This document shows, piece by piece, positions 1-64,000 of a stretch of DNA of 64,000 nt. Position 1 is the stretch's first letter, and every line of letters starts with the position of its first letter. The DNA is taken from the sequence record NC_054935.2. One strand, given 5' to 3'. This DNA comes from Escherichia phage YUEEL01. The position numbers were made by a program, and so were the translations under genes. The notes below the pieces were generated by a model. That model saw only the letters and a list, made by a program, of their open reading frames with translations. It had not been told where the DNA came from and made no database searches.

Positions 1-697
1 TGTTGATGAATACCGAGATAATATTAAAACCCAACAGTCGTTGGCAAATGATATTCGCAATAAAAAGCAATCTCTGATCGCAGCAGTAGATAAAGCTAAA
101 AAGGTTAAAGCGGCTATAGAAAAAGCATCTTCTGAGTTTATTGACCATGCTGATGAAATAGCACTGCTTCAAGAAGAACTTGATAAAATTGTTAAGACAA
201 AAACTAATTTAGTAATGGAAAAATACCACCGAGGAATTTTGACTGATATGCTCAAAGATTCTGGTATTAAAGGTGCTATTATTAAAAAGTACATTCCATT
301 ATTTAATAAGCAGATTAACCATTATCTTAAAATAATGGAAGCGGATTATGTGTTTACATTAGATGAAGAATTTAATGAGACAATTAAATCCCGTGGTCGC
401 GAAGATTTTAGTTATGCTTCATTTAGTGAAGGTGAAAAAGCGCGAATTGATATTGCTCTTTTATTTACTTGGCGTGATATTGCTTCTATTGTATCTGGTG
501 TTAGTATTAGTACATTAATACTCGATGAAGTGTTTGATGGGTCATTTGATGCCGAAGGTATTAAAGGTGTAGCTAATATTATAAATTCAATGAAAAACAC
601 TAATGTTTTTATAATTTCGCATAAAGACCATGACCCGCAAGAATACGGTCAGCATCTTCAAATGAAGAAAGTTGGTCGATTTACTGTAATGGTTTAA
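1..697 (+). CDS. 46: gp46 recombination nuclease subunit (Rad50/SbcC-like), C-terminal fragment; reading frame is open to the window edge
   Basis: Frame open from position 2; C-terminus and position upstream of rpbA/45 match T4 gp46. Confidence 0.8.
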   Translation, partial: VDEYRDNIKTQQSLANDIRNKKQSLIAAVDKAKKVKAAIEKASSEFIDHADEIALLQEELDKIVKTKTNLVMEKYHRGILTDMLKDSGIKGAIIKKYIPLFNKQINHYLKIMEADYVFTLDEEFNETIKSRGREDFSYASFSEGEKARIDIALLFTWRDIASIVSGVSISTLILDEVFDGSFDAEGIKGVANIINSMKNTNVFIISHKDHDPQEYGQHLQMKKVGRFTVMV

Positions 698-752
698 TTT
701 ATAAGAGATTATGCTTTAATTTATTAGAGTATAATCTCTATGGAGGAAAAAC

Positions 753-941
753 ATGGAATATTCAACCGGACAGCATCTATTAACTATTCCTGAAATAAAA
801 CGATATATTCTGAGAAATAATTTTTCTAATGAAGAGCATATAGTTACTGAATCTATGCTTAGGAATGCATTTAAAGCAGAATATACAAAAATAATGTCCA
901 ATAGAAATGAAGCTTGGACTGTTACTGATTATTATGACTAA
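753..941 (+). CDS. small hypothetical protein (45.2-like by position)
   Basis: 62-aa ORF between 46 and rpbA. Confidence 0.4.
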   Translation: MEYSTGQHLLTIPEIKRYILRNNFSNEEHIVTESMLRNAFKAEYTKIMSNRNEAWTVTDYYD

Positions 942-950
942 AGGTGTATT

Positions 951-1340
951 ATGACTAAAATTACTGTGAATTATACTGTTGATGTAAAAGATATTCAGCC
1001 AAAACACGTGCGTTCTGAATCAAATCCACAAAACCAAAATAAAATTCGTCGAGCATGGGTTTTGTCTCTTTCTGATAACGCAATGGAAGTTATTCAGAAC
1101 AAAATTAAATCTGCACCTGCTCGTCATGCGTATTATGAAGCTATCGATCGTGAAGTAAGTAATAAATGGATTGAACTAATGCGCAAACATACTACAGAAT
1201 CCCTAAACGCCGGTGCTAAATTTATTATGACTTCATGTGGTGAACGTCTTGAAGATGATTATTGCGGTAATGCAGATGAACGTCTAATTGTTGCTGCTCA
1301 AATTGTTGCGGAAACAATTGCGGCTGATTTTAATCGTTAA
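951..1340 (+). CDS. rpbA: RNA polymerase binding protein RpbA
   Basis: 129-aa ORF immediately upstream of gene 45; size and position as T4 rpbA. Confidence 0.6.
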
Positions 1341-1366
1341 TTGCTTTATTAAATTAGTTATAAAAT
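1339..1366 (+). promoter_or_regulatory. MotA-dependent middle promoter upstream of gene 45
   Basis: MotA-box-like aaTTGCTTTAtt (TGCTT 1342-1346) about 12 bp upstream of TAAAAT -10. Confidence 0.5.
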
Positions 1367-1395
1367 TAAATCTCATTTGAATTGAAGGAAATTAC

Positions 1396-2082
1396 ATGAA
1401 ACTGTCTAAAGATACTACTGCTCTGCTTAAAAATTTCGCTACTATTAACTCTGGTATTATGCTTAAATCCGGTCAATTTATTATGACTCGCGCAGTTAAT
1501 GGTACAACTTACGCGGAAGCAAATATTTCTGACACTATTGATTTTGATGTAGCAATTTACGATTTGAACGGTTTTCTCGGTATTCTGTCTCTAGTTAATG
1601 ATGATGCAGAAATTTCCCAGTCAGAAGATGGAAATATTAAAATTGCTGATGCCCGTTCAACAATTTTTTGGCCAGCAGCCGATCCGAGTACAGTAGTTGC
1701 TCCTAATAAACCAATTCCATTCCCGGTAGCATCTGTTGTTACCGAAATTAAAGCTGAAGACCTTCAACAGCTGTTGCGTGTATCTCGCGGTCTGCAGATT
1801 GATACAATTGCTATCACAGTAAAAGAAGGTAAAATCGTAATTAACGGTTTTAATAAAGTAGAAGATTCTGCTCTGACCCGTGTTAAATATTCTTTGACTC
1901 TTGGTGATTATGATGGTGAAAACACATTTAATTTCATTATCAATATGGCAAATATGAAAATGCAACCAGGAAATTATAAACTTCTGCTTTGGGCAAAAGG
2001 TAAACAAGGCGCTGCTAAATTTGAAGGTGAACATGCGAATTATGTAGTAGCTCTTGAAGCTGATTCTACCCATGATTTTTAA
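1396..2082 (+). CDS. 45: gp45 sliding clamp
   Basis: 228 aa; sequence recognised as T4 gp45; precedes clamp loader genes. Confidence 0.9.
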   Translation: MKLSKDTTALLKNFATINSGIMLKSGQFIMTRAVNGTTYAEANISDTIDFDVAIYDLNGFLGILSLVNDDAEISQSEDGNIKIADARSTIFWPAADPSTVVAPNKPIPFPVASVVTEIKAEDLQQLLRVSRGLQIDTIAITVKEGKIVINGFNKVEDSALTRVKYSLTLGDYDGENTFNFIINMANMKMQPGNYKLLLWAKGKQGAAKFEGEHANYVVALEADSTHDF

Positions 2083-2085
2083 TAG

Positions 2086-2103
2086 AGGGCTTCGGCCCTT
2101 TAT
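2086..2103 (+). terminator. GC-rich UUCG-loop hairpin followed by T-rich tract after gene 45
   Basis: AGGGC-TTCG-GCCCT then TTTAT. Confidence 0.5.
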
Positions 2104-2133
2104 AATTTACACTAAAACTTGAATGAGGAAATT

Positions 2134-3093
2134 ATGATTACCGTAAATGAAAAAGAACACATTCTTGAACAGAAATATCGTCCATCTACTATCGATGAAT
2201 GTATTCTTCCCGCCTTTGATAAAGAAACCTTTAAATCTATTACAAGTAAAGGTAAGATTCCACATATTATTCTTCATTCTCCTTCTCCAGGAACAGGTAA
2301 AACAACTGTAGCAAAAGCATTGTGTCATGATGTAAATGCTGATATGATGTTTGTGAATGGTTCAGATTGTAAAATTGATTTCGTTCGTGGTCCTTTGACT
2401 AATTTTGCCAGCGCCGCTTCATTTGATGGTCGTCAAAAAGTAATCGTTATTGATGAATTTGACCGTTCAGGTTTAGCAGAATCTCAGCGACATCTTCGTT
2501 CCTTTATGGAAGCTTATAGTTCAAACTGTAGTATTATTATTACTGCTAACAATATTGATGGTATTATTAAACCACTTCAGTCACGCTGCCGAGTTATTAC
2601 GTTCGGTCAACCGACCGATGAAGATAAAATTGAAATGATGAAGCAGATGATTCGTCGATTGACTGAAATCTGTAAGCATGAAGGAATTGCTATAGCTGAT
2701 ATGAAAGTTGTAGCAGCTTTGGTTAAAAAGAATTTTCCTGATTTTCGTAAAACTATTGGCGAGCTCGATAGTTATTCATCTAAAGGTGTTTTGGATGCTG
2801 GTATTTTATCACTGGTTACTAACGATCGTGGTGCTATTGATGATGTTCTTGAGTCTCTCAAAAATAAAGATGTTAAACAACTCAGAGCTTTAGCACCAAA
2901 ATATGCAGCTGATTATTCGTGGTTCGTTGGTAAACTTGCCGAAGAAATCTATTCACGTGTAACTCCGCAGAGTATTATTCGTATGTACGAAATTGTAGGC
3001 GAAAATAATCAGTATCATGGTATTGCAGCTAATACTGAATTGCATTTAGCTTATCTTTTCATTCAATTAGCATGCGAAATGCAGTGGAAGTGA
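2134..3093 (+). CDS. 44: gp44 clamp loader large subunit (AAA+)
   Basis: 319 aa from ATG after GAGGAA SD; Walker A SPGTGKTT; T4 gp44 N-terminus MITVNEKEH. Confidence 0.9.
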
Positions 3094-3094
3094 T

Positions 3095-3658
3095 ATGAGC
3101 TTATTTGAAGATGATATTCAATTAAACGAGCATCAAGTTGCTTGGTATTCAAAAGATTGGACAGCTGTCCAATCCGCTGCTGATTCTTTTAAAGAAAAAG
3201 CTGAAAATGAATTTTTTGAAATAATTGGAGCTATTAATAATAAAACTAAATGCTCTATTGCTCAAAAAGATTATTCAAAATTCATGGTTGAAAATGCATT
3301 ATCACAATTTCCAGAATGCATGCCAGCTGTATATGCAATGAATTTAATCGGTTCTGGATTAAGTGATGAAGCTCATTTTAATTATCTAATGGCTGCAGTT
3401 CCTCGTGGTAAAAGATATGGTAAATGGGCAAAACTGGTTGAAGATTCCACCGAAGTATTGATTATTAAGTTACTTGCTAAACGGTATCAAGTTAATACAA
3501 ATGATGCAATTAACTATAAATCAATTCTTACTAAAAATGGAAAACTACCTTTAGTATTAAAAGAACTTAAAGGTTTAGTCACGGATGATTTTTTGAAAGA
3601 AGTGACTAAGAACGTAAAAGAACAGAAACAACTCAAAAAACTAGCATTGGAATGGTAA
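3095..3658 (+). CDS. 62: gp62 clamp loader small subunit
   Basis: 187 aa; position after 44. Confidence 0.85.
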
Positions 3659-3659
3659 A

Positions 3660-4028
3660 ATGATTGAAATTACTCTTAAAAAACCTGAAGATTTTCTGAA
3701 AGTAAAAGAAACTTTGACTCGTATGGGAATTGCTAATAATAAAGATAAAGTTCTGTATCAGTCCTGTCATATTCTTCAGAAAAAAGGACTATATTATATC
3801 GTTCATTTTAAAGAAATGCTTCGTATGGATGGTCGCCAAGTTGAAATGACAGAAGAAGATGAAGTTCGTCGTGATTCGATTGCATGGCTATTAGAAGATT
3901 GGGGACTGATTGAAATCGTTCCTGGTCAAAGAACTTTTATGAAAGATTTAACTAATAACTTCCGAGTTATTTCTTTTAAACAAAAACATGAATGGAAACT
4001 CGTTCCTAAATATACGATTGGTAATTAA
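3660..4028 (+). CDS. regA: RegA translational repressor
   Basis: 122 aa; position between 62 and 43. Confidence 0.85.
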   Translation: MIEITLKKPEDFLKVKETLTRMGIANNKDKVLYQSCHILQKKGLYYIVHFKEMLRMDGRQVEMTEEDEVRRDSIAWLLEDWGLIEIVPGQRTFMKDLTNNFRVISFKQKHEWKLVPKYTIGN

Positions 4029-4029
4029 T

Positions 4030-4251
4030 ATGACTGCTATAACTCCGCAAGAATACATGGCGTCTCTTAAAGAAAAATATAATCTTTCTGCAACAGAAAC
4101 ACTTTTCGATTTACCAGAAAACCTTCAACTAAAATTTCAGGTAGAATTTCAAAAATTAGTTCACCCAGAACAAAAACACTTTACCGCGGTCGTTAAGTCA
4201 ATTAATGCAGATGGATTGACAATTTTCACCCGACAAATAGTACTAATTTAA
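4030..4251 (+). CDS. small hypothetical protein
   Basis: 73-aa ORF from ATG overlapping regA stop. Confidence 0.35.
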   Translation: MTAITPQEYMASLKEKYNLSATETLFDLPENLQLKFQVEFQKLVHPEQKHFTAVVKSINADGLTIFTRQIVLI

Positions 4252-4253
4252 GC

Positions 4254-4273
4254 AAGGGGCTTCGGCCCCTTAA
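4254..4273 (+). terminator. UUCG hairpin upstream of gene 43
   Basis: AAGGGGC-TTCG-GCCCCTT. Confidence 0.45.
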
Positions 4274-4329
4274 TTGGAGTATAATATATCAAGAGCCTAA
4301 TAACTCGGGCTATAAACTAAGGAATATCT

Positions 4330-7026
4330 ATGAAAGAATTTTATATCTCTATCGAAACAGTCGGAAATAACATTGTTGAACGTTATATTGATGAAAACGG
4401 AAAGGAACGTACTCGTGAAGTAGAATATCTTCCGACTATGTTTAGGCATTGTAAGGAAGAGTCAAAGTACAAAGACATCTATGGTAAAAATTGCGCTCCT
4501 CAAAAATTTCCATCAATGAAAGATGCTCGAGATTGGATGAAGCGAATGGAAGACATCGGTCTCGAAGCTCTTGGTATGAACGATTTTAAACTCGCTTATA
4601 TCAGTGATACGTATGGTTCAGAAATTGTTTATGACCGAAAATTTGTTCGTGTAGCTAACTGTGACATTGAGGTTACTGGTGATAAATTTCCTGATCCAAT
4701 GAAAGCTGAATATGAAATTGATGCTATCACTCATTATGATTCAATTGATGATCGTTTTTATGTTTTCGACCTTTTGAATTCAATGTACGGTTCAGTATCA
4801 AAATGGGATGCAAAGTTAGCTGCTAAGCTTGACTGTGAAGGTGGTGATGAAGTTCCTCAAGAAATTCTTGACCGAGTAATTTATATGCCATTTGATAATG
4901 AGCGTGATATGCTCATGGAATATATTAATCTCTGGGAACAGAAACGACCTGCTATTTTTACCGGTTGGAATATTGAGGGATTTGACGTTCCGTATATCAT
5001 GAATCGTGTTAAAATGGTTCTCGGTGAACGTAGTATGAAACGCTTCTCTCCAATCGGTCGAGTAAAATCTAAACTAATTCAAAATATGTACGGTAGCAAA
5101 GAAATTTATTCTATTGATGGCGTATCTATTCTTGATTATTTAGATTTGTACAAGAAATTCGCTTTTACTAATTTGCCGTCATTCTCTTTGGAATCAGTTG
5201 CTCAACATGAAACCAAAAAAGGTAAATTACCGTATGATGGTCCTATTAATAAACTTCGTGAGACTAATCATCAACGATACATTAGTTATAACATCATTGA
5301 CGTAGAATCAGTTCAAGCAATTGATAAAATTCGCGGGTTTATCGATCTAGTTTTAAGTATGTCTTATTATGCTAAAATGCCTTTTTCTGGTGTAATGAGT
5401 CCTATTAAAACTTGGGATGCTATTATTTTTAACTCACTGAAAGGTGAACATAAGGTTATTCCTCAACAAGGTTCGCACGTTAAACAAAGTTTTCCGGGTG
5501 CATTTGTATTTGAACCTAAACCAATTGCTCGTCGATATATTATGAGTTTTGACTTGACGTCTCTGTATCCGAGCATTATTCGTCAGGTTAACATTAGTCC
5601 TGAGACTATTCGTGGTCAGTTTAAAGTTCATCCAATTCATGAATATATCGCAGGAACAGCTCCTAAACCGAGTGATGAATATTCTTGTTCTCCGAATGGA
5701 TGGATGTATGATAAGCATCAAGAAGGTATCATTCCAAAGGAAATCGCTAAAGTATTTTTCCAGCGTAAAGATTGGAAAAAGAAAATGTTCGCTGAAGAAA
5801 TGAATGCCGAAGCTATTAAAAAGATTATTATGAAAGGCGCAGGGTCTTGTTCAACTAAACCTGAAGTTGAACGATATGTTAAGTTCAGTGATGATTTCTT
5901 AAATGAACTATCGAATTACACCGAATCCGTTCTCAATAGTTTGATTGAAGAATGTGAAAAAGCAGCTACACTTGCTAATACAAATCAGCTGAACCGTAAA
6001 ATTCTTATTAACAGTCTTTATGGTGCTCTTGGTAATATTCATTTCCGTTACTATGATTTGCGAAATGCTACTGCTATCACAATTTTCGGCCAAGTTGGTA
6101 TTCAGTGGATTGCTCGTAAAATTAATGAATATCTGAATAAAGTATGCGGAACTAATGGCGAAGATTTCATTGCAGCAGGTGATACTGATTCGGTATATGT
6201 TTGTGTAGATAAAGTTATTGAAAAAGTTGGTCTTGACCGATTCAAAGAGCAGAACGATTTAGTTGAATTCATGAATCAGTTCGGTAAGAAAAAGATGGAA
6301 CCTATGATTGATGTTGCATATCGTGAGTTATGTGATTATATGAATAACCGCGAGCATCTGATGCATATGGACCGTGAAGCTATTTCTTGCCCTCCACTTG
6401 GTTCAAAGGGCGTTGGTGGATTTTGGAAAGCGAAAAAGCGTTATGCTCTGAACGTTTATGATATGGAAGATAAGCGTTTTGCTGAACCACATCTAAAAAT
6501 CATGGGTATGGAAACTCAGCAGAGTTCAACGCCTAAAGCGGTCCAAGAAGCTCTCGAAGAAAGTATTCGTCGTATTCTTCAGGAAGGTGAAGAGTCTGTC
6601 CAAGAATATTACAAGAACTTCGAGAAAGAATATCGTCAACTTGACTATAAAGTTATTGCTGAAGTAAAAACTGCGAACGATATAGCGAAATATGATGATA
6701 AAGGTTGGCCAGGATTTAAATGTCCGTTCCATATTCGTGGTGTGCTAACTTATCGTCGAGCTGTTAGCGGTTTAGGTGTAGCTCCAATTTTGGATGGAAA
6801 TAAAGTAATGGTTCTTCCATTGCGTGAAGGAAATCCATTTGGTGACAAATGCATTGCTTGGCCGTCGGGTACAGAACTTCCAAAAGAAATTCGTTCTGAC
6901 GTACTGTCTTGGATTGACTACTCAACTTTGTTCCAAAAATCGTTTGTTAAACCGCTTGCGGGCATGTGTGAATCGGCTGGTATGGACTATGAAGAAAAAG
7001 CTTCGTTAGACTTCCTGTTTGGCTGA
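4330..7026 (+). CDS. 43: gp43 DNA polymerase (family B) with 3'-5' exonuclease
   Basis: 898 aa; motifs DxxSLYPS and YGDTDS; matches T4 gp43 length. Confidence 0.95.
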   Translation: MKEFYISIETVGNNIVERYIDENGKERTREVEYLPTMFRHCKEESKYKDIYGKNCAPQKFPSMKDARDWMKRMEDIGLEALGMNDFKLAYISDTYGSEIVYDRKFVRVANCDIEVTGDKFPDPMKAEYEIDAITHYDSIDDRFYVFDLLNSMYGSVSKWDAKLAAKLDCEGGDEVPQEILDRVIYMPFDNERDMLMEYINLWEQKRPAIFTGWNIEGFDVPYIMNRVKMVLGERSMKRFSPIGRVKSKLIQNMYGSKEIYSIDGVSILDYLDLYKKFAFTNLPSFSLESVAQHETKKGKLPYDGPINKLRETNHQRYISYNIIDVESVQAIDKIRGFIDLVLSMSYYAKMPFSGVMSPIKTWDAIIFNSLKGEHKVIPQQGSHVKQSFPGAFVFEPKPIARRYIMSFDLTSLYPSIIRQVNISPETIRGQFKVHPIHEYIAGTAPKPSDEYSCSPNGWMYDKHQEGIIPKEIAKVFFQRKDWKKKMFAEEMNAEAIKKIIMKGAGSCSTKPEVERYVKFSDDFLNELSNYTESVLNSLIEECEKAATLANTNQLNRKILINSLYGALGNIHFRYYDLRNATAITIFGQVGIQWIARKINEYLNKVCGTNGEDFIAAGDTDSVYVCVDKVIEKVGLDRFKEQNDLVEFMNQFGKKKMEPMIDVAYRELCDYMNNREHLMHMDREAISCPPLGSKGVGGFWKAKKRYALNVYDMEDKRFAEPHLKIMGMETQQSSTPKAVQEALEESIRRILQEGEESVQEYYKNFEKEYRQLDYKVIAEVKTANDIAKYDDKGWPGFKCPFHIRGVLTYRRAVSGLGVAPILDGNKVMVLPLREGNPFGDKCIAWPSGTELPKEIRSDVLSWIDYSTLFQKSFVKPLAGMCESAGMDYEEKASLDFLFG

Positions 7027-7039
7027 TAGAATAAATCTA

Positions 7040-7060
7040 GGGACCTCCGGGTCCCTTTTT
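7040..7060 (+). terminator. intrinsic terminator after gene 43
   Basis: GGGACC-TCCG-GGTCCC followed by TTTTT. Confidence 0.7.
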
Positions 7061-7142
7061 CATACAAGTAATATAAATCTATACTTATGAAAAACAGATG
7101 ATTCTGGACATTTAGAATTCCCTAAAAAATTTTCACAAAACT

Positions 7143-7172
7143 GTTTACAAGAATGTTCTTCCATGGTACTAT
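7143..7172 (+). promoter_or_regulatory. T4-type early promoter
   Basis: GTTTAC, 18 bp spacer, TACTAT; palindromic spacer AAGAATGTTCTT. Confidence 0.6.
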
Positions 7173-7209
7173 ACAACTATCAACTACTGATACGGATTTG
7201 GAGAATAAA

Positions 7210-7446
7210 ATGAAAATTGTTATGGGATGCTTAGCAGTTTGTTTAGTTGCATTAGCAGCAGTTCCATTTGTTAGTGTTGAAAATGATACTCAACCTGTGA
7301 TTGAATCTAGCACTGTTATTCACACTAATGGTAAAATATCAGTTAAAATTGATGATAATCTTCATGTGAATACAAATGGATCTTTAGGTGTGCAAATGGG
7401 TAATACCTGCATAAGCACTACTGGAGTAATTACTACTTGCATTTGA
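7210..7446 (+). CDS. small secreted protein (signal-peptide-like N-terminus)
   Basis: SD GGAGAA then ATG; hydrophobic N-terminus MKIVMGCLAVCLVALAAVPF. Confidence 0.45.
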   Translation: MKIVMGCLAVCLVALAAVPFVSVENDTQPVIESSTVIHTNGKISVKIDDNLHVNTNGSLGVQMGNTCISTTGVITTCI

Positions 7447-7456
7447 GGAAATTATT

Positions 7457-7837
7457 ATGAAAATCGCTATTTTGGTTATTGCATTAGGTCTTACTGGTTG
7501 TGTAGCTCAAGGACCGGCAGTAAATCAGTCTGATGTAGGAAAAATTGTAAACTGTTCAAACAAATTTTATAATCCTAATGTCAAGTGTTATAAAGAAGCT
7601 CCAAAGCAAACAGTAGAACAAATGCAGGCGAATTTTGACGAAGCTATTCGTCCAGATGAATCTGCTCAAGCATATCGTAATTCGGATGTAATTACACGCG
7701 AAGAAAAAATTGAAAACTACTGCGCAGAACTTTGGGCAAATTGGGCTAATAATTACCAATGGCGTACAGGTAAAAATGCTCCGATGGAGTATGTAGTGAA
7801 TTCTTATAATTCATGTGTAAAAAATTTGACTAAGTGA
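7457..7837 (+). CDS. predicted lipoprotein
   Basis: SD GAGGAA; N-terminus with lipobox LTGC; several Cys in mature part. Confidence 0.5.
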   Translation: MKIAILVIALGLTGCVAQGPAVNQSDVGKIVNCSNKFYNPNVKCYKEAPKQTVEQMQANFDEAIRPDESAQAYRNSDVITREEKIENYCAELWANWANNYQWRTGKNAPMEYVVNSYNSCVKNLTK

Positions 7838-7844
7838 GGAAAAC

Positions 7845-8096
7845 ATGGAAACTTTAGTAGCAGGTTCAATTTTTATGGTTTTAGTTTCAGGTGTGTTGGC
7901 TATTATTATATACATGCTTCCATGGTTTATCGCCTTGATGCGTGGGTCAAAATCGACAGTAGGAATCTTTTTCACATCTTTACTGTTTAACTGGTCAATT
8001 ATTGGTTGGTTTATTACATTTATTTGGTCAATTGCAGGTGAAACTAAAAAGTCTGCGCAGCCAAATCAGGTAATTATCATCAGAGAGAAGGAATGA
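7845..8096 (+). CDS. imm: Imm superinfection immunity membrane protein
   Basis: 83 aa, two hydrophobic segments, position next to gene 42. Confidence 0.85.
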   Translation: METLVAGSIFMVLVSGVLAIIIYMLPWFIALMRGSKSTVGIFFTSLLFNWSIIGWFITFIWSIAGETKKSAQPNQVIIIREKE

Positions 8097-8242
8097 AAAG
8101 CAAAATTATAGCAGTGTTGCTTTTAATCTTGATGGTTATAATAAGTATATACTATAGCGTAACAGTTCCTGCTATGATTCCAACTATTATTTTAGGTTGG
8201 GGTTTATTACTGTTACAATTTAAATATGAATGCATCAATTGA
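8093..8242 (+). CDS. small hydrophobic membrane protein
   Basis: 49-aa ORF, ATGA overlap with imm stop. Confidence 0.35.
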   Translation: MKSKIIAVLLLILMVIISIYYSVTVPAMIPTIILGWGLLLLQFKYECIN

Positions 8243-8249
8243 GGTTTAA

Positions 8250-8990
8250 ATGATTAATGACTCTATGACAGTTGAAGAAATCCGTCTTCATTTGGGGCTT
8301 GCATTAAAAGAAAAAGATTTCGTAGTTGATAAAACTGGCGTTAAAACTATTGAAATTATTGGCGCATCATTTGTAGCAGATGAACCGTTTATTTTTGGCG
8401 CTCTTAATGATGAATACATTCAGCGTGAACTTGAATGGTATAAATCTAAGAGCTTGTTCGTTAAAGATATTCCGGGTGAAACACCGAAGATTTGGCAGCA
8501 GGTAGCATCTTCTAAAGGTGAAATTAACTCGAATTATGGCTGGGCTATCTGGTCAGAAGATAACTATGCCCAGTATGATATGTGTTTAGCTGAACTTGGT
8601 CAAAATCCTGATTCTCGACGTGGTATCATGATTTATACTCGTCCATCCATGCAATTTGACTACAATAAAGATGGTATGTCAGATTTCATGTGTACTAATA
8701 CAGTACAGTACCTGATTCGTGATAAGAAAGTCAATGCAGTAGTAAGCATGCGCTCAAATGACGTGGTCTTCGGATTCCGTAATGATTATGCATGGCAAAA
8801 ATACGTATTAGATAAATTAGTATCTGATTTGAATGCAGGCGATTCAACTCGTCAGTATAAAGCAGGTTCTATTATATGGAATGTTGGAAGTCTTCATGTA
8901 TATTCTCGTCATTTTTACTTGGTTGATCATTGGTGGAATACTGGCGAAACTCATATTGTGAAAAAAGATTATAACGGTGAGTGGAAATGA
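8250..8990 (+). CDS. 42: gp42 dCMP hydroxymethylase
   Basis: 246 aa; thymidylate-synthase-like fold protein at the conserved position. Confidence 0.9.
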   Translation: MINDSMTVEEIRLHLGLALKEKDFVVDKTGVKTIEIIGASFVADEPFIFGALNDEYIQRELEWYKSKSLFVKDIPGETPKIWQQVASSKGEINSNYGWAIWSEDNYAQYDMCLAELGQNPDSRRGIMIYTRPSMQFDYNKDGMSDFMCTNTVQYLIRDKKVNAVVSMRSNDVVFGFRNDYAWQKYVLDKLVSDLNAGDSTRQYKAGSIIWNVGSLHVYSRHFYLVDHWWNTGETHIVKKDYNGEWK

Positions 8991-9829
8991 TTCAATTCGT
9001 AATTCCAAGCTATCAACGTGTAGGGGCAGTTTCTGCCCTTGATATGTTTCCGACTGATTATGAACCTCATATTGTAGTGCGTGAACACGAAGAAAAAGCT
9101 TATTATGATGCCTATGGGTCTAGAGCTAAAATTATAACTATTCCTGATGATGTAAACGGAATTGCCGGTACTCGTAAAGCAATTACTGATATGTATGCAG
9201 GTCAACGAATCTGGATGATTGACGATGATACTACTATCCGTATGAGTTCAATACGAAAGAGAGACGATAAACGGCGCGTAGATAAAATTAATCAATTAAC
9301 TCGTGAACAGTTCTATGAATTGATTCAATATGTTGAGGATGCCATGGATTGCGGATATTATCATGGCCATGCTCGTCTACCAATTTTTAAAATTACTTCA
9401 TCTTGGGGTAATTATCGTGAAAATTCATATGGATTCACGAATACATGGTATGACCTCGGAAAACTTACGACAGAACAAATTGGGTATGGAAAAATTGATT
9501 TATGCGAAGATATGTATGCATTTCTCAATTTAATTAATCAAGGTTATCCGCATTTGGCCTTGTTCAAATATCTAGTTGTATCTGGAAAAGCACAAGCTCC
9601 TGGCGGGTGTAGTTCAATTCGTAGTAATTCTAAACATAATAGAGCGCTTGAGCAAATCAATAGAGAGTTTCCAGAGCAAGCTCGTTGGAAAACTTCTAAT
9701 ATTGAAAAACGAAAATCGTTGGGTGAAGAAGACGAGCCATTAAAGGTTCTTCGCATGTGCGTTTCGCGTAAAGAAAAATCAGAAGCATTTCATAAGTTTA
9801 ATGCTATTCATCCAATAGCAGTTGATTAA
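8987..9829 (+). CDS. putative glycosyltransferase with DXD motif at the beta-gt locus (candidate HMC-DNA glucosyltransferase of non-T4 type)
   Basis: About 280 aa versus T4 beta-gt 351 aa; IPSYQR N-terminus and IWMIDDDTTI (DXD) suggest GT-A fold. Confidence 0.5.
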   Translation: MIQFVIPSYQRVGAVSALDMFPTDYEPHIVVREHEEKAYYDAYGSRAKIITIPDDVNGIAGTRKAITDMYAGQRIWMIDDDTTIRMSSIRKRDDKRRVDKINQLTREQFYELIQYVEDAMDCGYYHGHARLPIFKITSSWGNYRENSYGFTNTWYDLGKLTTEQIGYGKIDLCEDMYAFLNLINQGYPHLALFKYLVVSGKAQAPGGCSSIRSNSKHNRALEQINREFPEQARWKTSNIEKRKSLGEEDEPLKVLRMCVSRKEKSEAFHKFNAIHPIAVD

Positions 9830-9906
9830 TGCCTAAATTTATTGTGTTATAATTACTCTATCTTTAACCAGTGAGGAAAATATAATGATGCCTATGGAAA
9901 AAATGA

Positions 9907-11088
9907 ATGTCTATTGCAGATTTAAAATCCCGTTTGATTAAAGCTTCCACTTCTAAAATGACTGCTGAACTGACTACATCTAAATTCTTTAATGAAAAGG
10001 ATGTAATTCGTACAAAAATTCCAATGCTTAATATTGCTATTTCTGGTGCGATTGATGGCGGTATGCAGTCTGGTTTAACTATTTTCGCAGGGCCTTCTAA
10101 ACACTTTAAATCAAATATGTCTTTGACTATGGTTGCAGCGTATTTGAACAAATATCCTGATGCAGTTTGTCTATTCTATGATAGCGAATTTGGTATTACT
10201 CCAGCTTATTTGCGATCCATGGGAGTTGACCCGGAACGTGTAATTCATACGCCAATTCAATCAGTTGAACAGCTGAAAATTGATATGGTGAATCAGCTTG
10301 AAGCTATTGAGCGTGGTGAAAAGGTTATAGTATTCATCGACTCAATTGGTAATATGGCTTCTAAGAAAGAAACGGAAGATGCCTTGAATGAAAAATCTGT
10401 GGCAGATATGACTCGTGCTAAATCACTGAAGTCATTATTCCGTATTGTTACTCCTTATTTTAGTATTAAAAACATTCCATGTGTTGCGGTTAACCATACA
10501 ATTGAAACAATTGAAATGTTTAGTAAAACCGTGATGACAGGTGGTACAGGCGTAATGTATTCGGCTGATACTGTATTCATTATCGGTAAGCGCCAGATTA
10601 AAGATGGTTCTGATCTTCAGGGATATCAATTTGTTCTAAATGTAGAAAAATCTCGTACCGTTAAAGAAAAAAGTAAATTCTTTATTGATGTTAAATTTGA
10701 CGGTGGTATCGATCCTTATTCTGGATTGTTAGATATGGCTCTAGAATTAGGATTTGTAGTAAAACCTAAAAATGGCTGGTATGCTCGTGAATTTCTTGAT
10801 GAAGAAACCGGCGAGATGATTCGCGAAGAAAAATCTTGGCGTGCAAAAGATACCAATTGCACTACATTCTGGGGTCCTTTATTTAAGCATCAACCATTCC
10901 GAGATGCTATTAAACGTGCTTATCAGTTAGGTGCTATTGATAGTAATGAAATTGTTGAAGCTGAAGTTGATGAATTGATTAACTCAAAGGTTGAAAAATT
11001 TAAATCTCCAGAAAGTAAAAGTAAATCAGCAGCTGATTTAGAAACTGACCTAGATCAGTTAAGTGATATGGAAGAATTTAATGAATAA
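9907..11088 (+). CDS. uvsX: UvsX recombinase (RecA/Rad51 family)
   Basis: 393 aa; near-identical to recalled T4 UvsX. Confidence 0.95.
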   Translation: MSIADLKSRLIKASTSKMTAELTTSKFFNEKDVIRTKIPMLNIAISGAIDGGMQSGLTIFAGPSKHFKSNMSLTMVAAYLNKYPDAVCLFYDSEFGITPAYLRSMGVDPERVIHTPIQSVEQLKIDMVNQLEAIERGEKVIVFIDSIGNMASKKETEDALNEKSVADMTRAKSLKSLFRIVTPYFSIKNIPCVAVNHTIETIEMFSKTVMTGGTGVMYSADTVFIIGKRQIKDGSDLQGYQFVLNVEKSRTVKEKSKFFIDVKFDGGIDPYSGLLDMALELGFVVKPKNGWYAREFLDEETGEMIREEKSWRAKDTNCTTFWGPLFKHQPFRDAIKRAYQLGAIDSNEIVEAEVDELINSKVEKFKSPESKSKSAADLETDLDQLSDMEEFNE

Positions 11089-11425
11089 AGATGATTTAGA
11101 CTTAGATCTAGAAATTATCGATGAATCCCCCTCTTCGGAGGGGGAAGAAGAAAGAAAAGAACGTCTTTTTAATGAATCTCTTAAGATAATTAAATCTGCC
11201 ATGGAAAATGTTATCCAGGAGATTGTCATTAAACTAGAAGACGGTTCTACACACATTGTGTATGTGACAAAATTAGATTGGGTTGATGGAAAAGTCGTAA
11301 TGGACTTTGCTGTTCTTGACCAAGAAAGAAAAGCTGAGTTAGCTCCTCATGTAGAAAAATGTATTACAATGCAACTACAAGATGCATTTAATAAAAGGTC
11401 AAAGAAAAAATTTAAATTCTTTTAA
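11081..11425 (+). CDS. 40: gp40 head vertex assembly chaperone
   Basis: 114 aa from ATG overlapping uvsX end; position between uvsX and 41. Confidence 0.55.
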   Translation: MNKDDLDLDLEIIDESPSSEGEEERKERLFNESLKIIKSAMENVIQEIVIKLEDGSTHIVYVTKLDWVDGKVVMDFAVLDQERKAELAPHVEKCITMQLQDAFNKRSKKKFKFF

Positions 11426-11434
11426 GGAGTAAGT

Positions 11435-12862
11435 GTGGTAGAAATTATTCTTTCCCATCTCATATTTGATCAAGCTTATTTTTCAAAAGTTTGGCCATGT
11501 ATGGATTCAGAATATTTTGAAAGTGGTCCAGCTAAAAATACATTCAAATTAATTAAATCTCATGTTAATGAGTACCATAGCGTTCCATCTATTAATGCGT
11601 TAAATGTTGCATTAGAAAATAGTTCATTTACTGAAACAGAATATTCTGGTGTAAAAACACTTATTTCGAAACTAGCCGATTCTCCAGAAGACCATAGCTG
11701 GTTAGTAAAAGAAACAGAAAAATATGTTCAGCAAAGGGCGATGTTTAATGCTACGTCTAAAATAATTGAAATTCAAACTAATGCTGAGCTTCCTCCGGAA
11801 AAACGAAATAAGAAAATGCCAGATGTAGGTGCTATTCCTGACATCATGCGCCAAGCATTATCAATTTCATTTGATAGTTACGTTGGTCATGATTGGATGG
11901 ATGACTACGAAGCACGTTGGCTATCTTATATGAATAAAGCTCGTAAGGTTCCATTTAGACTCAAAATTCTAAATAAAATTACTAAAGGTGGAGCTGAAAC
12001 TGGAACACTGAACGTTTTAATGGCTGGTGTTAACGTCGGTAAGTCATTAGGTCTGTGTTCATTGGCAGCAGATTATTTGCAGCTCGGACATAATGTTCTT
12101 TACATTTCCATGGAAATGGCAGAAGAAGTCTGTGCTAAGCGTATTGATGCTAATATGCTTGATGTTTCTCTTGATGACATTGATGACGGGCATATTTCTT
12201 ACGCTGAGTATAAAGGAAAAATGGAAAAATGGCGCGAGAAATCTACTCTCGGTCGTTTAATAGTTAAACAGTATCCTACTGGTGGAGCAGATGCTAATAC
12301 ATTTCGATCGCTTTTAAACGAATTAAAGCTCAAGAAGAATTTTGTTCCAACAATCATTATTGTCGACTATCTGGGTATTTGTAAATCTTGCCGCATTAGA
12401 GTTTACTCAGAAAATAGTTACACAACTGTTAAAGCCATTGCAGAGGAATTACGTGCTCTTGCTGTTGAAACCGAAACTGTTCTTTGGACTGCAGCACAGG
12501 TTGGTAAACAAGCTTGGGATTCTTCTGATGTTAACATGAGCGATATTGCAGAATCTGCCGGTCTTCCAGCAACAGCTGATTTTATGCTTGCGGTCATTGA
12601 AACCGAGGAGCTAGCAGCTGCTGAACAACAACTCATTAAGCAAATCAAATCACGATACGGTGATAAGAATAAATGGAATAAGTTTTTGATGGGTGTTCAA
12701 AAAGGAAATCAGAAATGGGTAGAAATTGAACAAGATTCTACTCCAACTGAAGTGAACGAAGTAGCAGGTTCACAGCAAATTCAGGCTGAACAGAATCGCT
12801 ATCAAAGAAACGAATCCGCTCGAGCTCAGTTAGATGCTTTGGCAAATGAATTAAAATTTTAG
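11435..12862 (+). CDS. 41: gp41 replicative DNA helicase (DnaB-like)
   Basis: 475 aa, GTG start after GGAG; Walker A GVNVGKS. Confidence 0.95.
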   Translation: MVEIILSHLIFDQAYFSKVWPCMDSEYFESGPAKNTFKLIKSHVNEYHSVPSINALNVALENSSFTETEYSGVKTLISKLADSPEDHSWLVKETEKYVQQRAMFNATSKIIEIQTNAELPPEKRNKKMPDVGAIPDIMRQALSISFDSYVGHDWMDDYEARWLSYMNKARKVPFRLKILNKITKGGAETGTLNVLMAGVNVGKSLGLCSLAADYLQLGHNVLYISMEMAEEVCAKRIDANMLDVSLDDIDDGHISYAEYKGKMEKWREKSTLGRLIVKQYPTGGADANTFRSLLNELKLKKNFVPTIIIVDYLGICKSCRIRVYSENSYTTVKAIAEELRALAVETETVLWTAAQVGKQAWDSSDVNMSDIAESAGLPATADFMLAVIETEELAAAEQQLIKQIKSRYGDKNKWNKFLMGVQKGNQKWVEIEQDSTPTEVNEVAGSQQIQAEQNRYQRNESARAQLDALANELKF

Positions 12863-12891
12863 TTTACAAGCTGACAAGACTATGGTATAGT
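12862..12891 (+). promoter_or_regulatory. T4-type early promoter upstream of dmd
   Basis: GTTTAC, 18 bp, TATAGT; -10 flanked by 8-bp inverted repeat CAAGACTA/TAGTCTTG. Confidence 0.6.
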
Positions 12892-12920
12892 AGTCTTGTT
12901 GGTTAAATGAGGAGATTGTT

Positions 12921-13103
12921 ATGGAATTGGTAAAGGTAGTTTTTATGGGGTGGTTTAAGAACGAAAGCATGTTTACTAAAGAGATCACAATGATGAAAGA
13001 TGACGTTCAATGGGCTACTACTCAATATGCTGAAGTTAATAAAGCACTAGTTAAAGCTTTCATTGATGACAAGAAGGTATGTGAAGTGGATTGCCGAGGA
13101 TAA
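12921..13103 (+). CDS. dmd: Dmd, inhibitor of RnlA/LsoA toxins
   Basis: 60 aa; matches recalled T4 Dmd. Confidence 0.85.
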   Translation: MELVKVVFMGWFKNESMFTKEITMMKDDVQWATTQYAEVNKALVKAFIDDKKVCEVDCRG

Positions 13104-13104
13104 T

Positions 13105-13362
13105 ATGCATATCGTTTTATTTAAACCTACTCCGTATAATGTCAGGAAAAATACTCAATTCAAAGCACTTATTGCAGATACGTGGGAATTAGTATTAGAT
13201 ATTCCGGCAGAAGAAAGCCCTCCATTTGGTCGAGTGGAATTTATTAAGTTTGCTGTGCGCCCTACAAAGCGACAGATTCGTCAATGCAAAAGATACTTTC
13301 GTAAAATCGCCAAGTTAGAGAAACAGTTTGTAACATGTGATTATGCAGAAGTTTTAAAATAA
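13105..13362 (+). CDS. 61.4-like small protein (position of T4 TifA-like antitoxin-type gene)
   Basis: 85-aa ORF from ATG after GAGGA, adjacent to dmd. Confidence 0.45.
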   Translation: MHIVLFKPTPYNVRKNTQFKALIADTWELVLDIPAEESPPFGRVEFIKFAVRPTKRQIRQCKRYFRKIAKLEKQFVTCDYAEVLK

Positions 13363-13364
13363 CT

Positions 13365-13394
13365 GTTTACTTTTATTGGAAATTGAGATACTAT
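13365..13394 (+). promoter_or_regulatory. T4-type early promoter upstream of sp
   Basis: GTTTAC, 18 bp, TACTAT. Confidence 0.55.
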
Positions 13395-13422
13395 ATAAAC
13401 ATAAACTACTGAGGAGATTATC

Positions 13423-13716
13423 ATGAAAAAATTTATCTTTGCTGCAATTTTTGCTTTATCTTCTTGCGCTGCTCAGCCTGCTATGGCGGGTTATGACAAA
13501 GATTTGTGCGAATGGTCTATGACTGCAGATCAGACTGAAGTTGAAATTCAAATTGAAGCGGATATTATGAATATCGTTGAACGTGATCGTCCTGAAATGA
13601 AAGCTGAAGTGCAAAAACAACTTAAATCTGGTGGTGTAATGCAGTATAATTATGTTCTGTATTGCGATAAAAACTTTAATAATAAAAATATCATCGCTGA
13701 AGTGGTAGGTGAGTAA
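13423..13716 (+). CDS. sp: Spackle periplasmic protein (lysis inhibition / superinfection exclusion)
   Basis: 97 aa with signal peptide; position. Confidence 0.75.
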   Translation: MKKFIFAAIFALSSCAAQPAMAGYDKDLCEWSMTADQTEVEIQIEADIMNIVERDRPEMKAEVQKQLKSGGVMQYNYVLYCDKNFNNKNIIAEVVGE

Positions 13717-13728
13717 TTAGAGGTTAGT

Positions 13729-14085
13729 ATGTATAGTTCTGAATTTTCATATTTAAAAATGGAAAAAATTTCATACGATTTTATAGATGAAAAGGTTTAT
13801 TACAGTTTCCATGAACCACGTTTTAATAGTGAGGTTGGGTTTATTGTAGTAAAAGACAATTTTATTTTAAAAATATATTCAGCATTAAAGGATTTTCATT
13901 ACGAAAATATTAACCTAAAATTTAATAAAGAAAACGTTCGTAATTGTGCAGTAACAATTACAGGAAATAAAGGCACATGTGTTATGCTATCTGATGAAAT
14001 TAATGATTTGCTAAATGATGCCGAAAAGGTTGCTATTCCATCTATTGATGACCAAATTTTTAATGCTTTTATGAATAGAGGTTAA
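13729..14085 (+). CDS. hypothetical protein (61.2-like)
   Basis: 118-aa ORF. Confidence 0.45.
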   Translation: MYSSEFSYLKMEKISYDFIDEKVYYSFHEPRFNSEVGFIVVKDNFILKIYSALKDFHYENINLKFNKENVRNCAVTITGNKGTCVMLSDEINDLLNDAEKVAIPSIDDQIFNAFMNRG

Positions 14086-14086
14086 T

Positions 14087-14251
14087 ATGAAAACATATAA
14101 AGAATTTATTAAAGAAGATATGGTTGCTGGAGATTCAGGTGGTAATCCTGAAAATATCTCTACTGGAACAACATCAGGTGCTGTAGTAAATAAAGGTCCT
14201 GAACAGATTCCTAAAAAGAAAAAAGAGGAATCTAAAGAAAAAGAAGAGTAA
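14087..14251 (+). CDS. small Lys/Glu-rich protein (61.1-like)
   Basis: 54-aa ORF immediately upstream of primase. Confidence 0.4.
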   Translation: MKTYKEFIKEDMVAGDSGGNPENISTGTTSGAVVNKGPEQIPKKKKEESKEKEE

Positions 14252-14254
14252 AGA

Positions 14255-15283
14255 ATGTCATCAATAGCTTGGATTGATAATGAGTTTGCATATCGTGCAT
14301 TAGCTCATTTACCTAAATTCACACAAGTAAATAATAGTTCAACTTTTAAATTACGGTTTAGATGCCCAGTTTGTGGAGATTCAAAAACCGACCAAAATAA
14401 AGCGCGTGGATGGTATTATGGTGATAATAATGAAGGAAATATTCATTGTTATAACTGTAACTATCATGCGCCAATCGGAATATATTTAAAGGAGTTTGAA
14501 CCTGATTTATATCGTGAGTATATCTTTGAAATAAGAAAAGAAAAAGGTAAAAGTCGTCCAGTAGAAAAACCTAAAGAACTTCCTAAACATCCTGAGAAGA
14601 AAATAATTAAATCTCTTCCGTCATGTGTTAGATTAGATAAACTGGCGGAAGACCATCCAATTATAAAATATGTAAAAGCTCGTTGTATTCCAAAGGATAA
14701 ATGGAAATATCTTTGGTTTACAACCGAATGGCCTAAATTAGTTAATAGTATAGCTCCAGGAACATATAAAAAGGAAACACCTGAGCCTCGTCTTGTTATT
14801 CCAATTTATAATGCTAACGGAAAAGCTGAGTCTTTTCAAGGACGTGCATTAAAGAAAGATGCTCCTCAAAAATATATCACCATCAAAGCTTATCCTGAGG
14901 CAACAAAAATATATGGAGTCGAACGAGTTAAAGATGGTGATGTATATGTTCTAGAAGGACCTATAGATTCACTTTTTATTGAAAATGGTATAGCTATTAC
15001 GGGTGGTCAATTAGACCTAGAAGTTGTTCCATTTAAAGATAGACGAGTGTGGGTTTTAGATAATGAACCTCGTCACCCTGACACTATCAAGCGAATGACT
15101 AAATTAGTTGATGCAGGAGAAAGGGTTATGTTTTGGGATAAATCTCCCTGGAAATCAAAAGATGTTAATGATATGATTAGAAAGGAAGGTGCAACCCCTG
15201 AACAAATTATGGAATATATGAAAAATAATATTGCCCAGGGGTTAATGGCTAAAATGCGGTTATCTAAATATGCCAAGATTTAA
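14255..15283 (+). CDS. 61: gp61 DNA primase
   Basis: 342 aa; zinc ribbon CPVCGDS...CYNC and TOPRIM-like core. Confidence 0.9.
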   Translation: MSSIAWIDNEFAYRALAHLPKFTQVNNSSTFKLRFRCPVCGDSKTDQNKARGWYYGDNNEGNIHCYNCNYHAPIGIYLKEFEPDLYREYIFEIRKEKGKSRPVEKPKELPKHPEKKIIKSLPSCVRLDKLAEDHPIIKYVKARCIPKDKWKYLWFTTEWPKLVNSIAPGTYKKETPEPRLVIPIYNANGKAESFQGRALKKDAPQKYITIKAYPEATKIYGVERVKDGDVYVLEGPIDSLFIENGIAITGGQLDLEVVPFKDRRVWVLDNEPRHPDTIKRMTKLVDAGERVMFWDKSPWKSKDVNDMIRKEGATPEQIMEYMKNNIAQGLMAKMRLSKYAKI

Positions 15284-15480
15284 ATTAACCCAACTAAAGC
15301 AAATGCTAGATCTACGAATGTATCAAGAGTAACTACTGGAATATTAACACCATGCGCAATTGCAATTGGTGATAAAATAAAGTTCCAGAGTAAAATTCCT
15401 ACCATAGCAGAAATAGTAAAAGCTATACGTTTTTTATTACCTTTTATGGCATTAACAAGTGCCATTAATTTTTGTGCCAT
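15280..15480 (-). CDS. small hydrophobic membrane protein
   Basis: 66-aa ORF with strong SD (GGAGG, 4-nt spacing); two hydrophobic segments. Confidence 0.4.
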   Translation of the reverse strand: MAQKLMALVNAIKGNKKRIAFTISAMVGILLWNFILSPIAIAHGVNIPVVTLDTFVDLAFALVGLI

Positions 15481-15524
15481 ATGTCCTCCTTTAAATTAAT
15501 ATTTATCACAAATTTCATAAATTT

Positions 15525-15554
15525 GTTTACTTTCTCAGCTTGTTATGGTATTAT
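15525..15554 (+). promoter_or_regulatory. T4-type early promoter
   Basis: GTTTAC, 18 bp, TATTAT. Confidence 0.6.
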
Positions 15555-15579
15555 AAAATAAATTGCTGAGGATGATATA

Positions 15580-16917
<1,338 letters not shown>

Positions 16918-16919
<2 letters not shown>

Positions 16920-16945
16920 TTGCTTACATACTCAAATGATATAAT
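16918..16945 (+). promoter_or_regulatory. candidate middle promoter upstream of gene 56
   Basis: aatTGCTTac about 12 bp upstream of TATAAT. Confidence 0.35.
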
Positions 16946-16979
16946 TATTTAACTTATTAATGAATTGAAAGGAAAAATA

Positions 16980-17498
16980 ATGGCTTACTTTAACGAATGT
17001 AGTCAACTGATCGAAGGCGCTGATAAAGCTCAAAATGAATATTGGGATATTCTCGGTGATGAAAAAGACCCGCTGCAGGTTATGCTTGATATGCAGAAAT
17101 CTCTACAGGTTCGTTTAGCTAAAGATAAACCTGAATATAACCGTCATCCTGATGATTTGGCTACTGCGGGTGAAGTTGTTGATTGGCTGCGTAATCAGAA
17201 AGATTATATTGATGATGAATTCCGCGAACTATTGACTTCTCTTGGTGGTATGAGCAATGGTGAAAAAGATGCATCTGCTGTATGGAAGCCTTGGAAAGCT
17301 CAACATGGTGAACGACGTGAAACTCTGATTACTGATTTGTCTCCACAAGACCAGTTGGAAATTAAATTCGAAATGATTGATATTCTTCATTTCGTTCTGA
17401 ACATGTTCCAAGGTCTCGGTCTTACGGCTGAAGAAATCTTTAAACTTTATTATCTGAAAAATGCTGAAAATTTCGCTCGTCAAGACCGAGGTTATTAA
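16980..17498 (+). CDS. 56: gp56 dCTPase/dUTPase (MazG-like)
   Basis: 172 aa from ATG after AAGGAAA; matches recalled gp56. Confidence 0.85.
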   Translation: MAYFNECSQLIEGADKAQNEYWDILGDEKDPLQVMLDMQKSLQVRLAKDKPEYNRHPDDLATAGEVVDWLRNQKDYIDDEFRELLTSLGGMSNGEKDASAVWKPWKAQHGERRETLITDLSPQDQLEIKFEMIDILHFVLNMFQGLGLTAEEIFKLYYLKNAENFARQDRGY

Positions 17499-17698
17499 TG
17501 GCTCGTTTAAATAAACGTCAACTTAAGAAAGCCCACAAGAAACGTATTGACCAGCTATTTAAAAATTATGACAAGGAGCTCACATACGAGCTCCTATCTA
17601 ATCAGCTCCACAAAGCTTACACAATTAAAACTGGACATATACAATTAGGTAAGGTGCATGAAGAAGCCTTAAAATTAATTATAGAGCATTCAAAATGA
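17498..17698 (+). CDS. small basic hypothetical protein
   Basis: 66-aa ORF, ATGA overlap with gene 56. Confidence 0.35.
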   Translation: MARLNKRQLKKAHKKRIDQLFKNYDKELTYELLSNQLHKAYTIKTGHIQLGKVHEEALKLIIEHSK

Positions 17699-17882
17699 AA
17701 TTTGATTTTTATGCATGGCAAAAAGCCGGGAGACCGGCTAGTTGAGCATTTGGTTCTGATGGATATAATATTAGAGCTCATTGGAAGTTTAATGCTCCAG
17801 ACGATTATTCTCCGGTAGTTATTAACGGTGATGTTGTTATATTAACTAAAATTGGGTATTTTAACGTTCCGCAAGAATTTAT

Positions 17883-17890
17883 TATAAATA
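17883..17890 (+). promoter_or_regulatory. late promoter for soc
   Basis: Exact TATAAATA about 30 bp upstream of soc ATG. Confidence 0.6.
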
Positions 17891-17920
17891 ATCATGTAAT
17901 TTAAATAAAAGGAGAATTAC

Positions 17921-18166
17921 ATGGCTAGTACTCGCGGTTATGTTAATATCAAAACGTTTGAGCAGAAATTAGATGGAAATAAGAAAATTGAAGGAAAGGA
18001 AATTTCTGTAGCTTTCCCTCTTTATTCTGACGTTCACAAAATTTCTGGCGCTCATTACCAGACATTCCCTTCAGAAAAAGCAGCATATTCTACAGTATAT
18101 GAAGAAAATCAACGTACTGAATGGATTACTGCAAACGAAGATTTGTGGAAAGTAACTGGTGAATAA
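17921..18166 (+). CDS. soc: Soc small outer capsid protein
   Basis: 81 codons; near-identical to recalled T4 Soc. Confidence 0.9.
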   Translation: MASTRGYVNIKTFEQKLDGNKKIEGKEISVAFPLYSDVHKISGAHYQTFPSEKAAYSTVYEENQRTEWITANEDLWKVTGE

Positions 18167-18172
18167 ATTCAA

Positions 18173-18196
18173 GGACTCCTTCGGGAGTCCTTTTTT
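18173..18196 (+). terminator. intrinsic terminator after soc
   Basis: GGACTCC-TTCG-GGAGTCC then TTTTTT. Confidence 0.75.
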
Positions 18197-18206
18197 CGTT
18201 TAAACA

Positions 18207-18236
18207 GTTTACTTTCCAAAATGAGTATGGTATAAT
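18207..18236 (+). promoter_or_regulatory. T4-type early promoter
   Basis: GTTTAC, 18 bp, TATAAT. Confidence 0.65.
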
Positions 18237-18262
18237 AGAATTATCTTATAGAGGAGAGCACT

Positions 18263-18475
18263 ATGTTAAATCGTTGGATTAAACCAAATGAAGACCTCCA
18301 GAAGGTTCTTGATAAAGCTATCTCTGATAAATGGGGTATGAAAAGCTGGGATTGTGATATCGTCACGCATTCATTCATGATGCATGCAGATGGTTCAGTC
18401 GAGTTCAATGCTGAAATGCGATACACTGATTGGGGTGGATTTCAAAGAGTCGAATTTCAAAGAGGCTTTTTGTAA
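18263..18475 (+). CDS. hypothetical protein
   Basis: 70-aa ORF with SD. Confidence 0.4.
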   Translation: MLNRWIKPNEDLQKVLDKAISDKWGMKSWDCDIVTHSFMMHADGSVEFNAEMRYTDWGGFQRVEFQRGFL

Positions 18476-18813
18476 TGTTTATCTTTAATTGGTTTAAAAG
18501 TTTCTTTACGGATTTTTTCTCTACAACTCCCGGAGAAGGTGTAGTTCCTATTTCAAATGACTACCTTCCTTTAACTGTAGTTGAATATGTTTATATGGGA
18601 GATGGAACAGTAGAAGCAGTTACTATGACTTATGAAGAAGCCCAGGAATATTATAAAAATCCTTGGCGTTGGTCAACACCTACATCATCTAATACGCAGA
18701 ATACACAGTCTAGTTCTGATTCATATGATACTAATGTTCCTGTTCATGTGTGGACGGGCGATTCATGTGGAAGTTCTTGTGATTCTAGTTGTTCATCTAC
18801 ATCTTGTGATTGA
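18475..18813 (+). CDS. hypothetical protein with Ser/Cys-rich C-terminal tail
   Basis: 112-aa ORF (TAATG overlap); C-terminus [15 protein letters not shown]. Confidence 0.4.
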
Positions 18814-19307
18814 GGAAAATTATGGAAGCGATTTTGTTTGAAATGTATATTAGCAGTAATAGTTTGTCATTTGCTAAAGATGTTCCAATTACTGTAGCAG
18901 TAATGATTGATAAGGGTTATTGTGACCCAATGTATCTCGTAGAAAATTTCGTTTCAATGCCAGTTCCAGAAGATGCTGAAATAAAACTTAAAAAGATTGG
19001 TATTATTGAAACTGTACCAAATATTCCGTTTAGAGCAATTGAAGCATTTACTAAATCCGAATACATTAATGTTAGCGCAGAACAATATAATGATAAACCT
19101 TTATCTTTCTATTCGTATGATTCATTATATAGTTGGAAAATAGATAAAGGAAACAAATTTATAATTGCGGGTGAAGATGCGTTATCATACTTTATTTCTT
19201 CTGTATGGAATAGTTTACATCCAAATTTGCTCAAAATTCATGAATTTGATGATGCTCCTACTGTTGTTTTAGGTAAAACAAATGAAAGCTCTGAAGAAGA
19301 TGCTTGA
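18810..19307 (+). CDS. hypothetical protein
   Basis: 165-aa ORF with SD GAGGAAAA. Confidence 0.4.
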
Positions 19308-19485
19308 ATGGTTCAATAGACCAAACTCGATGTATATTGATGATGGTTGGGTTGAACAAGCAAATAAAGAAATGCAGAACGAATCAGAAGAATGGATGAA
19401 ATCAATGATTAGTGCTGAGAAAGAAAAGAAATTAGAACGCTCAGCGCTTAAATTGATGAGAGATATCTATGGGGATAAATCATGA
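19282..19485 (+). CDS. hypothetical protein
   Basis: 67-aa ORF. Confidence 0.3.
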
Positions 19486-19646
19486 ACAGAGATATGACGC
19501 TAGAAGAGGCCAAGGCTAAAGCAAATGAAGCACTGGATTTGCTTCTTAAAATTGGCAGTAAAATGATGGAAGAAAATGAGAAATATATCCAGGAAAACAA
19601 AATTCCTGACGGCCCATTAGTAGGCAAAAGGAAATCACATGATTGA
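19482..19646 (+). CDS. small hypothetical protein
   Basis: 54-aa ORF, ATGA overlaps at both ends. Confidence 0.3.
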
Positions 19647-20109
19647 AGTAGCAAAACATTATTCAATAGAATTTATGTCTAAAGAAGGTAAATCAGTAAA
19701 TGCACTTGATAAAAAATGCTCATTAATTATTCCTTTAGCAGAAAATCCGGATCTTTTAATTAAAGATATAAAAGAAAGAAAATATCCAGAAAATGTTATT
19801 CTAATTATAAAGCATACTGAAGATATTTTACAGAATACTGATTCACCGTTTTCTTCTTCTGAAGCTTTAACTATTAAAGGCTATAAAAGAGCTCATGAAT
19901 ATGGTCTTTTTGCCCTGTTTGAAGACGATAAAGTTAAATTAGCGAGTCAACCTTCTAAAAGTAAAACATTCATTATTGAAGATATTAAAGATATAAATGC
20001 ATTTGTTAAGATGGTCTGGGCTCATTTTGATGTTGGACTACGCTGGAGAATATCTGAAGAAGAAAGAAAGATTATTGAAGCTAATCGTTATTTTGGTTTT
20101 TATCGCTAG
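19639..20109 (+). CDS. hypothetical protein
   Basis: 156-aa ORF. Confidence 0.4.
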
Positions 20110-20117
20110 GAATTAAT

Positions 20118-20300
20118 ATGGATTTATTTGAGATGTTAGAAGATAATCATTCTACGAATATCCAGAATGATTCTAGTGATTATAAGAAAGAGTACCGTAT
20201 AGTATTACAGAATTATGGAATTGAAGCCCCAGATGCTCTTCTAGAAGAACTAGCTTCATACCATCTTGACCCTCCGCCTTGGGCTCCCTGGGCAAAATAA
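20118..20300 (+). CDS. small acidic hypothetical protein
   Basis: 60-aa ORF. Confidence 0.35.
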   Translation: MDLFEMLEDNHSTNIQNDSSDYKKEYRIVLQNYGIEAPDALLEELASYHLDPPPWAPWAK

Positions 20301-20311
20301 TTCAAAAAGTT

Positions 20312-20341
20312 GTTTACTTTCCTTCCTAACAATGATATGAT
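20312..20341 (+). promoter_or_regulatory. T4-type early promoter upstream of mod genes
   Basis: GTTTAC, 18 bp, TATGAT. Confidence 0.55.
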
Positions 20342-20367
20342 AGCTTCTGAAGTATATGGAGGCTATC

Positions 20368-20991
20368 ATGATTATTAATCTCGCAGATGTTGAACAGTTA
20401 TCTATAAAAGCTGAAAGTGTTGATTTTCAATATGATATGTACAAAAAGGTCTGTGAAAAATTTACTGACTTTGAACAGTCAGTTCTTTGGCAGTGTATGG
20501 AAGCCAAAAAGAATGAAGCTCTTCATCGGCAGTTGAATAAAATCGTTAAAAAGCATTTAACTAAATCGCCTTATCAGCTATATCGTGGTATATCAAAATC
20601 GACAAAAGAACTCATTAAAGATTTACAAGTCGGAGAAGTGTTTTCAACGAACAGAGTAGATTCATTTACTACTAGTTTGCACACAGCATGTGGTTTTTCT
20701 TATGTTGAGTATTTCACTGAAATAATATTTCGCTTAAAAACTGATAAAGCTTTTAATTATTCTGACCATATCAGCGATATTATACTTTCTTCTCCTAATA
20801 CTGAATTTAAGTATACATATGAAGATACTGATGGATTAGATTCAGAACGTACTGATAACTTAATGATGATTGTACGTGAACAAGAATGGATGATTCCAAT
20901 TGGAAAGTATAAAATAACTTCTATTTCAAAAGAAAAATTACACGATTCATTTGGAACATTTAAAGTGTATGATATTGAGGTAGTTGAATGA
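20368..20991 (+). CDS. ADP-ribosyltransferase, ModA/ModB family (first of tandem pair)
   Basis: R-S/T-E triad candidates (YRG, FSTN, EQEWMIP); position of T4 modA/modB. Confidence 0.65.
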   Translation: MIINLADVEQLSIKAESVDFQYDMYKKVCEKFTDFEQSVLWQCMEAKKNEALHRQLNKIVKKHLTKSPYQLYRGISKSTKELIKDLQVGEVFSTNRVDSFTTSLHTACGFSYVEYFTEIIFRLKTDKAFNYSDHISDIILSSPNTEFKYTYEDTDGLDSERTDNLMMIVREQEWMIPIGKYKITSISKEKLHDSFGTFKVYDIEVVE

Positions 20992-21590
20992 AATATTCAG
21001 CAATGCAATTAAAAGATTTTAAAATCAAATCAATGGATGCATCTGTGCGTGCTTCTATTCGTGAAGAATTACTTTCCGAAGGATTTAATTTATCTGAAAT
21101 TGAACTTTTAATTCATTGTATTACTAATAAACCAGACGATCATTCTTGGTTAAATGAAATAGTCAAATCTCGTTTGGTTCCAAACGATAAACCTCTTTGG
21201 AGAGGTGTTCCAGTTGAGACTAAACAGGTGTTAAATCAAGGAATTGATATTATTACATTTGATAAAGTAGTATCAGCTTCATATGATAAAAATATAGCTC
21301 TACATTTTGCTTCTGGATTAGAATACAACACACAAGTTATTTTTGAATTCAAAGCTCCTATGGTGTTTAATTTCCAGGAGTATGCTATAAAAGCTTTACG
21401 TTGTAAAGAATATAGTCCGAGTTTTAAGTTTCCGGATAGCCATCGCTATCGTAATATGGAATTAGTTTCAGATGAACAAGAAGTAATGATACCAGCTGGA
21501 AGTGTATTTAGAATTGCGGATAGATACGAGTATAAAAAGTATTCAACATACACTATCTATACTCTTGATTTTGAAGGATTTAATCTATAA
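20988..21590 (+). CDS. ADP-ribosyltransferase, ModA/ModB family (second of tandem pair)
   Basis: Paralogous to preceding ORF (WRG..., EQEVMIP). Confidence 0.65.
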   Translation: MKYSAMQLKDFKIKSMDASVRASIREELLSEGFNLSEIELLIHCITNKPDDHSWLNEIVKSRLVPNDKPLWRGVPVETKQVLNQGIDIITFDKVVSASYDKNIALHFASGLEYNTQVIFEFKAPMVFNFQEYAIKALRCKEYSPSFKFPDSHRYRNMELVSDEQEVMIPAGSVFRIADRYEYKKYSTYTIYTLDFEGFNL

Positions 21591-21646
21591 TGGAAGGACT
21601 TAGATTCATTATACCATGAAAGTTTTAAAGCATTTTTCATAAAGTT

Positions 21647-21676
21647 GTTTACAAGCTGAAGTAAAAATGTTATAGT
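21647..21676 (+). promoter_or_regulatory. T4-type early promoter upstream of srd
   Basis: GTTTAC, 18 bp, TATAGT. Confidence 0.55.
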
Positions 21677-21706
21677 ATAAGTAGTTAACCCGTCCGTGAG
21701 AAAAAT

Positions 21707-22453
21707 ATGAAACTGTCTAAAAATCAAATTCGTAAAATTACACGTCGTCTAGAGCACACTCAGGCATCTGCTAAAAGACGTTCTAAAGATTTTAACTTAG
21801 ACTTCAATTACATTAAGAACATTTTAGATCAGAAAGTTTGCGCTTACTCAGGAGAACCTTTTGATAATCGTATTGAAGGAGAGAAATTATCATTAGAACG
21901 TTTTGATAATAACGTTGGATACATTAAAGGGAATGTTATTGCAGTAAAGAAAAAGTACAATACATTTCGTTCTGATTATACTTTAGAAGAGTTGATTGAA
22001 AAGCGTGATTTATTTGCTTTGCGAATTGGTCGTTCATCTGCGAAAAAAGTTTATAAACTAAATTTAGATGAAAAGAAATGGGCTAAAATCAAAAAGACTT
22101 ATAATCAAATTAAAGCTATACAGAAAAAACGTGAAAACCGAATTGAGCACATTTCTCAGCTTTCTAAATCAAAACAAACCTCTGACGTTAAGCTAACGAT
22201 TGTAGCACTCAAAGCTCGTATTGATGGTTCTCGTATAGCAGAAGGCGCTGAAGTTGTTAAACTGAACGTTCTTCTTAAAGGCTCGGATTGGAAAACCGTG
22301 AAAAAGTTGTCAGAAGCAGAAATGCAATATGATATGTGTGATAAAATTATTCAAGGTGTAGAGCGGTATCAAAATTTGTCTTTTATTGATAAACTTAAAC
22401 TGAAAAGAGGATACCCGCTAAATTGTTCAATTTTTAAACTTATCCGAGGATAA
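21707..22453 (+). CDS. srd: Srd-like protein (sigma-related, early)
   Basis: 248-aa basic protein at T4 srd position. Confidence 0.55.
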   Translation: MKLSKNQIRKITRRLEHTQASAKRRSKDFNLDFNYIKNILDQKVCAYSGEPFDNRIEGEKLSLERFDNNVGYIKGNVIAVKKKYNTFRSDYTLEELIEKRDLFALRIGRSSAKKVYKLNLDEKKWAKIKKTYNQIKAIQKKRENRIEHISQLSKSKQTSDVKLTIVALKARIDGSRIAEGAEVVKLNVLLKGSDWKTVKKLSEAEMQYDMCDKIIQGVERYQNLSFIDKLKLKRGYPLNCSIFKLIRG

Positions 22454-22454
22454 T

Positions 22455-22766
22455 ATGGTTTATGTATATGCGATAGTTTACCGAGACAAAGACGGATTTA
22501 CGGCGCCAGTTCCGCTTGATGAACATCGTCCTGCTGTATTTTTTGAATGGAAGATTGCTGATAAAGTATTTACTACTCTTAAAGAGCAGTATCGACTAGC
22601 TTTAGGTAAGGGAATTCCAAGATTAGTTGAGACTCCACGTAAATTTTGGTTTAATAAAATAGAAGTTAAACATGTTAAGCCTGACGTAGACACACAAAGA
22701 TTATATCAGCGAATTTTAGATACTGGGCGTATTGTTAGTATACCAATTGCAGGGAATTTACGATGA
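22455..22766 (+). CDS. hypothetical protein (dda.1-like)
   Basis: 103-aa ORF upstream of dda. Confidence 0.45.
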   Translation: MVYVYAIVYRDKDGFTAPVPLDEHRPAVFFEWKIADKVFTTLKEQYRLALGKGIPRLVETPRKFWFNKIEVKHVKPDVDTQRLYQRILDTGRIVSIPIAGNLR

Positions 22767-24082
22767 CATTTGATGATTTGACCGAAGGCCAGAAAAATGC
22801 CTTTAACATTGTTATGAAGGCTATTAAAGAAAAGAAACATCATGTAACTATTAATGGACCTGCTGGTACCGGTAAGACTACTCTTACTAAGTTCATCATT
22901 GAAGCTTTAATATCTACGGGTGAAACTGGTATTATTTTAGCAGCTCCTACTCATGCGGCTAAAAAGATTCTTTCAAAACTATCAGGGAAAGAAGCAAGTA
23001 CTATTCATAGCATTCTTAAAATTAACCCAGTAACATATGAAGAAAACGTTCTTTTTGAACAAAAAGAAGTACCGGATTTAGCTAAATGCAGAGTATTAAT
23101 CTGCGACGAAGTGTCAATGTATGATAGAAAGCTATTTAAAATTCTGCTTTCAACTATCCCGCCGTGGTGTACTATAATTGGAATAGGTGATAATAAGCAG
23201 ATTAGACCTGTTGACCCAGGAGAAAACACTGCTTATATCAGTCCATTCTTTACACACAAAGATTTTTATCAGTGTGAACTCACTGAAGTTAAACGCAGTA
23301 ATGCTCCTATTATTGATGTAGCTACTGACGTTCGTAACGGTAAGTGGATTTATGATAAAATTGTTGACGGGCATGGAGTACGTGGATTTACAGGTGATAC
23401 CGCTTTACGCGATTTTATGGTAAATTATTTTTCAATCGTAAAATCACTAGATGATTTGTTTGAAAATCGCGTAATGGCATTTACGAATAAATCTGTTGAC
23501 AAGTTAAATAGCATTATTCGTAAAAAGATTTTTGAAACTGATAAAGATTTTATTGTCGGTGAAATTATTGTAATGCAGGAACCATTAATTAAAACATATA
23601 AAATTGATGGAAAGCCTGTGTCAGAAATTATTTTTAATAACGGACAATTAGTTCGTATTATAGAAGCAGAGTATACATCGACGTTTGTTAAAGCTCGTGG
23701 TGTTCCTGGAGAATACTTAATTCGTCATTGGGATTTAACAGTAGAAACTTACGGCGATGATGAATATTATCGTGAAAAGATTAAAATAATTTCATCTGAT
23801 GAAGAGTTATATAAGTTTAATCTATTTTTAGGTAAAACAGCAGAAACTTATAAAAATTGGAACAAAGGCGGAAAAGCTCCATGGAGTGATTTTTGGGATG
23901 CTAAATCACAGTTCAGTAAAGTGAAAGCACTTCCTGCATCAACATTCCATAAAGCTCAGGGTATGTCTGTAGACCGTGCTTTCATTTATACGCCTTGTAT
24001 TCATTATGCAGATGCTGAATTGGCCCAACAACTTCTTTATGTTGGTGTTACCCGTGGTCGTTATGATGTATTTTATGTATGA
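22763..24082 (+). CDS. dda: Dda SF1 DNA helicase
   Basis: 439 aa; Walker A GPAGTGKTT. Confidence 0.9.
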   Translation: MTFDDLTEGQKNAFNIVMKAIKEKKHHVTINGPAGTGKTTLTKFIIEALISTGETGIILAAPTHAAKKILSKLSGKEASTIHSILKINPVTYEENVLFEQKEVPDLAKCRVLICDEVSMYDRKLFKILLSTIPPWCTIIGIGDNKQIRPVDPGENTAYISPFFTHKDFYQCELTEVKRSNAPIIDVATDVRNGKWIYDKIVDGHGVRGFTGDTALRDFMVNYFSIVKSLDDLFENRVMAFTNKSVDKLNSIIRKKIFETDKDFIVGEIIVMQEPLIKTYKIDGKPVSEIIFNNGQLVRIIEAEYTSTFVKARGVPGEYLIRHWDLTVETYGDDEYYREKIKIISSDEELYKFNLFLGKTAETYKNWNKGGKAPWSDFWDAKSQFSKVKALPASTFHKAQGMSVDRAFIYTPCIHYADAELAQQLLYVGVTRGRYDVFYV

Positions 24083-24103
24083 TTAAATTTGAGGAAGCTA
24101 TTC

Positions 24104-24349
24104 GTGGAAATAACTAAAGATCAGTTTTATCTTCTTCAAGATAAAGTAAGCGAAATTTATGAAATTGCTTATAGCAAAAATCGTGAAACTGTAAAAATAG
24201 AATCTAGTAAGTTGAGGCTTCAATTAGAAGAAATTGAACGAGATTTAATTGCGTTAGAATTCTTTTGTGGTGAAGTGAAAACTGTTACAATCAATGATTA
24301 TATTTTAGGCGAAATTAGCTATCTTTATAAGGCGATTATTAATGATTGA
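24104..24349 (+). CDS. hypothetical protein (dexA.2-like)
   Basis: GTG start after GAGGAAG; paralog of next ORF. Confidence 0.35.
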   Translation: MEITKDQFYLLQDKVSEIYEIAYSKNRETVKIESSKLRLQLEEIERDLIALEFFCGEVKTVTINDYILGEISYLYKAIIND

Positions 24350-24584
24350 ATTGAGTTGGTACCAGTTTAAATCTCTTATGACAAATGTTAAAGCTGTCAT
24401 TGAAGAAAATCAGGGTCCTGAAAATATTACTATTCGCGAAAAAGCTTTAAAGATAGTATACAGTCTTGAAGAAATACAAAAAGATATTGAATCTATGGCA
24501 AAATTTATTGATGAACCTATTAATAAAGTTTATATTCAAGACTATACTGTAGGTCAAATTCGCGATTTAGCAAGGAAAATTTAA
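24342..24584 (+). CDS. hypothetical protein (dexA.1-like)
   Basis: 80-aa ORF; shares EEIxxD...DYxxGxI pattern with preceding ORF. Confidence 0.4.
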   Translation: MIELSWYQFKSLMTNVKAVIEENQGPENITIREKALKIVYSLEEIQKDIESMAKFIDEPINKVYIQDYTVGQIRDLARKI

Positions 24585-25267
24585 TGTTTGATTTTATTAT
24601 AGATTTTGAAACAATGGGAAGCGGCGAAAAGGCAGCTGTTATTGATTTAGCTGTAATTGCTTTTGACCCTAATCCAGAAGTCGTTGAAACATTTGATGAA
24701 TTAGTTTCACGTGGCATTAAAATCAAATTTGATTTAAAAAGCCAAAAAGGACATCGTCTTTTTACTAAAAGTACTATCGAATGGTGGAAGAATCAATCCC
24801 CTGAAGCTCGAAAAAATATTGCACCATCAGATGAAGATGTAAGCACCATCGATGGTATTGCAAAATTTAATGATTATATCAATGCGCATAATATCGATCC
24901 TTGGAAATCTCAAGGTTGGTGTCGTGGAATGTCGTTTGATTTTCCAATTTTAGTCGATCTCATTCGTGATATTCAACGCCTTAATGGTGTATCTGAGAAT
25001 GAGCTTGACACATTTAAGTTAGAACCATGTAAATTCTGGAATCAGCGTGATATTCGTACCAGAATTGAAGCACTTCTGCTTGTTCGTGATATGACCACAT
25101 GTCCTCTTCCAAAGGGAACTTTAGATGGATTCGTTGCACATGATTCTATTCATGACTGTGCGAAAGACATCCTGATGATGAAGTACGCTTTGCGATATGC
25201 TATGGGTCTTGAAGATGCTCCATCAGAGGAAGATTGCGATCCTCTATCTCTTCCAACAAAACGATAA
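24584..25267 (+). CDS. dexA: DexA exonuclease A (DEDD family)
   Basis: 227 aa; N-terminal DFETMG motif. Confidence 0.85.
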   Translation: MFDFIIDFETMGSGEKAAVIDLAVIAFDPNPEVVETFDELVSRGIKIKFDLKSQKGHRLFTKSTIEWWKNQSPEARKNIAPSDEDVSTIDGIAKFNDYINAHNIDPWKSQGWCRGMSFDFPILVDLIRDIQRLNGVSENELDTFKLEPCKFWNQRDIRTRIEALLLVRDMTTCPLPKGTLDGFVAHDSIHDCAKDILMMKYALRYAMGLEDAPSEEDCDPLSLPTKR

Positions 25268-25273
25268 AAAGTT

Positions 25274-25303
25274 GTTTACTTCCTCGGTTAGTTGTGGTAT
25301 TAT
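25274..25303 (+). promoter_or_regulatory. T4-type early promoter
   Basis: GTTTAC, 18 bp, TATTAT. Confidence 0.6.
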
Positions 25304-25330
25304 AACACCATAGCTACTGAGGATAATAAA

Positions 25331-25831
25331 ATGAAAATTTATCGTGTTGAATCATCGTTTAGTATTCTTAATTATGAAGATGCTATAACAATACGTCGAA
25401 ATCTTTGTGTTCAAATAACGCCGTACAGGAGTATAATAGATTCATGGAGCGAAGAGTGGCTATTACACGTAGGTTATGACAGACCTAATTTTATGCATCA
25501 TAGCGATAATAATAAAAGAATTCCTTTACCACACGAAGATAAACTATTAGTTAAAAACGCTAATATAGTAATTAATACTAAGTTCAAGAAAGATTATGTT
25601 GGAGTAGAATATCATATTCCAGGATGGTTTATAGCTCTTTATCATTTTGCTTTCGCTAGCGAATATGATATGATGAGATGGTTCACACGAGAAGAGCGTG
25701 AAGAATTAGCTTCGAAAGGATTTTATCTTGCTGTATACGAAGTACCAGATGACCAAGTTATCGTTGGCGGGCATCAAGTAATGTTCCGCAAATCTCATGC
25801 CGAACTAAAAGGCTTTATTACCTTAGATTAA
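25331..25831 (+). CDS. hypothetical protein
   Basis: 166-aa ORF from ATG after GAGGATAA. Confidence 0.4.
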   Translation: MKIYRVESSFSILNYEDAITIRRNLCVQITPYRSIIDSWSEEWLLHVGYDRPNFMHHSDNNKRIPLPHEDKLLVKNANIVINTKFKKDYVGVEYHIPGWFIALYHFAFASEYDMMRWFTREEREELASKGFYLAVYEVPDDQVIVGGHQVMFRKSHAELKGFITLD

Positions 25832-25841
25832 AGAGAAAATT

Positions 25842-26345
25842 ATGATTAAAAATAATGCTGTTTATCAATTGAAAAAATTTGATGAAATTAAGAATTTTCC
25901 GGTACTGTCTAATACAGCTCATAATAAGTTTTGTGAACTTCTTGCTTTAACTGGCGGATATCCTTTTACTGTTATTAGTGTTAATAGCGGAATTCTTATC
26001 GGCATGATGTATATTGAAATTAGAAACTATTATGGAATGGTGTCATCGCTTATTATTTATGAAAAAGATTTTAGTCTATTGACAGAAATTGAAAAAGAAG
26101 AACAGGAAAAATTCCATATTGATATGGATTTAGTTTCTATGTATGTGGCACCAGTTGAAAAAATTGAATACCCGACTGATTTGTTGTGTAAGGCGGTTTA
26201 CATTCGTCGTCCATTCGCGAATCCGGTCGGTGGTTGGGTAACTGACCAGTGGATTGAAGATGGCGTTGAACTTCTGAACGTAGTTCATGCTGGAGAATAC
26301 TCTGTAGTTCCTCGTAGCGCAGTGATTAATGTTCGTGTAAGCTAG
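25842..26345 (+). CDS. hypothetical protein, MotB paralog
   Basis: C-terminal TDQWIEDGVELLNVV...VVP resembles next ORF. Confidence 0.45.
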   Translation: MIKNNAVYQLKKFDEIKNFPVLSNTAHNKFCELLALTGGYPFTVISVNSGILIGMMYIEIRNYYGMVSSLIIYEKDFSLLTEIEKEEQEKFHIDMDLVSMYVAPVEKIEYPTDLLCKAVYIRRPFANPVGGWVTDQWIEDGVELLNVVHAGEYSVVPRSAVINVRVS

Positions 26346-26374
26346 TTTACAAACTCTTGGGACCAGAGTATAAT
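26345..26374 (+). promoter_or_regulatory. T4-type early promoter upstream of motB
   Basis: GTTTAC, 18 bp, TATAAT; GGACC/GGTCC inverted repeat flanks -10. Confidence 0.65.
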
Positions 26375-26418
26375 GGTCCTGTGGAGTATAAAATCTTTTT
26401 AACAAGTGAGAGATAATT

Positions 26419-26910
26419 ATGAATATTAATATCGGCGAAATTGCTCGTGTATCTGATAAATCCCGTTCTAAAGCAGCAGGAAAATTGGTTGAAGTTGTAA
26501 GCATTCAGCTTAAACACGGTGTTAAAGATGAAGATTCTGAAGTAAAAGTGCGTATCATTGCTAAAGATGGAATGTCTAAGCCCCAGTTTGGTTATGTTCG
26601 ATGGAAATTTCTTGAGCCTGCGTTTTTGAAAGCTGTTCCCGCTAAAGGAATTGAAACGATTGATACTTCGCATGTAGGTGTAGACTTTAAGTGGAAACTC
26701 GGTCAAGCTATTAAGTTCATTGCTCCTTATGAGTTTGAATTTATCGAAGGTGGACAACCACTTCCTCGGCGTACTCGCGCTATGTGTGCATACATTACTG
26801 ATCAATGGGTAGAAGATGGCGTTAAGTTATACAACGCGGTATTTTTAGGAACATACAAAGTCATTCCTGAAAGTTGGATTAAACACTACAGCAAAGCTCG
26901 CTATGCATAA
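26419..26910 (+). CDS. motB: MotB-like early protein
   Basis: 163 aa at T4 motB position. Confidence 0.55.
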   Translation: MNINIGEIARVSDKSRSKAAGKLVEVVSIQLKHGVKDEDSEVKVRIIAKDGMSKPQFGYVRWKFLEPAFLKAVPAKGIETIDTSHVGVDFKWKLGQAIKFIAPYEFEFIEGGQPLPRRTRAMCAYITDQWVEDGVKLYNAVFLGTYKVIPESWIKHYSKARYA

Positions 26911-27082
26911 AGTTTAAAATTTTTTTCATAAAACTATATACATCAGTAGTTGATTATGGTACTATATCAATATCAACTACTGATACAGAAAACAACTTGA
27001 AGAATAAAATGAATAATTCGTTAAAGGTGCGCTGATACTCTTCTGAAACGCATCGCTCCAATGTTCAATTAATGAGGAAATT

Positions 27083-27301
27083 ATGATGAAACGTAAAATT
27101 GTTCAGAATTGCACTAATGATGAATTTGAAGATGTATTATTCGATCCAGATTTGGTAGTAGTTCAAAAGGAACATACTAGCAAGTTTACTCACTTGACTT
27201 CTGTTTATGTGTATGAGAAAGTCGGTGATAAACAGCCAATTTATGGTGTATTTCGTGAAATTACTGAAGATGGCACAACTTACTGGAAGGAAATTTATTA
27301 A
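27083..27301 (+). CDS. cef: Cef-like small protein
   Basis: 72-aa ORF immediately upstream of goF. Confidence 0.4.
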
Positions 27302-27726
27302 TGGCTATTAAATTCGAAGTTAATAAATGGTATCAATTTAAAAATAAACAAGCTCAAGAAAATTTTATTAAAGACCATACTGATAACGGAATCTATGCGC
27401 GGCGTTTAGGTATGGAACCTTTTAAAGTTATAGATATTGACCATCTTGGTCGTCCTACTAAAATTGTGACATCTACTGGAAGATTGGCATTATCCTCCGG
27501 TAAAGATATTTTGGATGAAGATTTTATTTGGCTTTCTACTAGCGAAGCTGAATTCTTTGATGAAGTTGAAAATCCATACCAGGCAGCTGAAGAGCAAGAG
27601 CAGGAAGAGAAAGAGCAAGAACAAATAGAAGATTTCACAGAATTTCCTGTCATGAAAGTTACTATTGAAAATAATGAACAGGCATGGTCTTTGTATCAGA
27701 TGTTGAAAGCTCACTTTAAGGAATAA
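27301..27726 (+). CDS. goF: GoF (ComC-alpha) mRNA metabolism modulator
   Basis: 141 aa, position upstream of gene 39. Confidence 0.5.
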
Positions 27727-27728
27727 TT

Positions 27729-27905
27729 ATGCCTCTTTATGATTATAAATGTCAATCCAAAGACTGTGCAAAAGAATACGAAAAAATCAAGAAAATTTCT
27801 GAAAGGGATACTGATGTATGTCCTGATTGTCATCGGATTGCTATTCGGTTAGTTTCCGCTCCTAAGCATGTGAACGGTGGATTTTACGACTTACTTAAAG
27901 GGTAA
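27729..27905 (+). CDS. FmdB-like zinc-ribbon protein
   Basis: MPLYDYKC..C...CPDC pattern; 58 aa. Confidence 0.45.
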   Translation: MPLYDYKCQSKDCAKEYEKIKKISERDTDVCPDCHRIAIRLVSAPKHVNGGFYDLLKG

Positions 27906-27907
27906 TT

Positions 27908-28168
27908 ATGAAATATGTTAATCGTTCTATCGCAGCATTAGTATTAGCAGTGTCTTTAGTAGGATGTACTGATGCTGATAATGCAACCAAAGTTTTGTCT
28001 TCAAGTGGGTTTACTAATATTGAAATCACTGGATATAACTGGTTCGGTTGCTCTGAAAATGATTTCCAACACACTGGATTTCGTGCTGTTGGACCTACTG
28101 GGCAGAAAGTAGAAGGAACAGTATGTTCTGGTCTATTCTTCAAGGATTCGACTATCCGTTTTAAATAA
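27908..28168 (+). CDS. predicted lipoprotein
   Basis: Signal peptide with lipobox LVGC; 86 aa. Confidence 0.45.
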   Translation: MKYVNRSIAALVLAVSLVGCTDADNATKVLSSSGFTNIEITGYNWFGCSENDFQHTGFRAVGPTGQKVEGTVCSGLFFKDSTIRFK

Positions 28169-28186
28169 AAGGCCTTCGGGCCTTTA
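28169..28186 (+). terminator. UUCG hairpin
   Basis: AAGGCC-TTCG-GGCCTT then TTA. Confidence 0.4.
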
Positions 28187-28210
28187 GCTTTATGATTACC
28201 GGAGTATAAT
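28184..28210 (+). promoter_or_regulatory. candidate MotA-dependent middle promoter for gene 39
   Basis: ttaGCTTTA box 12 bp upstream of TATAAT. Confidence 0.4.
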
Positions 28211-28237
28211 ATTCCCGAAACCAAACGAGGATAAGTG

Positions 28238-30055
28238 ATGATTAAGAATGAAATTAAAATTCTGAGCGATATTGAACATATCAAAAAGCGTAGCGGCATG
28301 TACATTGGCTCTTCTGCTAATGAAATGCATGAGCGCTTTCTGTTTGGTAAATGGGAAAGTGTTCAGTATGTACCTGGTCTTGTTAAGCTTATTGATGAAA
28401 TTATCGATAACTCAGTAGATGAAGGTATTCGTACTAAGTTTAAATTCGCAAATAAAATTAATGTTACTATTAAAAACAATCAAGTAACAGTTGAAGATAA
28501 CGGTCGTGGTATTCCACAAGCGATGGTTAAAACACCTACTGGTGAAGAAATTCCTGGTCCAGTTGCTGCATGGACTATTCCAAAAGCAGGTGGTAACTTT
28601 GGTGATGATAAAGAACGCGTCACCGGTGGTATGAACGGTGTTGGTTCTAGTTTGACAAACATTTTTTCTGTGATGTTTGTTGGTGAAACTGGCGATGGTC
28701 AAAATAATATTGTAGTTCGTTGTTCAAATGGCATGGAAAATAAATCATGGGAAGATATTCCTGGAAAATGGAAAGGAACCCGTGTTACTTTCATTCCTGA
28801 TTTTATGTCATTTGAAACTAATGAGCTGTCCCAAGTTTATCTTGACATTACACTAGATCGTCTCCAGACACTTGCTGTTGTTTATCCTGATATTCAATTT
28901 ACCTTTAATGGTAAAAAGGTTCAGGGCAATTTTAAGAAATATGCACGACAGTATGATGAACATGCTATTGTTCAAGAACAAGAAAATTGTTCTATTGCGG
29001 TTGGTCGTTCACCTGATGGTTTTCGTCAGTTGACGTACGTCAATAACATTCATACTAAGAATGGTGGCCATCACATTGACTGTGTTATGGATGATATTTG
29101 TGAAGACCTTATTCCACAAATCAAACGTAAGTTCAAAATTGATGTAACTAAAGCACGTGTCAAAGAATGTTTGACTATCGTCATGTTTGTTCGTGATATG
29201 AAAAACATGCGATTTGATTCTCAAACTAAAGAGCGTTTGACTTCTCCATTTGGTGAAATTCGTAGTCATATTCAGCTTGATGCTAAAAAGATTTCACGCG
29301 CTATTTTAAACAATGAAGCAATTTTAATGCCAATTATTGAAGCTGCCTTGGCTCGTAAATTGGCGGCAGAAAAAGCAGCAGAAACTAAAGCAGCTAAAAA
29401 GGCTTCTAAAGCTAAGGTTCATAAACATATTAAAGCGAATCTTTGTGGTAAAGATGCTGATACTACTCTTTTCTTGACTGAGGGCGATTCTGCTATCGGA
29501 TATCTTATTGATGTTCGTGATAAAGAACTTCATGGTGGTTATCCATTGCGTGGTAAAGTTCTCAACAGTTGGGGTATGTCATATGCTGATATACTTAAAA
29601 ACAAAGAACTGTTTGATATTTGCGCAATCACTGGATTAGTTCTCGGTGAAAAAGCTGAAAACTTGAATTATCATAATATCGCTATTATGACTGATGCTGA
29701 CCATGATGGTCTAGGAAGCATTTATCCTTCTCTGCTCGGGTTTTTTAGTAATTGGCCAGAATTGTTTGAGCAAGGACGAATTCGCTTTGTCAAAACTCCT
29801 GTAATCATCGCTCAGGTCGGTAAAAAACAAGAATGGTTTTATACAGTCGCTGAATATGAGAGTGCCAAAGATGCTCTACCTAAACATAGCATCCGTTATA
29901 TTAAAGGACTTGGCTCTTTGGAAAAATCTGAATATCGTGAGATGATTCAAAACCCAGTATATGATGTTGTTAAACTTCCTGAGAACTGGAAAGAGCTTTT
30001 TGAAATGCTCATGGGAGATAATGCTGACCTTCGTAAAGAATGGATGAGCCAGTAG
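28238..30055 (+). CDS. 39: DNA topoisomerase II large (ATPase, GyrB-like) subunit, uninterrupted 39+60 equivalent
   Basis: 605 aa from ATG; T4 N-terminus MIKNEIKILSD; single ORF. Confidence 0.9.
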   Translation: MIKNEIKILSDIEHIKKRSGMYIGSSANEMHERFLFGKWESVQYVPGLVKLIDEIIDNSVDEGIRTKFKFANKINVTIKNNQVTVEDNGRGIPQAMVKTPTGEEIPGPVAAWTIPKAGGNFGDDKERVTGGMNGVGSSLTNIFSVMFVGETGDGQNNIVVRCSNGMENKSWEDIPGKWKGTRVTFIPDFMSFETNELSQVYLDITLDRLQTLAVVYPDIQFTFNGKKVQGNFKKYARQYDEHAIVQEQENCSIAVGRSPDGFRQLTYVNNIHTKNGGHHIDCVMDDICEDLIPQIKRKFKIDVTKARVKECLTIVMFVRDMKNMRFDSQTKERLTSPFGEIRSHIQLDAKKISRAILNNEAILMPIIEAALARKLAAEKAAETKAAKKASKAKVHKHIKANLCGKDADTTLFLTEGDSAIGYLIDVRDKELHGGYPLRGKVLNSWGMSYADILKNKELFDICAITGLVLGEKAENLNYHNIAIMTDADHDGLGSIYPSLLGFFSNWPELFEQGRIRFVKTPVIIAQVGKKQEWFYTVAEYESAKDALPKHSIRYIKGLGSLEKSEYREMIQNPVYDVVKLPENWKELFEMLMGDNADLRKEWMSQ

Positions 30056-30084
30056 TTTACTTTACCACAAGGATGTGGTATAAT
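30055..30084 (+). promoter_or_regulatory. T4-type early promoter
   Basis: GTTTAC, 18 bp, TATAAT; CCACA/TGTGG inverted repeat abuts -10. Confidence 0.65.
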
Positions 30085-30109
30085 TAATTGGGCAAATGAG
30101 GATATTGAA

Positions 30110-30313
30110 ATGAAATCATATAAAGTAAATTTAGAACTTTTTGATAAAGCAGTTCATCGAGAATATAGAATCATTCAACGCTTTTTCGATATGGGAGAAG
30201 CCGAAGAATTTAAAAACCGCTTTAAGGATATTAGAGATAAAATTCAATCCGATACCGCAACTAAAGATGAACTACTAGAAGTTGCCGAAGTTATTAAACG
30301 TAATATGAATTAA
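30110..30313 (+). CDS. small hypothetical protein (rIIA.1-like)
   Basis: 67-aa ORF. Confidence 0.4.
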
Positions 30314-30323
30314 TGAGGAAATT

Positions 30324-32501
30324 ATGATTATCACCACTGAAAAAGAAACAATTCTTGGCAATGGTTCTAAATCAAAAGCATTTAGCATCGCAGCAAATCC
30401 TAAAGTATTTAAAATTCTATCATCTGATTTGTATACAAACAAGATTCGCGCAGTGGTCCGTGAATTAATTACTAACATGATTGATGCCCATGCTCTCAAT
30501 GGAAATCCTGAAAAATTTATCATTCAAGTTCCAGGACGATTAGACCCACGATTTGTTTGTCGAGATTTTGGTCCGGGTATGAGTGATTTTGATATTCAGG
30601 GTGATGATAATTCTCCTGGGTTGTATAATTCATACTTCAGTTCATCTAAAGCTGAATCTAATGACTTTATTGGCGGATTTGGTTTAGGTTCTAAATCTCC
30701 GTTTAGTTATACTGATACGTTTAGTATTACTTCGTATCATAAAGGTGAAATTCGTGGTTATGTAGCTTACATGGATGGTGATGGCCCACAGATTAAACCT
30801 ACATTCGTAAAAGAAATGGGTCCAGATGATAAAACTGGTATTGAAATCGTAGTTCCAGTTGAAGAAAAAGACTTTAGAAACTTTGCTTATGAAGTTTCTT
30901 ATATCATGCGACCGTTCAAAGATTTGGCTATCATTAATGGTCTTGACCGCGAAATTGATTATTTTCCGGATTTTGATGATTATTATGGCGTAAATCCAGA
31001 AAGATACTGGCCAGATCGTGGTGGATTATATGCTATCTATGGCGGTATTGTTTATCCTATCGATGGTGTTATTAGAGACCGTAACTGGCTAAGCATTCGC
31101 AATGAAGTGAATTACATTAAGTTTCCAATGGGTTCACTTGATATTGCTCCATCTCGCGAGGCTCTTTCACTGGATGATCGCACTCGTAAAAATATTATTG
31201 AACGAGTTAAAGAACTCAGTGAGAAAGCATTTAATGAAGATGTAAAACGATTTAAAGAATCTACATCTCCTCGTCATACATATCGCGAATTAATGAAGAT
31301 GGGGTATTCTGCTCGAGATTATATGATTAGTAATTCAGTCAAATTCACGACTAAAAATCTGTCATATAAGAAGATGCAGAGTATGTTTGAACCTGATAGT
31401 AAGTTATGCAACGCGGGAGTTGTGTATGAAGTAAATCTTGACCCTCGACTGAAACGCATTAAGCAAAGCCATGAAACTTCAGCCGTTGCATCAAGTTATC
31501 GTCTGTTTGGTATTAATACAACAAAAATTAATATCGTTATTGATAATATTAAAAATCGTGTTAATATTGTCCGTGGATTAGCACGTGCATTAGATGATAG
31601 TGAATTTAATAACACTTTAAATATTCATCACAATGAGCGTCTTCTGTTTATTAATCCGGAAGTAGAATCACAGATTGATTTACTCCCTGATATTATGGCA
31701 ATGTTTGAAAATGATGAAGTTAACATTCATTATTTGTCAGAAATCGAAGCTTTAGTTAAAAGCTATATTCCAAAGGTAGTTAAAAGTAAAGCTCCTCGTC
31801 CTAAAGCTGCTACAGCATTTAAGTTTGAAATTAAAGACGGGCGCTGGGAAAAAGAGGAATTATTTACGCTCACATCAGAAGCAGATGAAATTACTGGTTA
31901 TGTAGCGTATATGCATCGTTCTGATATTTTCTCTATGGATGGTACTACATCTCTTTGTCATCCATCTATGAATATTTTGATTCGTATGGCTAATCTTATT
32001 GGCATTAATGAATTTTATGTTATTCGTCCGCTTTTACAGAAAAAGGTAAAAGAACTCGGTCAGTGCCAATGTATTTTTGAAACTTTGCGTGATTTATATG
32101 TAGATGCTTTTGATGATGTAGATTATGATAAGTACGTAGGTTATTCAAGTTCAGCTCAACGATATATTGATAAAATTATCAAGTATCCTGAGTTAGATTT
32201 TATGATGAAGTACTTCAGTACAGATGAAGTTTCTGAAGAATATACACGACTCGCTAATATAGTTAGTTCATTGCGCGGTGTATATTTTAATGGTGGAAAA
32301 GATACCATTGGTCATGACATCTGGACAGTAACTAATCTTTTTGATGTATTATCAAATAATGCTTCAAAAAACAGTGATAAAATGGTTGCTGAGTTTACCA
32401 AGAAATTCCGCATTGTTTCCGACTTCATCGGTTATCGCAACTCTTTAAGTGATGATGAAGTTTCTCAAATCGCTAAAACTATGAAGGCCCTTGCGGCCTA
32501 A
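30324..32501 (+). CDS. rIIA: rIIA lysis-inhibition / RexAB-exclusion evasion protein
   Basis: 725 aa, exact T4 rIIA length; GHKL-like N-terminus. Confidence 0.9.
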
Positions 32502-32512
32502 TAAGGAAAATT

Positions 32513-33451
32513 ATGTACAATATTAAATGCCTGACCAAAAACGAACAAGCTGAAATTGTTAAACTGTATTCAAGCGGTAATTATACCCAACAGGAATTGG
32601 CTGATTGGCAAGGTGTATCGGTTGACACAATCCGTCGTGTTTTGAAAAATGCCGAAGAAGCTAAACGCCCTAAAGTTACTATTAGTGGTGATATTACAGT
32701 TAAAGTTAATAGCGATGCAGTTATTGCTCCAGTTGCTAAATCTGACATTATTTGGAATGCATCTAAAAAATTCATTTCAATTACTGTTGACGGTGTAACT
32801 TATAACGCAACTCCTAATACTCATTCAAACTTCCAGGAAATTCTTAATCTGCTTGTAGCGGATAAGCTGGAAGAAGCAGCACAAAAAATTAATGTTCGTC
32901 GCGCTGTTGAAAAATATATTTCCGGCGATGTTCGAATTGAAGGTGGAAGCTTGTTCTATCAAAATATTGAATTGCGGTCTGGTTTGGTTGATCGTATTCT
33001 TGACTCGATGGAAAAAGGCGAAAACTTTGAATTTTATTTTCCGTTCTTGGAAAATCTGCTGGAAAACCCAAGCCAAAAAGCGGTATCTCGACTCTTTGAT
33101 TTCTTGGTAGCAAACGATATTGAAATTACAGAAGATGGCTACTTCTATGCTTGGAAAGTAGTTCGCAGCAATTACTTTGACTGTCACTCAAATACCTTTG
33201 ATAACAGTCCGGGTAAAGTAGTTAAAATGCCACGTACTCGTGTGAATGACGATGATACACAAACTTGTTCTCGTGGTCTGCATGTGTGTTCTAAATCTTA
33301 TATTCGTCACTTTGGCAGTTCAACCAGCCGAGTCGTAAAAGTTAAAGTGCATCCTCGCGATGTGGTATCAATTCCGATTGATTACAACGACGCTAAAATG
33401 CGTACCTGCCAATACGAAGTAGTTGAAGACGTTACTGAACAATTTAAATAA
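32513..33451 (+). CDS. rIIB: rIIB protein
   Basis: 312 aa, exact T4 rIIB length; directly follows rIIA. Confidence 0.9.
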   Translation: MYNIKCLTKNEQAEIVKLYSSGNYTQQELADWQGVSVDTIRRVLKNAEEAKRPKVTISGDITVKVNSDAVIAPVAKSDIIWNASKKFISITVDGVTYNATPNTHSNFQEILNLLVADKLEEAAQKINVRRAVEKYISGDVRIEGGSLFYQNIELRSGLVDRILDSMEKGENFEFYFPFLENLLENPSQKAVSRLFDFLVANDIEITEDGYFYAWKVVRSNYFDCHSNTFDNSPGKVVKMPRTRVNDDDTQTCSRGLHVCSKSYIRHFGSSTSRVVKVKVHPRDVVSIPIDYNDAKMRTCQYEVVEDVTEQFK

Positions 33452-33466
33452 GGGCTTCGGCCCTTA
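33451..33466 (+). terminator. UUCG hairpin after rIIB
   Basis: AGGGC-TTCG-GCCCT. Confidence 0.4.
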
Positions 33467-33479
33467 ACTAAGGAAAATT

Positions 33480-33674
33480 ATGTTAGGTTATCAAGCACGA
33501 GTAAAAGAAGAATACGATCAATTAATGCTTAAAATTAATGCACTGAGTAAATTTTTAGAAAGCGCAAAGTTTCTAACAGTTAGTGTAGTTGAGCAAGAAC
33601 TGCTACTTTCACAGTTCATCTCAATGAAATCTTATGCTGAATGTCTAGAGAAAAGAATTGCACAATTCAAGTAA
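33480..33674 (+). CDS. small hypothetical protein
   Basis: 64-aa ORF with SD AAGGAAAA. Confidence 0.4.
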   Translation: MLGYQARVKEEYDQLMLKINALSKFLESAKFLTVSVVEQELLLSQFISMKSYAECLEKRIAQFK

Positions 33675-33677
33675 AAT

Positions 33678-33700
33678 AAAGGGCTTCGGCCCTTTTGTTT
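33678..33700 (+). terminator. intrinsic terminator-like hairpin
   Basis: AAAGGGC-TTCG-GCCCTTT then TGTTTT. Confidence 0.55.
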
Positions 33701-33712
33701 TAAGGAAAAATT

Positions 33713-34042
33713 ATGATTTATTGTATGAATATCGGTGATTCCGACATAAAAGAGATTAAACTGCACGGAAATCATCACGCTAATATTGTGTACTGTAATA
33801 AATTTGAGTTTGGTCACGAAAAACTTGGGTTTCTTTACTGTAATGATGTTATAGTCATGGATAAAAAGGAGCTCGATGAACTTGACCGCGAGTCTTTAGA
33901 TGAAAATGACCGAATTTATTACGGCACTCTTAAAGTATATAACGCTTATCTCAGTGGTAAAAAGGAAAGTCTAAATGCAGAAAACGAATCCGGGTTTACA
34001 GAGACTATTTCAGATTCCGACATTTACCCTATCGAACAGTGA
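33713..34042 (+). CDS. hypothetical protein
   Basis: 109-aa ORF; 3' end overlaps denB start in another frame. Confidence 0.35.
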   Translation: MIYCMNIGDSDIKEIKLHGNHHANIVYCNKFEFGHEKLGFLYCNDVIVMDKKELDELDRESLDENDRIYYGTLKVYNAYLSGKKESLNAENESGFTETISDSDIYPIEQ

Positions 34043-34532
34043 CTTGACTAGCGAAATGAAGGTCAAAATTGCTGATACTGCAAGATACTCTTTAAAACAA
34101 AACCCGAACCAGGATAAAGCAGAAGTTATTGAAAGATGTCGTATTGCTGTATACGCAGAGTTTTTTGTAGCAGATTGGCTAAGCGGGTATGTTAATAAAG
34201 GTCAAGAAGATGTCGATGATCCATATACATACGCGTGGGATGTTTTAGCACATCCAAAATACTGTGGGCTTCGTGTAGAAGTTAAGACACATCAAACTGG
34301 CTCACGTTGGATTTCTGTAACAACAGGATGCAGCGGAGAGTATCCATACGGTTCTGGAATAAATCTAGGGCCCATTCTAAATCATCAAGTCGCTGACTGT
34401 ATAATTATATTCAACACTAAAGAAATTCATCCAGGTGTTATCCAGTACACTCCGAAGTTCATCGGTGACAGAGAAGACCTTCGTAAGGTTGTAAGAAAAA
34501 GCAACTACAATGGATGGTATCTTTCCATTTAA
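33975..34532 (+). CDS. denB: DenB endonuclease IV (dC-specific)
   Basis: 185 aa, position after rIIB. Confidence 0.65.
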   Translation: MQKTNPGLQRLFQIPTFTLSNSDLTSEMKVKIADTARYSLKQNPNQDKAEVIERCRIAVYAEFFVADWLSGYVNKGQEDVDDPYTYAWDVLAHPKYCGLRVEVKTHQTGSRWISVTTGCSGEYPYGSGINLGPILNHQVADCIIIFNTKEIHPGVIQYTPKFIGDREDLRKVVRKSNYNGWYLSI

Positions 34533-34550
34533 AAAAATTTTCACAAAACA

Positions 34551-34580
34551 GTTTACATACCACAAGGACCGTGGTACTAT
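34551..34580 (+). promoter_or_regulatory. T4-type early promoter
   Basis: GTTTAC, 18 bp, TACTAT. Confidence 0.6.
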
Positions 34581-34607
34581 ACAACTATCAGCTACGGAGG
34601 AGTAAAA

Positions 34608-34871
34608 ATGAAATTTAAATTTTATTACGCTAAACATAAAATTACCGGTGAATTTATTGCATTTACGACTTCAACTACAGATGAAGGAGATATTTTTACT
34701 GCAGTATTTTTATCAAAATGGGAATCAGATCAACCTTACTTATCATCACGTGAAGATCTCCAACGATTAGTTAATGGAGAATATAATGATTCATGGTCAT
34801 ATTTAGTCCATGATTGTGTTAAAAAGGCAATAAAACAAAAACACTTGGAAATCGTTGAGATTGAACTATGA
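34608..34871 (+). CDS. hypothetical protein
   Basis: 87-aa ORF. Confidence 0.4.
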   Translation: MKFKFYYAKHKITGEFIAFTTSTTDEGDIFTAVFLSKWESDQPYLSSREDLQRLVNGEYNDSWSYLVHDCVKKAIKQKHLEIVEIEL

Positions 34872-34954
34872 GTTCATTATGTTGGTGTTTTGTTTGGTTA
34901 ATTAGTATTCCAGTAATTTGTTTAACATTTACTTTTGTGATGAGGTTATTATGA
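34868..34954 (+). CDS. tiny hydrophobic peptide
   Basis: 28 codons, ATGA coupling. Confidence 0.25.
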   Translation: MSSLCWCFVWLISIPVICLTFTFVMRLL

Positions 34955-35049
34955 AAATTTTGAATTCTGTACTTATTGCGTGTGCATGGTGGGTTGCACA
35001 AGTTTCGGCAGTAGTGATTGGTATTCACATTTATTACGAATATTTTTAA
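34951..35049 (+). CDS. tiny hydrophobic peptide
   Basis: 32 codons, ATGA coupling. Confidence 0.25.
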   Translation: MKILNSVLIACAWWVAQVSAVVIGIHIYYEYF

Positions 35050-35056
35050 AAAAGTT

Positions 35057-35086
35057 GTTTACAAGACTGTTCTTCCGTGGTACTAT
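35057..35086 (+). promoter_or_regulatory. T4-type early promoter
   Basis: GTTTAC, 18 bp, TACTAT. Confidence 0.6.
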
Positions 35087-35114
35087 TACCCTATCAACTA
35101 CGGAGGAACAGAAA

Positions 35115-35228
35115 ATGAAAAAGATTGTTAAAGCTATATGGAATGTAGTTATAATACTAATAGTTTTGAGTATATTCCCAATCGTTTTAATGATTGATGT
35201 ATTAAACGTTTACTTTGGATTTATGTGA
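35115..35228 (+). CDS. small single-pass membrane peptide
   Basis: 37 codons after SD GGAGGAA. Confidence 0.35.
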   Translation: MKKIVKAIWNVVIILIVLSIFPIVLMIDVLNVYFGFM

Positions 35229-35235
35229 GGAAAAT

Positions 35236-35433
35236 ATGAAGCGTAAACGCAGTGCTTTTACATTTATTGAATGGTTTTTCGATAATATTTTTCCGGCTTT
35301 ATTCATTTTCATGCTGATTTTTGCCTTAGGTTCAGTTGTAGTTGGAATTTATTTGATGACGGTAGTCGGAATGGATATTCATCAAAATGGTTTAAAATCC
35401 GTGGTTGAAACAATTTGGAATGGTGTAAAATGA
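35236..35433 (+). CDS. small membrane protein
   Basis: 65 codons after SD GAGGAAAA. Confidence 0.4.
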   Translation: MKRKRSAFTFIEWFFDNIFPALFIFMLIFALGSVVVGIYLMTVVGMDIHQNGLKSVVETIWNGVK

Positions 35434-35540
35434 TGAATTTGCTGAGTGGTTGGTTTTATATTCTTATGTTTTACATTGGCGCAAATTTTCCATATTGGAT
35501 GGGATGGTCAACAACTGCATTTGGATTTTATACTCCTTGA
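35430..35540 (+). CDS. tiny hydrophobic aromatic-rich peptide
   Basis: 36 codons. Confidence 0.25.
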   Translation: MMNLLSGWFYILMFYIGANFPYWMGWSTTAFGFYTP

Positions 35541-35548
35541 GGTGAATT

Positions 35549-35764
35549 ATGAAAATCTTTAAAGATGTAAAAGTTGGTGAAATTTTTTGCTTGGATAGTG
35601 GTGATCAGTTAATTCGTATTTCACCTCTTAAGAGCACCAGCGAGAAAATGACAGTTAACGCTACTTTAGCAAATAACAGTAATGAACGTTTCTGTATTGA
35701 AAATGATACTGAAACTTATACCGTAGAAGAGTTTTGGGAATTGAGCGTCGACTGCGACGATTAA
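35549..35764 (+). CDS. small hypothetical protein
   Basis: 71-aa ORF. Confidence 0.4.
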   Translation: MKIFKDVKVGEIFCLDSGDQLIRISPLKSTSEKMTVNATLANNSNERFCIENDTETYTVEEFWELSVDCDD

Positions 35765-35824
35765 TTTAATGGCCGCGTGTATTCATGCGGCCTTGGAGTA
35801 GAAAATAATTTAGAGGAAATTAAT

Positions 35825-36283
35825 ATGAAATACATGACTGTTACTGATCTGAATAATGCAGGCGCTACTGTTATTGGCACAATCAAGGGCGGTGAATGGT
35901 TTTTGGGAACTCCGCATAAAGATATTTTATCTAAACCTGGATTTTACTTTTTAGTGAGTAAATTAGATGGTCGTCCATTTAGTAATCCGTGCGTGTCCGC
36001 ACGATTTTATGTAGGTAATCAGCGTTCTAAGCAAGGATTCAGTGCGGTTCTAAGTCATATTCGTCAGCGTCGGTCTCAGCTTGCGCGTACTATTGCAAAT
36101 AACAATGTTCCATACACAGTATTTTATCTTCCTGCTTCTAAGATGAAACCTCTGACGACAGGATTTGATAAAGGTCAGTTAGCGTTGGCGTTTACTCGTA
36201 ATCATCATTCTGAGTATCAAACACTTGAAGAAATGAACCGTATGTTGGCTGATAACTTTAAATTTGTTTTGCAGGCATATTAA
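35825..36283 (+). CDS. ndd: Ndd nucleoid disruption protein
   Basis: 152 aa from MKYMTVTDL; matches recalled T4 Ndd. Confidence 0.85.
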
Positions 36284-36369
36284 TGAGTAATTTCCATAAC
36301 GAACATGTGATGCAGTTCTATCGTAACAATCTTAAAAACTTTGGTATTTTAGGTTCTAAAAATAGTTGA
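36283..36369 (+). CDS. stp: Stp peptide (modulator of host PrrC/EcoprrI)
   Basis: 28 codons [18 protein letters not shown]...; N-terminus matches recalled T4 Stp. Confidence 0.7.
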
Positions 36370-36379
36370 GGAGAATATT

Positions 36380-36538
36380 ATGAATATCGCAAAATTATTA
36401 GGAGTTATTTCATTTATTTGTTGGATAGTAGCATGTGTTTTAACTATCTGTATCGATGCTAGCAGTGTGTTTTCACAAGCTTTAGCCCAGGGTATGTGTG
36501 CATATTTAACATTTGTGTTGTTATCTACTAATGATTAA
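36380..36538 (+). CDS. ac: small membrane protein (ac-like by position)
   Basis: 52-aa hydrophobic ORF between stp and 52. Confidence 0.4.
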   Translation: MNIAKLLGVISFICWIVACVLTICIDASSVFSQALAQGMCAYLTFVLLSTND

Positions 36539-36671
36539 GAAAATCTTGGGCTATTCATTAGCCCTTGCTACTTTATTAGTAGCACTATATTATGGAGTAA
36601 TGTTCGGATTAATTCAAGTCGTGCTTTTCATTTCTGATGTTATTATGGCACTACATTCACTAGTATGGTAA
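36531..36671 (+). CDS. small membrane protein
   Basis: 46-aa hydrophobic ORF. Confidence 0.3.
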   Translation: MIKKILGYSLALATLLVALYYGVMFGLIQVVLFISDVIMALHSLVW

Positions 36672-36675
36672 ATTT

Positions 36676-38004
36676 ATGCAACTGAATAATCGCGATTTAA
36701 AAAGTATCATTGATAATGAAGCATTGGCTTATGCTATGTACACGGTTGAAAATCGTGCTATTCCAAATATGATTGATGGATTTAAGCCAGTTCAACGATT
36801 TGTTATTGCTCGAGCTCTTGATTTGGCACGAGGAAATAAAGATAAGTTTCATAAGCTCGCTTCTATCGCAGGTGGTGTAGCGGACCTTGGATATCACCAT
36901 GGCGAAAACTCTGCACAAGACGCAGGTGCTTTGATGGCTAATACTTGGAATAATAACTTTCCTTTGTTAGATGGTCAAGGAAACTTTGGTTCTCGTACCG
37001 TTCAAAAAGCAGCGGCAAGTCGTTATATTTTTGCTCGTGTAAGTAAAAATTTCTATAACGTATATAAAGATACTGAATATGCTCCGGTACATCAAGATAA
37101 AGAACACATTCCGCCTGCTTTCTATTTGCCTATTATTCCTACCGTTCTTCTTAATGGCGTTTCCGGTATTGCAACTGGTTATGCAACTTACATTCTTCCT
37201 CATAGTGTTTCTTCTGTCAAGAAAGCTGTACTGCAAGCTCTTCAAGGAAAGAAAGTAACTAAACCGAAGGTAGAATTCCCAGAATTTCGTGGTGAAGTCG
37301 TTGAAATTGATGGGCAATATGAAATTCGTGGAACATATAAGTTTACTTCACGAACTCAAATGCATATCACTGAGATTCCGTATAAGTATGATCGTGAAAC
37401 TTACGTGAGTAAAATCTTAGACCCGCTTGAAGATAAAGGCTTCATTACATGGGATGATGCTTGCGGTGAGCATGGTTTTGGCTTTAAAATTAAATTCCGC
37501 AAAGAATACTCTTTGAGCGATAATGAAGAAGAACGCCATGCAAAAATTATGAAAGACTTCGGACTGATTGAGCGTCGTTCTCAGAATATTACTGTCATTA
37601 ATGAGAAAGGAAAGCTACAAGTTTACGATAACGTAGTTGATTTAATTAAAGACTTCGTTGAAGTTCGTAAAACTTATGTCCAAAAACGAATTGATAACAA
37701 AATTAAAGAAACTGAGTCAGCTTTTCGTTTAGCCTTTGCCAAGGCACATTTCATTAAGAAAGTAATTTCAGGTGAAATTGTTGTACAGGGTAAAACTCGT
37801 AAAGAACTGACCGAAGAACTTTCTAAAATTGATATGTATTCTTCTTATGTTGATAAACTAGTTGGAATGAATATTTTTCATATGACTTCTGACGAAGCAA
37901 AGAAACTTGCTGAAGAAGCTAAAGCTAAAAAAGAAGAAAACGAATATTGGAAAACTACTGATGTAGTTACAGAATACACCAAAGATTTAGAGGAAATCAA
38001 ATGA
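36676..38004 (+). CDS. 52: DNA topoisomerase II medium (GyrA-like, catalytic Tyr) subunit
   Basis: 442 aa, exact T4 gp52 length. Confidence 0.9.
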   Translation: MQLNNRDLKSIIDNEALAYAMYTVENRAIPNMIDGFKPVQRFVIARALDLARGNKDKFHKLASIAGGVADLGYHHGENSAQDAGALMANTWNNNFPLLDGQGNFGSRTVQKAAASRYIFARVSKNFYNVYKDTEYAPVHQDKEHIPPAFYLPIIPTVLLNGVSGIATGYATYILPHSVSSVKKAVLQALQGKKVTKPKVEFPEFRGEVVEIDGQYEIRGTYKFTSRTQMHITEIPYKYDRETYVSKILDPLEDKGFITWDDACGEHGFGFKIKFRKEYSLSDNEEERHAKIMKDFGLIERRSQNITVINEKGKLQVYDNVVDLIKDFVEVRKTYVQKRIDNKIKETESAFRLAFAKAHFIKKVISGEIVVQGKTRKELTEELSKIDMYSSYVDKLVGMNIFHMTSDEAKKLAEEAKAKKEENEYWKTTDVVTEYTKDLEEIK

Positions 38005-38150
38005 GTCCATTCATTGGTATTACAAGCGCGGCATTAGTATCTGGCGGCATTTTACTAGCGGGGGTAGGTGTTGTTCCAGCTGTAGCAGGAGGTCTTCTTG
38101 CGTTCGGCATTCAACGTGTTATCATGACAGTTATCACAGTCATGCAGTAA
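38001..38150 (+). CDS. small Gly/Ala-rich membrane peptide
   Basis: 49 codons, ATGA overlap with gene 52. Confidence 0.35.
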   Translation: MSPFIGITSAALVSGGILLAGVGVVPAVAGGLLAFGIQRVIMTVITVMQ

Positions 38151-38155
38151 TTTTA

Positions 38156-38182
38156 GGGAGAGCCTCGGCTCTCCCTTTTTTA
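38156..38182 (+). terminator. intrinsic terminator
   Basis: GGGAGAG-CCTCGG-CTCTCCC then TTTTTT. Confidence 0.75.
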
Positions 38183-38206
38183 TTTCAAAAATTTTTTCAC
38201 AAAACG

Positions 38207-38236
38207 GTTTACAACCAAAGCATACTGTGGTACTAT
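38207..38236 (+). promoter_or_regulatory. T4-type early promoter
   Basis: GTTTAC, 18 bp, TACTAT. Confidence 0.6.
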
Positions 38237-38285
38237 ACAACTATCAAATAAATGAACTGAAACAAACAACCCGGAGATACAAAAA

Positions 38286-38513
38286 ATGAAATTTAAAATC
38301 GAAAACGAAATCGTTAAAGCTAAAAATGCTCTGACTGCTAACAAACTGGTTGTAGATGGTATTGAATATGATATCTGTGGAGTTCGTGAAGAAAAACCTG
38401 GTGTTCTGACTTTCTTCACAATGATTTTTAAATTTAAAGGTGACACAGAATTCAAACAGTTTGATTTTGCCCATGAAGACGAAATCGAAGTTCGTAATCT
38501 GAACATTAAGTAA
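38286..38513 (+). CDS. small hypothetical protein
   Basis: 75-aa ORF downstream of early promoter. Confidence 0.45.
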   Translation: MKFKIENEIVKAKNALTANKLVVDGIEYDICGVREEKPGVLTFFTMIFKFKGDTEFKQFDFAHEDEIEVRNLNIK

Positions 38514-38552
38514 GTACTTTATTAGAGCTCTTGAAAAAGAGTGCAAAAAAGT

Positions 38553-38581
38553 GTTTACTTCTGCTTTAAACATGATACTAT
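38553..38581 (+). promoter_or_regulatory. T4-type early promoter upstream of motA
   Basis: GTTTAC, 17 bp, TACTAT; spacer also contains TGCTTTA. Confidence 0.6.
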
Positions 38582-38618
38582 AGACCTATCAAATAAATGA
38601 ACTGAAACGGAGATTAAA

Positions 38619-39254
38619 ATGTCTAAAGTAACTTACATCATCAAAGCTTCTAACGATATTCTGAATGAAAAAACTGCTGCGATTTTAATTACCATTGCTA
38701 AGAAAGATTTCATTACAGCTGCAGAAGTTCGTGAGGTGCATCCAGATTTAGGTAATGCAGTAGTTAATAGTAATATTGGGGTATTGATTAAAAAAGGCCT
38801 GGTGGAGAAATCTGGTGATGGATTAATCATTACTGGTGAAGCTCAGGATATTATTTCAAATGCAGCAACTTTATACGCACAGGAAAACGCTCCGGAACTG
38901 CTGAAAAAACGAGCAACTCGTAAAGCTCGCGAAATTACTTCTGATATGGAAGAAGATAAAGACTTCATGTTAAAACTTTTAGATGAAAATGGATTTGTTC
39001 TTAAAAAGGTTGAAACTTACCGCAGTAACTATCTCGCTATTTTAGAAAAACGCACTCACGGAATTCGTAATTTTGAAATTAACAACAATGGAAATATGCG
39101 AATTTTTGGATACAAAATGATGGAACATCATATTCAGAAATTTACTGACATCGGAATGTCATGTAAAATCGCTAAAAACGGTAATGTGTATCTTGACATT
39201 AAACGCTCGGCAGAAAACATTGAAGCTGTAATCACTGTAGCATCTGAACTGTGA
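38619..39254 (+). CDS. motA: MotA middle-transcription activator
   Basis: 211 aa, exact T4 MotA length. Confidence 0.85.
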   Translation: MSKVTYIIKASNDILNEKTAAILITIAKKDFITAAEVREVHPDLGNAVVNSNIGVLIKKGLVEKSGDGLIITGEAQDIISNAATLYAQENAPELLKKRATRKAREITSDMEEDKDFMLKLLDENGFVLKKVETYRSNYLAILEKRTHGIRNFEINNNGNMRIFGYKMMEHHIQKFTDIGMSCKIAKNGNVYLDIKRSAENIEAVITVASEL

Positions 39255-39264
39255 GGAATAAATA

Positions 39265-39594
39265 ATGAACAAGTTAGAAATTGTCAATGAACTTCGTCGT
39301 TGTGCAGAACCCACTCAGGAGGGGTGGGACATCTGGTACCATGGGGCTTATCTTGGAACTATTGTAAAGATTAAGACTGGCAAATACATGATTATTCGTG
39401 AAAGTAAAGATGCTCCAGTAGGTATTCGCAATAATTTCATGGCAGCTATAAGTTCCTTTATGGATTCAGCTTACGAAATTTACCTTGCTGATTATAAAGA
39501 ATTCCATGAATCTCAACCAGTTATTCGCTCAATTGGTGTTAACAAAGCTCAACAGAAAACTTTATGGCAACGTATTAAAGGATGGTTTAAATGA
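39265..39594 (+). CDS. hypothetical protein
   Basis: 109-aa ORF. Confidence 0.4.
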   Translation: MNKLEIVNELRRCAEPTQEGWDIWYHGAYLGTIVKIKTGKYMIIRESKDAPVGIRNNFMAAISSFMDSAYEIYLADYKEFHESQPVIRSIGVNKAQQKTLWQRIKGWFK

Positions 39595-39746
39595 AAACAT
39601 TTAAAATTGTCGTAGAATTTTATAACGGCGAAGGTGTAGTCCATCTTAAAGCGGCCAACCAGTTTGATGCGGTAAGAGTATATTGTCAATGCTTTGAAAG
39701 TTCTAAACAAGCTATAAAAATTAAAAGTGTTGAGGAAACCAAATGA
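39591..39746 (+). CDS. small hypothetical protein
   Basis: 51 codons, ATGA coupling both ends. Confidence 0.3.
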
Positions 39747-40210
39747 AAACCTTCAAAGAGCGTCTTGAATTATTAGACCTGGCTTTATTACGTGAAACTC
39801 CAGAAAGTCTAGCAGCTAAATTACAGGCCTATGGCGACTACACCGAATATACGGAAGAGGATGTTTTAGAAGAGGTTCCTGAAATCTGTTGGCAAGTAGC
39901 TCATTGGAACAATAATGAAAAATATCAACGTCGAATTGTGTGTGCAGCCAACCGCTTTAAGTTAAAAGATGGTGGGACTCTGGTTATTCCTGGTGCTCGT
40001 CATTATTCTAAAGATATGGCTGAAGTTCTTGACCAGGTAAGTGATAAACTTGTATCAGACCATGTTTGTGGTGAAGACCAAGGATTTATTGACCAGTATA
40101 GCAATTACTGGACACGTGAAGAAGCAATGATTATTGCAACTTACGCTGGACAAGTGCGTATTGAACGTGGTGGTAGTGAAAAAGAACTTTACTCTGAGGA
40201 CCTTTACTAA
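39743..40210 (+). CDS. hypothetical protein
   Basis: 155-aa ORF. Confidence 0.4.
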
Positions 40211-40506
40211 TGAATATTAAAAAGTTTCAAATTGATGGAATTAAGAATCAAATCCAGGCGTTGGAATATGCCAATAAAATGATGTCAACTAATTGGGGAA
40301 TTTATACAAATGAACCGGCATTTCAGTTCTGTGATATGGAATTCACTAAAAAGCTCGTAGGAAAAGATTATGTATGTCCATTTAGTTATCCAGTAAATGG
40401 AATGCTAAAACTTGCTTTACGCGATCTTTATATTGCGATGAACGAAGAGATGATAAAAGAGCTAAAACGCCAACTGAAGGTGATTCAAATTGGCCAGGGA
40501 AATTAA
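40210..40506 (+). CDS. hypothetical protein
   Basis: 98-aa ORF. Confidence 0.4.
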   Translation: MNIKKFQIDGIKNQIQALEYANKMMSTNWGIYTNEPAFQFCDMEFTKKLVGKDYVCPFSYPVNGMLKLALRDLYIAMNEEMIKELKRQLKVIQIGQGN

Positions 40507-40708
40507 TTCAAAATCCGATTATTTTAATTCTCTCAACGATAAAGATAAAAATCTAATACGGCATTTTATTGTTGAGATGGGATATACCGATACACGCGAT
40601 TTAAGAGAACATATATTTGAATGTGGTGTAGCTAAAAAGTTTTCATTCACATGCAAATGTTTAAGAGAGGTAATTCAGCACTATGAACAATTTAGTCGCA
40701 AAGCATAA
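40490..40708 (+). CDS. small Cys-containing hypothetical protein
   Basis: 72-aa ORF; exact start uncertain. Confidence 0.3.
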   Translation: MAREINSKSDYFNSLNDKDKNLIRHFIVEMGYTDTRDLREHIFECGVAKKFSFTCKCLREVIQHYEQFSRKA

Positions 40709-40791
40709 TTTTAATAAAGCTTCTGTTCATAAGGATAAGAAGAAAGCGTTTAAAGAATCTAATCGCAAACAGAAACATAAGGGGAAGGTCT

Positions 40792-41070
40792 ATGATTATT
40801 GATTCTCAGTCCGTGGTTCAATACACAATCAAAATTGATATTCTAGAAAAGCTATATAAGTTTCTACCAAACCTATACCATTCAATTGTCAATGAATTAG
40901 TTGAAGAGTTACATCTTGAGAATAATGATTTCTTGATTGGAACTTATAAAGACCTCTCAAAAGCAGGATATTTTTACGTAATTCCAGCTCCAGGAAAAAG
41001 CATTGATGATGTATTAAAAACTATAATGATTTATGTCCATGATTACGAAATTGAAGATTATTTCGAATGA
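40792..41070 (+). CDS. arn: Arn anti-restriction (McrBC inhibitor)-like protein
   Basis: 92 aa, acidic, upstream of asiA as in T4. Confidence 0.55.
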   Translation: MIIDSQSVVQYTIKIDILEKLYKFLPNLYHSIVNELVEELHLENNDFLIGTYKDLSKAGYFYVIPAPGKSIDDVLKTIMIYVHDYEIEDYFE

Positions 41071-41219
41071 GTCATAATCTTGAAAAGGTAATCGAGCATA
41101 ATGTAGCTCAGGAACGCGAGTCGTTCAAGGAATTCGTAGAAAAAATTTTTGAAGAAAATAACACAGACCAGTTTACAAATCAAGCGTCTGATGATATTAT
41201 AACAAAGTCAACTAATTGA
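41067..41219 (+). CDS. small acidic hypothetical protein
   Basis: 50 codons, ATGA overlap with arn. Confidence 0.3.
   Translation: MSHNLEKVIEHNVAQERESFKEFVEKIFEENNTDQFTNQASDDIITKSTN
41171..41200 (+). promoter_or_regulatory. T4-type early promoter upstream of asiA
   Basis: GTTTAC, 18 bp, TATTAT. Confidence 0.55.
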
Positions 41220-41231
41220 GTGGTATAGTTA

Positions 41232-41504
41232 ATGAATAAAAACATTGATACAGTTCGTGAAATTATTACTGTTGCATCTATTTTGATTAAATTTTCCAGA
41301 GAAGATATTGTTGAGAATCGTGCTAATTTTATTGCATTTCTTAATGAGATTGGAGTAACGCATGAAGGTAGAAAGTTAAATCAGAATTCATTTCGTAAAA
41401 TTGTTTCTGAATTAACTCAAGAAGATAAGAAAACCCTCATCGATGAATTCAACGAGGGTTTTGAGGGTGTATATCGATATCTAGAAATGTATACGAACAA
41501 ATAA
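41232..41504 (+). CDS. asiA: AsiA anti-sigma70 factor
   Basis: 90 aa; matches recalled T4 AsiA. Confidence 0.9.
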   Translation: MNKNIDTVREIITVASILIKFSREDIVENRANFIAFLNEIGVTHEGRKLNQNSFRKIVSELTQEDKKTLIDEFNEGFEGVYRYLEMYTNK

Positions 41505-42161
41505 TTATTTAGCCCTTCCTAATATTCTGGCCGCCTGAGCACATATTGATTCAAGGCGGTCATTACTTATATGATCATTTCTATACCAGTACATGGTTAT
41601 CGTTCCAGCATAGATATTATCCAAATTAAAATATGGACAACTGTACATGTAGTTTATTTCGGGAGTAGGCTTTTTAGTTGGTAAAAAAGCAAATTTTGAG
41701 TCGGAATAATAATGACGTCCATTTAAATGAACTGTATATTCATCCATAGTTTTATCAACAGGATATCCTCCAAGTGATTTTTCACTTATTGTTGAAGGTA
41801 ATTTTCCTTCATATGCTATAATATCAACAAAATAGTTTAAGTTTTTAGGGCGGAAAGAATACACCGCACTAAAGTCTGCCTCAGATGATATATGAACTAT
41901 CTGGAGTTGTTCCAGGGCGACAGATTCAAAGCGTGCATTTCTTTCCTTTTCAATAATTTCACTGTATGTTTCATACTTTGATTGCTTATAGTACTCAAAG
42001 AAACTATCTCCCCTATACCAAACAATCGCCATCATAAATAAAAGAATTACGACAGCTACCCGGGAAGCAAGAACCTTCCCGGTAGCGTTATCTTTGAACA
42101 AGCGATCTAGAACACCAAATAGAATATCAGAGGGCGAAAATGATATTCTAGGTGCTGCCAT
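41505..42161 (-). CDS. t: holin T
   Basis: 218 aa; single N-terminal TM segment then large periplasmic domain; position after gene 38. Confidence 0.9.
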   Translation of the reverse strand: MAAPRISFSPSDILFGVLDRLFKDNATGKVLASRVAVVILLFMMAIVWYRGDSFFEYYKQSKYETYSEIIEKERNARFESVALEQLQIVHISSEADFSAVYSFRPKNLNYFVDIIAYEGKLPSTISEKSLGGYPVDKTMDEYTVHLNGRHYYSDSKFAFLPTKKPTPEINYMYSCPYFNLDNIYAGTITMYWYRNDHISNDRLESICAQAARILGRAK

Positions 42162-42191
42162 AGACCCTCCTTTTAAGGGTATTTATTCACA

Positions 42192-42974
42192 TTATACTCT
42201 TGGACCATATATTGCTCCAACATTTTGCCACGTTGGAGCAGACCCTATGACGGCATAACCAGCAGCACCGCCATCGTATTCATATCCTTGACCACGAATA
42301 TTACATCTACCTCCTGCGGAGCCAACTTCACCACCAGACCCGCCGCTATAGATACCGTTCACAGACCCTGAGCCTGGTGCAGAAATAGTACCAGCAGTTG
42401 CTCCTGATTGCATATCAATAGATCCGCCCGGCGCGCCAAACGGACGACCGCCACCACCGCCAAAGGTCAATCTCATTTGTGAAAAAGGAGAATAATATCC
42501 GCCGCCGCCACCGCCGCCGCCGCCAGCAATAGCTCCGCCATTATTAATTCTTAGTCTCCCACCAATATCATTTTGAATACAATGACCCCCAGCTGAGCCA
42601 GGACTATTGCTACCGCCATTACCGCCACGGCCATACATCGTTACACCATGTATATTCAGTTGAACATATTCATTCGGTGTATCTCCGTACATGAAGAATA
42701 AAGGAACATCTTTAGAATATGATACTAAATCTCCAGTGATATTAAACACTATAGGTGTACTACCTGCCTCAAAACACCTATCTCGGAACCATTGACCATT
42801 GAAGTTATGATCTGCTCCAAGTGTATGAATAATTTCTCTTGAGCGACCTGCAAATTGACTCATCCAGCAAGGAACACCTAATCTTAATTGACCAGCCGCT
42901 TGACTCATCCATCGTTGTCCTGTTTCATTTACGGATGAACTACCAATCCAACCAGGAACACCAACTACTGCCAT
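42192..42974 (-). CDS. 38: gp38 tail-fibre adhesin of the T2/T6 type (glycine-rich motifs)
   Basis: 260 aa; conserved N-terminus [13 protein letters not shown]; poly-Gly blocks separated by variable segments. Confidence 0.85.
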
Positions 42975-43007
42975 AATTTATCTCCAAAGGGGCAATGCCC
43001 CTTGTTA

Positions 43008-46000
43008 TTAGAATTTAAAGTATTTACCAATTTTGCGAGCAATTTTAGTGAAGAAAGGCGTTTTTAATTCTTTAATTTCTTCACTCATTTCCTGAATGGC
43101 CTTAATTAAAAGAGCATTCACAGCGGAGTTAGAAATTGTCAGAACTTCGTCTGGTTTATCAAGATTGCCAATTTTCGAAATATTAATCGCTTCTGGTAAT
43201 ATTTCTTGTAAATCCTGCGCGATAATGCCGATCTCATGACCGATAATTTCACGGTCGGATAATGATTTAACTTTATCGTAGGTTTTAACTTTCAGTTTAC
43301 CGATTAAATCAGTTGCATTTCCTATATAATCTTCGATGTTTTCTTTGAGGCGACGGTCTGATCGAATATAAACATCGTTAAAGTTTCCGTTACCAGTGGC
43401 ATGAAATTCTCCACTTGCATTGAATTGATAATCAGCAGACTGAACATGGAGAACCGCTGCCGCAGTATTATTACTATCACCGGGACAATGAACGTCCAGA
43501 GCAGCGATGTAGTTACGCCCCCAATCAACCGCTTTCCAAATAGCATGAGCACTATCAACGCTTTGTTGACAGTCAAGCAACAAACCAGCAGGGCGATCTC
43601 TCCAATTCACATAAGCACCACCAGAAACTTCACCGCGAATAAGCCCTTGATCTCCGGCATAAGGAACACGCTCTCCCACTTTAATCATTGCGCCCTGGAA
43701 GTGATGACTAAATGAACCCCCATGATTATTGCGAATATGTAAAATACCCTCATCTGTAGCCCAGATAACAGCCTTTTCTGCATCGCTATCATCTTTAAAC
43801 CAGATGTGGCGAGCACCAACAGAGTTTTTGATAGTGATCCCGCTAGATCCATGCACGGTAAAAGTGCCAGCAACATCAAACGTCAAACTGTTATCTGTCC
43901 TGCGTTCTGTATAGAAGTGATAACCTTTGGAATCACCGACTTCCATCACTGCCGAGCGACCAACTTCTGAATTTCCCCAATTATTGATATGGAATTGTTC
44001 AGAGCTATTATTCATCTGATTTAGGTATAATGTACCATCAGTAAATGTTTCGCCAAAGAAACGAGTTTTAATTGCACCTGTCGCTAAAGTACGTTCAGTG
44101 GAAAAATGGGCGCCTTGACTATCTTCTAACTGGATGATGTTATCACGAGCATTATTACTATCACCCCAATGGTTAAATTTAAAATAATCTCGTGATCCTA
44201 AACGTCCGGCATCAAAAGTCAGCAAGCCTTTCATGTTAATATCACCGCCAAAAAATGCGGTGAGAGAATCACGTTTTAATTTTAAAACGCTACCACGAGT
44301 AGTACCACCCAAAGTAACATCACCAGTGTTCAATTCATAACTGAAAGGTCTATTTGCATTAAAGTTTCCATCTTTATCATTCTCGTCAGTAGAAAGTAGA
44401 TAAAACCTGCTACTATCAGCACGCCAAATAACATCATAATTACTACTAGCGGTCATACGGAATGCATTAGATGAGCGGAATTTAACTTCTGTATTAAATG
44501 TTGTAGTTGATTTAAACGTTGTTGAACCACCAAAGTTAACAGCACCATTAAAATCTTGTTGAGCTGTCCATTTGTGGCTACCATCTTCAAGAACAACACG
44601 ACGAACTCTGAAACTTCTATTTCCCGGATTACCAGCAACACGAACGACAAAATAACGGTAGTTAGCTTGTGACACAGTACCACGCCAAACCTGAACAGTA
44701 CGCCCTGTGCTAGTGTGTTCGCTAGGACCGACGGAAAACAGAATCAAGTTTCCGTCAATCGTACCCCAATCCATATTTGCTGGCATGTTCTTTATTTTGT
44801 TCAAAGGAACGCTAAACATACTGCCAGGAACAAAATCAAATGTGTTCCAATCTAGCTCCGCTAATTGAGATTTAACACCACCCATACCCAAAGTAATTGG
44901 CAGAGAATAAGATGTGTATACTTCGTTCCATGCACCCCAAACACTATTAGTATATGCACGCTCAAAAATACGTCCGCGAGTAGTTGTACCTGTTCCGGCA
45001 GTAGTAAATTTTTGGAAAATAGCACCACCAGAAGCACGCTGTTTAACTTCTAGCAAACCAACAATAACGGCTGGTAAACCTTCACCGGTAGGACAGTTAA
45101 TAACGGCATCAGTGCCTAAAATGTTATATAACCCAGGAGCTTTAAAATCATTCAGATCTCCATCATAGAAAGTCGCTGGTGTGCCATGACCAACCTGCTT
45201 CCATTCCTCCCACTTAGGTGCACTAGCATCCCATGCAGCAGCGAGACAACGAGTATAAACCATACCCATGCGGGTAGTATAACGCTGCGTTCTTGTGTAT
45301 AAACCACCTTCAAATATTTCTAAAAATCCTTGTGCGGCTGATCCTTCTTCTGGATAATGGCGATCAAATGATGCGATTGCGCTTGAACTGTTTCTCCATA
45401 AGCCACAATGTTCTAATTCTCCCAAGCTATCAAGGTCAATCGTTTGTGAAAGTGGACGAGTTGACGCTTGAACATTACGCCACACACCCCATGGACCATC
45501 GACGCCATTCCATTTAGCAGATAAGGAACGAATATAGACGTTACCAGATCTTACAGTATAACGCTGAGTGCCAGCAAATTGGCCGGCCACAAATACTTCT
45601 AGTACACCTACGGCATTTTCTTCTGGGAATTTATTTGCTGGTTGCGCATTTGTTGAAGTAGATTTCGACCAAACACCAAGATATTCTTCAATGGGCCCAT
45701 ACGTATCTAAATTAGCATCAGTAGGTAATTCGCCATTATTTTTTATAAACGTTGTGCTATTGACATTTATGTCAGATGGAGTTAGCGTGATATCTTTTGA
45801 CCCATCAAAGGATATACCATTAATTTTTCGTGCTGTTTTTAATTTCGTTGCAGTTGCAGCGTTACCTGTTAAATTTCCAATTATATTTCCATTAACAGTT
45901 AAAGAACCATCAATTGTTCCTCCATATTTTAAACCTAATTCTATAACACTGCCTGAGTCATCTTTTGTGAAAATTGTTTTATCTTTTAAATTAATAGCCA

Positions 46001-46085
46001 ATTCACCTTCGGCTAATACTGAAGCAGCAGGACGTTGACCTGCAGTTTTGCTTCTTTTAAATTGTATTTGTTTTAAAGTAGCCAT
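43008..46085 (-). CDS. 37: gp37 long tail fibre distal subunit
   Basis: 1025 aa; position between 36 and 38. Confidence 0.9.
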
Positions 46086-46093
46086 AAGTCCTC

Positions 46094-46744
46094 TTAATAA
46101 TAGCCGAAATCTTGAACAGAATCCTTAATCACGATTTGGTCAAATCGCGGAACATGCGAGGGTTGAGATGCAGGATTCTGCGAGAAAAAGTTTGGCGCTG
46201 TTAAATTACCTGTCATGGTGTCACCTTTACGCAAAACTCTAGAATTCGCATTTGCCGTAACAATATTTATTGCTCCATCGACATAATCTTTACGAGTAAC
46301 ATCAGATGCTGCGGAAGGAGTAGATGTAACAGTTACCGATGGAGCCGTTACGGCCCTGGTAAATGTTGTCAAACCTTCCGGCGTAATAGTAATTTGTCCA
46401 GTAGTGATTTCACTACCTGCCGGTCTAAAACTAATACCGCCGGAAGAGCCACCAACTACAAGAGTATTACCGGTACCGCCACCAGAACGAATTCGAATGG
46501 GGGTTTCATTATTACTTAATTGAAGATAACTATTTACCCCGTAATTAATAGTAATTGGACCGGTGTAAGTGCCACCATTAGCTTTAGAAACGAAATCGTT
46601 ATCAGCTGCCTGTGGTTTATTATATTCTGAATATATTTTAAATGATTTGTAGAGTACATCGTCACCGGCTGAATTCAATGGAAAATTTCCTTGATGCCAA
46701 ATGACAGATCCACCTACAGTTGAACCTACTTTTAAATCAGCCAT
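46094..46744 (-). CDS. 36: gp36 long tail fibre distal hinge
   Basis: 216 aa; position. Confidence 0.8.
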
Positions 46745-46767
46745 TGTATGCCCCTTTATTTTAATAT

Positions 46768-46775
46768 TATTTATA
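46768..46775 (-). promoter_or_regulatory. late promoter for genes 36-37-38
   Basis: TATAAATA on the minus strand about 25 bp upstream of gene 36. Confidence 0.6.
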
Positions 46776-46776
46776 A

Positions 46777-46800
46777 AGAAAAAAGGAACCCGAAGGCTCC
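46777..46800 (-). terminator. terminator after gene 35 (minus strand)
   Basis: Minus-strand GGAGCC-UUCG-GGUUCC then U-run. Confidence 0.6.
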
Positions 46801-46806
46801 CTCAGT

Positions 46807-47922
46807 TTAAACTTCTCTAAATTCCTGTCCAAACACTTTACCAGTTTTAGACGATGCCTGTGTAGGAAGTACCATTATATCTGGAGGTAAAGAGGATTCA
46901 CCGATATAATTAACACGAATACCATTGACACCAAATTCAGCAGGTTTTGAAATTCCGCCATTTCTTGATACTTCAGAAAAGCTTAAATTTCTCATGCCGC
47001 CTTGACCTGCTTGGGCAGTTCTTTGTGCATATATCGTAAATCCTACTGCATTTTCAGGAACAACTACATAATCTTCTTTTAATTCCCAAGACCCAGCTTG
47101 CCCAGTAAACTCAGCTTGGGTCGAGGAAATATATCCATTTGATGCATCATAAAAACGAATGGATATGTTTGTAGTTCCAAGATCAAGTAAATCAGCATCA
47201 GCATATAACTGTGCTTTAAGATAAAGAACATCACCAGGAATTAAATTATAGTCAGAAAGTTTACTTATAGCAGCTGAAGTTGGCAATCGCGCAATTTCGT
47301 TATTAGTTCCACCAACTGCTGACATGAATTGCTCGACACTTTCATAAGTTCTTTTTGGAAATCCTGTCGCTCCGACGTCTTCTAAACTATCAAATACAAC
47401 ATCTAAAATAGTTTGATAATCATCTGTGCTTTTTCTATTACTTAGTTTAACATGCTCTAATGCAATAGCTCTTTTAGAAGAAGTATAAAAAGCAGCATAT
47501 GATACGTCAAATCTTGACAATACTGAATCTGATGGAAAAACTGAAGTTCCTGCTCCCCTTAACCAAGATACCACTTCAGGAGGAAAATTAACCTTTCCGC
47601 TAGTTAATATAGCAACAAGTCTATTGTTTGACAAAGAATTCATGAAACTAACAAAAGCAGCTGATGTAGTATTATTTGAAGTAGAAAAAGCATATGACTT
47701 ACTATCAACTAATGCTCCTGTAGAAGGGTCAAAAACTCTTAAATGAAGACCTGCACTAAATGTTTGATTTCCAACGGGATTATCCTGAAATTTAACATAT
47801 GGCCCCGCAGTAGAAAGCGGGCAAGAACCCGCTATGCTTATTTTATATCTTACTGAATTGCTTTCCGATAAAAATGGCGTTTGGACATATCCTTGTCCAA
47901 ACTCTGCCATAAATTTTTCCAT
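46807..47922 (-). CDS. 35: gp35 long tail fibre hinge
   Basis: 371 aa; position. Confidence 0.8.
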   Translation of the reverse strand: MEKFMAEFGQGYVQTPFLSESNSVRYKISIAGSCPLSTAGPYVKFQDNPVGNQTFSAGLHLRVFDPSTGALVDSKSYAFSTSNNTTSAAFVSFMNSLSNNRLVAILTSGKVNFPPEVVSWLRGAGTSVFPSDSVLSRFDVSYAAFYTSSKRAIALEHVKLSNRKSTDDYQTILDVVFDSLEDVGATGFPKRTYESVEQFMSAVGGTNNEIARLPTSAAISKLSDYNLIPGDVLYLKAQLYADADLLDLGTTNISIRFYDASNGYISSTQAEFTGQAGSWELKEDYVVVPENAVGFTIYAQRTAQAGQGGMRNLSFSEVSRNGGISKPAEFGVNGIRVNYIGESSLPPDIMVLPTQASSKTGKVFGQEFREV

Positions 47923-47930
47923 AATACCTC

Positions 47931-50900
47931 TTATTCAATCCACTCAAATTTAACAGTTTTATTCACTGGGTCAGGAATAATGCGAACATTACCAATTCGC
48001 AAGAAATCGCGAATAGTAAGATTACCTATTATTCCATTATCAGATGGGATCGCTCCTATATCTGAAGGTTGAGGAGGGTTACCTCCGTCAAATACCTGAA
48101 CAAAACTTGACCAAGAGTTTTTGGTTTTCTGCCATGTACGTGTCCAGCGAGTGGTACGTGCTTCTGGGGTCGTTGGATAAGTAATCCAATCTTGGTAAAG
48201 TGAATCAAGTGTGTTACCAAACTGAGTCAATGTACCAGGAGATTTAACTTCTTCACCACGTTCTAAGTATGGAAGTCCAGTCACTTCATTAGTTTTTTCA
48301 ACCATTTTAAAATAACCCGGGAACTGGTTATAAGTGGCTGAATCATTAATATCGATTGACCAGAATCCTACTGTATCAGATGTTGGCGCACGGGTATATA
48401 AATCAGAGGTTTTAGTACCCTGAGAACGAATTCTCGAGTTAACAGTCAAACCACCCGAACTTATAGTAGCACCTTTTGCAATGATTAAGCTTTCACCAAT
48501 CGTTACTTGGCCAGATGCATTATTAATAGCTAAAGGACGCAATCCATTAAATCCGCCAGTTTGATCACCCGATGCAGTAAGCATAAAATTCGTTACTGAC
48601 CCATCATTGCGAACAATGAAACCATAATTTCCGTTAATAGCACGGAAAGCATTTGCGCTTCGAGAAATAATTTCACCAGTTGCAGTGACTGAATTACCAA
48701 ATGTTGCTACACCATTTGCATTCAATGTTCCTGAAGCATTAACATTTATCGGTGTTACTGTACCGTTGATATTAAATGTTATATTTCCAGCTTTATTACG
48801 CTGAGAATAAAAATGACTAGACGTTTCATCACTAACTTCAAATACGGTAGAACGTGTTGTGTCTGATTCCCCGCTAAATTGATTTCCCCACACTCTGACT
48901 GTCATCGTTTGAGCCGGGTTTGTTCCAGTTTGAGGTCCTTTCTCAAAAATCAGACGAGTTGCCGTTCCAGTATTAGAAATAGTTAATGTACTATTTGCTG
49001 AAACTGATCCACCGAATGTAGCAGTACTAGATGATACAAGAGGGGCACTCAGATTCGTTTGTTGGGTTAAGGTTAGTGAACCATTAACCGTCTGCGCAAT
49101 ATCCCTACGAATGAACTGGAGTGAATCTAAACCATCTAATAAATTACTATCTACAGCTTTTGCTTTTAACGGCAAATAATTTGCTAATACGCGGTTTAAT
49201 TCATATGGTGATACTGCATAGTTATTTTTCTCATATAGTTCTAAGTCCTGCGTAGAACCCGCTGTATCATTACCAACGAACGTAATTGAACCAGATGAGG
49301 TTTTAACAAAACCTCTTATCGCAGTAGTAGCTGCCCAAGTAGGTTCACTCTGCACAATCCATTTTAAATTTTTTGGAGATACAGCAGTATTTGCTGACGT
49401 TCCAGCTACAGTTTCAGACCGAGTTGCAACTTTAATAACACCTTCCTGCGCTTCAGTAGATTTAGTACCTAAAAGCTTTTTAGGAGTTATTAGAACATTA
49501 TCCAATGTTCCTGCAGCAGCTTCAACTTGTGTAGCTACACGAAGTGTACCACGTTGTGTCTCATTTGCTTCAAGAATATTAAGGGTATAATGGTCCCAGA
49601 GAGTTCCTGATTCAACTAATCCAGATAGAGCAACAACAGAAGTACGATCAGTACTATTAAATCTGGTTTTAATTTTTAATGGTGTAGAGATACGAGTATC
49701 GTCGACGCCTGCGTCGAATTCAACTTGTGTAGCAATTTCAGCTACACCAGTTAAACTTTCAGTTGCTTTACGGTCATTTAAAGTTTTAGGAGTGACTGCA
49801 CGAGTATAATCAGTTCCTGTATTAACTTCACTTTGCGTAGCAATTTCAATTAAACCAATTCTTGCATCAGTTGATGTCTTTTTATGTAACGTTTCTGGCG
49901 TTACAACCGCATTTGCCCATCCTTCTTGGCTTTGTCCAGCAATTACTTCACTTTCAACTGCTAAAATTACTGCACCTTGTTGCGTTGGAGTAGCTTTATA
50001 CTGATCCAAAGCTTTAGGCGAAACAACTAAATTATTAGTGTTTTTATTATAAACATTTGTACCATTTAATTCACGACTAGAAGCTGGAGTAGCTCCTGCA
50101 GTAGATACAAAGGTTACAATACCAGATAATGATTCAGAACCTTGACGAGCTTGAAGCTTTTTAGGAGTGATGATTGTAGTATCATCAGTACCTGTATTAG
50201 TTTCCTGCTGCGTAGCAATTTCAGCTACACCTCTACGAGTTTCTGTAGCAGTTCTTTCATTCAGCTTTTTAGGAGTGATGATAAGGTCATCAGCAAAAGA
50301 GAATGTGGTGTTCTGATTCACTTGAGCAGTAGTTGCTATTCTTGCGATACCTCTACGAGTTTCTGTAGCAGTACGGTTAGCTAATGTTTCTGGTGTAATT
50401 GCTAATTCTTTTTGTGGAGAATTTTCTAAATCGACGTTAGCTTGAGCTTGTGTAGCTAAAGCAATTACGCCTAATCTTGCTCTAGTAGAATTATTTAAAG
50501 AATCGACTCTTTCAACCGTTGGAACGTTTTGTTGTACAACCCAGTATTTTCCGTCAGAATCTTCTATATAAGCAAGTTGTAAAACCGGAACATAATTAGT
50601 TTCACCATTGAAAACTAATTCTTGGACAGTCACCCATTCAGCTTCAGGTGGATATTCTGAACGTTTTGGGAATTGCAGCAATTGAACTGAAGAAGCAATT
50701 TTATCTTCACCGGCAGCTTTGATTTTAACTGTTTGTCCTTTTCTCATGTAATTCATGGAAATTTTAACAGTATCACCAATGGAAATATCGGTTGGAAGTT
50801 GAAGTTCAATTGTTTGGGCTGTTCCGTTATTCGCACCAAATACCATAACTTCTTCATTTGGACGAATATTAGAATTAGTTGTTATAATGCGTAAACGTGC

Positions 50901-51800
50901 TTTACTATCCCCGTCAAACAATCTCCATAATTTTTCATTATCATCAAACATCAAGAAACCGTCAATCGATGTACGGCCTTCAATAGAATGAGTTCCAACT
51001 TCTTGTACTGAAGTTGTTTCATCATATGTCGTGACAATTGTATGATAAAGTGGATTTAATTTATCTAAATCAACGAAATTAATAATATCGCCATGATTAG
51101 CAAATCTCGGAAGTTTAATATTAATCGGCGCAGCGGAAGTAAATCTACGCACGATAAAATCATTAGATTGTGCTTGATATGCAGTCGATGGAGTAACAAT
51201 CGCAGCTTCTCTGCTATAATCAGCAACATACATTTGCCACAAACGATTATTAAAAATGAATATCATCTGTGACTTTGGATGAGTCATTAGAACTGAACGT
51301 ACTTGTTCACCTCTAAAATTAACAATACTCTGATTTGAAGAATTTATTTTAACCTGATTTATACCAGGTTTTCCACCAATATCTTGAATTATTACGGTTT
51401 CTCCATCAAGCGGAGAAGGTGGTAAATTAAACTCAATGTCATTACCAACTGATGTATCTACTGAAATTGCTTCTCCGGATTTTAATTGATATGGTCCAGA
51501 TGATACGGTTGTATATACGGCATCAGTACGTAATGCTTTCCAACGAATTCTATTAAAACTTCCAGCAGGTTTTGGAATATTATCCGTTGCTGCCCAAAAA
51601 CGATTATTATAAATGATTACAAAATCTTTTAAATATCCACGAGTTGGATCATATTGTTGAACTGTGTTTTCTTGAATTAAGTAATCAACGTTAACACCGT
51701 CAGTTCCTACGGTACGATCAGCTAAAGCTACGTTGATTATTTTATCGCCACCTGCGTCCAGACCATCTTCTGCTCTGAACTTTCTTTTAATCTCGGCCAT
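47931..51800 (-). CDS. 34: gp34 long tail fibre proximal subunit
   Basis: 1289 aa, exact T4 gp34 length. Confidence 0.9.
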   Translation of the reverse strand: MAEIKRKFRAEDGLDAGGDKIINVALADRTVGTDGVNVDYLIQENTVQQYDPTRGYLKDFVIIYNNRFWAATDNIPKPAGSFNRIRWKALRTDAVYTTVSSGPYQLKSGEAISVDTSVGNDIEFNLPPSPLDGETVIIQDIGGKPGINQVKINSSNQSIVNFRGEQVRSVLMTHPKSQMIFIFNNRLWQMYVADYSREAAIVTPSTAYQAQSNDFIVRRFTSAAPINIKLPRFANHGDIINFVDLDKLNPLYHTIVTTYDETTSVQEVGTHSIEGRTSIDGFLMFDDNEKLWRLFDGDSKARLRIITTNSNIRPNEEVMVFGANNGTAQTIELQLPTDISIGDTVKISMNYMRKGQTVKIKAAGEDKIASSVQLLQFPKRSEYPPEAEWVTVQELVFNGETNYVPVLQLAYIEDSDGKYWVVQQNVPTVERVDSLNNSTRARLGVIALATQAQANVDLENSPQKELAITPETLANRTATETRRGIARIATTAQVNQNTTFSFADDLIITPKKLNERTATETRRGVAEIATQQETNTGTDDTTIITPKKLQARQGSESLSGIVTFVSTAGATPASSRELNGTNVYNKNTNNLVVSPKALDQYKATPTQQGAVILAVESEVIAGQSQEGWANAVVTPETLHKKTSTDARIGLIEIATQSEVNTGTDYTRAVTPKTLNDRKATESLTGVAEIATQVEFDAGVDDTRISTPLKIKTRFNSTDRTSVVALSGLVESGTLWDHYTLNILEANETQRGTLRVATQVEAAAGTLDNVLITPKKLLGTKSTEAQEGVIKVATRSETVAGTSANTAVSPKNLKWIVQSEPTWAATTAIRGFVKTSSGSITFVGNDTAGSTQDLELYEKNNYAVSPYELNRVLANYLPLKAKAVDSNLLDGLDSLQFIRRDIAQTVNGSLTLTQQTNLSAPLVSSSTATFGGSVSANSTLTISNTGTATRLIFEKGPQTGTNPAQTMTVRVWGNQFSGESDTTRSTVFEVSDETSSHFYSQRNKAGNITFNINGTVTPINVNASGTLNANGVATFGNSVTATGEIISRSANAFRAINGNYGFIVRNDGSVTNFMLTASGDQTGGFNGLRPLAINNASGQVTIGESLIIAKGATISSGGLTVNSRIRSQGTKTSDLYTRAPTSDTVGFWSIDINDSATYNQFPGYFKMVEKTNEVTGLPYLERGEEVKSPGTLTQFGNTLDSLYQDWITYPTTPEARTTRWTRTWQKTKNSWSSFVQVFDGGNPPQPSDIGAIPSDNGIIGNLTIRDFLRIGNVRIIPDPVNKTVKFEWIE

Positions 51801-51834
51801 TCTCCCGGGCTCCTATTGTGTTTTCAATAATAAG

Positions 51835-51842
51835 TATTTATA
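51835..51842 (-). promoter_or_regulatory. late promoter for gene 34
   Basis: TATAAATA on the minus strand about 35 bp upstream of gene 34. Confidence 0.6.
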
Positions 51843-51845
51843 CTT

Positions 51846-51875
51846 GTTTACTTTAAGATTTGGATGGTATATAAT
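51846..51875 (+). promoter_or_regulatory. T4-type early promoter upstream of rnh, divergent from gene 34 late promoter
   Basis: GTTTAC, 18 bp, TATAAT. Confidence 0.6.
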
Positions 51876-51904
51876 AGAAATCTCACTAATTGAACGAGGT
51901 TCAT

Positions 51905-52822
51905 ATGGATTTAGAAATGATGCTGGATGAAGATTACAAAGAAGGAATTTGCTTAATTGACTTTAGTCAAATTGCACTTTCGACTGCTCTAGTAAACTTT
52001 CCAGATAAAGAAAAAATTAATTTATCAATGGTTCGTCATTTGATATTGAACTCAATTAAGTTTAATGTCAAAAAAGCAAAAACTCTTGGATACACTAAAA
52101 TTGTACTGTGTATCGATAACGCAAAATCCGGATATTGGCGTCGTGATTTTGCTTATTATTATAAGAAAAACCGTGGAAAAGCACGAGAAGAATCTACTTG
52201 GGACTGGGAAGGTTATTTTGAATCCAGTCATAAAGTTATAGATGAATTGAAAGCTTATATGCCATACATTGTTATGGATATTGATAAGTATGAAGCAGAT
52301 GACCACATTGCTGTTCTTGTTAAAAAGTTCTCTTTAGAAGGGCACAAGATTTTAATCATTTCATCGGATGGTGACTTTACTCAACTTCACAAGTATCCAA
52401 ATGTTAAGCAATGGTCACCGATGCATAAGAAATGGGTTAAAATTAAAAGCGGTTCTGCTGAAATTGATTGCATGACTAAAATCCTTAAAGGCGACAAAAA
52501 GGATAACGTTGCTTCAGTTAAAGTACGATCTGACTTTTGGTTTACCAGAGTTGAAGGTGAACGAACTCCTTCAATGAAAACATCTATTGTTGAAGCTATT
52601 GCTAATGACCGTGAGCAAGCTAAGGTGCTTCTCACCGAATCTGAATATAATCGATACAAAGAAAATTTAGTTCTAATTGACTTTGATTATATTCCTGATA
52701 ATATTGCTTCAAACATTGTGAATTACTATAATTCATATAAATTACCACCGCGTGGCAAAATTTATTCATATTTTGTAAAAGCGGGTCTTTCTAAATTAAC
52801 TAATAGCATTAATGAATTTTGA
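51905..52822 (+). CDS. rnh: RNase H (FEN-1-like 5' nuclease)
   Basis: 305 aa from MDLEMM; exact T4 RNase H length. Confidence 0.9.
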   Translation: MDLEMMLDEDYKEGICLIDFSQIALSTALVNFPDKEKINLSMVRHLILNSIKFNVKKAKTLGYTKIVLCIDNAKSGYWRRDFAYYYKKNRGKAREESTWDWEGYFESSHKVIDELKAYMPYIVMDIDKYEADDHIAVLVKKFSLEGHKILIISSDGDFTQLHKYPNVKQWSPMHKKWVKIKSGSAEIDCMTKILKGDKKDNVASVKVRSDFWFTRVEGERTPSMKTSIVEAIANDREQAKVLLTESEYNRYKENLVLIDFDYIPDNIASNIVNYYNSYKLPPRGKIYSYFVKAGLSKLTNSINEF

Positions 52823-52830
52823 GGTGAATA

Positions 52831-53100
52831 ATGGCTAAAAAAGAAATGGTTGAATTTGATGAAGCTATTCATGGCGAAGACTTGGCCAAATTCATCAAAG
52901 AAGCATCTGATCATAAACTGAAAATTTCTGGTTATAATGAATTGATTAAAGACATTCGAATTCGTGCTAAAGATGAACTTGGCGTTGATGGAAAGATGTT
53001 TAATCGTCTGTTAGCTTTGTATCATAAAGATAACCGTGATGTGTTTGAAGCTGAAACCGAAGAGGTAGTTGAACTTTATGACACAGTTTTCTCTAAATGA
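52831..53100 (+). CDS. dsbA: DsbA dsDNA-binding late transcription enhancer
   Basis: 89 aa, exact T4 DsbA length; position. Confidence 0.8.
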   Translation: MAKKEMVEFDEAIHGEDLAKFIKEASDHKLKISGYNELIKDIRIRAKDELGVDGKMFNRLLALYHKDNRDVFEAETEEVVELYDTVFSK

Positions 53101-53416
53101 TATTCGTCCGGTCGATGAGACCGGTCTTTCAGAAAAAGAACTTTCAATTAAGAAAGAAAAGGATGAAATTGCAAAGCTTCTTGACCGTCAAGAAAATGGA
53201 TTTATTATTGAAAAAATGGTAGAAGAGTTTGGAATGAGTTATCTTGAAGCTACAACAGCATTCTTGGAAGAAAATTCTATTCCTGAAACTCAATTTGCTA
53301 AATTTATTCCTTCGGGTATAATTGAAAAAATTCAGTCAGAAGCTATTGACGAAAATCTTTTACGTCCTTCTGTTGTTCGTTGTGAAAAAACTAATACCTT
53401 AGATTTTCTACTATGA
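53078..53416 (+). CDS. 33: gp33 late transcription co-activator
   Basis: 112 aa from MTQFSLNDIRP. Confidence 0.8.
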   Translation: MTQFSLNDIRPVDETGLSEKELSIKKEKDEIAKLLDRQENGFIIEKMVEEFGMSYLEATTAFLEENSIPETQFAKFIPSGIIEKIQSEAIDENLLRPSVVRCEKTNTLDFLL

Positions 53417-54066
53417 TTAAACTCCGCATGCCTGCTGGTGGTGAAAGATATATTGATGGTAAATCAGTTTATAAATTATACTTAATGATAAAACAACATA
53501 TGAATGGAAAGTATGATGTAATTAAGTATAATTGGTGCATGCGGGTGTCTGATGCCGCTTATCAAAAGCGAAGGGATAAGTATTTTTTCCAGAAGTTATC
53601 AGAAAAATATAAATTAAAGGAACTTGCTTTAATCTTTATAAGCAATCTTGTTGCTAACCAAGATGCTTGGATTGGTGACATCTCTGACGCTGATGCACTT
53701 GTGTTTTATCGTGAATATATCGGACGCTTAAAGCAAATTAAATTTAAGTTTGAAGAAGATATTCGCAATATTTACTATTTTAGTAAAAAAGTTGAAGTTT
53801 CTGCTTTTAAAGAAATCTTTGAGTATAATCCAAAAGTTCAATCAAGTTATATTTTTAAACTACTTCAATCGAATATAATTTCGTTTGAGACGTTTATCTT
53901 GCTTGATTCGTTTTTAAATATAATTGATAAACATGATGAACAGACTGATAATTTAGTCTGGAATAATTATTCTATAAAGTTAAAGGCTTATAGAAAAATT
54001 TTAAATATTGATTCACAGAAAGCCAAAAGTGTTTTCATTGAAACTGTGAAATCTTGCAAGTATTAA
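53413..54066 (+). CDS. 59: gp59 helicase loader
   Basis: 217 aa, exact T4 gp59 length; position upstream of gene 32. Confidence 0.85.
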   Translation: MIKLRMPAGGERYIDGKSVYKLYLMIKQHMNGKYDVIKYNWCMRVSDAAYQKRRDKYFFQKLSEKYKLKELALIFISNLVANQDAWIGDISDADALVFYREYIGRLKQIKFKFEEDIRNIYYFSKKVEVSAFKEIFEYNPKVQSSYIFKLLQSNIISFETFILLDSFLNIIDKHDEQTDNLVWNNYSIKLKAYRKILNIDSQKAKSVFIETVKSCKY

Positions 54067-54091
54067 TTGCTTATTATAAATAGATTATAAT
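54065..54091 (+). promoter_or_regulatory. gene 32 promoter region: MotA-type middle promoter overlapping a late TATAAATA
   Basis: aatTGCTTat, 11 bp, TATAAT; TATAAATA at 54075-54082. Confidence 0.45.
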
Positions 54092-54165
54092 TATCTCACT
54101 GACCAGCTATGAGGTCATACATCGTCATAGCACCAACTGTTAATTAAATTAAAAAGGAAATAAAA

Positions 54166-55074
54166 ATGTTTAAACGTAAATCTACTGCTGAACTCGCTGC
54201 ACAAATGGCTAAACTGGCTGGAAATAAAGGTGGTTTTTCTTCTGAAGATAAAGGCGAGTGGAAACTGAAACTCGATAATGCGGGTAACGGTCAAGCAGTA
54301 ATTCGTTTTCTTCCGTCTAAAAATGATGAACAAGCACCATTCGCAATTCTTGTAAATCACGGTTTCAAGAAAAATGGTAAATGGTATATCGAAAACTGTT
54401 CATCTACCCACGGTGATTACGATTCTTGTCCAGTATGTCAGTACATCAGTAAAAATGATTTGTACAACACTGACAATAAAGAGTACGGTCTTGTTAAACG
54501 TAAAACTTCTTACTGGGCTAACATTCTTGTAGTAAAAGACCCAGCTGCTCCAGAAAATGAAGGTAAAGTATTTAAATACCGTTTCGGTAAGAAAATCTGG
54601 GATAAAATCAATGCAATGATTGCAGTTGATGTTGAAATGGGTGAAACTCCGGTTGATGTAACTTGTCCGTGGGAAGGTGCTAACTTTGTACTGAAAGTTA
54701 AACAAGTTTCTGGTTTTAGTAACTACGATGAATCTAAATTCCTGAATCAATCTGCGATTCCAAACATTGATGATGAATCTTTCCAGAAAGAACTGTTCGA
54801 ACAAATGGTTGACCTTTCTGAAATGACTTCTAAAGATAAATTCAAATCGTTTGAAGAACTGAGCACTAAGTTCAGTCAAGTTATGGGAACTGCTGCTATG
54901 GGTGGTGCCGCAGCAACTGCCGCTAAGAAAGCTGATAAAGTTGCTGATGATTTGGACGCATTCAATGTTGATGACTTCAAAACAAAAACTGAAGATGATT
55001 TTATGAGCTCAAGCTCTGGCAGTTCATCTAGTGCTGATGACACGGACCTGGATGACCTTTTGAATGACCTTTAA
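54166..55074 (+). CDS. 32: gp32 single-stranded DNA binding protein
   Basis: 302 codons; zinc-binding Cys/His cluster; acidic C-terminus. Confidence 0.95.
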
Positions 55075-55096
55075 TAGATTATATTACTAATTAATT

Positions 55097-55121
55097 GGGG
55101 ACCCTAGAGGTCCCCTTTTTA
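55097..55121 (+). terminator. intrinsic terminator after gene 32
   Basis: GGGGACC-CTAGA-GGTCCCC then TTTTT. Confidence 0.75.
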
Positions 55122-55148
55122 TTTCATTTTTTTTTTTTTCACAAAACG

Positions 55149-55178
55149 GTTTACATCCCTGTTCTTCTATGGTACTAT
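55149..55178 (+). promoter_or_regulatory. T4-type early promoter
   Basis: GTTTAC, 18 bp, TACTAT. Confidence 0.6.
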
Positions 55179-55221
55179 ACAACTATCGGCAATACTGCTG
55201 ACGATTAAAGAGGAAAACAAT

Positions 55222-55449
55222 ATGGCTAAAGTTGATATTGACATCGTTGATTTTGAATATATTGAAGAAATTATTCGTAATCGTTATCCTGAACTTAGTA
55301 TCACAAGAGTACAAGATTCTAAGTTTTGGAGTATTCAAATCGTTATTGAAGGTCCTCTTGAAGACCTCACCCGCTTTATGGCTAATGAATATTGTGATGG
55401 TATGGATTCTGAAGACGCAGAATTTTATATGGGACTGATTGAACAATAA
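55222..55449 (+). CDS. small acidic hypothetical protein
   Basis: 75-aa ORF. Confidence 0.4.
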
Positions 55450-55493
55450 TTATCAAGGGGCTATTACAGCCCCGTTAAAATGAGGAAAACGTA

Positions 55494-55859
55494 ATGTATA
55501 TTGGCAAAAAGTATGAACTTGTTCCAAGACTTATTGATACATTTATTAATTATCGCCCACGTTCTAATTCATCAATAGTTAAAATTATTCAAGAAAATGG
55601 CGGATGGTTTGAAGTTAAAGAAGCTTTCTTTGCTGATGGATTTAGAGTAATAAAACACATTGAATGCGCAAATGGAAAGCATTTTTACTTTAACGTTTGC
55701 GAAGACGAATTTCATTGTTTCCGCGAGTATAAAGAACCAACTTCTGAAGAAGATGAAGTCAAAGACAAGGTTTCTGGCGTAACAAAAATTCACTGCATTG
55801 TAGACGAAAACAATGTAGACGAAATCATTGAACTTTTGCGAAAAACTTTCAAAAAGTAG
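55494..55859 (+). CDS. hypothetical protein
   Basis: 121-aa ORF. Confidence 0.4.
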   Translation: MYIGKKYELVPRLIDTFINYRPRSNSSIVKIIQENGGWFEVKEAFFADGFRVIKHIECANGKHFYFNVCEDEFHCFREYKEPTSEEDEVKDKVSGVTKIHCIVDENNVDEIIELLRKTFKK

Positions 55860-55888
55860 TTTACAGAAGGGTAGTAGTGTGATACTAT
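55859..55888 (+). promoter_or_regulatory. T4-type early promoter
   Basis: GTTTAC, 18 bp, TACTAT. Confidence 0.6.
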
Positions 55889-55997
55889 TACCCTATCAAA
55901 ACTAATGGAGAAAAGAAAATGTTCGCACCTTATATTATGGCAGCAGTTATGTTAGTTTGCTTATACCTTTTGATTAAAGCTTGCTAAGGAGAATAAA

Positions 55998-56240
55998 ATG
56001 AGATTACAACGTCAGAGCATTAAAGATTCAGAAGTTAGAGGTAAATGGTATTTTAATATCATCGGTAAAGATTCTGAACCTGTTGAAAAAGCTGAACGTC
56101 TTTTGCGTGATATGGGATGGGAAGATGAATGTGATGGATGCCCTCTTTATGAGGATGGAGAAAGCGCAGGATTCTGGATTTACCATTCTGACGTTGAACA
56201 GTTTAAAACTGATTGGAAAATTGTGAAAAAGTCTGTATGA
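55998..56240 (+). CDS. hypothetical protein
   Basis: 80-aa ORF. Confidence 0.4.
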   Translation: MRLQRQSIKDSEVRGKWYFNIIGKDSEPVEKAERLLRDMGWEDECDGCPLYEDGESAGFWIYHSDVEQFKTDWKIVKKSV

Positions 56241-56250
56241 GGAAAACATT

Positions 56251-56586
56251 ATGTCTGACATTCATGTAACTGGAATTTCCCAAGTAAACATTCGCTGCCA
56301 ATTTAAAACTGTACCTGGGGTGACTCATATTACTTTATCACACGACCCATATTCTCGTGGAAGACAGTTAACTGGCGTAATTAAGTTTTTCGGTGGAATT
56401 GGCGGAAACGAATTTACTATAGGCGATGACGAAATTGTTGGCTGTAAACTAAAAGTTCAAAAGGGCGTGTTAGAACTTTTTAGTGATGAAGTTTTTGATG
56501 AAATCTCACAAGCAGTTAATAAAGGACTGCTAACGTTAATTAAAATGATTAAAGCTAGTGGATATGTTCCCGATCCTTTATATTAG
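56251..56586 (+). CDS. hypothetical protein
   Basis: 111-aa ORF. Confidence 0.4.
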   Translation: MSDIHVTGISQVNIRCQFKTVPGVTHITLSHDPYSRGRQLTGVIKFFGGIGGNEFTIGDDEIVGCKLKVQKGVLELFSDEVFDEISQAVNKGLLTLIKMIKASGYVPDPLY

Positions 56587-56594
56587 GAGATAAT

Positions 56595-56837
56595 ATGATT
56601 TTTGTATTTGAATTTATGAATGATGAATTCGATTATGCAATTTTTAACGCATTGCATAATCCTGATTTAAATGAATTTAATGAAATGTTTTCTGACGCTT
56701 TGAGTATGTCAGAAGAATACTGTGGAGAATGTCAACGTGTTTGTGTGACAGTTTTTGAAAACAAAGAAAAGACATATGAAGAATTATTTTTTGATGCTAA
56801 TAAAGCCACTGAATGGTTTATTGAAAGGGGGTTTTGA
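56595..56837 (+). CDS. hypothetical protein
   Basis: 80-aa ORF. Confidence 0.4.
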   Translation: MIFVFEFMNDEFDYAIFNALHNPDLNEFNEMFSDALSMSEEYCGECQRVCVTVFENKEKTYEELFFDANKATEWFIERGF

Positions 56838-57624
<787 letters not shown>

Positions 57625-57625
<1 letters not shown>

Positions 57626-58173
57626 TGAAACAATACCAATTTTTAATTAAAGATATCCTGGAAAATGGCTATGAAACCGATGACCGAACAGGCACAGGAA
57701 CAATTGCTTTGTTCGGTACTAAATTGCGCTGGGATTTAAGTAAAGGTTTTCCTGCAGTAACAACTAAGAAGCTCGCCTGGAAAGCTTGCATTGCTGAGCT
57801 CCTTTGGTTTTTATCGGGAAGCACAAATGTCAATGATTTGCGATTAATTCAACATGATTCATTAATTCAAGGCAAAACAGTCTGGGATGAAAATTACGAA
57901 AATCAAGCAAAAGATTTAGGATATCATAGTGGTGAACTTGGTCCAATTTATGGAAAACAATGGCGTGATTTTGGCGGTGTAGACCAAATTATAGAAGTTG
58001 TTGATCGTATTAAAAAACTACCAAATGATAGGCGTCAAATTGTTTCTGCATGGAATCCAGCTGAACTTAAATATATGGCATTACCGCCTTGTCATATGTT
58101 CTATCAGTTTAATGTGCGTAATGGCTATTTGGATTTGCAGTGGTATCAACGTTCGGTAGATGTTTTCTTGGGT
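57625..58173 (+). CDS. td: thymidylate synthase, exon 1
   Basis: Starts MKQYQ; ends ...QRSVDVFLG exactly at the T4 td 5' splice site. Confidence 0.9.
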
Positions 58174-59189
58174 TAATTGAGGCCTGAGTATAAGGTGACT
58201 TATACTTGTAATCTATCTAAACGGGGAAACTCTCTAGTAGACAATCCCGTGCTAAATTGTAGGACTGCCCTTTAATAAATACTTCTATATTCAAAGAGGT
58301 ATTTATGAAAAGCGGAATTTATCAGATTAAAAATACTTTAAACAATAAAGTATATGTAGGAAGTGCTAAAGATTTTGAAAAGAGATGGAAGAGGCATTTT
58401 AAAGATTTAGAAAAAGGATGCCATTCTTCTATAAAACTTCAGAGGTCTTTTAACAAACATGGTAATGTGTTTGAATGTTCTATTTTGGAAGAAATTCCAT
58501 ATGAGAAAGATTTGATTATTGAACGAGAAAATTTTTGGATTAAAGAGCTTAATTCTAAAATTAATGGATACAATATTGCTGACGCAACGTTTGGTGATAC
58601 ATGTTCTACGCATCCATTAAAAGAAGAAATTATTAAGAAACGTTCTGAAACTGTTAAAGCTAAGATGCTTAAACTTGGACCTGATGGTCGGAAAGCTCTT
58701 TACAGTAAACCCGGAAGTAAAAACGGGCGTTGGAATCCAGAAACCCATAAGTTTTGTAAGTGCGGTGTTCGCATACAAACTTCTGCTTATACTTGTAGTA
58801 AATGCAGAAATCGTTCAGGTGAAAATAATTCATTCTTTAATCATAAGCATTCAGACATAACTAAATCTAAAATATCAGAAAAGATGAAAGGTAAAAAGCC
58901 TAGTAATATTAAAAAGATTTCATGTGATGGGGTTATTTTTGATTGTGCAGCAGATGCAGCTAGACATTTTAAAATTTCGTCTGGATTAGTTACTTATCGT
59001 GTAAAATCTGATAAATGGAATTGGTTCTACATAAATGCCTAACGACTATCCCTTTGGGGAGTAGGGTCAAGTGACTCGAAACGATAGACAACTTGCTTTA
59101 ACAAGTTGGAGATATAGTCTGATCTGCATGGTGACATGCAGCTGGATATAATTCCGGGGTAAGATTAACGACCTTATCTGAACATAATG
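58174..59189 (+). mobile_element. group I self-splicing intron in td (1016 nt) carrying homing endonuclease ORF
   Basis: 5' end TAATTGAGGCCTGAGTATAAGGTGAC and 3' end ...AACATAATG match recalled T4 td intron; exon frames join to ...VFLG|LPFNIASYA. Confidence 0.85.
58305..59042 (+). CDS. I-TevI: I-TevI GIY-YIG homing endonuclease (intron-encoded)
   Basis: 245 aa; N-terminal GIYQIKN...YVGSA GIY-YIG motif; sequence recognised. Confidence 0.9.
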   Translation: MKSGIYQIKNTLNNKVYVGSAKDFEKRWKRHFKDLEKGCHSSIKLQRSFNKHGNVFECSILEEIPYEKDLIIERENFWIKELNSKINGYNIADATFGDTCSTHPLKEEIIKKRSETVKAKMLKLGPDGRKALYSKPGSKNGRWNPETHKFCKCGVRIQTSAYTCSKCRNRSGENNSFFNHKHSDITKSKISEKMKGKKPSNIKKISCDGVIFDCAADAARHFKISSGLVTYRVKSDKWNWFYINA

Positions 59190-59501
59190 CTTCCATTTAA
59201 TATTGCATCATACGCTGCGTTAGTTCATATTGTAGCTAAGATGTGTAATCTTATTCCGGGAGATTTGATATTTTCTGGTGGTAATACTCATATCTATATG
59301 AATCACGTAGAACAATGTAAAGAAATTTTGCGTCGTGAACCTATGGATTTATGCGAATTGCAATTAAAATTTCCAGATGAATTCGATGAATGGGGTACAG
59401 AATCACAGGTATTTTGGTTGAGTCAATTCGCAAAGCCGCATAATTTTGTTCTTAACAACTATGTATCTCACCCGCCAATTAAAGGAAAGATGGCGGTGTA
59501 A
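59190..59501 (+). CDS. td: thymidylate synthase, exon 2
   Basis: LPFNIASYAALVHI... continues TS reading frame to stop. Confidence 0.9.
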   Translation, partial: LPFNIASYAALVHIVAKMCNLIPGDLIFSGGNTHIYMNHVEQCKEILRREPMDLCELQLKFPDEFDEWGTESQVFWLSQFAKPHNFVLNNYVSHPPIKGKMAV

Positions 59502-59512
59502 TTTCAATTTAA

Positions 59513-59788
59513 TTGCGAGGATATATGATTTTACGATTTAAAGATACTTCTGGTGCAGTTCTTTTTACACTTCCTAATCCAAGTGAGCTAGAAGTTCCAG
59601 GACCAAATCAGCCTATTATCATTTATGGCAAAAAATATTATACTCATAAAATGACTCGTGAGTATTTTGATAATAAAATTTCTACAGTTAAAACTTCTTC
59701 TGATTGTTACTATGATATTACTGTTTTAACGGAAAAACAATATGACGAATTATCACCGCGCGGGCCGTCTATGCCAGGTAGTGAATAA
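59513..59788 (+). CDS. hypothetical protein
   Basis: 91-aa ORF. Confidence 0.4.
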
Positions 59789-60068
59789 ATATAAATCCGA
59801 CTTTGATGTTAATATTCACCGCGGTACATTTTGGGGAAATTACGTCGGTAAAGATGCTGGCAGCCGGGAGGCTGCCATTGAATTATTCAAAAAAGATTTT
59901 ATACGTCGAATTAAATCCGGAGAAATAACTAAAGCACATTTAGAGCCTTTACGTGGAATGAGGCTAGGATGCACATGTAAACCAAAGCCGTGTCATGGTG
60001 ATATAATAGCTCATATAGTTAACCGATTGTTTAAAGACGATTTTCAAGTTGAGGACTTATGCAATTAA
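59742..60068 (+). CDS. hypothetical protein with Cys/His cluster
   Basis: 108-aa ORF; [11 protein letters not shown] motif. Confidence 0.4.
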
Positions 60069-62323
60069 TTAATGTTATCAAAAGTAGTGGTGTTTCTCAG
60101 AGCTTTGACCCACAAAAAATTATTAAAGTTTTATCTTGGGCAGCTGAGGGAACATCAGTAGATCCTTATGAATTATATGAAAATATTAAATCTTATCTCC
60201 GTGATGGAATGACAACTGATGATATTCAGACTATTGTCATTAAGGCCGCTGCGAATTCTATTTCGGTCGAAGAGCCTGATTATCAATATGTAGCTGCACG
60301 TTGTCTAATGTTCGCTCTTCGTAAGCATGTTTATGGGCAGTATGAACCGCGTTCATTTATTGACCATATTTCTTACTGTGTAAATGAAGGTAAATACGAC
60401 CCTGAACTGTTGTCAAAATATTCAGCAGAAGAAATTACATTTTTAGAATCAAAAATTAAGCACGAACGGGATATGGAATTTACTTATTCCGGGGCGATGC
60501 AATTAAAAGAAAAATATCTAGTTAAAGATAAAACCACTGGTCAAATTTATGAAACTCCACAGTTTGCATTTATGACTATTGGAATGGCCTTGCATCAAGA
60601 TGAACCTGTTGATAGATTAAAACACGTTATTCGTTTTTATGAAGCAGTATCTACTCGACAGATTTCATTACCAACTCCTATTATGGCTGGTTGTCGTACT
60701 CCGACTCGACAGTTTAGTTCATGTGTTGTTATTGAGGCAGGTGATTCATTAAAGTCTATCAACAAGGCTTCCGCTTCAATTGTTGAATATATCTCTAAAC
60801 GCGCTGGAATTGGTATTAACGTTGGTATGATTCGTGCTGAAGGTTCTAAGATTGGCATGGGTGAAGTACGCCATACTGGTGTTATTCCTTTTTGGAAACA
60901 TTTTCAGACTGCAGTTAAATCATGCTCACAGGGTGGAATTCGTGGCGGCGCTGCTACTGCTTATTATCCTATTTGGCATTTGGAAGTTGAAAATCTTCTC
61001 GTTTTGAAAAATAACAAAGGCGTAGAAGAAAACCGCATTCGTCATATGGATTATGGTGTTCAACTGAATGATTTGATGATGGAACGATTCGGAAAGAATG
61101 ATTACATTACTTTGTTCAGTCCGCATGAAATGGGTGGCGAGCTTTATTATTCTTATTTTAAAGACCAAAACCGTTTCCGTGAATTATACGAAGCAGCAGA
61201 AAAAGACCCTAATATTCGTAAAAAGCGTATTAAAGCCCGTGAACTATTTGAATTGCTCATGACTGAACGTTCAGGAACCGCAAGGATTTATGTGCAGTTC
61301 ATTGATAATACGAATAACTATACTCCGTTTATTCGTGAAAAGGCGCCTATTCGTCAGAGTAACTTGTGCTGTGAAATTGCTATTCCAACAAATGATGTGA
61401 ATAGTCCTGATGCTGAAATTGGATTGTGTACTCTCTCTGCATTCGTACTAGATAATTTTGACTGGCAAGACCAAGATAAAATTAATGAATTGGCAGAAGT
61501 TCAAGTTCGTGCTCTTGATAATCTTTTGGATTACCAAGGATATCCAGTTCCTGAAGCAGAAAAAGCTAAAAAGCGTCGTAACCTCGGTGTAGGTGTTACT
61601 AACTATGCAGCTTGGCTGGCAAGTAACTTTGCTTCTTATGAAGATGCTAACGATTTAACACATGAACTATTTGAGAGATTACAGTATGGACTCATTAAAG
61701 CATCCATTAAGCTCGCCAAAGAAAAAGGACCTTGTGAATATTATTCAGACACTCGTTGGTCTCGAGGCGAATTACCTATCGACTGGTACAATAAAAAGAT
61801 TGACCAAATCGCAGCTCCAAAATACGTTTGTGATTGGGACGAACTTCGATCTGAACTCAAACAGCATGGAATTAGAAATTCTACTTTATCCGCGTTGATG
61901 CCTTGCGAATCGTCCAGTCAGGTATCTAACAGTACAAACGGTATCGAGCCTCCACGTGGACCAGTCTCTGTTAAAGAATCAAAAGAGGGCTCCTTTAATC
62001 AAGTCGTGCCCAATATTGAGCATAACATAGACCTTTACGACTATACATGGAAATTAGCTAAGAAAGGTAATAAACCTTATCTTACGCAGGTAGCTATTAT
62101 GCTGAAATGGGTTTGTCAATCAGCTTCGGCGAATACATACTATGACCCCCAAATCTTCCCTAAAGGCAAGGTTCCAATGTCAATAATGATTGATGACCTT
62201 TTGTATTTTTGGTATTTTGGCGGAAAAAATTTCTATTATCATAATACCCGCGATGGTTCTGGTACTGATGATTATGAAATAGAAACTCCAAAAGCTGAAG
62301 ATTGTTCATCCTGTAAATTATGA
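60059..62323 (+). CDS. nrdA: ribonucleotide reductase large subunit (class Ia)
   Basis: 754 aa, exact T4 NrdA length; ATP-cone N-terminus; C-terminal CxxC. Confidence 0.95.
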   Translation: MQLINVIKSSGVSQSFDPQKIIKVLSWAAEGTSVDPYELYENIKSYLRDGMTTDDIQTIVIKAAANSISVEEPDYQYVAARCLMFALRKHVYGQYEPRSFIDHISYCVNEGKYDPELLSKYSAEEITFLESKIKHERDMEFTYSGAMQLKEKYLVKDKTTGQIYETPQFAFMTIGMALHQDEPVDRLKHVIRFYEAVSTRQISLPTPIMAGCRTPTRQFSSCVVIEAGDSLKSINKASASIVEYISKRAGIGINVGMIRAEGSKIGMGEVRHTGVIPFWKHFQTAVKSCSQGGIRGGAATAYYPIWHLEVENLLVLKNNKGVEENRIRHMDYGVQLNDLMMERFGKNDYITLFSPHEMGGELYYSYFKDQNRFRELYEAAEKDPNIRKKRIKARELFELLMTERSGTARIYVQFIDNTNNYTPFIREKAPIRQSNLCCEIAIPTNDVNSPDAEIGLCTLSAFVLDNFDWQDQDKINELAEVQVRALDNLLDYQGYPVPEAEKAKKRRNLGVGVTNYAAWLASNFASYEDANDLTHELFERLQYGLIKASIKLAKEKGPCEYYSDTRWSRGELPIDWYNKKIDQIAAPKYVCDWDELRSELKQHGIRNSTLSALMPCESSSQVSNSTNGIEPPRGPVSVKESKEGSFNQVVPNIEHNIDLYDYTWKLAKKGNKPYLTQVAIMLKWVCQSASANTYYDPQIFPKGKVPMSIMIDDLLYFWYFGGKNFYYHNTRDGSGTDDYEIETPKAEDCSSCKL

Positions 62324-62374
62324 TATAATTTGACTCACGGACGAGTCACCAACTATTAACTAAGCGGAAAATTT

Positions 62375-63553
62375 ATGAGCACAGTTTTTAATACAAATCC
62401 AGTTGATGTTTTAAAAGAACCTATGTTTTTTGGTTCAGGTCTTGGTATTGCGCGTTATGATATTCAACGTCATAAAGTTTTTGAAGATTTAACCGAAAAG
62501 CAATTATCATTTTTCTGGCGTCCTGAAGAAGTAAACTTGATGATGGATGCTGCACAGTTTAATAAGCTTCCTCAGTATCAGCAAAATATTTTTACTAACA
62601 ACTTGAAGTATCAATCACTTTTAGATAGCATTCAGGGTCGCGCGCCATCTGCTGTACTTATGTCATTAATTTCAGACCCAAGCCTTGATACATGGGTTGC
62701 TACATGGACTTTTAGTGAAACTATTCACAGTCGTTCATATACTCATATCATGCGAAATCTTTATACTGATCCATCGAAGGTATTTGATGAAATTGTATTA
62801 GATGAAGCTATTATGAAACGTGCTGAATCCATTGGACGTTATTATGATGATGTTCTGATTAAAACTCGTTATTGGGAAAACGCTAAAGCTGATATCGAAT
62901 ACCAAAAAGAAATTAATGCAGACGAAGACGTTATTGAAGATGCTATTGAGCATGAGACATATTGGAAGCGTGAGCTAATGAAATCTCTTTACCTCTGTTT
63001 GCACGTTATTAATGCATTAGAAGCTATTCGTTTTTATGTATCCTTTGCGTGTACCTTTAACTTCCATAAAAACATGGAAATCATGGAAGGTAATGCCAAG
63101 ATTATGAAGTTCATTGCACGTGATGAGCAGCTTCATCTTAAAGGTACACAATATATTATTCGTCAACTTCAATCTGGTACTGATGGCGATCAATGGGTTA
63201 AAATTGCTCAAGAGTGTGAACAAGAAGCAGTTGATATTTTCATGGAAGTTAACCGTCAAGAAAAAGATTGGGCAGTTCATTTATTTAAAGATGGCGATGT
63301 TCCTGGATTAAATACAAATAGCATGTGGAGCTTTATTGATTACTTAACTGTATCTCGTATGAAACAGTGTGGTCTTCCATGCCCAATTACCGATGCTCCG
63401 GTTAAACATCCGTATCCTTGGATTCGTGAATACCTTAATTCTGATAATGTTCAATCCGCACCACAAGAAGTAGAACTGTCATCTTACCTTGTAGCACAGA
63501 TTGATAATGATGTTGATGATAAAGTTATGATGAGTTTTAAAAAATATTTTTAA
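62375..63553 (+). CDS. nrdB: ribonucleotide reductase small subunit; uninterrupted (no intron)
   Basis: 392 aa single ORF; directly downstream of nrdA. Confidence 0.9.
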   Translation: MSTVFNTNPVDVLKEPMFFGSGLGIARYDIQRHKVFEDLTEKQLSFFWRPEEVNLMMDAAQFNKLPQYQQNIFTNNLKYQSLLDSIQGRAPSAVLMSLISDPSLDTWVATWTFSETIHSRSYTHIMRNLYTDPSKVFDEIVLDEAIMKRAESIGRYYDDVLIKTRYWENAKADIEYQKEINADEDVIEDAIEHETYWKRELMKSLYLCLHVINALEAIRFYVSFACTFNFHKNMEIMEGNAKIMKFIARDEQLHLKGTQYIIRQLQSGTDGDQWVKIAQECEQEAVDIFMEVNRQEKDWAVHLFKDGDVPGLNTNSMWSFIDYLTVSRMKQCGLPCPITDAPVKHPYPWIREYLNSDNVQSAPQEVELSSYLVAQIDNDVDDKVMMSFKKYF

Positions 63554-63558
63554 GGAGT

Positions 63559-63580
63559 GGGCCGCAAGGCCCATTTTATT
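63559..63580 (+). terminator. hairpin after nrdB
   Basis: GGGCC-GCAA-GGCCC then ATTTTATT. Confidence 0.45.
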
Positions 63581-63991
63581 ATGAAAGAAATTGCAACAGA
63601 ATATTCATTTATTAAATATACTGAGCTAGAATTAGACGACAATGGAAGTATAAAACAGTTATCTATTCCAAACAAGTATAACGTAATTTATGCTATTGTC
63701 ATAAATGATGAGCTTGTTTATATTGGAAAAACTAAAAATTTACGCAAAAGAATAAACTATTATAGAACTGCTATTAACCGTAAAGACAAAACGTCTGATT
63801 CTACTAAATCTGCATTAATTCATGCTGCGCTAAAGGAAGGAAGCAAAGTTGAATTTTACACCCGCCAATGTTTTAATCTTTCTATGACAAATGAGTTAGG
63901 TACAATGACAATCGCAACGATTGACCTAGAGGAGCCACTATTCATTAAACTGTTTAACCCGCCTTGGAATATTCAACACAAGAAAAAATGA
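63581..63991 (+). CDS. denA: DenA endonuclease II (GIY-YIG family)
   Basis: 136 aa from MKEIATEY; VIYAI...VYIGKT GIY-YIG motif. Confidence 0.8.
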   Translation: MKEIATEYSFIKYTELELDDNGSIKQLSIPNKYNVIYAIVINDELVYIGKTKNLRKRINYYRTAINRKDKTSDSTKSALIHAALKEGSKVEFYTRQCFNLSMTNELGTMTIATIDLEEPLFIKLFNPPWNIQHKKK

Positions 63992-64000
63992 TGCTTCCAC

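What the first reader, a model, noticed from the sequence alone, without database searches (positions are those of the whole stretch)
7143..8242. Cluster of early-expressed secreted, lipoprotein and membrane ORFs flanking imm
Downstream of gene 43 an early promoter drives a 79-aa signal-peptide protein, a 126-aa lipobox (LTGC) protein with six cysteines, Imm, and a 49-aa hydrophobic peptide coupled to the imm stop. Imm is a superinfection-immunity protein; co-expressed envelope proteins of unknown function next to it are candidates for further superinfection-exclusion or envelope-remodelling functions, and the ORF count appears to differ from what I recall for T4.
Basis: partly seen in the sequence, partly recalled or inferred. 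Interest (0 to 1): 0.45.

Follow-up and report, generated by a model that had tools for sequence, protein, structure and literature searches.

The report
Envelope gene cluster flanking phage imm
Just after its DNA polymerase gene, this T2/T4-type phage has an early operon of four small exported or membrane proteins: the known superinfection blocker Imm, a lipoprotein (Imm.1) that always travels with it and is the best untested candidate partner, a swappable cargo gene, and a widely conserved 49-residue membrane peptide. All four are already catalogued as uncharacterised families.

Summary
Two details were wrong. The first ORF is 78 aa, not 79. Imm.1 has five cysteines, not six.

The window is a T2/T6-like Tequatrovirus, and this interval is about 98% identical to hundreds of sequenced phages.

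- **Promoter:** a T4-type early promoter (7143-7172) follows the gene 43 terminator.
- **ORF78:** occupies a variable cargo slot. The slot is empty in T4 and T6, holds an unrelated soluble ORF in T2, and holds a Frd.3-like ORF in one metagenomic phage. It is therefore an accessory gene, not a fixed part of an imm module.
- **Imm.1 (DUF5481):** a canonical lipoprotein under purifying selection as strong as Imm (dN/dS 0.05 vs 0.04). A homologous lipoprotein lies beside imm in every T-even lineage examined, including Mosigvirus, where the pair has moved next to spackle.
- **ORF49:** a genuine conserved two-segment membrane peptide. It is present but unannotated in the T4 RefSeq record. It is coupled to whatever gene precedes it, not specifically to imm, and it contains the gene 42 middle promoter.

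No function is known for ORF78, Imm.1 or ORF49. The only well-supported new inference is a functional Imm.1-Imm link, and it is untested.

The parts
7039..7056 (+). Intrinsic terminator of gene 43: a GC-rich hairpin AGGGACCTCCGGGTCCCT followed by a T-run.
   Evidence: 7 pairs, 5 of them GC, then TTTTT. Conserved in T4 and T6.
7143..7172 (+). T4-type early promoter: an A/T-rich UP region, GTTTACA at -35, a 17-nt spacer, then TGG-TACTAT (TGn plus -10). The predicted start is near 7179.
   Evidence: one of 10 plus-strand family members in the window, against 0.1-0.3 expected. The architecture matches the UP/-35/TGn/-10 early promoters described in PMC2988021. T4 imm.1 is an early RNA and early protein.
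7210..7446 (+). ORF78 (78 aa, phrog_4189), an accessory gene. The N-terminus is MK followed by a 21-residue uncharged segment, which could be a Sec signal with an ALA|A site or a signal anchor. A beta-rich domain of about 55 aa follows, ending in a Cys67...Cys77 loop.
   Evidence: Found in 323 phage records, all Tequatrovirus-type. dN/dS is 0.33. The AF2 model is low-confidence (pLDDT 53). Absent from T4 and T6.
7457..7837 (+). imm.1 (126 aa, Pfam DUF5481 / phrog_1754), a predicted lipoprotein. The lipobox is LTGC with Cys15. The +2 residue is Val, which predicts outer-membrane sorting. Four further cysteines are present, and C89 and C120 are invariant across the family.
   Evidence: (E 3.7e-71), (invariant N32, Y38-N39-P40, K43, Y45, Y73-R74, S76, C89, C120; dN/dS 0.05; early protein in T4; only 6 clusters among 1.84 billion representative proteins).
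7845..8096 (+). imm (83 aa), the superinfection immunity inner-membrane protein.
   Evidence: (PF14373, E 7.7e-16). 100% identical to T2 and T6 Imm and 98.8% to T4 Imm. The function (binding the tape measure protein gp29 and blocking genome translocation) comes from bioRxiv 10.64898/2026.03.06.709160.
8093..8242 (+). ORF49 (49 aa, phrog_3610; T4 '5.6 kDa protein in Gp42-imm intergenic region', called gp42.1 in RB14). It has two hydrophobic segments, an invariant MIPT turn motif, and a C-terminal Q-x-K/R-x-x-C-x-N motif. Its start overlaps the imm stop as ATGA.
   Evidence: Homologs occur in 565 phage records across Tequatro-, Dhaka-, Gapriver-, Winkler- and Kanagawavirus and RB69-like phages. 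The cross-genus codon-position pattern is 0.36/0.19/0.53, with median dN/dS 0.23.
8118..8149 (+). MotA-type middle promoter of gene 42, embedded in ORF49 codons 9-19. It has a MotA-box-like TGCTTTTA (8118-8125) and a TATAAT -10 (8137-8142). The position equivalent to the mapped T4 start site is 8149.
   Evidence: The sequence is. The T4 P42 start site at 26320 comes from Table 1 of PMC2988021. It was mapped through L001 coordinates: 26376-26320 = 56 nt after the ORF49 start.
8250..8990 (+). Gene 42 (dCMP hydroxymethylase), the next gene of the same transcription unit. No terminator lies between ORF49 and it.

Best explanation
**Shown**
- The gene 43-gene 42 interval is the promoter-proximal part of an early transcription unit. 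It runs from the terminator through the T4-type early promoter to four tightly packed ORFs with N-terminal export or membrane signals.
- The module has layers of different evolutionary stability.
  - Imm.1 plus Imm is a conserved pair. A lipoprotein of the DUF5481 superfamily accompanies imm in every T-even lineage examined. This holds even when the pair has moved to another locus. Both genes are under equally strong purifying selection.
  - ORF49 is a conserved two-segment membrane micro-protein. It stays at the position downstream of gene 43 and is translationally coupled (ATGA) to whichever gene precedes it. Its coding sequence also carries the gene 42 middle promoter, so it can be made only from the early transcript.
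  - ORF78 is accessory cargo in a hyperplastic slot between the promoter and imm.1. The slot is bounded by conserved sequence on both sides that allows cassette exchange.

**Inferred**
- It presents a disulfide-stabilised helical domain in the periplasm.
- There it acts in the same process as Imm and Spackle: neutralising the tail tip or genome-delivery machinery of a superinfecting T-even phage. Imm blocks the tape measure protein at the inner membrane and Spackle blocks gp5 lysozyme, so Imm.1 would cover a step on the periplasmic or outer-membrane side.
- ORF78 is a separate, dispensable periplasm-exposed factor. ORF49 is an inner-membrane micro-protein with a role not restricted to Imm.
For: **Organisation**
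- ORFs, ribosome-binding sites, terminator, promoter and promoter family.
- T4 Imm.1 is an early RNA and a detected early protein, the same class as sp.

**Imm.1-imm linkage**
- Directly adjacent in Tequatrovirus.
- In Mosigvirus the order is dmd, imm.1-like, imm, sp.
- Also adjacent in Gelderlandvirus and Jiaodavirus-type Klebsiella phages.
- Adjacent in metagenomic contigs carrying the 31-45% identical homologs P0004, P0005 and P0007.
- In Dhaka- and Gaprivervirus the order is imm, ORF45/47, lipoprotein.

**Homology of the short and long lipoproteins**
- hhalign probability is 97.9%, E 3.6e-13. With signal peptides removed it is 81%, E 1.2e-5.

**Selection and target conservation**
- dN/dS is 0.05 for imm.1 and 0.036 for imm.
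- Imm.1 is about 97-98% identical in T2, T4 and T6, which use different receptors (established knowledge). Its target is therefore something conserved.

**Location**
- P0004 replaces the lipobox with an SPase-I-type signal (LAGF..AHA|S). This points to a periplasmic site of action.

**ORF78 as cargo**
- Slot states are documented, with frequencies: about 323, 31 and the remainder of about 500 Tequatrovirus records.

**ORF49**
-.

**Precedents for the mechanism**
- Imm binds the tape measure protein.
- Spackle inhibits gp5 lysozyme (PMC7677548).
- The lipoprotein Ltp of phage TP-J34 targets a tape measure protein (the title of Bebeacua et al. 2013, as listed among the references of PMC3952083).
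Against: - No experiment links Imm.1, ORF78 or ORF49 to exclusion. Searches of the held literature found only a speculative remark about Imm.1 (PMC5885020).
- From my own knowledge of Lu & Henning 1989, not retrieved here: imm alone on a plasmid excludes T-even phages.
- From my own knowledge of the classical genetics, not retrieved here: classical genetics needed only imm and sp.
- Related lipoproteins occur downstream of gene 43 in Winklervirus X20 and Kanagawavirus Q7622, where imm is not in the locus. Whether those genomes carry imm elsewhere was not determined.
- Gene adjacency in T-even early regions can reflect shared regulatory cassettes rather than shared function (PMC2839356 and PMC4122927).
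- The structure prediction is low-confidence (pLDDT 63) and no fold or sequence relative of known function was found. The mechanism therefore rests on context alone.
- Lipidation and outer-membrane sorting are rule-based predictions.
Confidence: 0.45

Rival explanations
1. Imm.1 and its longer relatives are early periplasmic or outer-membrane lipoproteins with a job unrelated to exclusion. Possibilities are envelope stabilisation against lysis from without, a role in lysis timing or lysis inhibition, or neutralising a host envelope factor. They sit next to imm only because both need immediate-early expression from the same cassette.
For: - Related lipoproteins persist downstream of gene 43 in X20 and Q7622, with no imm in the locus.
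- From my own knowledge of the classical literature, not retrieved here: imm alone suffices for exclusion from a plasmid.
- The 2026 Imm study needed no partner for function or for tape-measure binding.
- T-even early regions shuffle by promoter-terminator cassettes.
Against: - The pair stays together after relocation in Mosigvirus. There it lands beside sp, the other exclusion gene.
- Adjacency holds in at least 8 lineages down to about 30% identity.
- Other cargo in the same operon is freely swapped, while imm.1 is not.
Confidence: 0.3
2. All four proteins form one superinfection-exclusion or envelope-remodelling machine. This is the broad reading of the first-stage note.
For: One promoter, tight spacing and overlap, and all four products predicted to reach the envelope.
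Against: - ORF78 is absent from T4 and T6. T2 and L044 carry unrelated soluble proteins in its place.
- ORF49 is absent where imm abuts gene 42 directly (Gelderlandvirus, Jiaodavirus-type, L047). Elsewhere it is coupled to a sugar isomerase.
Confidence: 0.08
3. Imm.1 is an Llp/Cor-type receptor-masking lipoprotein. It would block adsorption by binding the phage's outer-membrane receptor from the periplasmic side.
For: It is a small, early lipoprotein of the outer-membrane type with disulfide-forming cysteines, like T5 Llp (PMC9586334 and bioRxiv 10.64898/2026.03.26.714494, as listed).
Against: - Imm.1 is about 97-98% identical in T2, T4 and T6, which use different receptors (plus established knowledge).
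- From my own knowledge, not retrieved here: T-even exclusion does not block adsorption.
- No sequence or fold similarity to any solved structure.
Confidence: 0.05
4. ORF49 and/or ORF78 are not functional proteins. On this reading ORF49's conservation reflects the embedded gene 42 middle promoter and its 5' leader, and ORF78 is a decaying insert.
For: - The mapped T4 P42 start lies inside ORF49.
- Within Tequatrovirus, dN/dS is only about 0.35 for ORF49 and 0.33 for ORF78.
- ORF49 is left unannotated in the T4, T2 and T6 records.
- ORF78 shows length variants and a rearranged copy in CT01.
Against: - ORF49 keeps its frame, a length of 45-49 aa, its start overlap and invariant residues in genera where the downstream gene is not gene 42. 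The third-position excess (0.53 vs 0.19 at position 2) and dN/dS of 0.23 are coding signatures.
- ORF78 is intact in about 300 genomes. Its C-terminal 20 residues are almost invariant and its indels are in-frame.
Confidence: 0.07

Closest known systems
The imm.1 - imm - '5.6 kDa ORF' - gene 42 interval of phages T4, T2 and T6 (Tequatrovirus)
   Same: Same genes in the same order with the same terminator and early promoter. Imm is 99-100% identical, Imm.1 about 97-98% and ORF49 90-96%. The whole 1.2-kb interval is 98-98.6% identical to many sequenced Tequatroviruses.
   Different: The window carries ORF78 in the slot that is empty in T4 and T6 and holds an unrelated 83-aa ORF in T2. T4 also has a 1-nt insertion at the imm.1/imm junction. 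This shortens Imm.1 by one residue and opens a 94-aa imm reading frame that does not exist here.
T4 Spackle (gp61.3), a periplasmic inhibitor of gp5 lysozyme
   Same: An early, Sec-exported, small, disulfide-containing helical periplasmic protein of T-even phages. It is a genetic neighbour of imm.1-imm in Mosigvirus. It falls in the same early RNA and protein class as Imm.1 in T4.
   Different: No sequence similarity. Spackle is soluble and Imm.1 is lipid-anchored. Spackle's target is known (PMC7677548) and Imm.1's is not. In this window sp lies 5 kb away, at 13423-13713.
Ltp of Streptococcus phage TP-J34 and gp15 of HK97 (exclusion proteins that target the tape measure protein)
   Same: Ltp is a lipoprotein exposed on the outer face of the membrane that blocks DNA injection through the tape measure protein. 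Imm, the neighbour of Imm.1, also binds a tape measure protein.
   Different: No detectable homology. Ltp comes from a temperate Gram-positive phage and is prophage-expressed. The resemblance to Imm.1 is an analogy that motivates a test, not a finding.
T5 Llp and lambdoid Cor (receptor-blocking outer-membrane lipoproteins)
   Same: Small early phage lipoproteins predicted to sit in the inner leaflet of the outer membrane, with disulfide bonds.
   Different: Llp and Cor are receptor-specific for FhuA. Imm.1 is nearly invariant across phages with different receptors. No homology was found.
PeSL promoter-terminator cassettes of T4-type phages (PMC2839356, PMC4122927)
   Same: A terminator hairpin plus an early promoter flanks a site where small ORFs are inserted, deleted or replaced between close relatives. 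The promoter at 7143 shares an extended consensus with others in the window.
   Different: I did not test the formal PeSL motif definition. Here the exchange boundaries are the promoter and leader on one side and the first codons of imm.1 on the other.

Membership tests
Imm_superinfect (PF14373), T4 Imm | Pfam model match above the gathering score | tested here: met
   58.2 bits against a cutoff of 27.9, E 7.7e-16. phrog_1039 'immunity to superinfection' at E 3.6e-32.
Imm_superinfect (PF14373), T4 Imm | Near-identity to the experimentally characterised T4 protein, including the functionally tested residues R33 and W50 | tested here: met
   98.8% identical to T4 Imm (A44T only). R33 and W50 are present. 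Their roles come from bioRxiv 10.64898/2026.03.06.709160.
Imm_superinfect (PF14373), T4 Imm | Excludes superinfecting T-even phage | not testable with these tools
   Needs a plaque or exclusion assay.
DUF5481 / T4 Imm.1 | Pfam model match above the gathering score | tested here: met
   236.5 bits against a cutoff of 27, E 3.7e-71, covering profile positions 1-103 of 103.
Bacterial lipoprotein (Lgt/LspA substrate), applied to Imm.1 | Positively charged n-region, hydrophobic h-region, and a lipobox [LVI][ASTVI][GAS]C with Cys at residue 15-25 | tested here: met
   MK-IAILVIALG-LTGC15. The lipobox is conserved in Mosigvirus, Gelderlandvirus, Jiaodavirus-type, Dhakavirus and other relatives. P0004 is the exception, with an SPase-I-type signal.
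Bacterial lipoprotein (Lgt/LspA substrate), applied to Imm.1 | Outer-membrane sorting: no Asp at +2 (the E. coli Lol-avoidance rule, established knowledge) | tested here: met
   The +2 residue is V, G, A, S or Q across the superfamily and never D. This is a sequence rule only.
Bacterial lipoprotein (Lgt/LspA substrate), applied to Imm.1 | Actual lipid modification and globomycin-sensitive processing | not testable with these tools
   Needs labelling or fractionation. LipoP and SignalP are not available here.
Sec signal peptide (SPase I substrate), applied to ORF78 | n-region charge and a hydrophobic h-region | tested here: met
   MK followed by 21 uncharged residues, with Kyte-Doolittle 19-residue window values up to 2.73.
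Sec signal peptide (SPase I substrate), applied to ORF78 | A c-region with a -3/-1 small-residue cleavage site after an h-region of normal length | tested here: inconclusive
   A14-L15-A16|A17 fits the AXA rule but lies inside the hydrophobic stretch. Natural variants lengthen that stretch by 7 residues, which fits a signal anchor equally well. One variant (P0018) gains a LAAC lipobox. No predictor was available.
Phage superinfection-exclusion lipoproteins (Llp, Cor, Ltp), considered for Imm.1 | Sequence or fold homology to a characterised member | tested here: not met
Phage superinfection-exclusion lipoproteins (Llp, Cor, Ltp), considered for Imm.1 | Confers exclusion when expressed | not testable with these tools
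   Needs an experiment. No report was found.
T4 early promoter class | A/T-rich UP region, -35 GTTTAC, TGn, and a -10 at 17-nt spacing. Members occur on the early strand upstream of early genes. | tested here: met
   The class description is in PMC2988021. The T4 orthologous site is conserved and imm.1 is an early RNA.
ORF49 family (phrog_3610, PF26865, T4 5.6 kDa ORF / gp42.1) | Profile match | tested here: met
   phrog_3610 at E 5e-26, full length. Close homologs carry a precomputed PF26865 hit. That model is not in the local Pfam copy, which returned no hit, so its name is unknown to me.
PeSL mobile regulatory cassette | A composite stem-loop terminator plus early promoter bordering indels or replacements between close relatives | tested here: inconclusive
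   The terminator, the promoter and four alternative slot contents were seen. The published motif definition was not applied.

The most novel reading that the evidence does not exclude
Imm.1 is a third, so far unrecognised component of T-even superinfection exclusion. It would be an outer-membrane-anchored periplasmic lipoprotein that co-evolved with Imm. It would engage a conserved part of the incoming tail tip or tape measure protein, or Imm itself, before that machinery reaches the inner membrane. ORF49 would be a small inner-membrane accessory made only in the first minutes of infection.
Probability: 0.3. Interest if true: 0.6.

Novelty: already known. Interest (0 to 1): 0.33.

Why it matters
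T-even superinfection exclusion is a classic problem whose two known players were explained structurally only recently: Spackle in 2020 and Imm in a 2026 preprint. The comparative pattern found here gives a cheap, specific hypothesis for a possible third player. A lipoprotein stays glued to imm through relocation and down to about 30% identity, under the same selective pressure as imm.

The work also cleans up annotation:
- ORF49 is a real, widely conserved gene missing from the T4, T2 and T6 records.
- The RefSeq name 'iduronate sulfatase' for imm.1 has no support in any search run here.
- The 94-aa Imm reading frame is specific to T4.

Otherwise the locus is an ordinary, well-sampled piece of Tequatrovirus genomes.

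Tried and rejected
- **Remote homology for Imm.1.** The word-indexed search found only 3 close clusters. Exhaustive phmmer over 1.84 billion representatives found 6 clusters, all T-even-like. NCBIfam and PADLOC gave only chance-level hits.
- **PDB sequence profiles** for Imm.1, the long lipoproteins and ORF78 gave nothing significant. A match of ORF78 to the beta-helix of a baseplate central spike protein (E 3.1) is at chance level and I rejected it as evidence.
- **Paralogs** of the four proteins elsewhere in the window: none.
- **ORF78 as a lipoprotein.** Rejected for this window. VMGC has its Cys at residue 7, which is too early, and LAVC has Val at -1. Some variants do gain a LAAC or LVAC lipobox.
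- **Llp-like receptor masking.** Rejected because Imm.1 is nearly identical in T2, T4 and T6.
- **Lipoproteins next to distant Imm-domain genes outside T-even phages:** none. The pairing is specific to T-even phages.
- **Literature.** No paper on the function of Imm.1, DUF5481 or PF26865 was found. The T4 genome review PMC150520 is not held.
- **Not done.** I did not determine whether X20 and Q7622 encode imm elsewhere in their genomes.
Full report
**What is in the sequence.** The window is a T-even phage. Gene 43 DNA polymerase (4330-7026) is followed by four same-strand ORFs. After them come gene 42 (8250-8990), a beta-glucosyl-HMC-alpha-glucosyltransferase (8981-9829) and uvsX. The glucosyltransferase type and the near matches show a T2/T6-like Tequatrovirus rather than T4 itself. 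The 1.2-kb interval is 98-98.6% identical to many phage records. The exact Imm.1 and ORF49 proteins occur in Escherichia phage YUEEL01.

**Checking the observation.** The coordinates are right.
- A GC-rich hairpin plus T-run ends gene 43 at 7039-7056.
- The promoter-like site at 7143-7172 reads GTTTACA, 17 nt, TGG-TACTAT.
- It is one of ten plus-strand matches to that pattern in the window, against 0.1-0.3 expected from shuffles.
- It shares an extended consensus (TTTTCACAAAAC-GTTTACA...TGGTACTATACAACTATCAA) with other members.
- This is the UP/-35/TGn/-10 architecture described for T4 early promoters (PMC2988021).
- In T4, imm.1 is classed as early at both the RNA and protein level (PMC9697503 supplements).

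Each ORF has a Shine-Dalgarno sequence, and the imm stop overlaps the ORF49 start as ATGA. Two details were wrong. The first ORF is 78 aa; the 97-aa frame starts inside the promoter spacer and so lies upstream of the transcript. Imm.1 has five cysteines (15, 33, 44, 89, 120), not six.

**Are they genes?**
- Within Tequatrovirus, dN/dS is 0.05 for imm.1, 0.036 for imm, 0.33 for ORF78 and 0.35 for ORF49.
- Across genera, ORF49 homologs keep their frame, length (45-49 aa), overlapping start and invariant residues (MIPT, W36, Q42, C47, N49).
- Their divergence by codon position is 0.36/0.19/0.53, with median dN/dS 0.23.
- All four belong to catalogued families: phrog_4189, DUF5481/phrog_1754, PF14373/phrog_1039 and phrog_3610/PF26865.

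**Comparison with T4.** The T4 RefSeq record annotates only imm.1 and imm between genes 43 and 42.
- The 49-aa ORF is nevertheless present in T4, T2 and T6 at 90-96% identity, in the supposedly intergenic 153 nt.
- Swiss-Prot lists it as an uncharacterised 5.6 kDa protein, and RB14 calls it gp42.1.
- ORF78 is truly absent from T4 and T6. There the promoter leader (GGAGAATGAA) joins directly to ATGAAAATCGC of imm.1. This is a 247-bp difference bounded by the shared ATGAAAAT of the two gene starts.

**ORF78 sits in a cargo slot.** At least four contents are found between the promoter and imm.1:
- nothing (T4, T6);
- ORF78 (323 records);
- an unrelated 83-aa ORF with no hydrophobic N-terminus (T2 and about 30 other records);
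- a Frd.3-like 70-aa ORF in a metagenomic relative.

The window and T2 share the identical junction GAGGAAATTATT-ATGAAAATCGC in front of imm.1 although their cargo differs. Phage CT01 shows a rearranged slot with a duplicated promoter. This is the kind of cassette exchange described for promoter-terminator elements in T4-type phages. ORF78 itself is confined to Tequatrovirus. Its N-terminal hydrophobic segment tolerates 7-residue duplications. A beta-rich domain of about 55 aa follows, with an almost invariant C-terminal GNTC-x9-CI. The structure model is unreliable (pLDDT 53). Export is likely. Whether the signal is cleaved or acts as an anchor cannot be decided here.

**Imm.1 is the constant companion of imm.** Imm.1 has a textbook lipoprotein signal (MK-IAILVIALG-LTGC) and no Asp at +2. 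The family is tiny: six 50%-identity clusters among 1.84 billion proteins, all T-even-like.

Every divergent member found lies immediately upstream of an Imm_superinfect gene. These are P0004, P0005 and P0007 on metagenomic contigs and the 33%-identical Mosigvirus homolog. In Mosigvirus the pair has left the gene 43 region and sits as dmd, imm.1-like, imm, spackle. All three early envelope genes are therefore clustered there.

Longer lipoproteins share the post-lipobox S/D-E-V-G-K motif and a C-terminal two-cysteine helical region (searches give hhalign 97.9%, or 81% and E 1.2e-5 without signal peptides). Their positions are:
- directly upstream of imm in Gelderlandvirus and in Jiaodavirus-type Klebsiella phages;
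- two genes downstream of imm in Dhaka- and Gaprivervirus.

Distant Imm-domain genes in unrelated phages have no such neighbour. Imm.1 is about 97-98% identical in T2, T4 and T6. These phages use different receptors, which argues against a receptor-masking role. One homolog has an SPase-I-type signal instead of a lipobox, which points to the periplasm as the site of action.

**ORF49 is conserved by position, not tied to Imm.** It follows imm, with the same ATGA overlap, in Tequatro-, Dhaka- and Gaprivervirus and in contigs L044 and L045. In RB69-like JK45, Winklervirus X20 and Kanagawavirus Q7622 it is coupled in the same way to a sugar isomerase gene. In Gelderlandvirus, the Jiaodavirus-type phages and L047, imm runs straight into gene 42 without it.

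The mapped T4 middle promoter P42 (start 26320; PMC2988021 Table 1) corresponds to window position 8149. A MotA-box-like TGCTTTTA lies at 8118-8125 and TATAAT at 8137-8142, inside ORF49 codons 9-17. ORF49 can therefore be translated only from the early transcript.

**Mechanism.**
- *Shown:* the operon layout, the export and membrane signals, the selection figures and the synteny.
- *Known from the literature:* Imm binds the tape measure protein gp29 and blocks genome translocation. Spackle inhibits gp5 lysozyme.
- *Inferred:* Imm.1 is an outer-membrane-tethered periplasmic protein acting in the same exclusion process. The Gram-positive lipoprotein Ltp, which targets a tape measure protein, is an analogy.

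No homology or fold evidence supports any particular target. No experiment on Imm.1 was found; there is only a speculative remark in PMC5885020. From my own knowledge of the classical papers, which were not retrieved here, imm alone excludes phage from a plasmid. Any Imm.1 contribution would therefore be auxiliary or conditional.

**Verdict.** The cluster is real and correctly located. It is a well-sampled, already catalogued part of Tequatrovirus genomes. It is weakened for ORF78 (swappable cargo) and for ORF49 (not specific to imm). Interest is moderate to low. It rests on a cheap, specific and testable hypothesis for a third exclusion factor, plus some annotation corrections.

Noticed in passing
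window 8118-8149: The MotA-dependent middle promoter of gene 42 lies inside the ORF49 coding sequence. It has a MotA-box-like TGCTTTTA, a TATAAT, and a position equivalent to the mapped T4 start site 26320. These bases therefore serve as both codons and promoter, and transcripts from this promoter cannot encode ORF49.
   Followed up: partly
window 7826-7847 versus L001 (T4) 5125-5160: T4 has one extra C (GACCTAAG versus GACTAAG) at the imm.1/imm junction. This shortens Imm.1 to 125 aa and puts an upstream ATG in frame with imm, giving the 94-aa form used for cryo-EM in the 2026 preprint. In this window, as in T2 and T6 (where Imm.1 is 126 aa), that upstream frame hits a stop, so the extension is specific to T4.
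   Followed up: partly
L006 2495-3530 (Mosigvirus O157 typing phage 3); also L017, L018: In Mosigvirus the imm.1-like lipoprotein, imm and spackle are three consecutive genes between dmd and the primase region. The ORF49 homolog stays behind near gene 43.
   Followed up: yes
L010 900-1750 (Shigella phage CT01): The slot is rearranged. It reads: promoter, the first 32 codons or so of imm.1 fused to an internal ORF78 fragment, then a second copy of the promoter and an intact imm.1. This is either a recombination intermediate or an assembly artefact.
   Followed up: partly
ORF78 codons 8-17 (window 7231-7260); variants P0012, P0018, P0019 and L009 1126-1383: Several independent 7-residue in-frame duplications (CLVALAA-type) lengthen the hydrophobic N-terminal segment. 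In P0018 the duplication creates a canonical LAAC lipobox, and UniRef names that variant 'Lipoprotein'.
   Followed up: partly
NC_000866.4 T4p046 (L001 5137-5514) and many RefSeq/PGAP records: imm.1 is annotated as 'iduronate sulfatase' in RefSeq and as 'immunity protein' in many GenBank records. No search here supports either name.
   Followed up: partly
window 35057-35086 and 55149-55178, compared with 7143-7172: Three early promoters share not only the hexamers but almost the same spacer (CTGTTCTTCC) and flanks. This suggests duplicated or exchanged promoter cassettes.
   Followed up: partly
window 13423-13713 (+): The spackle (sp) gene lies 5.2 kb downstream of imm. Its product is 66% identical to the Mosigvirus Sp used as the query.
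   Followed up: partly
window 8981-9829: The gene after gene 42 is a 282-aa beta-glucosyl-HMC-alpha-glucosyltransferase (TAGT family). It has a GTG start overlapping the end of gene 42. T4 has beta-glucosyltransferase plus segA here instead. A terminator-like hairpin lies at 9021-9041, inside the start of the gene.
   Followed up: no
ORF78 residues 23-67 versus PDB 9f4a_BB residues 499-543: There is a weak, statistically insignificant resemblance (E 3.1) between the beta-rich part of ORF78 and the beta-helix of a baseplate central spike protein. It is probably compositional.
   Followed up: partly
L004 1408-1827 (X20) and L005 1301-1828 (Q7622): Related lipoproteins sit directly after gene 43 in phages whose locus has no imm and instead carries arabinose-type sugar-modification genes. 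Whether these genomes have imm elsewhere was not checked.
   Followed up: no

Follow-up and report, generated by a model that had tools for sequence, protein, structure and literature searches.

Positions 8987 to 9829 of the DNA of Escherichia phage YUEEL01 analysed here (NC_054935.2, a stretch of 64,000 nucleotides referred to below as the window) hold an open reading frame (ORF) that is very probably an intact ortholog of the ba-gt gene of phages T2 and T6; on this best explanation of the data, it encodes the DNA glucosyltransferase that adds the second glucose and gives gentiobiosyl-hydroxymethylcytosine (gentiobiosyl-hmC). This analysis showed directly which gene it is, to which family and fold class it belongs, that its motifs are conserved and that its position is syntenic.

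Identity and genomic context of ba-gt

The gene and its upstream boundary comprise the following features.

8250..8990, plus strand: gene 42, encoding the dCMP hydroxymethylase gp42, which makes the hmC precursor; directly upstream of ba-gt
8987..8990, plus strand: ATGA shared by the ba-gt start codon and the gene 42 stop codon, read from the sequence and annotated likewise in T4_ev151, T2 and T6
8987..9829, plus strand: ba-gt gene (also ggt or TAGT; beta-glucosyl-HMC-alpha-glucosyltransferase), 280 aa plus stop, assigned from PF20691, PHROG 842 and identity to T2/T6

The preliminary description of this DNA, which was made from the sequence alone, had placed an ORF of about 280 aa between gene 42 and uvsX. 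Such a frame of 280 aa is indeed present on the plus strand at 8987-9829, with its ATG start at 8987 and its stop codon at 9827-9829, and the ORF downstream of it (9907-11088) is UvsX. The mechanical ORF list opens this frame at GTG 8981, a start that was rejected in favor of ATG 8987, since all ten aligned homologs open with MIQFVIPSY or a near variant and the alignments to 472 phage records span precisely the 843 nt between 8987 and 9829. Because start and stop overlap as ATGA, translation of ba-gt is probably coupled to that of gene 42, and the same overlap suggests that the two genes are co-transcribed. The gene is present in a single copy within the window, and its G+C content of 36.8% is in line with that of the neighbouring genes. 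It is no chance reading frame, because homologs ranging from 98% to 32% identity share 40 invariant columns with it.

The comparison with T2 and T6 sequences that had been proposed as a check showed that the protein is 98% identical to that of T2 (AP018813) and 97% identical to that of T6 (AP018814) over 280 aa, and 100% identical to its counterpart in phage T4_ev151. There are 5 differences from T2 and 8 from T6 (AP018814, missing Asp counted), the residues that vary between YUEEL01 and T2/T6 being 11, 40, 55, 79, 89, 95, 97, 101, 106 and 251. The length of 280 aa, the motifs, the slot between gene 42 and uvsX and the ATGA overlap are common to the T2/T6 genes and that of YUEEL01. At the family level, the protein matched Pfam PF20691 (TAGT) with 40.7 bits against a gathering threshold of 27.5 (E = 3.2e-10), residues 3-207 covering profile positions 2-205 of 205, so that the match spans the entire profile and clears the curated cut-off. 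The match to PHROG 842 (phrog_842, beta-glucosyl-HMC-alpha-glucosyltransferase) was at 1.5e-88. The "TET-associated" name of the Pfam family misfits the context in YUEEL01, because the hydroxymethyl group comes from gp42, a dCMP hydroxymethylase acting on nucleotides, and not from a TET/JBP dioxygenase acting on DNA.

The window is collinear with T6 at 97% from 8250 to 11088, and T6, T2 and T4_ev151 have ba-gt between 42 and uvsX, as in the window. A megablast search of the phage collection returned 472 records that carry ba-gt at full length with at least 90% nucleotide identity, likewise positioned between gene 42 and uvsX. These are chiefly Tequatroviruses of Escherichia, Shigella, Yersinia and Salmonella, and many of the records label the gene "beta-glucosyl-HMC-alpha-glucosyltransferase", "beta-alpha-glucosyltransferase" or "glucosyl transferase". 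At the protein level, 687 records matched the ba-gt product; a second group of homologs with 60-80% identity occurs in phages of Klebsiella, Enterobacter, Salmonella and Citrobacter, besides which there are a few more distant relatives. The gene is thus already known: hundreds of T4-like phages have it in their annotation, its GT-A fold has been described in the literature and genetic work has demonstrated its role. Winkler and Rueger reportedly cloned ba-gt from T2 and T6 in 1993. The present finding is therefore a correct annotation and no new biology, and the difference between T4 and T2/T6 is textbook knowledge.

Predicted fold and conserved motifs

Two segments had been singled out in the preliminary description as hallmarks of a GT-A-like enzyme, VIPSYQR and IWMIDDDTTI, and both are found in the ba-gt product, at residues 5-11 and 75-84. 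With a third conserved site, they are located as follows.

8999..9019, plus strand: VIPSYQR, codons 5-11, first beta-strand with the IPxY(N/Q)R motif; N-terminal nucleotide-binding signature of GT2-like GT-A enzymes
9209..9238, plus strand: IWMIDDDTTI, codons 75-84, with the DXD motif D79-D80-D81 at the end of a beta-strand; putative divalent metal and UDP diphosphate site
9506..9511, plus strand: E174-D175 of LCEDMYAF, codons 174-175, at a helix N-terminus; candidate catalytic base of an inverting GT-A enzyme

To model the protein, AlphaFold2 was supplied with an alignment of the ba-gt protein and nine homologs spanning 98-32% identity. The model had a mean pLDDT of 72.8 and a pTM of 0.76; its first 120 residues are good (pLDDT 71-94), and the loops 127-141 and 197-210 are poor. 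The protein is predicted to fold into one Rossmann-like domain of alpha/beta/alpha type, similar to solved GT-A enzymes. Its matches among solved structures were GT-A and none was GT-B, and it also matched viral TAGT-domain models. With the DXD motif lying at the end of a strand, the structure prediction thus favors the GT-A-like fold that had been suggested from the motifs. This is in agreement with a published AlphaFold3 model of the T6 TAGT protein, which was placed in the GT-A superfamily as a sister to GT2, alpha-GT and beta-GT being GT-B (PMC13216743).

Within the alignment, I6, P7, S8, Y9 and R11 of the N-terminal motif are invariant in the 10 homologs, and residues 2-6 form a strand in the model (pLDDT 84). 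M77, D79, D80 and D81 are equally invariant in the 10 homologs, down to 32% identity, and the model strand 74-79 (pLDDT about 89) ends at the DXD motif. D175 is invariant and E174 nearly invariant among the aligned homologs, and a helix predicted for residues 174-185 begins there.

A search of the PDB with the single ba-gt sequence returned chance matches only (E > 1), and a profile search returned one weak but informative GT2 match, 9jma_A (E = 0.23). In this GT2 glucosyltransferase, IPTYNR aligns with the VIPSYQR motif and LDDDD with the DXD motif of ba-gt. The predicted fold class of ba-gt is common to GT2-family GT-A enzymes (AvpGT 9jma, TarP 6h1j, BcsA 4p00 and SpsA 1h7l), as are the N-terminal IPxYN/QR strand and the DXD motif at the end of beta-4. 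The enzyme is accordingly viewed as a relative of family GT2, with no relationship to the two GT-B enzymes of T4, alpha-gt and beta-gt.

Proposed reaction and alternative readings

The reaction chemistry and the effects on host defences are proposed here by analogy with the literature on T2 and T6. The enzyme encoded by ba-gt in these two phages glucosylates cytosines that are already alpha-glucosylated, which gives 5-gentiobiosyl-methylcytosine (PMC13216743, PMC6024577). Tequatroviruses that combine an alpha-GT with a TAGT gene, the latter in the slot syntenic to that of T4 beta-GT, were found by HPLC/MS to contain alpha-glucosyl- and alpha-gentiobiosyl-hmdC (PMC13390438). A T6 delta-ba-gt mutant is viable and has only alpha-glucosyl-hmC in its DNA (Hossain et al. 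2024, PMC11078745). The share of gentiobiosyl-hmC is about 5% in T2 and 72% in T6, with near-identical enzymes (PMC11078745, PMC6024577).

In YUEEL01, gp42, encoded directly upstream of ba-gt, would supply the 5-hydroxymethylcytosine that replaces cytosine, and an alpha-glucosyltransferase encoded outside the window would place one glucose on hmC in DNA. The ba-gt enzyme would then transfer a second glucose from UDP-glucose to the 6-OH of the alpha-linked glucose in a beta linkage, giving gentiobiosyl-hmC. The N-terminal IPSYQR strand and D79-D80-D81 (D79/D81) may hold UDP-glucose through a divalent metal, and the base of an inverting single-displacement reaction, which would activate the acceptor glucose at its 6-OH, is probably D175 of the conserved ED pair. 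Inversion is to be expected from a beta-linked product and a UDP-alpha-glucose donor; the catalytic base and the metal dependence we infer from fold and conservation.

This scheme requires the partner gene a-gt. A search for an alpha-gt homolog within the window returned none, and in relatives a-gt maps to the left of the window, beyond genes 45-47. The nearest relatives, T4_ev151, CHD16UKE1 and T6, all carry a-gt, and CHD16UKE1 is 98% identical over positions 1-25000 of the window. From its presence in these closest relatives, we infer that YUEEL01 carries a-gt as well. Orthology to the T2/T6 genes lends support, at the level of sequence, to the gentiobiosyl-type modification that had been anticipated for this phage. 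The presence of ba-gt predicts YUEEL01 DNA with alpha-glucosyl-hmC and gentiobiosyl-hmC, as against the alpha and beta mono-glucosyl pattern of T4.

The predicted sugar pattern bears on host range and on phage therapy. Deletion of ba-gt in T6 raises sensitivity to the glycosylase Brig1, and DNA of the mutant is a Brig1 substrate in vitro (PMC11078745). T6 DNA resists deglucosylation by BapA and T6 delta-g-gt DNA does not (bioRxiv 10.64898/2026.02.25.707755). Gentiobiosyl-hmC is reported to resist both Brig1 in vitro and BapA (PMC11078745; bioRxiv 10.64898/2026.02.25.707755). Enzymes of the GmrSD type still cut DNA that contains gentiobiosyl-hmC (PMC13390438, PMC13216743). A further ORF of 259 aa in the window (16140-16919) matches phage DNA methyltransferase families (phrog_56, 1.6e-69); it presumably encodes Dam, the adenine methylase of T-even phages, and gives the window a second gene for DNA modification.

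Two public T6 records have apparent lesions in ba-gt (an amber codon in MH550421 and the loss of an Asp in AP018814), T2 gentiobiosylates only the small share of its hmC given above, and T6 tolerates loss of the gene (PMC11078745). These observations would fit a ba-gt that is dead or dispensable in YUEEL01, whose DNA would then contain alpha-glucosyl-hmC and bare hmC only. We regard this as very unlikely, given that the ORF is intact and of full length, retains each of the 40 residues that are invariant in the family, D79-D81 and D175 among them, and encodes a protein identical to that of T4_ev151.

An enzyme of the TAGT family could also have another activity, such as direct glycosylation of hmC, the use of beta-glucosyl-hmC as acceptor or the transfer of another sugar. 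Specificity does vary within the family, because other TAGT homologs pair with a beta-GT or occur without a-GT and beta-GT (PMC13216743); Karamvirus and Muldoonvirus, for example, have TAGT followed by beta-gt in tandem. The variants that are paired with a beta-GT or stand alone, however, have only 47-65% identity to the YUEEL01 protein, or less, whereas the T2 and T6 enzymes are 97-98% identical to it. The nearest relatives of YUEEL01 moreover carry a-gt and not beta-gt, and the window has no beta-gt homolog. A different activity is for these reasons highly improbable, and the second-glucose transferase of the T2/T6 type is the reading that we retain.

The proposal that the ORF is a diverged or truncated T4-type beta-glucosyltransferase of GT-B fold draws on its slot, which is that of T4 b-gt, and on GenBank records of ba-gt labelled "b-gt" or "putative beta-glucosyltransferase", but it is refuted by BLASTP against T4 beta-gt (no similarity, E = 4.1), by Pfam, where the beta-gt family gave no match and TAGT was the only one, and by structural comparison, where the matches were GT-A, so that its probability is negligible. 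The view of the preliminary description that the locus does not hold a T4-type beta-gt was therefore borne out, and its figure of 351 aa for T4 beta-gt was correct. T4 beta-gt (GT-B, PF09198) and ba-gt have in common the slot, the UDP-glucose donor, the beta linkage and the decoration of hmC-DNA; they are unrelated in sequence and fold and differ in length (351 aa versus 280 aa), and T4 beta-gt acts on bare hmC whereas ba-gt would extend alpha-glucosyl-hmC.

The gene 42-uvsX interval in other phages

A search for a T4 beta-gt homolog within the window returned none. DNA homology to T4, at 95.6%, extends across gene 42 as far as position 8972, where it breaks off, and resumes only at 9919 inside uvsX. 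This break indicates that the whole gene 42-uvsX cassette differs from that of T4, where the interval holds b-gt and the homing endonuclease gene segA.

A stretch of 25 nt is shared by the two phages at the end of the cassette. Window positions 9807-9831 match T4 (NC_000866) positions 24238-24262 with 24 of 25 nucleotides identical (BLAST E = 9e-6), and local alignment of the 3' flank in the window with the T4 b-gt-uvsX interval recovered only this match. The T4 stretch corresponds to the last 22 nt of ba-gt with the stop codon and a further base, and lies between b-gt and segA, immediately before the segA ATG. Because of its E-value and its syntenic position, it looks like a relic of a ba-gt that was displaced by beta-gt in the T4 lineage. 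A 2026 paper on how the T4 GT pair evolved has none of the words relic, remnant and segA. The intergenic region between b-gt and segA of T4 also contains, between b-gt and the putative relic, an unannotated hydrophobic ORF of 24 codons, MLGPLLLIIGLGLFAFWDFFCYID, on the minus strand at about 4350-4276 of the extracted segment. It is preceded by TATCTTTAACCGGTGGA, which is similar to TATCTTTAACCAGTGAGGA upstream of uvsX in the window.

The interval is arranged differently in other phages. In Karamvirus (Enterobacter phage myPSH1140) and Muldoonvirus (Serratia phage Muldoon), the order is 42, TAGT, beta-gt, uvsX, with the tandem pair at 1501-3404 and 1492-3440 of the respective extracted segments, and the TAGT acceptor in these phages is presumably beta-glucosyl-hmC. 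In Escherichia phage AugustSocin, a putative homing endonuclease gene (963-1604 of the extracted segment) lies between gene 42 and ba-gt. An order of ba-gt, homing endonuclease and uvsX in this phage, considered as an explanation of the T4 junction, was rejected on account of that position. Like segA in T4, the insert is another sign that the 42-uvsX interval is a hot spot for mobile endonucleases.

The two T6 records mentioned above differ in their lesions. In MH550421, codon 10 of ba-gt is an amber TAG, and the annotated CDS begins at Met20 and has 261 aa (minus strand, 7138-7980 of the extracted segment). In AP018814, which is the same as RefSeq NC_054907 in length and gene coordinates, a one-codon deletion changes DDD to DD and leaves 279 aa (minus strand, 2138-2974 of the extracted segment). 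Unlike these records, the window, T2 and the other aligned homologs have an intact ba-gt, the YUEEL01 gene being free of both the codon-10 amber and the DDD-to-DD deletion. The T6 lesions could be mutations of laboratory stocks or sequencing errors.

A scan of the window for promoters and terminators gave counts near the shuffled expectation, and its only notable site was an intragenic hairpin.

9021..9041, plus strand: G+C-rich terminator-like hairpin GGGGCAG-TTT-CTGCCC(T), codons 13-18 of ba-gt, from the scan for terminator-like sites; delimited more narrowly as 9023..9039

It is conceivable, though we consider it doubtful, that the T4 relic records a recent replacement of an ancestral ba-gt by beta-gt, and that this hairpin or the few residue differences of the YUEEL01 protein from T2 and T6 might set the extent of gentiobiosylation. 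The stem was looked for in the ortholog of Serratia phage Muldoon and is absent there. The hairpin is identical in T2 and T6, and the ortholog of Karamvirus myPSH1140, at about 65% protein identity, has the stem with a changed loop.

Follow-up and report, generated by a model that had tools for sequence, protein, structure and literature searches.

A continuous gene 39 for the large subunit of topoisomerase II in a Tequatrovirus without the MobA/bypass element of T4

The large subunit of the DNA topoisomerase II is encoded by one continuous gene 39 in the 64-kb stretch of phage DNA analysed here (the window). Judged from its sequence, this gene is almost certainly the standard, uninvaded T-even allele, whose product is a GyrB-like subunit with GHKL ATPase, transducer and TOPRIM regions. 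In T4 and a minority of its relatives, the TOPRIM-coding region has been invaded by a mobile element of ~1.1 kb with the HNH endonuclease MobA, short in-frame extensions and a 50-nt untranslated gap; the element splits the gene into 39 and 60, so that ribosomes must hop. The present phage either never took up this element or lost it without trace, and it thus retains the native 63-nt segment (Table 1).

Reading frame, domains and partner of gp39

The initial annotation had described the large subunit as a single uninterrupted frame of 605 aa, and the ORF list confirms this description. It contains one plus-strand ORF at 28235..30055, which would encode 606 aa if translation started at the GTG. 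One codon further downstream lies the ATG at 28238, the same start as in T4 and T2 gp39, leaving 605 codons and a TAA stop codon that ends at 30055. With the base composition of the window, the probability of 605 codons without a stop is ~3e-21, and the longest ORF in the remaining five frames of the interval comprises at most 136 aa. On these grounds the ORF is taken to be real and should be translated linearly, in the ordinary way, from position 28238.

Table 1. Coordinates of gene 39, its neighbours and further features of the window.
Feature	Position	Strand	Basis or remark
Gene 39, unsplit DNA topoisomerase II large (GyrB-like) subunit, 605 aa + stop	28238..30055	+	ORF; comparison with T4, T2 and T6; Pfam
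Putative Shine-Dalgarno GAGGA, 6 nt 5' of ATG 28238	28227..28231	+	Read from sequence; presumed function
GHKL ATPase domain, residues 47-149, including EIIDNSVDE, DNGRGIP and GGMNGVGSS motifs	28376..28684	+	Pfam PF02518 HATPase_c, E 2e-9
GyrB transducer domain, residues 250-384, including QTKERL	28985..29389	+	Pfam PF00204 DNA_gyraseB, E 1.5e-13
TOPRIM motif T-E-G-D-S-A, residues 414-419, catalytic Glu	29477..29494	+	Motif location; identical in T4, T2 and T6
Native 63-nt segment, gene nt 1420-1482, replaced in T4 by the ~1.1-kb MobA element	29657..29719	+	blastn, per-site comparison
TOPRIM acidic cluster D-A-D-H-D-G, residues 486-491	29693..29710	+	Motif location, codon comparison
TOPRIM-associated C-terminal domain TOPRIM_C, residues 519-604, body of T4 gp60	29792..30049	+	Pfam PF16898, E 4.2e-7
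rIIA.1, immediate 3' neighbour of gene 39	30110..30313	+	Pfam T4_RIIA1, E 1.4e-33; ORF list
Gene 52, GyrA-like DNA-cleavage subunit	36676..38004	+	Pfam DNA_topoisoIV, E 6e-77; 440/442 identical to T4 gp52
Putative PD-(D/E)xK nuclease-fold ORF, 186 aa, in the 61-dam insertion, without counterpart in T4	15580..16140		TAA overlaps dam ATG
td group I intron, 1016 nt, with the only T4 homing endonuclease kept in the window	58174..59189	+	Intron 5' sequence, exon junctions
I-TevI within the td intron	58305..59042	+	245/245 identical to T4; Pfam GIY-YIG and I-TevI domains

That this one frame covers what T4 carries as two genes is borne out by comparison with the T4 proteins (translated from NC_000866). 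The alignment is colinear: by BLASTP, 465 of 473 residues (98%) are identical between positions 1-473 and T4 gp39 1-473, and the C-terminal part does match gp60, with residues 472-605 corresponding to gp60 27-160 (128/134 identical, 96%). Over residues 1-473 and 478-605, identity to gp39 1-473 and gp60 33-160 amounts to 96-98%, and there is no difference in the TOPRIM motifs. In contrast, the 43-aa C-terminal tail of T4 gp39 and the ~30-aa N-terminal head of gp60 have no counterpart in the present phage. At the nucleotide level, the last 285 nt of the gene differ from T4 gene 60 at one position (the TOPRIM_C-coding part shows ~99% identity), whereas the 5' part is ~96% identical.

Even closer are the uninterrupted homologues of T2 and T6, from which the present protein differs by two and three residues, respectively. 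T2 gp39 (LC348380.1, BBC14618.1) has the same length of 605 aa and aligns without gaps at 603/605 identical positions, the differences between T2 and present gp39 being F70L and I452M; the T2 gene shows 97.4% nucleotide identity, with 48 scattered and mostly silent differences. T6 gp39 (PDB 8ylu_C) is identical at 602 of the 605 positions over its full length (99.5%), and none of its substitutions (D172T, I452M and Q526H, with the T6 residue given last) is known to be functional. The T6 protein is represented by the cryo-EM entries 8ylu, 8yo1, 8yo5, 8yo7, 8yod and 8yon (Nat Commun 2024, PMC11461880).

All three Pfam matches of gp39 (PF02518, PF00204 and PF16898) exceed the Pfam cut-offs, and the NCBIfam models for GyrB and ParE align end-to-end, at scores under their curated cut-offs. 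The gene for the cleavage subunit, gene 52, is located 6.6 kb downstream. Its product and gp39 would assemble into a type IIA topoisomerase with two kinds of subunit, as in T2 and T6, the stoichiometry presumably being that of an A2B2 heterotetramer. T2 and T6 possess a two-subunit topoisomerase II, and the T4 insertion was described to be without effect on activity; for the T6 enzyme (gp39 and gp52), an m-AMSA-sensitive relaxation activity has been measured (PMC11461880). Given the 99.5% identity to T6 gp39, we infer that the gp39/gp52 complex of the present phage would likewise relax DNA in an ATP-dependent manner.

The surroundings of the gene also resemble those of T2, as the order 39.1 - 39 - rIIA.1 - rIIA is common to both phages. 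T2, however, has an additional ORF between 39.2 and 39.1, which is found in SHFML-11 as well and is missing here. The 39.1 homologue (27908..28168, +) encodes 86 aa compared with 65 aa in T4 and features a lipoprotein-like N-terminal signal ending in LVGC. Just 5' of gene 39, at 28169..28190, a GGCC-TTCG-GGCC hairpin is followed by a T-rich stretch.

The TOPRIM junction and the MobA/bypass element

At the position of the T4 split, codon-level comparison revealed an in-frame junction reading GAC CAT GAT GGT CTA GGA AGC. In T4 gene 60, the 50-nt gap, which begins with TAG, comes between the corresponding codons GAT CAC GAT GGA and TTA GGT TCT, where the frame resumes. The last residue of the DADHDG cluster, G491 (GGT), corresponds to the GGA take-off codon of T4, and CTA GGA AGC follows here directly, without a coding gap. 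The T4 gap, with its take-off codon, adjacent UAG stop, hairpin and GGA landing site, thus has no equivalent in this gene.

The alignment with the T4 genome by blastn stops at window position 29655 (T4 3911) and restarts at 29720 (T4 2793); the T4 sequence in between (3910..2794) was not found in the window. Consistently, a per-site comparison of gene 39 with T4 gave only one dense cluster of differences, at gene nt 1419-1482. The 63-nt segment lying here differs from T2 by one silent nucleotide, an ATC/ATT difference, and is only ~67% identical to homR, the copy borne by the T4 element. In T4, the ~1.1-kb element consists of the C-terminal extension, a mobA pseudogene with 60.1, the N-terminal extension, homR and the 50-nt bypass. 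For clade 1, to which T4 belongs, element boundaries after residue 473 and after G491 plus 9 nt, together with a 64-nt parental deletion, have been published (bioRxiv 10.1101/2022.08.31.505936), and the breakpoints between the present phage and T4 (gene nt 1419/1420 and 1482/1483) coincide with them. The alleles termed "Parental Topo2L" in the same work, e.g., RB14 "gp60plus39", are likewise uninterrupted ORFs that are highly similar to a MobA-bearing relative and have matching breakpoints. No difference from this type was found, and the present gene is one further parental allele.

According to the initial annotation, gene 60 as a separate gene, mobA and the translational bypass element are all lacking, and this holds: besides the in-frame junction, no component of the cassette was detected by tblastn or blastn-short. 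Searched over the window by tblastn, the intact MobA of HY01 and T4 gp60.1 gave best E-values of 4.6 and 1.3, both elsewhere than gene 39, and the C-terminal extension of T4 gp39 gave no match (all misses of cassette components in the window have E > 0.5). The sole match of the gp60 N-terminal extension was its homR part (residues 27-46), which hits native TOPRIM sequence; its unique part matched nothing, and blastn-short with the 50-nt bypass cassette returned only chance matches of at most 15 nt in the window. Moreover, rIIA.1 (30110) starts so close behind the stop codon of gene 39 (30055), with a spacer of 54 nt, that neither gene 60 nor mobA could be accommodated. The possibilities that the cassette had moved or decayed, or had left a "hit-and-run" scar, were also considered and rejected, as no remnant of MobA, gp60.1, the extensions or the cassette occurs anywhere in the window.

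An alternative to an allele that was never invaded is a healed one, in which case the MobA/bypass element was present in an ancestor and disappeared later, through precise deletion or through recombination with the uninterrupted allele of a co-infecting phage. The 3' 285 nt, being nearly identical to T4 gene 60 next to a 5' part of ~96% identity, make a recent ancestry shared with the MobA lineage conceivable, other clades provide documented examples in which endonuclease and cassette were lost, and recombination with an empty allele would give exactly the present state. T-even genomes are mosaic, however, so that one near-identical stretch is weak evidence. Furthermore, the "hit-and-run" alleles of those other clades retain the insert-derived C- and N-terminal extensions in a fused ORF after losing endonuclease and cassette, whereas the present gene has no trace of either extension, and its 63-nt segment is parental and not of the homR type. 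We therefore regard healing as improbable; between a healed and a never-invaded allele there would be no functional difference. That the real phage is split and the continuous gene arose in assembly or consensus calling, by collapse of mixed reads or omission of the element, has a practically negligible probability: nothing specific speaks for it apart from the window not being identical to any record of the phage collection, 465 independent phage records, T2 and RB14 among them, are colinear with the junction at every base, both flanks align without rearrangement, and the product is 99.5% identical to the expressed, active and structurally solved T6 protein.

For the uninvaded allele favoured here, published crosses allow a prediction. 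MobA nicks the uninterrupted T2 gene in the segment that is replaced in T4 and transfers split and bypass to T2; once in place, the bypass insert guards the gene from being nicked again (bioRxiv 10.1101/2022.08.31.505936). Since the native 63-nt segment is one silent nucleotide away from T2, and given these T4 x T2 crosses, it is predicted to be an unoccupied MobA homing site. In an infection shared with a MobA-positive phage, the present allele would then be expected to be nicked and converted to the split form.

Endonucleases, introns and other differences from T4 in the window

Seven homing-endonuclease genes of T4 (Table 1 of PMC2988022) map to the 64-kb window, and the statement of the initial annotation that the genome is largely free of such insertions is assessed here for the window. 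By blastn against T4 and tblastn with the T4 proteins, six of the seven are absent, namely mobA, segF, segA, segG, mobE and I-TevIII. The absence of segF, segG, mobE and the nrdB intron had been claimed before and is upheld by these searches; segA can be added, as it is missing along with beta-gt. Instead of segF, a 66-aa ORF of phrog_5782 is present at 17499..17882, genes 59 and 32 lie 99 nt apart without segG, and mobE is missing together with nrdB.1, giving a spacing of 51 nt between nrdA and nrdB. The nrdB intron with I-TevIII is deleted exactly at 63050/63051; one continuous ORF encodes the 392 aa of NrdB.

The td intron was correctly named as the one T4-type insertion that remains. Its core is 99-100% identical to T4 at the nucleotide level, whereas the td exons (57625..58173 and 59190..59501) are 92-98% identical, and ~190 nt at the 3' end of td (59299..59490) reach only ~66%. 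This mosaic is consistent with a mobile intron that was shared recently and now lies in a gene that has diverged. Rfam searches of the whole window at gathering thresholds gave no match, leaving the td group I intron unreported although it is present by sequence; probably this miss reflects an ORF-containing intron, not absence. Among the segments that do not align to T4, Pfam and PHROGs placed a GIY-YIG domain only in I-TevI, and an HNH domain was found in none of them. Upstream of the intron, frd and td, which overlap in T4, are separated by a 202-nt insertion containing a 68-aa ORF (57419..57625, +; phrog_9550, function unknown).

Although the absence of T4 homing endonucleases thus stands within the window, "free of endonuclease insertions" has to be qualified by an ORF in front of dam. 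Compared with T4, blastn showed a 541-nt insertion between gene 61 and dam, which harbours an ORF of 186 aa (Table 1). All members of its small family share the motif FDIVI...EIK, in keeping with a PD-(D/E)xK nuclease fold; PADLOC reported a REase_II match (E 9e-5), and a Pfam match to DpnII lies under threshold. Copies of the ORF are present in 144 phage records, one of them T2; most are 99-100% identical, and all are labelled hypothetical. A literature search for a nuclease beside T-even dam gave nothing relevant. The genome may therefore carry other nuclease cargo, and being without the T4 endonucleases need not equal being without selfish nucleases; the verdict on the topoisomerase gene is unaffected by this ORF.

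Several further regions differ from T4. In place of T4 beta-gt and segA, the window contains a gene for a 282-aa beta-glucosyl-HMC-alpha-glucosyltransferase of the T2/T6 type (8981..9829, +; phrog_842, Pfam TAGT), which would imply a DNA glucosylation of the T2/T6 type. The receptor-binding module is T2-like, since gp38 (42192..42974, -) is a 260-aa tail-fibre adhesin of the T2 type (Pfam GP38) and not an assembly chaperone as in T4, and since the adjoining gene 37 (43008..46085, -) gave no alignment with T4 across 42186..45931. At the position of T4 61.2, an ORF of 118 aa (13729..14085, +) matches the C-terminal part of Pfam AdfA, the anti-DarT factor A (E 1.8e-8). Small ORFs are found in further insertions relative to T4 (3988..4251, 7153..7446, 33713..34042, 34608..34871, 38286..38513 and 56251..56837), matching Phage_RB18_ORF43, DUF7418, DUF7247 and PHROGs of unknown function; Pfam and PHROGs gave no homing-endonuclease domain in any of them.

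Distribution among relatives and meaning of the locus

To place the locus, the phage collection was searched with a 301-nt query spanning the junction; 465 phage records, among them T2, RB14 ("gp60plus39"), RB7, RB68 and AR1, gave a contiguous match. The sequence inserted in T4 was found in 43 records. With 465 uninterrupted against 43 T4-type records, the unsplit gene is the rule among sequenced relatives and T4 the exception. The unsplit state consequently tells more about T4 than about the present phage. The phage belongs to the genus Tequatrovirus, and its closest records in the collection are vB_EcoM-CHD16UKE1, UPWr_E2 and PYps35T, with ~97.6-97.8% identity and none of them identical.

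The arrangement itself is already known, as both the two-subunit enzyme of T2/T6 and the mobile cassette of MobA and bypass have been published. For annotation, the locus should be called one gene (39) and not 39 plus 60, and no recoding has to be sought here. Beyond annotation, the importance is small. The locus places the phage among the T2/T6-like members that make up most of Tequatrovirus and adds one more parental allele for mapping the boundaries of the MobA/bypass element. In this context, the present phage would be a natural recipient for MobA homing crosses, as T2 already is.

Follow-up and report, generated by a model that had tools for sequence, protein, structure and literature searches.

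In the genome of Escherichia phage YUEEL01, the interval between denB and ndd holds a train of very short early genes and, judged by sequence, the six frames at 34868-35764 are the ndd.6, ndd.5, ndd.4, ndd.3 plus ndd.2a (one 65-codon gene), ndd.2 and ndd.1 of phage T4, here called ndd.x. They are genuine genes under purifying selection. On balance it seems rather probable that they serve as accessory micro-proteins, immediate-early in expression and seated in the inner membrane, where they bind specific targets. The genes themselves are not new, as ndd.6 to ndd.1 already stand in the T4 annotation, in PHROGs and in Pfam. The analysis covered a stretch of 64,000 nucleotides of sequence record NC_054935.2 (one strand, 5' to 3'; hereafter the window), and the features of the block are collected in the table below.

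Identity of the block is supported at the level of DNA, protein and gene order. The window belongs to a T4-type phage and across the region shows 100% DNA identity to Escherichia phage vB_EcoM_C2-3; the DNA was also aligned to T4, for which GenBank AF158101 and KJ477684 (T4 'wild') served as references, and all six window ORFs share 96-98% amino-acid identity with the T4 ndd ORFs. Gene order and strand between denB and ndd are those of the annotated T4 and vB_EcoM_C2-3 records. Each ORF falls into one PHROG family (E 1e-17 to 1e-37), the T4 set comprising PHROGs 8851, 5011, 3098, 2401, 4135 and 2183 and the Pfam entries PF26889, PF23906/DUF7248 and PF26909, of which PF26889 and PF26909 are assignments precomputed on homologues. 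Genes, order, strand and early promoter are thus shared with T4, and the two sets differ at two points: the upstream 87-codon ORF is cut down to 8 codons in T4 whereas it is retained in full in this phage, and the T4 reference splits ndd.3 from ndd.2a by a missing base whereas the 65-codon ndd.2a is intact here. A scan of IMG/VR with a single Ndd protein returned 5 near-identical loci only, and the comparisons below drew on phage records in GenBank and on a further scan that used an Ndd.4 alignment. The ORF lengths given in a preliminary description of this DNA (28, 32, 37, 65, 36 and 71 codons) were all recovered from the window sequence, and its placing of the block next to ndd, stp and ac was borne out, all three belonging to one early block with it. 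Small membrane ORFs carry on past ndd (ac, 52.1), with stp, ac and 52.1 together spanning 36283..36671.

Features of the denB-ndd interval and its downstream neighbours; positions are those of the window, and ORF coordinates count the stop codon.
Feature	Position	Strand	Description
T4-type early promoter before the 87-codon ORF	34551..34580	+	exact GTTTAC-N15-TGGTAYTAT; heads first coupled group (orf87, ndd.6, ndd.5)
orf87	34608..34871	+	87-codon soluble ORF; phrog_2390; RB69 ORF270c / JS98 orf262 type; stop overlaps ndd.6 start (ATGA)
ndd.6	34868..34954	+	28-aa hydrophobic peptide MSSLCWCFVWLISIPVICLTFTFVMRLL; phrog_8851
ndd.5	34951..35049	+	32-aa hydrophobic peptide; GAGG SD; ATGA overlap with ndd.6; phrog_5011
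Internal T4-type early promoter	35057..35086	+	exact GTTTAC-N15-TGGTAYTAT; heads second group (ndd.4, ndd.2a, ndd.2, ndd.1)
ndd.4	35115..35228	+	37-aa predicted N-in/C-out single-pass peptide; strong GGAGG SD; phrog_3098
ndd.2a, full length	35236..35433	+	65 aa; basic N-terminus (MKRKR), one predicted transmembrane helix, conserved C-terminal tail NGLKSVVETIWNG
ndd.2	35433..35540	+	35 aa from conserved ATG 35433 (36 aa from ATG 35430, frame 35430-35540); phrog_4135
ndd.1	35549..35764	+	71-aa acidic soluble protein; closes coupled group
Hairpin	35771..35792	+	GC-rich, 9 bp, stable; between ndd.1 and ndd; no U-run behind
ndd	35825..36283	+	nucleoid disruption protein; next gene downstream; intervening early-promoter motif absent
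stp	36283-36369	+	28 aa
ac	36380-36538	+	52 aa, hydrophobic
52.1	36531-36671	+	46 aa, hydrophobic

The arrangement of the genes, with its overlaps and short spacers, suits the translational coupling that had been proposed for them. An ATGA overlap joins ndd.6 to ndd.5 and an ATGATG overlap joins ndd.2a to ndd.2, while spacers of 7 nt (ndd.4/ndd.2a) and 8 nt (ndd.2/ndd.1) separate the others, a GAGG ribosome-binding site overlapping the previous stop codon in both; the gap between ndd.5 and ndd.4 is 65 nt, with the promoter inside. The preliminary description had given the junctions as ATGA or TAATG, of which ATGA is present and TAATG is found at no junction in the window, being seen only as a start variant of ndd.2 in 4 of the 19 copies compared. 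Furthermore, the train begins one gene before the start it had been assigned, with orf87 overlapping ndd.6. The same overlap accompanies orf87 in JS98, JS09, YenM_P8 and VR5-like phages, and in a VR5-like phage it is kept with a TTG start. Coupling itself appears to be under selection, because T4 and RB6 have lost orf87 yet keep an 8-codon remnant of it, complete with SD and still overlapping ndd.6 by ATGA. A single-sequence AlphaFold model of the full orf87 product was unusable (pLDDT 52).

Early transcription of the block is indicated by its promoters. The extended T4 early-promoter motif GTTTAC-N15-TGGTAYTAT occurs 16 times in the window, always on the + strand, against 0.31 matches expected. 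For each of the two promoters in the block the flanks can be aligned with those of four further copies from the window, and 40 nt of the first, from the -10 region to the SD, recur at 35075-35114 with 80% identity; the internal early promoter claimed earlier for 35057-35086 is borne out by exact motif match and by aligned flanks. A 67-nt promoter/leader match to a '46.9-kb phage' was considered as a transfer to an unrelated phage and rejected, the record being a partial Tequatrovirus assembly and the match a paralogous early promoter. Beyond the 35057 promoter the next early-promoter motif does not come before 38207, so that its transcript probably runs on into ndd, stp and ac. On that path lies the hairpin that separates ndd.1 from ndd (folding of 35760-35826, -19.4 kcal/mol, z -3.9), which lacks canonical terminator form, was not listed as a terminator in the promoter/terminator scan and may be an mRNA-stability or processing element. 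No Rfam family was detected on either strand of 34400-36400, a search that covers described RNA families. Peptides as short and hydrophobic as these are difficult targets for mass spectrometry. T4 RNA-seq classes all ndd.x RNAs as early, and in T4 protein data Ndd.1 alone among the ndd products was detected, likewise early, the five peptides being missed by mass spectrometry (PMC9697503 supplement).

Purifying selection on the frames was observed among 19 Tequatrovirus copies. For the five ORFs other than ndd.4, the annotated frame gives a dN/dS of 0.08-0.13 and the other two frames give at least 0.9 or an undefined value, and polymorphic sites are distributed 18/14/71 over codon positions 1/2/3, i.e. 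71 of 103 at the third (chi-square ~59). Between genera, dN/dS of ndd.4 is 0.1-0.17; within Tequatrovirus the gene has almost no synonymous change and a dN/dS >1, a value derived from just 7 variable sites. This synonymous deficit is unexplained by protein-level selection alone, and mRNA structure as its cause finds weak support (z -2.3). Indels in the 19 copies are all intergenic but for three singletons. Four singleton disruptions (T2 ndd.2a, ECO4 ndd.2, fFiEco06 ndd.1 and an IMG/VR copy of ndd.6) mean that gene loss is tolerated. The earlier reading had been made to depend on frames staying open in related phages, and they are retained across several genera. Each peptide is a conserved family in itself, spread patchily over the T4-like genera, with natural deletions, one fusion and gene-by-gene presence or absence. 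Motifs held across genera include IFP(I/V)V and ID in Ndd.4, IP.IC in Ndd.6, PYW.G in Ndd.2 and NGLKSV..IWNG in Ndd.2a; as specific residues are conserved, beyond hydrophobicity, specific partners fit better than generic membrane damage. A leader peptide or translated spacer would keep its position and length with a sequence free to vary, and here the amino acids are under purifying selection.

The families differ in breadth. Ndd.6 (96% identity to its T4 counterpart; dN/dS 0.13 within Tequatrovirus) retains MSS..W...W..IP.IC..F in its Dhakavirus and Mosigvirus homologues. Ndd.5 (97% identity to T4 Ndd.5; dN/dS 0.08; polymorphic sites 1/2/10 by codon position) is full length in 491 phage records by tblastn, almost all of which carry the names of coliphage-type T-even phages. 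Conservation is widest for ndd.4, found in 594 phage records and with 16 of 37 positions invariant in five phages from several T4-like genera; PF26889 is assigned to its homologues (precomputed, the search alignment being led by the 40-aa JS98 form). Ndd.2a matches DUF7248 (E 8e-20, 71 bits against a cut-off of 27), belongs to phrog_2401 and has a dN/dS of 0.08; YenM_P8, a VR5-like phage and PEi26 have conserved its tail. An exhaustive HMMER search with it yielded 7 cluster representatives only; long-protein matches were rejected as relatives, being hydrophobic or repeat matches, one of them to a tape-measure-like W-N-G-I-K repeat. In the T4 reference AF158101 one G is missing from ndd.2a codon 2, while the frame is intact in KJ477684 and in the window; on this comparison 'ndd.3' and 'ndd.2a' of the T4 reference are a single gene. 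Ndd.2 (dN/dS 0.12) keeps G.N.(P/A)YW(M/L)G in PEi26 and in 175-kb phages and is present in 516 phage records, 25 of them named Klebsiella phages. Of the 19 copies, 4 have ATA in place of its first ATG and all keep the second, which is read here as the start.

The description of most products as single transmembrane helices rich in Trp, Phe and Tyr holds for five predicted hydrophobic peptides and fails for the sixth, Ndd.1. The five have GRAVY values of 0.58-1.90, 14-34% Phe+Trp+Tyr and 0-6 Lys+Arg; four are predicted to form a clear single span, the fifth being the aromatic-rich Ndd.2. Uninterrupted apolar stretches run to 25 residues in Ndd.6, whose sole charge is one Arg near the C-terminus, 17 in Ndd.4 and 29 in Ndd.2a. 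In a 19-residue hydropathy window Ndd.5, hydrophobic overall, reaches 2.18, and Ndd.2, which is 34% aromatic and has zero charged residues, scores a weaker 1.17 and is probably interfacial. Lys or Arg at the N-terminus of Ndd.5, Ndd.4 and Ndd.2a predicts an N-in/C-out orientation by the positive-inside rule. Ndd.1 has a GRAVY of -0.38 and no segment that qualifies as a membrane span; it is a soluble, acidic, SH3-like small barrel and no membrane peptide.

Taken together, these features point to the way in which the block probably works. Within the first minutes of infection host sigma-70 RNA polymerase would transcribe it from the early promoters at 34551 and 35057. The first group (orf87, ndd.6, ndd.5) would be read as a train through its ATGA overlaps and the second from ndd.4, on its own GGAGG, through ndd.2a, ndd.2 and ndd.1 by way of overlaps or 7-8-nt spacers. 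The five products of 28-65 residues would then insert into the host inner membrane, in the topologies predicted above, where each may bind a particular membrane protein through helix-helix contacts, whether that protein is encoded by the host, by a prophage or plasmid resident in it, or by the phage. Such binding could alter envelope physiology or block a membrane-based exclusion or defence function, with a benefit that would be visible only on some hosts or under some conditions. More tentatively, at least one of the micro-proteins could specifically inhibit an inner-membrane protein conserved among enterobacteria, be it an envelope enzyme or a membrane-anchored effector of defence or exclusion; retention in several T4-like genera makes Ndd.4 the best candidate.

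In the laboratory the genes are dispensable. Knockdown by CRISPRi-ART scores all ndd.x genes as 'Not Fit' (PMC11879866 supplement) and HIDEN-SEQ transposon insertion classes all of them as non-essential (bioRxiv 10.1101/2025.11.20.689424 supplement). Both are genome-wide T4 screens, and in them each of the seven annotated genes proves dispensable (PMC11879866; bioRxiv 10.1101/2025.11.20.689424). The T4 saΔ9 deletion is viable, with phage production at about half the wild-type rate (PMC6071114). No ndd.x gene is among the single-gene hits named by HIDEN-SEQ for RexAB, RnlAB, CBASS, DarTG1, DarTG2 or minimal medium, and in one comparison table of its supplement the ndd.x log2 changes are near zero with q = 1 (bioRxiv 10.1101/2025.11.20.689424). 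Pfam, NCBIfam, PDB and Rfam hold no ndd.x homologue of known function, DUF7248 being the only Pfam or NCBIfam match at E up to 1. Ion leak, inhibition of transport and blocking of defence sensors had been put forward as candidate activities, for which the sequence and literature searches returned no evidence; literature searches on ndd.2a, DUF7248, Ribo-seq of T4-infected cells and small membrane proteins gave nothing on the ndd.x genes, and the searched literature contained no experiment on an exclusion phenotype.

Several other accounts of the block can be weighed against specific membrane targets. The highest-ranking of them, itself unlikely, has the peptides work with phage proteins and not against host targets, as small membrane subunits or anchors for early phage functions located in the inner membrane, for example RIIA/RIIB, Ac, 52.1 or the attachment of DNA ascribed to Ndd. 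One early block does extend from rIIB/denB to ndd/stp/ac/52.1 with several membrane-associated phage proteins in it, the pairs orf87/ndd.6 and ndd.4/ndd.2 recur across genera, and ndd.4 stays beside ndd even in Pectobacterium phage PM2, where it is the sole gene between denB and ndd. However, synteny is generally conserved among T4-like phages and adjacency is therefore weak evidence, single peptides have been gained or lost independently of ndd, rII and ac, and the HIDEN-SEQ RexAB comparison highlights depletion of rIIA and rIIB only (bioRxiv 10.1101/2025.11.20.689424). A lower place goes to the doubtful proposal that the peptides are membrane-damaging toxins, type I toxin- or holin-like, which contribute to shutting off the host by ion leak or depolarisation and need no specific partner. 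Small hydrophobic peptides of the Hok, TisB and Ibs type and of such size can depolarise membranes, these and the phage T holin are also short hydrophobic inner-membrane peptides, and the short, very hydrophobic early helices considered here adjoin the host-shutoff genes ndd, stp and ac. Their spans, however, offer hardly any polar or charged side chains with which to line a pore, and their position-specific conservation across genera exceeds the needs of a generic membrane-perturbing peptide. They are expressed from the start of infection, when T4 depends on an energised membrane, and their removal is costless in laboratory infections (CRISPRi-ART, HIDEN-SEQ). Unlike type I toxins they stand on an early promoter, and among the described families in Rfam no antisense RNA was detected on 34400-36400; unlike holins, which are late products of a lysis cassette with an endolysin neighbour and a charged C-terminal tail, they combine an early promoter and denB and ndd as neighbours with the absence of such a tail.

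Less probable again is that at least one peptide causes the post-infection stimulation of phosphatidylglycerol synthesis that is lost in T4 saΔ9, for instance via a membrane-bound phospholipid enzyme. The genes 52.1, ac, stp, ndd, ndd.1-ndd.6 and denB are missing from this deletion, in which phospholipid synthesis is scarcely stimulated any more, and several of the deleted products are, according to its authors, predicted membrane proteins (PMC6071114). Yet phage in which only dCTPase, endonuclease IV (denB) and Alc are absent likewise fail to stimulate phosphatidylglycerol (PMC6071114), which points to denB or alc and not ndd.x; the mapping interval is still 3.4 kb, and no ndd.x product resembles a lipid-metabolism protein in Pfam or NCBIfam. 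Last, and very improbable, comes the view that the frames are non-functional, either hydrophobic ORFs that arose by chance in AT-rich DNA or mere spacers, translated so as to hand ribosomes over to ndd. Random hydrophobic ORFs do arise readily from T-rich codons, five of the six products were missed by mass spectrometry (PMC9697503 supplement), all the genes can be dispensed with (PMC11879866; bioRxiv 10.1101/2025.11.20.689424), and one true spacer does exist, namely the 8 codons that are left of orf87 in T4 and RB6, a remnant that the window lacks. The selection analysis contradicts this view: dN/dS is near 0.1 in the annotated frame only, amino-acid motifs persist between genera whose synonymous divergence is saturated, indels avoid the frames, and the peptides are full length in 491-594 phage records.

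Accessory micro-proteins with specific membrane targets would have company both within T4 and among bacteria. Ac (52 aa here) and gp52.1 (46 aa) of the same block and, elsewhere in T4, Imm and Sp are likewise short, hydrophobic, early and non-essential, with a composition similar to that of ndd.x, and Ac, Imm and Sp have envelope-linked phenotypes (acridine sensitivity, superinfection exclusion); no sequence similarity was detected between the two sets, which have no common Pfam family at E up to 1. Bacterial small inner-membrane regulators of the AcrZ, MgtS, MgrB, KdpF and CydX type act by binding a larger membrane protein. In design, and by analogy only, they may be likened to ndd.x through their size (~30-65 aa), single hydrophobic helix, few end charges and the mode of action proposed here, while differing in that no homology is found in Pfam or NCBIfam and that ndd.x are phage-encoded, in T4-like phages only.

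The ndd.x genes have stood in the T4 annotation for ~30 years without a function, and peptides of 28-37 residues are a class overlooked by proteomics and by many annotation pipelines. Firm comparative evidence now marks them as real, selected genes; it is a correct re-discovery of annotated genes and no new system, and it cleans up three points of annotation, namely that ndd.3 and ndd.2a are one gene, that ndd.2 starts at its second ATG and that Ndd.1 is soluble. As the most widely conserved member, Ndd.4 is the best first experimental target. Were a target found, ndd.x would join the few phage micro-proteins known to work within the membrane. If the reading of Ndd.4 as a specific inhibitor were true, there would be a class of phage 'transmembrane-helix anti-defence peptides', which, being so small and of benefit on particular hosts only, would escape standard screens.

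All six open reading frames of the preliminary description are present in the window at their claimed lengths, and their content and order, all on the + strand, are those of annotated T4, where ndd.6, ndd.5, ndd.4, ndd.3, ndd.2a, ndd.2 and ndd.1 lead from denB (endonuclease IV) to ndd, with ndd, stp, ac, 52.1 and then gene 52 lying 3' of ndd.1. The train is thus a re-discovery of annotated T4 ORFs: it is already known, as genes of unknown function whose T4 products are given as unknown (PMC6071114). Over 34500-35900 the window and Escherichia phage vB_EcoM_C2-3 share 100% identity, and 496 T4-like phage records give megablast-level matches to this stretch. The labels 'naphthalene 1,2-dioxygenase', 'outer membrane protein' and 'periplasmic protein', carried by these ORFs in many GenBank records, lack profile support and are propagated misannotations.

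The window was aligned with 18 further copies from Tequatrovirus (DNA identity 94-98%), and every indel falls between genes except three singletons: an IMG/VR contig (L003, near 2120; L-numbers denote denB-ndd loci from other phage records) has 2 extra nt at the 3' end of ndd.6, phage ECO4 (L018, near 1579) has 5 extra nt in ndd.2, and phage fFiEco06 (L027, 1679-1938) has a 44-nt duplication within ndd.1. In one T2 record (MH751506; L026, 1588-1722) ndd.2a stops at codon 45. These four singleton disruptions could be genuine pseudogenes or errors of sequencing. Pooled pairwise dN/dS, computed per reading frame, is 0.13 for ndd.6, 0.08 for ndd.5, 0.08 for ndd.2a, 0.12 for ndd.2 and 0.08 for ndd.1 in the annotated frame, and at least 0.9 or undefined in the two alternative frames of these genes; variable sites number 18, 14 and 71 at codon positions 1, 2 and 3. 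The frames are thus not broken in relatives, singletons aside, but held under purifying selection. Gene-level statements are close to certain.

Tight overlap of successive frames, as first described, holds for ndd.6/ndd.5 (ATGA) and ndd.2a/ndd.2 (ATGATG), but spacers or a gap separate the others, and the real head of the train lies one gene further 5', at orf87.

Coordinates and junctions of the ndd.x train in the window
Feature	Position	Strand	Details
Second early-promoter copy	34551-34580	+	5' of orf87
orf87	34608-34871	+	87 codons, phrog_2390; ATGA overlap with ndd.6 start
ndd.5/ndd.4 junction			65-nt gap, promoter inside
Internal early promoter	35057-35086	+	exact match to GTTTAC-N15-TGGTAYTAT
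ndd.4/ndd.2a junction			7-nt spacer; GAGG ribosome-binding site covers ndd.4 stop codon
65-codon frame (ndd.2a)	35236-35433	+	intact
ndd.2/ndd.1 junction			8-nt spacer; GAGG ribosome-binding site covers ndd.2 stop codon
Hairpin	35771-35792		between ndd.1 and ndd

The gene orf87 is absent from T4 and RB6, and an unrelated 68-codon gene occupies its place in RB6 and T2. What is left of it in T4 (L001, ~1617-1643) and RB6 (L025, 931-957) is 8 codons in frame, MKI(A/V)EIEL: codons 1-2 of orf87 joined to its final six. This remnant has kept a Shine-Dalgarno sequence (SD) and still overlaps ndd.6 by ATGA. Retention of both features suggests that translational coupling onto ndd.6 has been kept by selection; the SD of ndd.6 itself is only weak, and in the simplest reading ribosomes that finish the upstream frame would go on to translate ndd.6. 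Within Tequatrovirus orf87 exists as two alleles of ~55% protein identity, whereas the adjacent ndd.6 is 93-100% identical, which marks a recombination boundary at their junction. Ndd.6 also occurs in Dhakavirus, Mosigvirus and VR5-like phages, always straight after orf87 with an overlapping start, which is TTG in one VR5-like phage.

The internal early promoter proposed in the preliminary description was borne out. Its motif has 16 matches in the window, on the + strand only, against 0.31 expected, and its flanks can be aligned with other copies across ~60 nt. An extended cassette of ~60 nt, TTTTCACAAAAC.GTTTACA ... TGGTACTATACAACTATCAAC, is common to the two tabulated promoters and those at 7143-7172, 38207-38236 and 55149-55178. 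The leader 3' of the 7143 copy is the sequence found 5' of the orf87 remnant in T4, an identity suggesting that the T4 arrangement may have arisen by cassette-mediated recombination. At the other end of the train, the stable 9-bp, GC-rich hairpin has no U-run 3' of it (fold of 35760-35826, -19.4 kcal/mol, z -3.9).

Each ndd.x peptide forms a separate, patchily distributed family, and homologue searches found no relatives outside T4-like phages. Ndd.1 is widespread, while full-length Ndd.5 is found by tblastn in 491 records, nearly all coliphage-type T-even by name. Ndd.2a (Pfam DUF7248) keeps its plan in a VR5-like phage, Yersinia phage YenM_P8 and Edwardsiella phage PEi26: a single helix, with a basic N-terminus before it and the tail NGLKSV..IWNG after it. 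In the T4 reference AF158101 (L029, 769-965) codon 2 of the 65-codon frame is short of one G. The frame is intact in T4 'wild' KJ477684 (L001, 2008-2205) and open throughout in the remaining 17 Tequatrovirus copies, bar the T2 point stop. On this comparison there is one gene, of which 'ndd.2a' is a fragment begun at an internal ATG, and 'ndd.3' is an artefact read out of frame. Four of the 19 copies have ATA in place of the first ATG of ndd.2, which makes 35433 the conserved start. Ndd.2 keeps the motif G.N.(P/A)YW(M/L)G in PEi26 and 175-kb phages, where an ndd.2-like gene lies directly 3' of ndd.4, and also occurs in records named as Klebsiella phages. In Kanagawavirus and 175-kb relatives (PEi26, L011 2762-2899; L039/L041 2760-2885) an extra 41-45-aa ORF, absent from the window, follows this gene; its two Cys-x-x-Cys-like pairs give it the look of a small zinc-ribbon protein. 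The Ndd.2a tail NGLKSVVETIWNGVK (35385-35430) resembles one 11-residue W-N-G-I-K repeat unit of P0095, a tape-measure-like protein of 820 aa, as does the Ndd.4 N-terminus KKIVKAIWNVV (35115-35150), probably through convergence on an amphipathic Trp-containing helix.

Of the six, Ndd.4 is conserved most widely: 594 phage records contain it, Dhakavirus, VR5/VR7-like, Kanagawavirus and Mosugukvirus phages among them; it is the sole gene remaining between denB and ndd in Pectobacterium phage PM2, and has 16 of its 37 residues invariant across five phages of several T4-like genera. Between genera its dN/dS is 0.1-0.17 with synonymous divergence saturated; within Tequatrovirus the ratio of 1.35 carries no weight, because only seven sites vary. 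Six are first- or second-position changes, conservative in all but one, and a single third-position site varies in the 37 codons at 35115-35228, against ~11 expected from neighbours (Poisson P ~1.5e-4). Recent recombinational homogenisation beside the promoter cassette or RNA-level constraint are possible causes of this strong synonymous deficit; a predicted hairpin over the ribosome-binding site and ORF is slightly better than shuffles (z -2.3). In Shigella phage Sf25 a natural in-frame fusion (P0088, 62 aa) joins Ndd.4 residues 1-31 to Ndd.2a residues 35-65 and carries both parental Pfam families, which fits parental C-termini on the same membrane side. Shigella phage ESH35 (record UNVERIFIED; L016, 2747-3026) is a natural deletion variant in which ac directly follows ndd.4, ndd.2a, ndd.2, ndd.1, ndd and stp being gone.

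In T4 all ndd.x RNAs are of the early class and Ndd.1 is the only ndd.x protein detected (PMC9697503 supplement); our literature search found no ribosome profiling of T4 infection. Knockdown of each gene with dCas13d was scored 'Not Fit', meaning without fitness defect (PMC11879866 supplement). In a transposon study (bioRxiv 10.1101/2025.11.20.689424 and supplement), insertions are tolerated in each ndd.x gene (18 of 18 sites hit in ndd.4), one comparison table gives every one as unchanged, and the reported RexAB, RnlAB, CBASS, DarTG1, DarTG2 and minimal-medium hits are all other genes.

The proposal of hydrophobic, aromatic-rich membrane peptides suits five products but fails for the sixth, Ndd.1, which is acidic and soluble. 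In the reading we find somewhat better than evenly probable, host RNA polymerase would transcribe the block at once after infection, ribosomes would translate it as two coupled trains, and the five peptides would insert into the inner membrane, the positive-inside rule predicting an N-in/C-out topology for Ndd.5, Ndd.4 and Ndd.2a; the single Arg of Ndd.6 lies at its C-terminal end, and Ndd.2 is uncharged and rich in aromatics. Particular residues, among them the mid-helix Pro and flanking Asn/Asp of Ndd.4 and the extramembrane tail of Ndd.2a, are fixed across genera; with gene-by-gene gain and loss and dispensability on laboratory E. coli, this suggests that each peptide may bind a specific membrane protein and, as an accessory factor in take-over or counter-exclusion, benefit the phage only in some hosts or circumstances.

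Site-specific conservation, apolar spans and early timing all speak against non-specific depolarising toxins, an unlikely alternative that we rate a little below the peptides serving as small subunits in early phage functions at the membrane, itself improbable. Slightly less probable than toxins is a role in phosphatidylglycerol stimulation: saΔ9, a viable 3.4-kb deletion from 52.1 through denB with phage production at about half the wild-type rate, abolishes the post-infection rise of phosphatidylglycerol synthesis, but a mutant in which dCTPase, denB and alc alone are missing shows the same loss (PMC6071114), so published mapping implicates denB at least as much. That the frames are non-functional is contradicted by the selection analysis and is very improbable indeed.

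Thus the preliminary observation stands, its interpretation only in part. What is useful in it is the comparative proof of coding and the annotation put right at three points; experiments would best begin with Ndd.4 and the orf87/Ndd.6 pair.

Follow-up and report, generated by a model that had tools for sequence, protein, structure and literature searches.

The gp38 adhesins of the T2/T6 type are built on a published plan that combines five glycine-rich motifs (GRMs) with four hypervariable segments (HVSs) (Trojet 2011, PMC3157838). The structure of the S16 protein shows ten polyglycine-II (PGII) helices stacked as three layers, from which five loops emerge at the distal end (Dunne/Leiman, PMC6851490), and the crystal structure of PP01 gp38 disclosed the same PGII lattice with distal loops named A to E (PMC12892980). 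A single S16 gp38 monomer caps the gp37 trimer via three tryptophan 'prongs' (PMC6851490). S16 gp37 frees itself of a C-terminal chaperone by autocleavage, and the homologous site in Tequatrovirus and fPS fibres reads DVYIR/SD, the slash marking the cut (PMC7917993).

Genetic studies have tied these proteins to adsorption and to the choice of receptor. Amber mutants of T6 g38 keep a normal morphology but fail to adsorb, and no deletion that removed a single GRM or HVS from T6 gp38 was ever recovered (PMC3157838). When the gp38 of CM8 was exchanged from HVS2 onward for OmpA-type sequence, the receptor changed from Tsx to OmpA. Point substitutions may have comparable effects: the combination Q167R/M168I/G208I (T6 numbering) in PST gp38 adds OmpA and Yersinia (PMC3157838), and Q206L in RB51 switches the receptor from OmpF to OmpW (RB68). 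In PP01, residues of loops D and E, Tyr230 included, cross-link to loops 5 and 7 of OmpC (PMC12892980).

Recognition of Tsx in E. coli was reported for the T6-like adhesins of RB3, RB5, RB6, RB7 and RB14, and one set of four HVSs was described as essentially common to almost every Tsx binder (Trojet et al., PMC3157838). In agreement with this, tsx was the outer-membrane RB-TnSeq match for T6, Bas35, Bas37, JK23, RB14 and CM8 (bioRxiv 10.64898/2026.04.02.716166, supplement), and, for Bas35, dependence on tsx was backed by genetic complementation (PMC8594841). For the T6 and Bas37 adhesins, predicted complexes with Tsx are reported with an ipTM around 0.6.

Here, we compare with these systems the g38 gene of Escherichia phage YUEEL01, as found in a window of 64,000 nucleotides that comprises the whole stretch of DNA analysed (sequence record NC_054935.2). 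The best explanation of the locus, which we hold with high confidence, is that it encodes gp38, the receptor-recognising adhesin made by a T6-like Tequatrovirus, whose fibre tip most likely binds Tsx. The family, fold, mechanism, allele class and exact protein are already known. An exact-sequence look-up in NCBI and UniRef returned the deposited YUEEL01 gp38 (QXF95261.1 / YP_010133111.1), 100% identical over 260 residues, and QXF95261.1 is annotated both as 'tail fiber protein; host specificity' and as 'Receptor-recognizing protein gp38'. A receptor study of YUEEL01 was not found in the literature searched.

Genomic context of g38

A sequence-only reading of the window had placed a 260-aa gp38 at positions 42192-42974, which correspond exactly to an open reading frame on the minus strand. 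The gene and its neighbours are as follows.

42192..42974, minus strand: g38 coding sequence, an ATG-to-stop open reading frame of 260 aa; receptor-recognising adhesin gp38 of the T2/T6 type, T6-like allele (by sequence and predicted fold)
43008..46085, minus strand: g37, distal long-tail-fibre subunit of 1025 aa, with Pfam Gp34_trimer and Peptidase_S74; its trimer would be capped by gp38
43008..43361, minus strand: gp37 aa 909-1025, C-terminal intramolecular chaperone; predicted auto-cleavage after DVYIR(908), which would expose the gp38 docking face
41505..42161, minus strand: holin T gene (t), open reading frame of 218 codons with a Pfam match; g38 ends 30 nt upstream

In the list of open reading frames, g38 lies downstream of g37 across a gap of 33 nt, and open reading frames of 216, 371 and 1289 codons are found farther upstream of g37 on the same strand. 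Together with Pfam matches, this list gives the gene order g34-g35-g36-g37-g38-t on one strand, with asiA on the opposite strand; the T6, T2 and T4 annotations share this canonical T-even order. Elsewhere, the window matches Tequatrovirus genomes at about 98% identity. Compared with shuffled sequence, a hairpin in the g37/g38 intergenic region showed no added stability (z = -0.63).

The first 694 residues or so of gp37 are 89% identical to T6 gp37, while its distal third differs from the T6 protein. Pfam places Peptidase_S74 at gp37 aa 909-966 (1.2e-13), and the motif DVYIR/SDRRLK at aa 904-914 is followed by a Peptidase_S74 module of 117 residues. By analogy with the fibres in which this cut has been described, gp37 of YUEEL01 would likewise cleave itself.

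Domain anatomy and predicted fold of gp38

By sequence and by predicted fold, gp38 is a full-length T2/T6-type adhesin. The Pfam family GP38 (PF05268) matches aa 47-260 over the full model (positions 1-218) with 242.6 bits (cut-off 25, E = 5.5e-72), and Gp38_N (PF21721) matches aa 1-42 with 70.3 bits (cut-off 25, E = 1.3e-19). A further match, at 8.6e-113, is PHROG 2056 (annotated 'tail fiber protein; host specificity'), and NCBIfam returned no match for the protein. A homologue was detected by tblastn in 785 of 50,697 phage records. Against PDB sequences, phmmer retrieved only the receptor-binding domain of PP01 gp38 (9V85, 5.2e-80) and S16 gp38 (6F45_D, 3.8e-50). The first of these entries is PP01 gp38 and not T2 gp38.

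Modelling leads to the same two proteins. An AlphaFold2 model of gp38 built with 81 homologues reached a mean pLDDT of 87.9 and a pTM of 0.81, and values were low (39-70) only in the first 40 residues or so; this is expected in the absence of gp37 from the model, since aa 1 to about 40 need that partner. With this model as query, Foldseek retrieved 9V85 (E = 2e-27, target-normalised TM 0.88, rmsd 2.3 Å) and 6F45_D (E = 2.7e-21, target-normalised TM 0.77), which were the sole PDB matches below E = 1e-3, and indeed below E = 1. A β-helix combined with a PGII sandwich is therefore the predicted fold of gp38. The PP01 (O157 OmpC) and S16 (Salmonella OmpC) proteins have the same succession of attachment domain, β-helix and PGII sandwich with loops A-E, but their loops are unrelated in sequence to those of YUEEL01 and their receptor differs. 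The earlier assignment of the protein to the T2/T6 adhesin architecture is thus borne out by Pfam, by PHROG 2056 and by sequence and predicted-fold homology to two solved gp38 adhesins.

Four regions can be delimited along the gene.

42837..42974, minus strand: aa 1-46, N-terminal gp37-attachment domain (Gp38_N), with the putative tryptophan prongs W9, W22 and W37
42633..42836, minus strand: aa 47-114, central β-helix scaffold, N-terminal part; entropy 0.77 bit; modelled with pLDDT 78-96 as β strands; aligns with the PP01 and S16 structures
42255..42632, minus strand: aa 115-240, specificity domain, a predicted PGII sandwich in which GRM1-5 alternate with HVS1-4; fold matches 9V85 and 6F45
42192..42254, minus strand: aa 241-260 and stop, conserved C-terminal strands closing the β-helix; modelled β strands at 242-256

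Glycine accounts for 36.5% of the residues at aa 115-240, against 11.4% at aa 1-114. To describe conservation, an alignment of 124 sequences was assembled from YUEEL01 gp38, 119 cluster representatives retrieved by a search of 5.8 billion proteins, and the T6, T2, Bas38 and AR1 proteins; column entropy was computed on the residues of YUEEL01 gp38. Within the specificity domain and up to the C-terminus, the succession of segments and their mean entropies are the following.

aa 115-121: GRM1 (GRGGNGG), 0.29 bit
aa 122-128 (42591..42611, minus strand): HVS1 (SNSPGSA), 1.81 bits; corresponds to PP01 loop A; identical in T6
aa 129-146: scaffold segment, 0.56 bit
aa 147-159: GRM2, 0.58 bit
aa 160-171 (42462..42497, minus strand): HVS2, 2.42 bits; corresponds to PP01 loop B; keeps Q166 and M167
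aa 172-184: GRM3, 0.49 bit
aa 185-210 (42345..42422, minus strand): HVS3, 1.59 bits; its two ends match PP01 loops C and D
aa 211-222: GRM4, 0.96 bit
aa 223-234 (42273..42308, minus strand): HVS4, 2.06 bits; counterpart of PP01 loop E, with Y231 aligned to PP01 Tyr230
aa 235-240: GRM5 (GGAAGY), within the block 235-260 of mean 0.88 bit

Across the 124 homologues, the GRMs are thus conserved (0.29-0.96 bit) and the HVSs are hypervariable (1.59-2.42 bits), which upholds the earlier proposal of variable segments lying between glycine blocks. The conservation pattern of the glycine blocks is not due to chance. An alignment of 81 sequences similarly contains 44 invariant columns, including most of the GRM glycines, for a mean column identity of 60%. 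The sequence-only reading had drawn four poly-glycine blocks, and all four strings are indeed present (aa 117-130, 146-164, 171-184 and 211-222). However, their boundaries were misplaced: the first block lumps GRM1 together with HVS1 and the return helix, the second runs into HVS2, where the residues YYSPF are variable, and GRM5 was overlooked.

The conserved N-terminal domain announced by the same reading is recovered as the Gp38_N match and as three conserved tryptophans. In the 81 sequences, W9 is invariant and W22 is conserved in at least 90%, and in the 124-sequence alignment entropy is low at W37; all three align with tryptophans of S16 gp38.

Receptor class of the YUEEL01 adhesin

The closest relatives of YUEEL01 gp38 detected by tblastn are the proteins of OES_C-1 and OES_C-2 (99.2% identity), followed by RB3, RB5, RB6, RB7, RB9 and RB10 (98.1%), RB14, JK23, KarlGJung (Bas37) and fPS-65 (97.3%), CM8 (96.9%) and T6 (93.1%). 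It belongs to a 155-member cluster at 90% identity, together with the proteins of RB3/RB5, Bas35, Bas37/JK23/fPS-65, L14 and HP3.1. The adhesins of RB3/RB5, Bas37, Bas35 (WilhelmHis), JK23, RB14 and CM8 are 95-98% identical to it, with 5-13 differing positions.

The prototype Tsx adhesin, T6 gp38 (AXN58309.1; AF052605), has 261 residues against 260, a GRM identity of 98.6% and the same g37-g38-t context. Its 18 substitutions and one indel relative to YUEEL01 fall mostly in the β-helix scaffold at aa 52-114. In or near the loops, the differences are S165P, D187N, A194G, A199S, S210N, S213N and Y231S (YUEEL01 residue given first), and S165P is the only one that distinguishes the two proteins in HVS2.

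An alignment with the T2, T6, K3 and Ox2 proteins had been suggested to assess kinship. In our comparison, M1, FL08, FL18 and AV119 took the place of K3 and Ox2 as representatives of the OmpA class. T6 proved close, but T2 (FadL/OmpF) is a distant relative within the same family: it follows the same GRM/HVS plan, and its tblastn alignment was confined to aa 1-114 (49.6% identity). Across the receptor classes, the HVSs compare as follows (identity to YUEEL01 gp38 over the HVSs).

T6 (Tsx): 89.5%
FL18 (OmpA): 56%
M1 (OmpA): 31%
AR1, PP01-like (OmpC): 19%
T2 (FadL): 18%
FL08 and AV119 (OmpA): 17%
Bas38 (OmpF): 15%

Within the T6-like group, HVS1 is identical and HVS2-4 are near-identical. The HVSs of YUEEL01 are about 93-96% identical to those of RB5, Bas35 and Bas37/JK23, which represents 2-4 HVS differences from RB5, Bas37 and Bas35. 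YUEEL01 gp38 thus carries the T6 set of HVS1-4. As this set is that of T6, RB5 and Bas37, whose carriers depend on Tsx, Tsx is the predicted primary receptor of YUEEL01, by analogy with relatives that differ from it by 5-18 residues. The sequence-only reading had listed OmpF, FadL, Tsx and OmpC as candidate receptors. Tsx, now the predicted one, was among them, but the list did not include OmpA, which serves K3, Ox2 and M1 as receptor. That the variable segments set host range, as it also stated, agrees with the published genetics on near-identical proteins.

OmpF had been suspected as a receptor from the fPS phage paper. This candidate was rejected: fPS-65, whose gp38 is 97.3% identical, shows no OmpF dependence, and the HVS identity to the OmpF allele is 15%. 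On Yersinia, which lacks Tsx, fPS-65 yielded only LPS-heptose mutants (PMC7917993, PMC3157838), so that, depending on the host, T6-like alleles can also exploit surface structures of another kind.

The sequence would suffice, by inference, to assign YUEEL01 to the T6-like, Tsx-dependent adsorption class. Such an assignment would help in composing phage cocktails with non-overlapping receptors and in foreseeing resistance by loss of tsx. The feature itself is ordinary; its reading as gp38 is correct and useful for annotation.

Alternative readings and proposed mechanism

Two other readings of the locus deserve consideration. T4 also has a g38 between g37 and t, the product of which is an assembly chaperone of gp37 that stays outside the virion, and some GenBank records of gp38 homologues still bear the old name 'distal long tail fiber assembly catalyst'. 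A chaperone role for the YUEEL01 protein could be proposed on these grounds, yet gene name and map position are all that it shares with T4 gp38 (NP_049864.1). The T4 protein, of 183 aa and not a virion protein (PMC6851490), is devoid of the GP38 Pfam domains and matches neither the GP38 nor the Gp38_N model, whereas YUEEL01 gp38 possesses the full adhesin architecture and predicted fold. BLASTP between the two gave a best E of 1.7 over 12 residues, that is, no similarity, as expected from the earlier claim that this gp38 is not of the T4 assembly-chaperone type. Additionally, YUEEL01 gp37 bears an intramolecular chaperone domain of its own, which T4-type gp37 does not have. Among the related systems, gp38 was seen bound to the gp37 tip in the S16 crystal structure (PMC6851490), and T6 g38 amber phages assemble with a normal shape while being unable to adsorb (PMC3157838). 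Direct comparison (E = 1.7) and domain content rule out the T4-type chaperone, to which we would grant a vanishingly small probability.

The other reading keeps the adhesin family and its mechanism but supposes that residues S210, S213, Y231 and D234 have shifted or broadened the receptor specificity, for instance towards Tsx plus OmpA or LPS, towards a second or different porin, or towards a divergent Tsx of pathogenic E. coli. All receptor-mapped relatives have a serine at position 231 in the alignment and most have N210 and N213, where YUEEL01 has Y231, S210 and S213. S210 is replaced by N in T6, RB14, JK23, CM8, Bas35 and Bas37 and is kept in RB5; S213, in GRM4, is N in the relatives and G in RB5; D234 is common to YUEEL01, T6, RB5, RB14 and CM8 and is N in JK23, Bas37, fPS-65 and Bas35. 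The HVS3 sites that are polymorphic in the T6-like group are 187, 194, 199, 202 and 210. A shift would be conceivable insofar as Y231 aligns with PP01 Tyr230, the loop E residue that cross-links to the receptor OmpC, and one to three HVS substitutions suffice to change or expand specificity (RB51/RB68, PST). In HP3.1, whose gp38 carries Q166R in the alignment, resistance is linked to ompA (PMC8092219). However, the known switch positions of YUEEL01 gp38 are those of T6: with Q166, M167 and G207 (Q167, M168 and G208 in T6 numbering), the protein lacks the known changes that add OmpA and Yersinia. Y231, a candidate for a unique and possibly specificity-changing novelty, was also read in P0001, UGKSEcP1/2, L14, HP3.1 and OES_C-1 when the 260-aa members of the 90% cluster were surveyed; shared by several members of this cluster and by OES_C-1, it looks like an ordinary polymorphism. 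Likewise, 16 of 19 substitutions of PP01 Tyr230 are tolerated (PMC12892980), and the four HVSs of YUEEL01 are the set that Trojet et al. found in nearly all Tsx binders. We therefore consider a shifted or broadened specificity unlikely.

The reading that we prefer, a T6-like adhesin recognising Tsx, suggests the following course of events. After trimerisation, gp37 would cut off its 117-residue C-terminal intramolecular chaperone behind DVYIR908, and one gp38 monomer would dock on the bared tip of the trimer through aa 1-46, with W9, W22 and W37 inserted into three equivalent hydrophobic pockets. This docking of gp38 on gp37 is inferred for YUEEL01 by analogy with the solved adhesins. The rest of gp38 would form a small β-helix, from which two long excursions would build a three-layer PGII lattice out of the five GRMs. 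HVS1-4 would then lie as loops at the distal end of the lattice and constitute the receptor-binding face, most likely contacting the nucleoside channel Tsx at its extracellular loops. Reversible binding to Tsx would be followed by rearrangement of the baseplate, binding of the short tail fibres to the LPS core and contraction of the tail. The presence of gp38 in the virion, its essential role in adsorption and the dependence of specificity on the HVSs are carried over from the literature on near-identical proteins, and would presumably apply to YUEEL01.

The g38 locus offers a clean textbook case of a conserved polyglycine scaffold bearing swappable specificity loops. The comparison with the gp38 of the OmpA phage M1 illustrates this point: identity amounts to 97% for aa 1-114 and to 94% for the GRMs, against 31% for the HVSs. 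Such a near-constant scaffold with divergent HVSs points to a cassette-like exchange of the loops.

The shaft beneath the T6-like adhesin

By sequence alignment, gp37 (43008..46085, minus strand) is a mosaic. Its residues 1-694 share 89% identity with gp37 of T6, and no alignment with the T6 protein was obtained for residues ~695-908 (about 43362..44003, minus strand), which lie ahead of the DVYIR cleavage motif. Over its first 25 kb, the window shares ~98% identity with known Tequatrovirus genomes; for the DNA of the whole locus, the top match, to U115 of a phage collection, reaches only 92.6%. Because the distal part of gp37 diverges from T6 and the locus finds no closer DNA match than this, the T6-like gp38 would be carried on a non-T6 distal shaft.

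Receptor-binding loops and docking domain of gp38

The comparison with gp38 of phage M1 (P0022, OmpA class) opposes 97% identity over residues 1-114 and 94% over the glycine-rich motifs (GRMs) to only 31% over the hypervariable segments (HVSs). Judged from these identities, the pair presents a clean case of loop-cassette exchange through recombination in the conserved GRM-coding DNA.

Another comparison concerns HP3.1, a therapeutic phage evolved in the laboratory, whose gp38 (P0130) carries Q166R within HVS2 according to sequence comparison. The position is that of PST Q167R (T6 numbering), tied to OmpA and Yersinia recognition by Trojet et al. (PMC3157838), and secondary resistance to HP3.1 is reported to arise via ompA (PMC8092219). 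The latter paper names the change 'Gln9 to Arg9', in a long tail fibre gene. The RefSeq gp38 of HP3 is 187 aa long, and a truncated gene model may be the cause of this numbering.

In the docking domain, alignment revealed that Leu replaces the third conserved Trp prong (W37L) in gp38 of Shigella phage CM8 (L007), a phage that is nonetheless viable and Tsx-dependent. The inferred docking therefore has no strict requirement for Trp 37.

The representative of the 90% cluster (P0001, PJZ22119.1), 98% identical to the window gp38, is labelled 'receptor-recognizing protein [Bacillus cereus]' and encoded on a 171.5-kb contig. It almost certainly stems from a T-even phage that contaminated a Bacillus assembly rather than from a gene of Bacillus.

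Candidate transcription signals from g34 to g38

Candidate signals, all on the minus strand
42985..43003, minus: GC-rich hairpin of 7 bp, AAGGGGC-AUU-GCCCCUU, after the g37 stop and ahead of the g38 Shine-Dalgarno
46768..46775, minus: T4 late-promoter consensus TATAAATA, coding strand, directly upstream of g36
51835..51842, minus: the same consensus, coding strand, directly upstream of g34

The hairpin is not followed by a U-run, and its stability shows no excess over shuffled controls (z = -0.63); in fPS-65, the equivalent spot is annotated as a 'terminator' on the opposite strand. The late-promoter consensus occurs 4 times in the window, fewer than the 10 expected by chance, so that location, and not number, is the sole argument for late promoters. 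Its placement fits late expression of g36-g37-g38 from a common transcript.
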